Below are positions 1-21,925 of a DNA stretch of 21,925 nt, in pieces (position 1 is the stretch's first letter; each line of letters starts with the position of its first letter). Origin of the DNA: Octopus sinensis. Taxonomy: Eukaryota. Location: the NCBI RefSeq assembly GCF_006345805.1, contig NW_021837016.1, positions 1 to 21,925 on the forward strand. Reading direction: 5' to 3'. The notes beneath the pieces were generated by a model. It saw only the letters and a program-made list of their open reading frames with translations. It was not told the DNA's origin and made no database searches. The translations under genes and the position numbers were made by a program.

Positions 1-14
1 ATGATAAATAAAAA

Positions 15-59
15 TACACACACACACACACTTATACATAAATATGCATGCACACACAC

Positions 60-125
<66 letters not shown>

Positions 126-155
126 TTATAATCTGCCTATCTATCTATCTACCTC

Positions 156-189
<34 letters not shown>

Positions 190-240
190 GCTATCTATCT
201 ATCTATCTATTATTTATCTGCCTATCTATCTATCTACCTC

Positions 241-307
<67 letters not shown>

Positions 308-435
308 GCCTATCTATCTATCTACCTCTCTATCTATCTATCTATCTATCTACATATATACACACACACACACATATACACACAAACACAACACACACAC
401 ACACACACACACATACACACACATACACACACACG
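15..435. repeat. Compound microsatellite (CA)n-(TCTA)n-(CA)n
   Basis: Directly visible; accounts for ORFs 1..459 and 44..442 (LSIY/THTH repeats). Confidence 0.97.
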
Positions 436-716
436 CACATGATAAACATAAACAATTAGAAGCCTATACACGCGCAACTCTTTTTCTTCCGTTCATGTCA
501 TAAACTAGTCTTCTCCGCCGCCATTTGCTGCTACTCCCCATTCACCCCCTACCACCCCTACCACCCCCACCCCCCCCACCACCACCACCACCACCACCAC
601 CACTCTACTCCGACGCTCTGCCGTGCCGCTCCATCCCGTCCCACGACCACTAAGTAATGTAACAGCTGGTTAAGATAAGATTATCTCCCGGTTCCCTGCG
701 ATTTTTCTCTCAACTA

Positions 717-860
717 TATTTATTTTATTTATTTTTTATTTATTTTATTATTTTATTTTTATTTATTTATTTATTTTATTTATTTTATTTATTTATTTAT
801 TTATTTATTTTATTATTTATCTATTTGCTTGTTTATTAGTTTATTGTGTTTGTTTGTTTG
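717..860. repeat. (TTTA/TTTTA)n-(TTTG)n simple repeat
   Basis: Directly visible low-complexity tract. Confidence 0.93.
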
Positions 861-1039
861 TTTGTTTACTTCTCTTGTATTTCAGTGAATTATGTACGGA
901 CGCGAAGTTGCGTGGAACATTCCAGGATTATAAGATATGGGTTTGTGTGTGGACGCGCGATTCTATGGGTTGTGTGTGTGTGAGTGAATGTGTATGTAAC
1001 TGTGTTTGTATGTTTGTACGCAAAAAGGTAAATTTGAAA

Positions 1040-1057
1040 ATATATATGTCTGTGAGA

Positions 1058-1115
<58 letters not shown>

Positions 1116-1613
1116 ATACATATATATAATATATAATCATATATATATATGTATATATATGTATATATATGTTGTATATATTTAATTATGTGTGTATATA
1201 TATGTATATATGTACATATATATGTATATATATATGTGTGTGTGTATATGTGTATATATATGTATATATATTGTATATATATATATAATATATATGTGTA
1301 TATATATATGTGTATTATATATATATATATATATATACTTATATGTTGTATATATATATGTGTATATATATAATAATATATATGTGTATATATATATATT
1401 TATTATATATGTATATATATATGTATATAATATATGTTGTATATATATGTATATATATATATATGTATATATATGTATATACATATGTTGTATATATATA
1501 TGTATATATATATGTGTGGTATATATATATATGTATATATATATGTGTGTATCTATATATATGTATATATATATTGTGTGTATATATATATGTATATATA
1601 TATGTATATATAT
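1040..1613. repeat. (TA)n/(ATATGT)n degenerate microsatellite, left flank of the 595-bp array
   Basis: Directly visible; accounts for the YIYI/MYIC ORFs. Confidence 0.95.
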
Positions 1614-1801
1614 ATACTAAGCAATAAGGGTTTAGCAACGAGTTGCCTTACCACATACCAAATTTAGAAATAGCAGTCAAGGGTTATAGCTATTTCTTCT
1701 ACTAAAAAAGGAGATCTCAGTAAAAACAGCATTTGGAAGGCAGACACAAACAGGTAAGAGAGAATGAATTGACTGCAATCTATCATACATTTTTTTAGTT
1801 A

Positions 1802-1907
1802 TCCACGGACGTACGTTTCGAAATCAAGTTTTAAGGAAAGCATAAGAATTAATATTAAATATTAAATAATTCTATCTTACCGAAACTTCTTTTCTCTTCA
1901 GCGTAGA
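1802..1907 (-). ncRNA. Type I hammerhead ribozyme, copy 1
   Basis: Minus strand: stem I UCUACG/CGUGGA; core CUGAAGA; stem II GAAA-AG-AAGUUU/AAACUU-GA-UUUC plus a long AU-rich extension; GAA-AC-GUAC-GU-C. Predicted cleavage after GUC, between 1808 and 1807. Confidence 0.87.
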
Positions 1908-2398
1908 ATACTATAATCATAAATGATTATATATTGAATTTTGAGATACCAGAAGGCCCAAACTCAACTCAGTATCAGAGCGAGCTAGAATCCGCAACTG
2001 GTATCACCGAATTCAATTTGTGAATGAAACGATTGTGTCAACAGCCCCTTCCCACCCGCGTGTAGCCAAACAGAGAGCTGCTGGTCATCTACTGAGATAA
2101 AATATGTTTATCCGTAATAATGAAGGTGAAATTAATTAATTTGGAAAAATTATCAATTACACCAAGTAGTCTTCGGCATGTAAAAGCCTCATTCGAGGAA
2201 ATTTTAAGTAATACTAAGCAATAAGGGTTTAGCAACGAGTTGCCTTACCACATACCAAATTTAGAAATAGCAGTCAAAGGGTTATATCTATTTCTTCTAC
2301 TAAAAGGGGAGATCTCAGTAAAAACAAGCATTTGGAAGGCAACACAAACAGGTAAGAGAGAATGAATTGACTGCAATCTATCATCATTTTTTTAGTTA

Positions 2399-2505
2399 TC
2401 CACGGACGTACGTTTCGAAATCAAGTTTTAAGGAAAGCATAAGAATTAAATATTAAATATTAAATAATTCTATCTTACCGAAACTTCTTTTCTCTTCAGC
2501 GTAGA
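2399..2505 (-). ncRNA. Type I hammerhead ribozyme, copy 2
   Basis: Same core and stems as copy 1; predicted cleavage between 2405 and 2404. Confidence 0.87.
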
Positions 2506-2992
2506 ATACTATAATCATAAATGATTATATATTGAATTTTGAGATACCAGAAGGCACCAACTCAACTCAGTATCAGAGCGAGCTAGAATCCGCACTGGTA
2601 TCACCGAATTCAATTTGTGAATGAAACGATTGTGTCAACAGCCCCTTCCCACCCGCGTGTAGCCAAACAAGATGCTGTGGTCATCTACTGAGATAAAATA
2701 TGGTTATCCGTAATAATGAAGGGTGAAATTAATTAATTTGGAAAAATTATCAATTACACCAAGTAGTCTTCGGCATGTAAAAGCCTCATTCGAGGAAAAT
2801 TTAAGTAATACTAAGCAATAGGGTTTAGCAACGAGTTGCCTTACCACATACCAAATTTAGAAATAGCAGTCAAAGGGTTATAGCTATTTCTTCTACTAAA
2901 AAGGGAGATCTCAGTAAACAAGCATTTGGAAGGCAGACACAAACAGGTAAGAGAATGAATTGACTGCAATCTATCATACATTTTTTTAGTTA

Positions 2993-3099
2993 TCCACGGA
3001 CGTACGTTTCGAAATCAAGTTTTAAGGAAAGCATAAGAATTAAATATTAAATATTAAATAATTCTATCTTACCGAAACTTCTTTTCTCTTCAGCGTAGA
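2993..3099 (-). ncRNA. Type I hammerhead ribozyme, copy 3
   Basis: Same core and stems; predicted cleavage between 2999 and 2998. Confidence 0.87.
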
Positions 3100-3586
3100 A
3101 TACTATAATCATAAATGATTATATATTGAATTTGAGATACCAGAAGGCACCAACTCAACTCAGTATCAGAGCGAGCTAGAATCCGCAACTGGTATCACCG
3201 AATTCAATTTGTGAATGAAACGATTGTGTCAACAGCCCCTTCCCACCCGCGTGTAGCCAAACAAGATGCTGTGGTCATCTACTGAGATAAAATATGGTTA
3301 TCCGTAATAATGAAGGGTGAAATTAATTAATTTGGAAAAATTATCAATTACACCAAGTAGTCTTCGGCATGTAAAAGCCTCATTCGAGGAAAATTTAAGT
3401 AATACTAAGCAATAAGGGTTTAGCAACGAGTTGCCTTACCACATACCAATTTAGAAATAGCAGTCAAAGGGTTATAGCTATTTCTTCTACTAAAAAGGGA
3501 GATCTCAGTAAAAACAGCATTTGGAAGGCAGACACACAGGTAAAGAGAATGAATTGACTGCAATCTATCATACATTTTTTTAGTTA

Positions 3587-3693
3587 TCCACGGACGTACG
3601 TTTCGAAATCAAGTTTTAAGGAAAGCATAAGAATTAAATATTAAATATTAAATAATTCTATCTTACCGAAACTTCTTTTCTCTTCAGCGTAGA
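3587..3693 (-). ncRNA. Type I hammerhead ribozyme, copy 4
   Basis: Same core and stems; predicted cleavage between 3593 and 3592. Confidence 0.87.
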
Positions 3694-4181
3694 ATACTAT
3701 AATCATAAATGATTATATATTGATTTTGAGATACCAGAAGGCACCACTCAACTCAGTATCAGAGCGAGCTAGAATCCGCAACTGGTATCACCGATTCAAT
3801 TTGTGAATGAAACGATTGTGTCAACAGCCCCTTCCCACCCGCGTGTAGCCAAAACAAGATGCTGTGGTCATCTACTGAGATAAAATATGGTTATCCGTAA
3901 TAATGAAGGGTGAAATTAATTAATTTGGAAAAATTATCAATTACACCAAGTAGTCTTCGGCATGTAAAAGCCTCATTCGAGGAAAATTTAAGTAATACTA
4001 AGCAATAAGGGTTTAGCAACGAGTTGCCTTACCACATACCAAATTTAGAAATAGCAGTCAAGGGTTATAGCTATTTCTTCTACTAAAAGGGGAGATCTCA
4101 GTAAAAACAGCATTTGGAGGCAGACACAAACAGGTAAGAGAGAATGAATTGACTGCAATCTATCATACATTTTTTTAGTTA

Positions 4182-4287
4182 TCCACGGACGTACGTTTCG
4201 AAATCAAGTTTTAAGGAAAGCATAAGAATTAAATATTAATATTAAATAATTCTATCTTACCGAAACTTCTTTTCTCTTCAGCGTAGA
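4182..4287 (-). ncRNA. Type I hammerhead ribozyme, copy 5
   Basis: Same core and stems; predicted cleavage between 4188 and 4187. Confidence 0.87.
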
Positions 4288-4775
4288 ATACTATAATCAT
4301 AAATGATTATATATTGAATTTTGAGATACCAGAAGGCACCAACTCAACTCAGTATCAGAGCGAGCTAGAATCCGCAACTGGTATCACCGAATTCATTTGT
4401 GAATGAAACGATTGTGTCAACAGCCCCTTCCCACCCGCGTGTAGCCAAAACAAGATGCTGTGGTCATCTACTGAGAAAAATATGGTTATCCGTAATAATG
4501 AAGGGTGAATTAATTAATTTTTGGAAAAATATCAATTACACCAAGTAGTCTTCGGCATGTAAAAGTCTCATTCGAGGAATTTAAGTAATACTAAGCAATA
4601 AGGGTTTAGCAACGAGTTGCCTTACCACATACCAAATTTAGAATAGCAGTCAAAGGTTATAGCTATTTCTTCTACTAAAAAGGGAGATCTCAGTAAAAAC
4701 AGCATTTGGAAGGCAGACACAAACAGGTAAGAGAGAATGAATTGACTGCAATCTATCATACATTTTTTTTAGTTA

Positions 4776-4878
4776 TCCACGGACGTACGTTTCGAAATCA
4801 TTTTAAGGAAGCATAAAATTAAATATTAAATATTAAATAATTCTATCTTACCGAAACTTCTTTTCTCTTCAGCGTAGA
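4776..4878 (-). ncRNA. Type I hammerhead ribozyme, copy 6
   Basis: Core, stem I and stem III intact; small deletions in distal stem II. Predicted cleavage between 4782 and 4781. Confidence 0.82.
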
Positions 4879-4931
4879 ATACTATAATCATAAATGATTA
4901 TATATGAATTTTGAGATACCAGAAGGCACCA

Positions 4932-5450
4932 GTATATATATATATATGTGTCATATATATGATATGTATAATATTATATATGTGAATATATAAGGTATAT
5001 ATATATATATGTATATGCATATATATGTGTTATATATAACATGTATATATAATGTGTAATTATATATATGTGTACATATATATATATATCATTACATAAT
5101 ATATGTGTAATATATATAGATGTAATACATAATATGTGTTACATATATTATAGTTACATAACATATATATTGTAGATTCTTATATGTATATATATGATTG
5201 TATATAATATGTATATATATATATTATATATATGTATATTGGCATATATATGCATTATATATATAACATGCATATATATGTATGTGGTATACATGTACAA
5301 CATACGCATACGTGTAAACAATGCATATATATATATGTGCAATATATGTATATATACATATATAGATATGTATATATTATAGATATATATATATAAGTTA
5401 TATTATACATCAACTCACACATACATATATAAACGCGAACATATATAAAC
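4932..5450. repeat. Degenerate (TA)n-rich microsatellite, right flank of the array
   Basis: Directly visible. Confidence 0.92.
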
Positions 5451-5689
5451 ATGTGTGTGTATCTTTTCAGTTCGCTGTAGTCAGTGCTCTCTACTATCAC
5501 CACACACACCATTGGAGAGGAGGAGAGAGAGAGAGAGAGAGAGAGAGAAGGAATCAGCTTGATAGCCACACATTATATGTATGCGTTTGTGTGTACGTGT
5601 TACATACTTATAAATATTTAAGTATGACTATACAGACTCGTGACTCTGTGAACCTCTGTGCATATGTGTGGGATGTGTGGATGTGTTAT

Positions 5690-5863
5690 ACAATATATAT
5701 ATATTATATATATATATTTATATATATTATATATATTATATATATTTATATATATTATAAATATATTACATATATTTATATCTTATTAATATATATTATA
5801 TATATTTATATATATATCTATATTATATAATATATATATATTATATATATATATATATATATA
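5690..5863. repeat. (TA)n-rich microsatellite
   Basis: Directly visible; a (GA)n tract lies just upstream at about 5519-5549. Confidence 0.92.
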
Positions 5864-6255
5864 CACGTCTGTGTGTTTTAAGTTTGTATCTGTTTCAACT
5901 CTGTAGTCAGCCTGATAGCTATCGTTACAACATAATACCATTTACCATTCCAGCCTTAATCCAATCAAGAACTTCAATATTATACTTGATGTTGGCCATC
6001 GTGGAGCGCCTTCGTGGTGGGTGAGAAAATAAAATAAATAAAAAAAACGTACAGAAATAATAAAAAAGAAACAGAAACAAGAAATTATAACAAACGCGGG
6101 AGATAAAGTTCCTATGTCGTGTTTATAAAATATTTTTAAAGCGAAGGTGGAAAATTGGAAGGTATCGAGTTACGAGATGGTTCGGGCGGTGGTTGCATCG
6201 GCGAACCCCAAACGCTCTTTTGGTTACTCTTTGCTCTCTTTTACTCTTATAACTT

Positions 6256-6687
6256 ACTAGCAGCATAGCCCGGCGTTGCCCGGGTATGTAAGAGCCCCTA
6301 GTAGGCAACGACTAATCCCAATCTGTCCTTTCCCTCTAGGGAACGAAGGCGCATGTGTAGGTTGCAATGTCTTCTCTTCACTCGAATACTTCTGTGTTAC
6401 GATGTTCCTAGCTGTCCCTTTGGGCGCGAAAAAATGTCGAGTTGTGTCCCCTAGACAGAAAATGTGTTGCATATAAAAAGCTTAGATTCTCGACCCCATG
6501 TTCGAATTATCGATTTTTTTCAGAACTGGGGGAAACTTTTCAAAATTTTCGCTGCGTTAGTTTTGAATTATGACATTGGGCTATGTGTGTGTCAAGTTTC
6601 ATCAGAATCGGTTGAAAGCCGTGGTCAGGGTGAGGGTACAACCTGACAGACACACAGACACACAAACTGCCGTTTATATATAGAGAT
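6256..6687 (+). mobile_element. Non-autonomous Helentron-associated (HINE/DINE-1-like) element, copy 1
   Basis: Starts ACTAGCAG after TT, has a subterminal palindrome CCCGG-CGTTG-CCCGGG, a (GACA)-like repeat near the 3' end, and ends TTTATATATAGAGAT before T. An inverted relative lies at 17771-18154. Confidence 0.7.
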
Positions 6688-6689
6688 TA

Positions 6690-7236
6690 CTTAGAAAGGT
6701 TTTAGCCAGTATTGGCCCAGGCCATGTCTAACTTAATAGCACCACTTGACGAAATCTTTCAATTCAGGATTTGGGCGCCAAGGCCCATTCGAGCAGAGAG
6801 TTATTGTTTGTTTAGACCAGTGGTTTTCAACCAGGGTTCCGCCAGTACAGTCCAGGGGTTCCGCAAGAAGTTACAAAAATGCTAAAATCGACAGTAATTT
6901 TTAATTCTCCTGTGCAGATATGTGTGCATAAGACAATTAAATTATTGCACAGGGGTTCCTCGAGCCAGTGAAATGTTTTCTTGGGGTTCCGCTCGAGCAA
7001 AAAGGTTGAAAAGCACTGGTTTAGACGTATCCGGGTGTGGGTGGTTTGTCCGGGACTGTTTGAAGGAATTTGTCCAAAGACTTCTTGAATTTTGTGTGGT
7101 CAGTTTCTGTTTTGACGTGTCCTGGTGTAATGTTGAAGAGAGCGGTTCCAATTGAGGTGAAATAATTGTGCCGTATTGTTGTTATGAGATGTGATTTAAA
7201 TTTTTGTTGTTGACGGATGGCACGGGGTCCAGGTCT
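6690..7236 (-). mobile_element. 3' fragment of a CR1-group LINE (ORF2 C-terminus and 3' UTR), interrupted by a MITE
   Basis: Minus translation SIGTALFNITP...KFKKSLDKFLQTVPDKPPTPGYV resembles RGPQLFNILP...VFKMKLDLFLSGVPDEPTS of the LINE at 14381-15028. After removing the MITE the frame continues (stop)TNNNSLLEW, compared with ASNSLMHQ. Confidence 0.75.
6818..7018. mobile_element. hAT-superfamily (Charlie-like) MITE, 201 bp
   Basis: TIRs CAGTGGTTTTCAACC / GGTTGAAAAGCACTG and a perfect 8-bp TSD GTTTAGAC at 6810-6817 and 7019-7026. Confidence 0.9.
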
Positions 7237-7239
7237 TGC

Positions 7240-7420
7240 ATTTGACTGCGGCCATGCTGGAGCACCGCCTTTAGTCGAACAAATCGATCCCCAGGATTTG
7301 TTCTTTGTACGCCTGCTACTTCTGTCGGCCTTTTCAGCCGAATCGCTAAGATACGGACACGCAAACACACCACCATCGGTTGTCAAGCGATGTTGGGGGA
7401 CAAACACGCACACAAACACA

Positions 7421-7467
<47 letters not shown>

Positions 7468-7715
7468 ACACAATATAATAAACTTATATATAATTATATA
7501 TATATATATAGATATAATATATATATATATAATATATTATATATATATATATACGACCGGGCTTCTTTCAGCATGCGTCTACAAATCCACTCAGAAGGCT
7601 TTGGTAGGCCTGAGCCTATAGCAGAAGACACTTACCCAAAGTGCCACGCAGTGGGACTGAACCCGGAACCATGTGGTTGGTAAGCAAGCTGCTTACCACA
7701 CAGCCACTCCTGCGC
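7240..7715 (-). mobile_element. tRNA-derived SINE (family A) with internal (TA)n/(TG)n and a LINE-like 3' tail
   Basis: A box TGGCTGTGTGG (7696-7706), B-box-like GGTTCAGTCCC (7653-7663). The head (7553-7715) is repeated at 21554-21717. The tail GGCGGTGCTCCAGCATGGCCGCAG matches the LINE 3' end at 15040-15063. Confidence 0.8.
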
Positions 7716-7939
7716 TTGTTTTTTTAAAAATTTTTAAAAATTTTTGCTTTTATCTCTCTTTATTTTCTGAGTTCAAATTCCGTCCAGATTGACGTCTAAA
7801 TTTGGAGATTTAGGAAATTAATTCACTGAATCATTTGTATCGACCAGACTGTTGGATCTTGTGGTACACCGCTGGTCACGATTCACTTCGTTGCGTTCTA
7901 CTGCTTTTTCGAAGGATATCAACCCACCGCTGGCTTGAC

Positions 7940-8150
7940 AGGCAGGCAAGCAGGAAGGTAGTCAGGACAATGTTATCCATAAAAGGAAGGAAGGGAAGGG
8001 CATCGCAGTGTTGCCTCTTTACGGCTGAGCGGACGGGGGCAATGAGAAATGGAGTGTTTTGTTCAAGAGCACAAAACTCCACCAGTCTGAGAATCGAAAC
8101 CGCGATATTCCGATGGTGAGTGCAACACCCTGACCTCTAGGCCACGCACC
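7940..8150 (-). mobile_element. tRNA-derived SINE (family B), diverged
   Basis: A box TGGCCTAGAGG (8134-8144) and B-box-like GGTTTCGATTC (8091-8101); 3' boundary uncertain. Confidence 0.6.
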
Positions 8151-8169
8151 TTCCCTACGAAACAAATTA

Positions 8170-8430
8170 CTATTCAAAATCCGGTTTCAAATTTTGGCGC
8201 AAGGACAGCAATTTAAGGGGGAGCAGTTAGTGGATTACAACGATCCCCAGGGCTCAACTGGAACTGTTTTATCGAATACCTGTTCTCAACTGATACTTAA
8301 TTCATCAACGCCGAAGGGATGAAAGGCAAAGTCGACCCCTGTGGAATTCGAACTCAGAACGCAAAGACGGGCGATATGCCGCTAAGCATTTTCCGCGGCC
8401 TGCTGACGACTCTGTTAGTTCGCCGCCTTA
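8170..8430 (-). mobile_element. SINE (family C)
   Basis: Head TAAGGCGGCGAACT...GAGTTCGAATTCC...GTCGACTTTGCCTTTCATCC is shared with 9165-9380, 12375-12591 and 15706-15912. Confidence 0.8.
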
Positions 8431-8472
8431 AGCTACCAAAATACTGCAAAACTTTTGACTCAACACAACAAA

Positions 8473-8497
8473 GCACACACACACACACACACACACA

Positions 8498-8532
<35 letters not shown>

Positions 8533-8535
8533 CAC
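8473..8535. repeat. (CA)n microsatellite
   Basis: Directly visible. Confidence 0.95.
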
Positions 8536-8705
8536 ATCATATTTATTAATTCATAATAGAATATGAGGATAAAAATCACGTTAATGATTTTTATCAGTTA
8601 GTCAGCATGCTATAAAAATTTATAGGCAATTAATACGTTAAATTTATAATAATATACATATGTATATAATTATTAATTAATTATATATTTATGATTTTAT
8701 CTAAG

Positions 8706-8741
<36 letters not shown>

Positions 8742-8859
8742 ATATATTATATATACATATATATTGTTATATTTCGGAATGGTCATAGTGCCAGTTTAGC
8801 CAATAAAAACACCCGCACTATATATTTGGTGTTATTTATTTTTTACATTAATCTTATTT

Positions 8860-9088
8860 CGGCCAGAGTTCTTTCGTCACACTCCTGTGACCGCATCAGT
8901 GGTTCTTTGTTTTCTTCTTTCTTATTTGTGTCTCTCCTTAGCCATTTTGTATTTCATGTTTGCCAGCTGAGTGGACTGGACCAATGGGAAATAAAGTATC
9001 TTGCTGAAGGGCACAACGCCTCGCTGTGAATCGAACTCATGACCTTGCGATCGTGAGCTGAATGCGTCTAACCACTAAGCTACGCGCT
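8860..9088 (-). mobile_element. tRNA-derived SINE (family B-like)
   Basis: A box TAGCTTAGTGG (9072-9082) and B box GAGTTCGATTC (9028-9038), followed by GTTGTGCCCTTCAGCAAGATACTTTATTTC, similar to the body at 8040-8090. Confidence 0.65.
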
Positions 9089-9164
9089 TTCATGACGAAT
9101 TGATACACGCACAAACAGACGAACCTAAATAATAATAATAATAATATAATAATAATAATAATAA

Positions 9165-9380
9165 TCCTTTCTACTAAACGTTCAAAGCCTGAAATTTTGG
9201 GGTGGCGGGCTAGTCGATTAGATCGACCCCAGTACGTAACTGGTACTTAATTTATCGACCCCGAAATGAGGAAAGGCAAAATCGACCATGGCGGAATTTG
9301 AACTCAGAACGTAGCGATGGGCGAAATACTGCTAAGCATTTTGACCGGTGTGCTAGCGATTCTGCCAGCTCGCCGCCTTA
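9165..9380 (-). mobile_element. SINE (family C) with (ATT)n tail at 9128-9165
   Basis: TAAGGCGGCGAGCTGGCAGAATCG head, GAGTTCAAATTCC box and AGTAGAAAGG end; four copies in the window. Confidence 0.85.
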
Positions 9381-9397
9381 ACAAAAACAACAACAAC

Positions 9398-9430
<33 letters not shown>

Positions 9431-9990
9431 TGCCCTGATGCAGTACCAGGCAGTGGCTCTCATGGCTTCTGATCTTAACTGATTGGAAGTGTTATCGTGT
9501 ACATTGTTTTGTCTTGGTATAAAAGATGGGCTACAGCAAATATTCTGCTCAATACCAGAGATTTGCTTGTCAGTTGTTTGACCTTAACCAGTTGAGCATG
9601 TCCCTTAGTGGCTGACGATATGTGCATCTCTGATCACGAGCAGAAGTAGTGGGGGAGCATCATAGCCATGTGTTGAGAAGGATTCTTTGGGGTTTGAATA
9701 ATTCACCTCTGGAAACATGGGTGTTTCGTTCAACGTCCTTAAACAACCCTTATTCAGGGACCTTTTGAGTGGGATGGGCTACTTGATCTGAAGAAATTTC
9801 TAACTGGGCCCCACCTGCAAGGTCATGCGCTATTTATCTTGATATGAGATCACCATGTTACGCACATATTGTTGTGATGCCTGGTGTACCCTTATCAGAC
9901 GGGTAGTCATGATGGGTATATTGGGCTTCGTATATCTTAACCCAGTGTCACTTTGACGGCATGCACTGCTCTCTTTCTCTCGCACTCACT
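9431..9990 (-). repeat. Interspersed repeat of about 550 bp (family D), copy 1
   Basis: Inverted near-copy of 15118-15640 (e.g. CTTCTGCTCGTGATCAGAGATGCACATATCGTCAGCCACTAAGGGACATGCTC). Class and polarity not established. Confidence 0.85.
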
Positions 9991-10059
9991 CAATAATAAT
10001 AATAATATTAATAATAAATAAATAGATAACTAAATAAATAAGTGAGAGTTCGTAAGCTG

Positions 10060-10150
10060 TTTGGCAGACACTTGCCCATGGTGTCGCACATTGAAATCGA
10101 ACACAGGATCAGGAGAGTACGCAGCGCACTTATTAACCACACAGCTACGT
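10060..10150 (-). mobile_element. Degraded SINE head fragment
   Basis: Minus strand GTAGCTGTGTGGTTAA...GTGTTCGATTTC...CACCATGGGCAAGTGTCT resembles the family A head. Confidence 0.5.
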
Positions 10151-10611
10151 TCTTTACAACTGCAGGTTTTACAATTAACCCCTCCTCCTCCTCCTCTGTT
10201 TAAATAAGACGTTCAATCAACTCTGTCCGGCAAATATGTTTGCGTTGTGGTTTTTCTAGTGAGTGTTTGGAAGTGAGTAATTATATTGTCACTTTATCAA
10301 GACGTATAATTAAGGTTTACACTTTATTCTAGCGAAGGCTGGATCGGGGTGGTGTGTGTGTATGTGGGTGGCCTTGTATGGTGGTGGTGGTGGTGGTGGT
10401 GGTAGTGATGGTTGGAGAGGTAAATCCCATTCTAGATTATATAAATCGCAAAATTACTATTGATTTATATCAAAATGTAATCAAATAATATCTGTTTTAA
10501 TTCGGAACCTGTAATTACAAGATTTCCATTTACAAAGCAACCATTTGTCATAGGAATGGTAAAATATCGCTTCGGCTCGATTTTATTTAATTTATTTTAT
10601 TTTTTTAATCT

Positions 10612-10800
10612 TTTACTTGCCCATGCTAGGGCAATGCTTTGATGGATTTGGACTGAAGAACAAATCATCCCCAGTAGTTTAAAAAAAAAATTTTTTAGAA
10701 CATACTTATTCGATCGGTCTCTTTGCCCAAACAGCTATGTTACTGCGATGTAAACAAACCAACACCGGTCGTCAAGTGATAATAGGTGACAAATACATCA
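10612..10800 (-). mobile_element. Degraded 3' half of a family A SINE
   Basis: CCATGCTAGGGCAA...ATCGGTCTCTTTGCCCAAACAGCTA...ACCGGTCGTCAAGTGA parallels 7250-7395. Confidence 0.55.
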
Positions 10801-10815
10801 CACACGCACATATTA

Positions 10816-10816
10816 T

Positions 10817-10864
<48 letters not shown>

Positions 10865-10887
10865 ATATATATATATATATATATATA

Positions 10888-10938
<51 letters not shown>

Positions 10939-10963
10939 TTCTTTCTCTATCTATCTATCTATC
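10816..10963. repeat. (TCTA)n-(TA)n-(TCTG)n compound microsatellite
   Basis: Directly visible. Confidence 0.95.
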
Positions 10964-11804
10964 TGGGTCAATCTTGAGCGACTTCAACACAGCCAAAGCA
11001 TTCTATAGGGGATTAGTGGAGGGGAGGTACGACGACGAGCTAGGTACGAACCTGGACGTCGACGAGGAATACCTGACCAGCCTGTTCAGGACGTCTTTCA
11101 GGCCAGGACCCATGGATAACTTCCAGATATCCCTGGCCTGGCAGTGCTACCGAGAAGCGCTACCCGTTTGGGATAAGCTCTACAGACACGGCTCGAGAAA
11201 CACGGGGCCTACCTGCCTGAGATGAGGTCAGAGCGACGAAACCGTTCTGCACGAACTCGTACAGTGTCCAACCATTTCCGACCTGTGGGCTTATGTCGAA
11301 CGACTGCTGTCACGTGTGGGACGAGTCGGTTTATCAGCCGAGTCTGTCGTCAATATTGTCACGCCTCCTTCCTTCAAACGGGAAGGAAGAGCTATTTTCA
11401 TCATTCTTGTGGCTATGGCGAAAGAATGTATCTGGTGGACACGTCTGAAATTATAGGAGACAAACACTTTCCTCTCTGGTCAATCTCTCATCAACTTCTT
11501 CAAGTATCACTTGAAAAGGAAAGTGAGAGTAGAGAGGCAAGTTTTGTCTATTGAATGTTTCAAAAAATGATGGGTGAATGTAGCAAGGATGGCATGTATG
11601 AATGACGAAACCACCTTCAGCATAATCCTATGAACCCGGAAAAATTTTAAACAGAGGGTTATTTTCTTGCAAACAAATGTATTAACATGTGACATTATGG
11701 ACCGAGGTTACCGTGGTCTTTTCCCAGTTTTTTTTCTCCACAGAAAAGCTCTACTTTGTAATCTGTCCCGTCTGTGTGCAGCCCTGTGAGGCTAATAAAG
11801 AAAC
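10964..11804 (+). mobile_element. 5'-truncated Tx1/L1-clade LINE 3' fragment (ORF2 C-terminus with CCHC zinc motif, 3' UTR), inactivated
   Basis: One frame reads FNTAKAFYRGL...LPVWDKLYRHG...TCLR*GQSDETVLHELVQCPTISDLW...AKECIWWTR...FKK*WV...IIL* (ends 11633). This is a zf-RVT-type CxxC...H...C motif with 3 premature stops. AATAAA at 11794-11799, then (TATC)n. Confidence 0.8.
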
Positions 11805-11829
11805 ATATCTATCTGTCTATCTATCTATT

Positions 11830-12345
11830 GTTTCCGGTTCCGACATCTCTCTTCTTTCCCCCACACGGTTAATGAAGCCATTAAATTTAAACGTAACTTC
11901 ATCACTGCAAACAATTTTTGTTGCAAAATGTGCATCTTCTGCACATCTTGCCAGGCACCACTCGCAAAACACAACTCTTCGACCCGGAGACCATCCTTGT
12001 AGACAACATGGACTATTTTTGGAATGTAATTTTTCCAATGACATCGTTGAAAATTTCATTGATGCTTGATTTTAAAATGTCTGTCTCACGACTTGCTTGC
12101 CACAGTTTTCTTTTCTAGAACCTAATTCTTTGTGGGAACTGTCGACGTCCTTTCTCTTTAGAATGTTTCTTGTGAACATTATCAACAATTTCATCTGCTT
12201 CAAACTTACTGTATTTCTAAATTAAGTGATGGTAAATCACGTAGGTAGATCTGTCTGAAACTCCCTTCTAAACTGTCTTTGCATTTCGACTGCATTTTGA
12301 AACTTCCGGTAGCACTTTGTGATAAATCTCCTTAGTTCAAAGTTT
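11830..12345 (-). mobile_element. Tc1/mariner-superfamily transposase remnant (N-terminal HTH to first catalytic Asp)
   Basis: Minus frames give ITKCYRKFQNAVEMQRQFRREFQTDLPT, KFEADEIVDNVHKKHS and [10 protein letters not shown]...[18 protein letters not shown] (SDE motif), with frameshifts and stops. Confidence 0.78.
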
Positions 12346-12374
12346 AGCCTGACACTATTTTTTTTTTAATGGTT

Positions 12375-12591
12375 TAAGGCAGCGAGCTACCAGAGTGGCT
12401 AGCACGCTGGACGAAATTCTTAGAACCATTTTGGCCATCTTTACATACTTAGTTCAGCTTCCACCGAGGCCAGCTTTGCATTCCATCTTTTCGAGTCGAT
12501 AAAACAAGTACCAGCTGAGCACTAGGGTCGATGTAACTGATTGGAACCCCTCCCTACCCAAAATTTCAAGCTTTGTACCTCAGTAGAAAGA
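12375..12591 (+). mobile_element. SINE (family C) with (ATT)n tail at 12592-12638
   Basis: TAAGGCAGCGAGCT head and AGTAGAAAG end shared with the other family C copies. Confidence 0.8.
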
Positions 12592-12638
12592 ATTATTATT
12601 GTTGTTGTTATTAATATTATTATTATTATTATTATTAA

Positions 12639-15105
12639 TACACTGGATCTCTGCTTCACAAATGACATGGATCTCATCCATAATGTGAAAGTGACACCGA
12701 CACTACTCTCGGATCACAACATGATAGAGCTGACCATGTACGGGCCAAAAGAGAGCACGGACATGCAGCCTACAAGAAACCCCCAGAATCTTTCCAGCTT
12801 GAACTACCATAAGGCAAACTGGAAACAAATTGAGAAAGAGATCCTCAAACAAAACTGGCCTAAATGTCTCTCCTCGCCAGACATCGACGTGAAACTTCAA
12901 CAATTCATGTCTGTAATGCAAGCCATATGCTACAAATGTGTCCCAGAGAGAAAGGCCACTGTACACAAGAACAAAATCCCCAGAGAGAGGAAAATTTTAA
13001 TGAGACGGCGTACAAAATTTTCAAATCGCCTAAACAAACAATTGAAAGCAGTGAAAAGTCCCGCCTAAAAATAAAACTGTTGGAAATCGAAAAATGTCTG
13101 CAACTCTCCCATGAAAAGGAAGAGCAGACAAAGAAGCCTGGGCTATAGACAACATAAAATCTAACCCCAGAGCTTTCTACAGGTATGCCAAAGAAACAGC
13201 TACGGTGCACTGTAGAATAGGGCCACTCCTCGAAAAGGATGGCACACTTACAGGAAAAACCAATGAGGGTAAGTGAAATACTGAATGAGCAATTCAAGAG
13301 TGTTTTCACTCCACCCCTTGGGCATCTCCAAATCACCAATCCAACTGACTTTTTTACCACTGCAGATATAAAATCAGAGGCGGCGACGATAGATTACATC
13401 GATATAAAGGAAGACGATGTAATCAAGGCTATAGATGAAATGAAAACAGACTCAGCTACTGGCCCCGATGGATTCCCGCAATCCTCCTAAAAGCATGTAA
13501 GAGAGTCCTAGCAAGACCACTGCAGTTCCTCTTTCAGAGCTTCTTGCAGCTGGCAAACTTCCAAGAAAACTGAAGGAAGGTAAAATATGCCCCATTCATA
13601 AAGGAGGTAGCAGAGCGGAAGCCAAGAACTATAGACCTATCTCTCTGACCTCACACATCAGCAAGGTCATGGAACGAATAGTCAGAAGGAAGCTGATCAC
13701 CTTCCTTGAAGAGAATGACTTGCTGCCCGACACCCAACATGGTTTCCGACCAGGGAGAAGCTGTTTATCTCAGCTCCTACAACACTATGACTGGGTGCTG
13801 AAACGGCTGCTCAACCACTCAAATGTGGAAGTGATATATCTCGACTTTGCAAAGGCCTTGATAAAGTCGATCATGGAATGATATGTCACAAACTGCGTGA
13901 TCTCAACATAGTTGGAAAACTGGGAGAATGGCTTCATGACTTTCTGAAAGATAGAAGTCAGGTGGTAGTGGCCAATGGGGCCACTTCCATTAACACGCAA
14001 ATAGTGAGCGGTGTTCCGCAGGGCACTGTTCTGGGACCACTACTGTTCATAATGGCCCTCTCAGACATGCCCTCAGCCACGCAGAGAGCCACGATCACAA
14101 GTTATGCAGATGATACAAAAGTTTCACAGGCAATACAGAACCCTGAGGACACTAAACACCTGCAATGTGAGCTAGACAAAATATACAAGTGGGCCGAAAA
14201 GAATAGCATGCAGTTCAATGCTGAAAAGTTTCAAGCTCTATACTATCAGCATGCAAAACTAAATGCAATACCCAATCAATACACTGGACCCGGAGGAATA
14301 GCAATCCCAGAGGCACAATCAGTGCGTGACCTAGGTATTTACATGAGTGATGACGCACCTTTCGTGTACATGTTGCTAAATTGGCAATGAAATGTAGACG
14401 ACTGGCCGGATGGATCCTCAGAACCTTTAGAACAAGAGAACAAGAAACCATGATGGTCCTCTGGAGGACACTTGTCCTAAGCCACTTTGACTATTGCTCT
14501 CAGCTATGGTCACCATCCAGTGTCAAGTTGATCACAGAGCTCGAGGCGATCCAACGTAGCTACACGAAGAAGATAGCCTCTATGCAGAATGTAAGCTACT
14601 GGGAAAGACTCAAGAGATTAAAACTATATTCCCTGGAGCGTAGGCGGGAAAGATATGCCATAATATACATCTGGAAGATCCTGGAGGGAAGTGTCCTGAA
14701 CTTTGGCATCGAGAGTAACGCAAATGCCAGAACTGGGCGCCACTGCGTGGTGCCTAGGACTCCAAACCTGCCATCAAGATGTAGGACAAGATTCTGTGAT
14801 AGCCTGGGCTTCCGAGGCCCACAGCTCTTCAATATCCTCCCGAAGAACCTGAGAGACCTGCATGGGGTGGATGCAGATGTCTTTAAAATGAAGCTGGATC
14901 TCTTCCTGTCAGGTGTCCCAGATGAACCAACTTCACGGCAGGAGGGGCAGATGAGGGCAGCTGCATCGAACTCTCTCATGCACCAAATAGCAGTTGCTAG
15001 AAAGCCTTCATTAAGTGAAACCAAGTAGCAACACCAAATGGCGGTGCCCCAGCATGGCCACAGCTCATAAGCTGAAACTAGAATCAATCAATCAATCAAT
15101 CAATC
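12639..15105 (+). mobile_element. 5'-truncated CR1-group non-LTR retrotransposon (end of APE domain, reverse transcriptase, 3' UTR, (AATC)6 tail); frameshifted in this sequence
   Basis: APE end LDLCFTN...LSDHNMI; RT motifs ATGPDG, NYRPISLTSHISKVMERIV, QHGFRPGRSCLSQLL, VIYLDFAKA, SGVPQGTVLGPLLFI and YADDTK; C-terminal LEAIQR...LERRRERY; stop at 15028; (AATC)n at 15082-15105. Split over about 7 frameshifts. Confidence 0.93.
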
Positions 15106-15117
15106 ATTATTATTATT

Positions 15118-15640
15118 GACTGAGAGAGCAGTTCATGCCATCAAAATGACACTGGGGTAAAATATACGAAGCCCAGTATATCCACCATGGCTACCCGTCT
15201 GGTAAGGGTACACCAGGCACATGCATCACAACCATATGTGCGCGACATGGTGATCTCATATCAAGATAAACAGCATATGACCTTGCAGGTGGGGCCCAGT
15301 TAGAAATTTCTGCAGGTTGAGTAGCCCATTCCGCTCAAAAGGTCCCTGAATAAGGGTTGTTTAAGGATGCTGAACGAAACACCCATGTTTCCAGAGGTGA
15401 ATTATTCAAACCCCAAAGAATCCCTCTCAACACATGGTTATGATGCTCCCCCACTACTTCTGCTCGTGATCAGAGATGCACATATCGTCAGCCACTAAGG
15501 GACATGCTCCACTGGTTACGGTCAAACAACTGACAAGCAAATCTGTGGTATTGAGCAGAATATTTGCTGTAAAACCCATCTTTTATACCAAGATAAAACA
15601 ATGTACATGATAACACTTCCAAATGTACATGATAACACTT
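15118..15640 (+). repeat. Interspersed repeat (family D), copy 2
   Basis: Inverted near-copy of about 9490-9990; ends in a 19-bp local duplication. Confidence 0.85.
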
Positions 15641-15705
15641 TATTATTGCTATTGTTATTGTTATTATTATTATTATTATTATATTATTATTATTATTATT
15701 ATTAT

Positions 15706-15912
15706 TAAGGCAGCGAGCTGGCCGAATCGTTAGTGAGCCGGACAAAATGTTCAGCGGCATTTCGCCCATCTAAGTTCAAATTCCGACAGACTCGATTTTG
15801 CCCTTCATCCTTTCGAGGTCAATGAAATAAGTACCAGTTGAGCACTGGGGTCGGTGTAATTGGCTGTCCCCTTCTCCCAAAATTGCTGGCCTTGTGCCCA
15901 TTGTAGAAAGAA
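15706..15912 (+). mobile_element. SINE (family C)
   Basis: TAAGGCAGCGAGCTGGCCGAATCG...AAGTTCAAATTCC...GTAGAAAG; preceded by (ATT)n. Confidence 0.82.
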
Positions 15913-15974
15913 TTGTATCTAATGGGTTAAATCTAAAAAGAAATGAAAATTCAGCTCTTACAGGATGTAAAACC

Positions 15975-16465
15975 TTTTTGGAAAACCGTATGCATTTGAA
16001 AGAATTTAAAAGAGGTTTTTACGGGGGTTATTGAATGGGTTCAGCTGTTAATGGGTTCTGGGTTAAAAGGTTGGAAAGGAGTTTAAATGGGTTCTGCTGT
16101 AAAAAGGTAGGAAACTGCTGACCTAGATAGACTGGCCCTTTAAAGAAGTGAAGAGACCTGGTAAGAAACTTTTTTAGAAAACCCTGCGGATTTGAAAGAA
16201 ATTAAAGAGGTTTACGGGGGTTATTGAATTTACCAAAATGGGTTCTTCTGTTGAAAGATTGGAAAGTGCTGATCTAGATAGACTAGCCCTTTAAAGAAGT
16301 GAATAGGTCTGGCAAGAAAGTTTTTTTTTAGAAAACCCTGCGAATTTGAAAGAAATTAAAGAGGTTTATGGGGGTTATTGAATTTACCAAAATGGGTTCT
16401 TCTGTTGAAAGATTGGAAAGTGCTGATCTAGACAGACTGGCCTTTAAAGAAGTGAAGAGACCTGA
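15975..16465. repeat. Tandem repeat, ~154-bp unit (two close copies plus one diverged, longer copy)
   Basis: GAAAACC landmark at 15981, 16177 and 16331; shared GGGGGTTATTGAAT, CTAGATAGACT and TTTAAAGAAGTGAA blocks. Confidence 0.85.
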
Positions 16466-17214
16466 TAAAGATCACATCAAAGAATCTTTTGCTTGATACC
16501 GACCATTGATTTCTTAGTTGTTTCTTCAGGTACCTCATCGATCTTCGGTAACGAAGTCTCACCTGATGTATAGAAATAACAAAGTATTGGTTTATTTTGA
16601 TGGAGCACGTCTGTGTTTGGAAAGATAGATATAATCGATAGATAAATCAATAGCTAAATTCGCACAGCTGGTTCAGTGGATAACAGACAGGTTAGTTGGT
16701 GGGCTGGCTGGCTGGTGGTCTGATTGGTTTGCTGGTTGGACGGATGGTTGGTGGATGGAAGGCCGGAGTGGTTTGATTGTGAAGGTTGTGATTATATTAG
16801 GGGCCAATCTATTTCACAATGATAGGTTCTCAGTGCGAAACCGTGTAATTGATTGACGGAGAAGTAAAAATAAAAATATAAAATTTACAGCTTAAACCAA
16901 AAAAAGAAAGAAAAGAAAATGTCAGACGAAGAAGTTTCAAGCTTGTAATTAAATTAAACAGACAATAAAAAAAAGTTATGTTGTTAGATTAAACTGTCCA
17001 CGTCCAAAAGAATGCCATTTGACTGATTGGTAAATATTGAATCAACAACAACAATACACTACGGCAATTATCTCTTCGATTTCCCTGTTCGATCTCTTTT
17101 AAAATGGCGTCCGTCTCACACATTTCGATTTGTTACTTCTATGGCTTCACTCTCTATTCCGCACACGCATACCGTTCGTCTCTCCTCACACTCTACTCGT
17201 GTCCACCTCTTCCT

Positions 17215-17560
17215 TCTTCTCCTTCCTTCCTCCTTCCCTTCCTTCTTGCCTTCTCCTCCTCCTCCTTCATGCCACTTTCTCTTCCTTCCTGCTTCCTTTT
17301 CCTCTACTCCTCTCTCTTCCCTTCTCCTTTCTCCTCTCTCCGCTCTCCCTTCGCCTCTCCCTCTTTTTCCCTTTCTCCTCCTGATTCTCCTTCTCCTCCC
17401 TATTCTCCGTCTTTTCCTTCTCCGTCTTTTCCTTCATTTCCTTTCCGTCACCTTGTTTCCCTCCTTTTCCTTCTCCTCCTCCTCCTTCCACTCCTCCTTT
17501 TACTCTCCTGCATCTTTTTCCTTGCCGCCTCCTTTTACTTTCCTGCATCGTCCTACATCT
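17215..17560. repeat. Pyrimidine-rich (CT/CTT) low-complexity tract
   Basis: Directly visible; accounts for the S/P/L/F-rich and E/K/R-rich ORFs at 17027-17770. Confidence 0.9.
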
Positions 17561-17770
17561 TCCTTGGACCCTTCCCGCATTGGTCCCCCCACCTCCACTG
17601 CAATTCAAACTCAACAACGAACAGAGCAGACGTGGGAAGGCAACTCCACACCCAAAACTCCAAGAAGCCACCTTTCTGTTTCTTTCTCTTATAAGGACAC
17701 AAAAGCAGGGAGGGCGAGAGTAGGTGTGTCAGAATTTCAACTTGCCATTTGTCTTTTGACCGTTTCCTAA

Positions 17771-18154
17771 ATCTCTCTCTATATAAACAGCAGTTTGTCT
17801 GTCTGCATGTCTGTGTGTCTGTTAGGTTGTACCCTCACCCTGACCACGGCTTTCACCGATTCTGATGAAACTTGACACACACATAGCCCAATGTCATAAT
17901 TCAAAACTAACGCAGCGAAAATTTTGAAAAGTTCCCCATTTCTGAAAAAAATCGATAATTCGACATGGGGTTGAGAATCAGAAACACAAACCACAGACTG
18001 TCTAGGGGACGCAACTCGACCTTTTTAACTCTCAAAAAAAAAATTACCATCATTTTTTTCCCATTTTTTTGCTATTTTTTGGCTATAACTCTCTAAAAAT
18101 GCTTTATAGTTATTTCCCTTACAAACCCGAGCAACGCCGGGCGATACTGCTAGT
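17771..18154 (-). mobile_element. Non-autonomous Helentron-associated (HINE-like) element, copy 2
   Basis: Minus strand starts ACTAGCAGTATCGCCCGGCGTTGCTCGGG and ends ACTGCTGTTTATATAGAGAGAGAT (short subterminal IR AGCAGT/ACTGCT). About 200 bp of the 3' part is near-identical to the 6256-6687 copy. Confidence 0.72.
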
Positions 18155-18290
18155 TCTAAATAATAAACAGCTACACAGCTTTTACCTCGTTGCTCGACAG
18201 GAATTTCCCATACTCTTCCAGCCTTTCCCATCATTAAGAGAATGAGATAAAAATCCAAGGCTGTGAATAGTTTTCAGAACATTTATAAAG

Positions 18291-18336
18291 AGGCCTTACA
18301 GCTGTTTCCGGAATATTTTATATATTCCTTCATCAT
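18291..18336 (-). ncRNA. Truncated Type I hammerhead-like relic (probably inactive)
   Basis: Minus strand: (A)UGAUGA-A-GGAAUAU-auaaa-AUAUUCC-G-GAAAC-AGCU-GUA-AGGCCU. C3 and the 5' strand of stem I are missing. Confidence 0.55.
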
Positions 18337-18766
18337 ACATACGGTGCGAGAAAATGTTTAAGTAATAATTATTGTAGAGAAGATATGAAATACACAGGGA
18401 AGTGAAGGAATGGAAACACACGTGAGATACGTATATATAAGTTTCCTGTACCTTGTGTGTGAGTACCAATGGTGATTATATTTGGTCATTCCTAGCCTAG
18501 AGTTTTGTAAGTGGTGTTATTCGATCGAGGAGTTATATATAATATATATAATAGTATATATATATATATATATATATACAAATTGAGATAGGGGTTGTAA
18601 ATGCAACCCTCACTTTTTATGTACATTCCTTATGTACACTGATTTGTTCTGCTTTTTTATATTTAACCCTACAGTCTCTTATGTGGTGGTTTAATAAAGT
18701 ATGTGATTGATTGATTATTATCTGGTAAGATTTTGATTTAAATGTATTTCTCCATTTTCTTATCTT

Positions 18767-18920
18767 GTATATATATATATATATAATATATATATTATAT
18801 ATATAATATATATATCATATGTATGTATGTATGTATGTTTGCATGTATGTATGTATGTATGTAGTATTTATACGTGTATGTATATATACGTATACATTTG
18901 CATGCATACGTATATACATA
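18767..18920. repeat. (TA)n/(TATG)n microsatellite
   Basis: Directly visible. Confidence 0.9.
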
Positions 18921-19330
18921 ATCTCTCCTGCAAGATCGGAAGGATATCATTAGTTAACTCACACTACACTGCCAAAATCGCAAGCCTCTTGTTCCCCCCA
19001 ACCATTTCTTTGCGGTCCCCTATTTTTTTTTCGTTTTGCTTTTACTATGTTGACTACATTCTCCACAATGACCACCTCATCAGAACTTCCTCTCTTATCC
19101 TTTAAAACCAAACACTTTTGTAACACATCCAGTGGAGTCATTACATTGCTTCTATGTCAAAGCATTATTTCGCAGAAACTTTAGAATTACTTCGATTTTC
19201 ATGACAACTTCGCCAAACCAATTGCCAACGTTAACAGAACCTTTTGACTTTACTCGGTTCTCTAATATCTCTAATCCTTATAATAATACAACCAAACACA
19301 ATATCGTTATTGCATTGCCGCTAAGTGCCA

Positions 19331-19396
19331 TCTCTCTCTCTCTCTCTCTTTCTCCATATATATATATATATGTATGTATATATTTATATATATATC

Positions 19397-19450
<54 letters not shown>

Positions 19451-19962
19451 TATCTTTATATATATATATATATCTTTATATATATAGATAATATGTATAT
19501 ATCGTTATGTATGTATATATATTTATATATATATATAAATACATATATATATCTTTATATATATATATATAGATATATGTATATATCTTTATGTAGTATA
19601 TATCTTTTATATATATATATAAATACATATATATATTTATATATATATATAGATATATATGTATATATCTTTCTGTATGTATATATCTTTTTATATATAT
19701 ATAAATACATATATATATCTTTATATATATATATATAGATATATATGTATATTTTATGTATGTATATATCTTTTATATATATATATATATATAAATACAT
19801 ATATATAATCTTTATATATATATATAGATATATATGTTATATATTTATGAATGTATATATCTTTTATTATATATATATATAAATACATATATATATATAG
19901 ATATATATGTATATATCTTTATGTATGTATATATCTTTTTATATATATATAAATACATTTAT

Positions 19963-19999
<37 letters not shown>

Positions 20000-20107
20000 C
20001 ATATATATATCTTTATATATAAATACATATATATATATATCTCATATATATATAGATATATATGTATTATTTTATGTATGTATATATCTTTTTATAGATA
20101 TATAAAC

Positions 20108-20155
<48 letters not shown>

Positions 20156-20165
20156 TGTGTGTGTG
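19331..20165. repeat. (TC)n-(TA)n tract with a higher-order 70-90 bp AT-rich minisatellite
   Basis: AAATACAT landmark at 19537, 19621, 19703, 19793, 19881 and 19951 inside TA repeats. Confidence 0.9.
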
Positions 20166-20625
20166 TAGCACTTTTAATCTCTTTTGCTGTGTTATAGATT
20201 AAACGTGCAAGACACACAGACGTCTGACTTTCGAGTATTTTCTTCTAAGTGGCATGGCCATCTTCCTTTGAACTTGTTAACAACAGGTTGTGTGAATGCG
20301 CGCGCGCGGTGTGTGTGGGTATATGTGTGTGTATGTAGTATGTACATCCCCGGTGTTACGTATGTGTATATAATATATTATATATATATATATATATAAT
20401 ATATATACATACAAATGTATCTGAATATATATACACTTATATATGGGAGTAAAAGACCGTATCAACATACATCTGTATGTATTTATGTATTTTGGGTGTA
20501 CATATATATATATTCGGATGAATATGGTACTTAAGTTGAGGCACCGGCATTTAGTACGGTATTATCCATACAATGTCATAAGTAAGGTGATTAAAATCGA
20601 AATAAGCAACAAGGATATCCAGAGG

Positions 20626-20695
20626 TAATGCAGTACGATCGTTTCATGCAATCATTACATCAATTTAAAATGTAGAGCTATCTTCGGCTGCACTA
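20626..20695 (-). ncRNA. Type I hammerhead-like motif of a second sequence family
   Basis: Minus strand: stem I UAGUGCAG/CUGCAUUA (8 bp); core CCGAAGA; imperfect stem II (UACAU/AUGUA distally, non-canonical base); GAA-AC-GAUC-GU-A. Predicted site between 20634 and 20633. Confidence 0.65.
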
Positions 20696-21359
20696 AGACA
20701 TAGAATTTAAACTAAATTAGAACAGATGGACACTTTAGTGTAATTATACATAGATCTCCAAGAAGTTAAGGGGATTTACTAAGAACATGTCTCTTCTTCA
20801 GCATAGAAGTGACTAAAATTATCAAGAAGACTCTGCCTGCCAATGATTTTTTTTCTTTATGGGGTCAGTTTTAATTTATAGACTAGTTTATCAAATCCTT
20901 TGTATATTTAAGGCTGAGAGAATAGAGGGCAGTATCTGTTAGGGGTAAGGCTAAGGGAGTAGACAAACATTCTAGTTGGTATAGTCATAAAAAATCAAAA
21001 TTAGCTGATAATTAAGGGGGTCGCCCACTAACAGACCATTGATAATGAAACAGGGGAAGTCTTATCATGTGGTACTATAGTTAAATATACTAAGCAATGT
21101 TGCTATATTGTATACAGTTTAAAGCTTATAAGCTATTACCGTATATCGGCTAAAGTAAGTAGTCTAGTACTGGGGCATATAAGCCCTCGACGGTAAAAAG
21201 TGGGTATTAGAAAGCATGGGAATCGAACACACGCCTCACATATATTTGGCTGAGAGCTTTTATGCCCAAATACTAGTTTATATTCTGTAGCTTAGAAAAT
21301 AATCTAAATAGTCTAAAATGCTTATACGCTTAAAGCGTATAATAATAATTATTATTATC

Positions 21360-21360
<1 letters not shown>

Positions 21361-21412
<52 letters not shown>
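21361..21412. repeat. (CA)n microsatellite
   Basis: Directly visible. Confidence 0.95.
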
Positions 21413-21418
<6 letters not shown>

Positions 21419-21553
21419 GCACTTTCAAAATGTGTGAGAGTAACAGAAAACTTCCCCTCTCTCTATCTGTCACGTTCTATCTCTTAAGTTTTTCTCATTG
21501 TAACCTTTCCACTTCTCTAGATTTATTTAACACACACATATATATACATATAT

Positions 21554-21717
21554 ACGACAGGCTTCTTTCAGTTTCCGTCTACCAAATCCACCCAGAAGGC
21601 TTTGGTCGGCCTGAGGCTATAGCAGAAGACACTTGCCCAAAATGCCACGCAGTGGGACTGAACCCGGAACCATGTGGTTGGTAAACAAGCTACTTACCAC
21701 ACAGCCACTCCTGAGCC
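21554..21717 (-). mobile_element. tRNA-derived SINE (family A) head
   Basis: Near-copy of 7553-7715 with the same A and B boxes. Confidence 0.85.
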
Positions 21718-21770
21718 TATATGTATATATCTGTTAGAAGTATTGGGGGTGATGTACAGATTTAATACAT

Positions 21771-21900
21771 ATGAAAGAAAAATGGTGTTCATAATGCCTG
21801 ATGGTTGTAAAAATATATTTTATTACATATGACATATTATTTCTTCATAAATATATATTTTTACAACCATCAGGCATTATGAACACCATTTTTCTTTCAT
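21771..21900. repeat. Foldback element: perfect 48-bp inverted repeat with a 34-bp spacer (MITE-like)
   Basis: 21771-21818 is the exact reverse complement of 21853-21900. Confidence 0.88.
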
Positions 21901-21925
21901 TCATATATGGCTTTTGAACTATCTG

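What the first reader, a model, noticed from the sequence alone, without database searches (positions are those of the whole stretch)
1614..4931. Tandem array of six hammerhead ribozymes spaced ~595 nt apart: candidate cephalopod retrozyme / circRNA-producing system
Seen: each unit encodes on the minus strand UCUACG-CUGAAGA-[stem II closed by G-C]-GAAAC-GUAC-GUC-CGUGGA. All conserved hammerhead core nucleotides are present, with a GUC cleavage triplet. Stem I extends through an internal loop to UAGU/ACUA. Predicted cuts at 1807, 2404, 2998, 3592, 4187 and 4781 give spacings of 597, 594, 594, 595 and 594 nt. The unit has no ORF. Established: tandem Type I hammerheads mark Penelope-like element pseudo-LTRs, newt and schistosome satellite transcripts, and animal non-LTR retrozymes that self-cleave into monomers and accumulate as circRNA. 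Inference: a minus-strand read-through transcript would be cut into five ~595-nt monomers. That is longer than the few-hundred-nt animal retrozyme monomers I recall, and I know of no described cephalopod family, but I could not check novelty.
Basis: partly seen in the sequence, partly recalled or inferred. Interest (0 to 1): 0.92.

Follow-up and report, generated by a model that had tools for sequence, protein, structure and literature searches.

The report
Hammerhead ribozyme tandem repeat (retrozyme-like)
A 3.3-kb tandem repeat in what is probably an octopod genome carries six intact copies of a self-cleaving hammerhead ribozyme motif about 595 nt apart, which fits the already known animal 'retrozyme' class of small circular-RNA-producing repeats and is not a new kind of element.

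Summary
On the minus strand, six type-I hammerhead (HHR) motifs with a complete catalytic core sit at the stated positions, 594-597 nt apart, in a 5.6-unit array (1614-4931) embedded in a (TA)n microsatellite. Chance does not explain it: 5 of 20,000 shuffled units gave any descriptor hit, and the rest of the window gave none. The cut-to-cut monomer is non-coding, 35% GC and strongly self-paired (z = -7.05), more so than its complement (z = -3.67). Rfam's Hammerhead_1 model aligns end to end, but only below threshold (17.7 bits against 34), because helix II carries a 72-nt insertion.

The retrozyme interpretation is the best fit. The novelty claim is overstated. Published non-LTR retrozyme units span 51-972 bp. 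A ~500-bp hammerhead satellite has been known since 2000. Type-I hammerheads were already counted in the giant squid genome. (TA)n is a documented target of Penelope-like elements (PLEs).

Not shown here: self-cleavage, circular RNA, transcription, mobility, or any link to a PLE (none is in the window). No other copy could be found in any searchable collection, so there is no covariation evidence.

Verdict: a new member of a known kind with an unusually long helix II. Interest is modest.

The parts
1614..4931 (-). Tandem array: 150-nt partial unit, five full units (594, 595, 594, 594, 597 nt cut to cut) and a 194-nt partial unit. Consensus is 599 nt, 34.7% GC, non-coding.
4770..4884 (-). Hammerhead copy 1 (extended helix I to extended helix I); C17 at 4782. 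The helix II arm is 3-4 nt shorter than in the other copies.
4176..4293 (-). Hammerhead copy 2; C17 at 4188
3581..3699 (-). Hammerhead copy 3; C17 at 3593. This is the copy folded and aligned to Rfam RF00163.
2987..3105 (-). Hammerhead copy 4; C17 at 2999
2393..2511 (-). Hammerhead copy 5; C17 at 2405
1796..1913 (-). Hammerhead copy 6; C17 at 1808
2999..3592 (-). Representative cut-to-cut monomer (594 nt), the predicted linear or circular RNA product. MFE -163.3 kcal/mol, z = -7.05.
1058..1613 (.). (AT)n microsatellite flanking the array; together with 4932-5395 it is the probable insertion target
4932..5395 (.). (TA)n-rich microsatellite flanking the other end of the array

Best explanation
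The array is a non-autonomous, non-coding hammerhead repeat of the metazoan non-LTR retrozyme (hammerhead satellite) kind, probably in an octopod genome. Proposed mechanism, by analogy with published retrozymes: the minus strand is transcribed as a multimer. Each type-I hammerhead cuts after GUC, giving ~595-nt monomers with 5'-OH and 2',3'-cyclic phosphate ends. Cutting happens either on a single motif (2-bp helix III with a GUAC loop) or, more efficiently, as a double hammerhead in which the palindrome ACGUACGU of two motifs forms an 8-bp helix III. A host RNA ligase then closes the highly base-paired monomers into circles. A retroelement reverse transcriptase supplied in trans (most likely from a Penelope-like element) copies the RNA into tandem cDNA, which is integrated at (TA)n. 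Shown here: the motif, its statistical non-randomness, the tandem non-coding architecture, the strand-biased predicted RNA structure, and the (TA)n location. Inferred: transcription, cleavage, circularisation, and retrotransposition with its enzyme source.
For: The core is complete (C3-A9 = CUGAAGA, G12-A14, A15.1-U16.1, C17, G10.1-C11.1), with 6-bp helix I, and is present six times. The motif is rare in shuffles (5 of 20,000; 1 of 20,000 as good) and absent from the other 18.6 kb. Rfam Hammerhead_1 aligns over model positions 1-45 of 45, and bases next to the core also match the consensus. The monomer is strongly structured on the hammerhead strand and much less so on the complement: linear z -7.05 vs -3.67; circular consensus z -5.66 vs -2.77; 21 vs 11 G-U pairs. 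Helices I and II are part of the global MFE. The co-fold of two motifs forms the intermolecular helix III, at -57.2 kcal/mol against 2 x -22.4. GC is 34.7% with no ORF and no protein homolog in any frame. These match the published family description: type-I HHR, tandem, low GC, no LTR/PBS/PPT, highly self-paired (PMC7229834). Unit size and copy number fall in the published range. The array lies inside a (TA)n tract, a documented preferred target of EN+ Penelope-like elements (PMC8557442). (TA)n covers only about 7-12% of the rest of the window. The array ends map to consensus positions 446 and 195, not to the cleavage site, which fits rolling-circle copying of a circle.
Against: No hammerhead reaches Rfam's gathering score (17.7 vs 34 bits). 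By my arithmetic from that E-value, a few hundred chance hits at this score are expected in a genome of a few Gb. Helix II carries a ~72-nt insertion instead of a short capped stem. Changes in stem II length are reported to lower activity by disturbing the stem I-II tertiary contact (PMC3088659), so in vivo activity is uncertain. The copies are 97-99.7% identical, so core conservation inside the array is barely informative: P about 0.02 for no variable column among 39 essential positions. There is no covariation. No second locus or relative was found in any collection. No Penelope-like ORF is in the window. TSDs cannot be read in the microsatellite. The array could equally have grown by unequal crossing-over at the DNA level.
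Confidence: 0.78

Rival explanations
1. It is an ordinary AT-rich satellite or minisatellite in which a hammerhead-like motif arose by chance. It makes no ribozyme, and the array grew by unequal crossing-over or replication slippage.
For: The Rfam score is below threshold. The six copies are really one observation. Central copies are more alike than edge copies, as in arrays homogenised by crossing-over. No other locus was found. Perreault et al. warn that consensus-conforming hammerheads occur by chance in large databases.
Against: Chance is about 2.5e-4 per unit for any hit and 5e-5 for one as good. The motif also has features my descriptor did not require: G10.1-C11.1, a GUC triplet, palindromic ACGUACGU like the Rfam consensus ACGCGCGU, and internal loops after 6 bp (helix I) and 4 bp (helix II). 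The monomer is strongly structured with a bias towards the hammerhead strand.
Confidence: 0.1
2. The unit is the pseudo-LTR (or a solo pLTR array) of an autonomous Penelope-like element present elsewhere in the genome, not a separate non-autonomous family.
For: PLE pLTRs carry type-I hammerheads, PLEs occur in cephalopods and prefer (TA)n. In Xenopus, retrozyme families are sister to PLE pLTRs.
Against: There is no RT of PLE type and no GIY-YIG domain in any of 79 ORFs of the window; the only RT is a LINE about 7.6 kb away. No frame of the unit has any protein homolog. The array has 5.6 head-to-tail units with nothing between them. From memory, published PLE hammerheads are minimal variants with a 1-bp helix III, unlike this one.
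Confidence: 0.08
3. The hammerhead is real, but the array is a transcribed satellite in the newt satellite 2 or pDo500 sense. Its transcripts are processed into monomers with some host role, and it does not move through an RNA intermediate.
For: The architecture is the same as the classical hammerhead satellites. Nothing in the window demonstrates mobility.
Against: Those satellites have themselves been reinterpreted as retrozymes. This array is short and isolated inside a (TA)n tract among dispersed repeats, which looks like an insertion and not a satellite block.
Confidence: 0.04

Closest known systems
Metazoan non-LTR retrozymes (Cervera & de la Pena 2020, PMC7229834; Li, Clavereau & Pollet 2026 preprint)
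   Same: Type-I hammerhead once per unit; head-to-tail tandem array of a few units; no LTR, PBS, PPT or ORF; low GC; highly self-paired monomer. Helix III of 2 bp with a tetraloop is described as typical of invertebrate motifs. Size is within the 51-972 bp range.
   Different: Helix II is a ~76-nt imperfect arm instead of a short capped stem, so the canonical loop 1-loop 2 contact cannot form as drawn. No expression, circularity or multi-locus data are available. No cephalopod family is described in the searchable literature.
pDo500 satellite DNA of Dolichopoda cave crickets
   Same: A large tandem unit (~500 bp, my recollection) carrying one type-I hammerhead. Single and double hammerhead forms have been proposed.
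   Different: The pDo500 ribozyme is compact (49 nt) and has comparative support: 19 compensatory changes across 12 species. This element has no comparative data at all.
Newt satellite 2 / axolotl retrozymes (HHR_Amex1 and HHR_Amex2)
   Same: Weak helix III capped by a palindromic tetraloop, which allows cleavage as a dimer. The co-fold predicts the same here.
   Different: Their units are 330-350 bp with canonical loop 1-loop 2 contacts and copy numbers up to ~10^5. Here the unit is 595 nt, helix II is long and the copy number is unknown.
Hammerheads in pseudo-LTRs of Penelope-like elements
   Same: Type-I topology, tandem arrangement and preference for (TA)n insertion sites.
   Different: Those flank an RT-GIY-YIG ORF, and none is present here.
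Plant LTR retrozymes
   Same: Circles of similar size (600-1000 nt), non-coding and highly structured.
   Different: They have type-III hammerheads within LTRs, PBS/PPT, GC above 55% and 4-bp TSDs.

Membership tests
Hammerhead ribozyme, type I (Rfam RF00163) | Conserved core: C3 U4 G5 A6 N7 G8 A9, G12 A13 A14, A15.1-U16.1, H17 not G | tested here: met
   CUGAAGA ... GAAA ... U-C17 in all six copies; every core column matches in the CM alignment
Hammerhead ribozyme, type I (Rfam RF00163) | Three helices around the core, open at helix I | tested here: met
   Helix I is 6 bp plus a 4-bp extension. Helix II has a 4-bp base closed by G-C plus a long arm. Helix III is 2 bp plus GUAC, or 8 bp between molecules.
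Hammerhead ribozyme, type I (Rfam RF00163) | Score at or above the curated gathering threshold (34 bits) | tested here: not met
   17.7 bits, E = 0.057, and only on a 141-nt slice. The alignment shows a 72-nt insertion in helix II.
Hammerhead ribozyme, type I (Rfam RF00163) | Tertiary contact between loop 1 and loop 2 for activity at physiological Mg2+ | tested here: inconclusive
   There is no capping loop 2. 2x2 internal loops lie 6 bp (helix I) and 4 bp (helix II) from the core and might substitute; this is inference only.
Hammerhead ribozyme, type I (Rfam RF00163) | Site-specific self-cleavage | not testable with these tools
   Needs an in vitro transcription assay
Metazoan non-LTR retrozyme | Type-I hammerhead once per unit in head-to-tail tandem repeats (dimers to multimers) | tested here: met
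   Six motifs across 5.6 units
Metazoan non-LTR retrozyme | No LTR, PBS, PPT or coding capacity; low GC (below 45-50%) | tested here: met
   GC is 34.7%. ORFs are at most 51 aa, and no frame has a protein homolog.
Metazoan non-LTR retrozyme | Monomer RNA is highly self-paired | tested here: met
   z = -7.05 linear and -5.66 circular; 64% of bases are paired
Metazoan non-LTR retrozyme | Expressed as linear and circular RNA of unit length | not testable with these tools
   No transcriptome access
Metazoan non-LTR retrozyme | Dispersed multi-copy family with insertion signatures (TSDs when present) | tested here: inconclusive
   There is one locus only, and no other copy in any collection searched. 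TSDs cannot be read inside (TA)n.
Metazoan non-LTR retrozyme | Co-occurrence with autonomous Penelope-like elements in the genome | not tested
   None is in the window. The literature reports PLEs in cephalopods.
Penelope-like element pseudo-LTR | Repeat flanks an ORF encoding RT plus a GIY-YIG endonuclease | tested here: not met
   The only Pfam hit of that kind among 79 ORFs is RVT_1, on a LINE-type element at 12.5-15 kb. No GIY-YIG was found.

The most novel reading that the evidence does not exclude
The hammerhead is active in vivo despite a ~76-nt helix II arm, using internal loops in helices I and II in place of the canonical loop-loop contact. It would then represent a class of long-helix-II retrozymes that threshold-based Rfam annotation systematically misses, and it would yield an abundant ~595-nt, highly double-stranded circular RNA in cephalopod tissues.
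Probability: 0.2. Interest if true: 0.55.

Novelty: new member of a known kind. Interest (0 to 1): 0.33.

Why it matters
If confirmed, it would extend hammerhead retrozymes to cephalopods, for which I found no described family. It would also show that a hammerhead with a very long helix II escapes standard Rfam-threshold annotation, so counts such as the 235 loci in the giant squid may be underestimates. It would give a natural test case for how far helix II can be extended while keeping activity. It does not open a new category: the architecture, size range, target preference and proposed life cycle are all published.

Tried and rejected
1. Rfam at gathering score and at E<=10 over 1500-5100 found no ribozyme. 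Only microsatellite-driven miRNA noise appeared.
2. TRF missed the array because its period cap is 500.
3. Exact-product look-ups of three window ORFs found nothing on record.
4. A 502-aa six-frame peptide query built from the unit consensus, run against 5.8 billion proteins to catch spurious ORFs on related contigs, gave no hit at E<=10.
5. DNA pattern scans gave nothing in viral contigs (two scans) or genome contigs (two scans). The first metagenome scan gave nothing. The second gave four 18-mer matches, all on GC-rich prokaryote-like contigs with no CUGANGA upstream, so I treat them as chance.
6. 21 kb of Argonauta hians DNA and a 2-kb metagenome scaffold carrying the closest LINE RTs contain neither the unit nor any hammerhead.
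7. A literal-string search of the literature for the hammerhead's 3' half gave nothing.
8. blastn of the consensus against the rest of the window showed no fragment copies.
9. A second ribozyme of opposite polarity was considered: no type-I hit on the plus strand and no other ribozyme family at E<=10. Type II and type III descriptors were not written.
10. An assembly artefact was considered. Many 1-nt homopolymer indels between copies suggest long-read errors, and the copy number could be off, but the array is anchored in non-array sequence on both sides.
Full report
**Observation**

They are UCUACG-CUGAAGA and GAAAC-GUAC-GUC-CGUGGA. The cleavage-site C17 lies at 4782, 4188, 3593, 2999, 2405 and 1808.

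The repeat finder recovers the ~594-nt periodicity between 1669 and 4931. TRF missed it only because its period limit is 500. The array runs from 1614 to 4931. On the hammerhead strand it consists of a 150-nt partial unit, five full units and a 194-nt partial unit. Full copies are 97-99.7% identical outside gaps and differ mostly by single-base homopolymer indels. Those indels may be long-read sequencing errors.

The longest start-to-stop ORF inside the units is 51 aa, and the longest stop-to-stop frame of the consensus is 58 aa.

**Is the motif more than chance?**

I wrote a type-I descriptor: CUGANGA, a closed helix II, GAAA, a helix III hairpin with A15.1-U16.1, H17 not G, and helix I of at least 4 bp.

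- It hits only these six sites on either strand of the whole 21.9-kb window.
- Among 20,000 dinucleotide-preserving shuffles of the unit (both strands, circularly extended), 5 gave any hit. One had helices as long as the real ones.
- RNAfold of one motif reproduces the hammerhead. Helix I has 6 bp, a 2x2 internal loop and then 4 more pairs (UAGU/ACUA). Helix II has a 4-bp base closed by G10.1-C11.1, a 2x2 internal loop and then a long imperfect AU-rich arm.

Rfam is less generous. Nothing reaches gathering score in the window, and nothing hammerhead-like appears at E<=10 over 1500-5100. When only a 141-nt slice is searched, so that the filters relax, RF00163 Hammerhead_1 is the best hit and aligns over the whole model (positions 1-45 of 45). 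Every core column matches, and bases next to the core also match the consensus. The alignment places a 72-nt insertion in helix II, where the model expects about 10 nt. The score is 17.7 bits against a threshold of 34, with E = 0.057.

That score is not genome-wide significant on its own. By my arithmetic from the E-value, a few hundred such hits would be expected by chance in a genome of a few Gb. The case rests on the combination with the features below. The six copies are near-identical, so they count as one observation.

**The RNA product**

- A cut-to-cut monomer (window 2999-3592, minus strand) folds to -163.3 kcal/mol. Shuffles average -123.5 +/- 5.6, giving z = -7.05.
- The complementary strand reaches only -134.2 kcal/mol, z = -3.67.
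- Folded as a circle, the 599-nt consensus gives z = -5.66 on the hammerhead strand and -2.77 on the complement. G-U pairs number 21 and 11 respectively, and 64% of bases are paired on the hammerhead strand.
- This strand bias is what selection on an RNA made from the hammerhead strand would produce.
- Helices I and II of the hammerhead are part of the global minimum-energy fold, so the ribozyme fold does not compete with the rest of the molecule.
- Helix III is only A-U and C-G capped by GUAC. However, ACGUACGU is a palindrome, and two motifs co-fold into an 8-bp intermolecular helix III while keeping helices I and II. The dimer energy is -57.2 kcal/mol, against 2 x -22.4 for separate monomers.
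- This double-hammerhead arrangement is described for newt and axolotl repeats. A 2-bp stem with a tetraloop is described as typical of invertebrate motifs (PMC7229834).

**Context**

The array sits inside (TA)n, with microsatellite at 1058-1616 on one side and 4933-5395 on the other. Target-site duplications therefore cannot be read. The junctions share only 1-3 nt with the unit.

The array ends map to consensus positions 446 and 195, not to the cleavage site. That fits copying of a circular template from an arbitrary start, but it also fits DNA-level events. (TA)n covers only about 7-12% of the rest of the window. It is a documented preferred target of endonuclease-bearing Penelope-like elements (PMC8557442). 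This is modest support for integration by that machinery.

No fragment of the unit occurs elsewhere in the window. Pfam scans of 79 open frames outside the array found only RVT_1 and no GIY-YIG domain. The RT belongs to a frameshifted element at 12.5-15 kb. Its upstream frame contains an SDH motif, which from memory is typical of APE-type LINE endonucleases. So the array is not the pseudo-LTR of a Penelope-like element at this locus.

**Host**

The RT fragment's best named relative is a protein of Argonauta hians at 60% identity. The window also shares repeat families with a 21-kb A. hians locus: a ~110-nt SINE-like element (76-79% identity, two copies each), another short repeat (74%) and the LINE (67%). 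An octopod, or at least cephalopod, origin is supported. The species is not identified.

**Search for relatives**

This was the main gap, and it stayed open. All of the following found nothing genuine:

- exact-product look-ups of window ORFs;
- a six-frame peptide query from the unit against 5.8 billion predicted proteins;
- six DNA pattern scans of the viral, metagenome and prokaryote-genome collections;
- inspection of the A. hians locus and a metagenome scaffold.

The only matches were four chance 18-mers in GC-rich prokaryote-like contigs. There is therefore no covariation evidence, no copy-number estimate and no test of a Penelope link. Within the array, none of 57 variable columns falls in the 39 essential hammerhead positions, which is only marginal (P about 0.02).

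**Comparison with what is known**

The element meets every sequence-level feature given for metazoan non-LTR retrozymes. These are a type-I hammerhead, tandem units, no LTR/PBS/PPT, low GC and a highly self-paired monomer (PMC7229834).

- A 2026 preprint (10.64898/2026.07.22.740005) reports consensus lengths of 51-972 bp, averaging 650 bp in ray-finned fishes. It says 75% of families have at most seven units, and it places retrozymes as non-autonomous relatives of Penelope pLTRs.
- The pDo500 cricket satellite, whose unit is about 500 bp by my recollection, carries a 49-nt type-I hammerhead and has comparative support.

Cephalopods are not blank either. The giant squid genome paper lists 235 Hammerhead_1 loci at Rfam threshold, and it reports Penelope elements (PMC6962438). 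No paper I could search describes a cephalopod retrozyme family or prints this sequence.

The unusual feature is the ~76-nt helix II arm. It removes the canonical loop 2 and drops the motif below Rfam's threshold. Small changes in stem II length have been reported to lower activity (PMC3088659). In vivo competence is therefore an open question. The internal loops 6 bp into helix I and 4 bp into helix II might supply the tertiary contact, but that is inference.

**Verdict**

The best explanation (about 0.78) is a hammerhead retrozyme-type repeat. Its transcripts would self-cleave into ~595-nt monomers, probably helped by dimerisation, and those monomers could be circularised and copied back into DNA by a retroelement enzyme supplied in trans. 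Only the sequence-level anatomy is shown; every biochemical step is inferred.

The rivals are a chance motif in an ordinary satellite (about 0.10), the pLTR of an autonomous Penelope-like element located elsewhere (about 0.08), and a transcribed but immobile satellite (about 0.04).

It is a new member of a known kind with an atypical helix II, and interest is modest.

Noticed in passing
window 12541-15028 (+): Frameshifted LINE-type retrotransposon remnant. One frame contains an SDH motif, which I take from memory to be the end of an APE-type endonuclease. Others carry RVT_1 with a YADD motif and a C-terminal region. It is split over at least four frames. The best relatives are a metagenome scaffold protein (72%) and an Argonauta hians protein (60%).
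   Followed up: partly
window 7558-7726 and 21555-21727: Two copies of a short interspersed element: 145 nt at 91% identity to each other. Two copies at 76-79% identity are also present in the Argonauta hians locus L006. It is SINE-like, but ARAGORN found no tRNA-like part.
   Followed up: partly
window 9532-9883 and 15220-15571 (also 9163-9308 / 15769-15914): A large inverted repeat (352 nt, 94% complementary, with weaker outer extensions) brackets the 5.3-kb region that holds the LINE remnant. It could be two opposed copies of one repeat or the ends of a larger element.
   Followed up: no
window 16085-16464: A 154-bp tandem repeat, 2.5 copies, 89% matches. It is unrelated to the hammerhead unit.
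   Followed up: no
window 7021-7300 (-): The ORF tail '...KFKKSLDKFLQTVPDKPPTPGY' resembles the C-terminal tail of the LINE ORF at 14381-15028 ('FKMKLDLFLSGVPDEPT'). This is probably a second, inverted LINE 3' fragment.
   Followed up: no
window 60-352, 1058-1616, 4933-5395, 10814-10964, 19356-20156: Microsatellite load is very high. It includes (ATCT)73, (TATC)38 and several (TA)n tracts up to 800 bp. (TA)n alone is about 12% of the non-array sequence.
   Followed up: partly
window 1614-4931: Most differences between the repeat copies are 1-nt length changes in homopolymer runs. This pattern is typical of uncorrected long-read assembly errors, so the exact unit lengths (594-597) and perhaps the copy number should be treated with caution.
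   Followed up: partly
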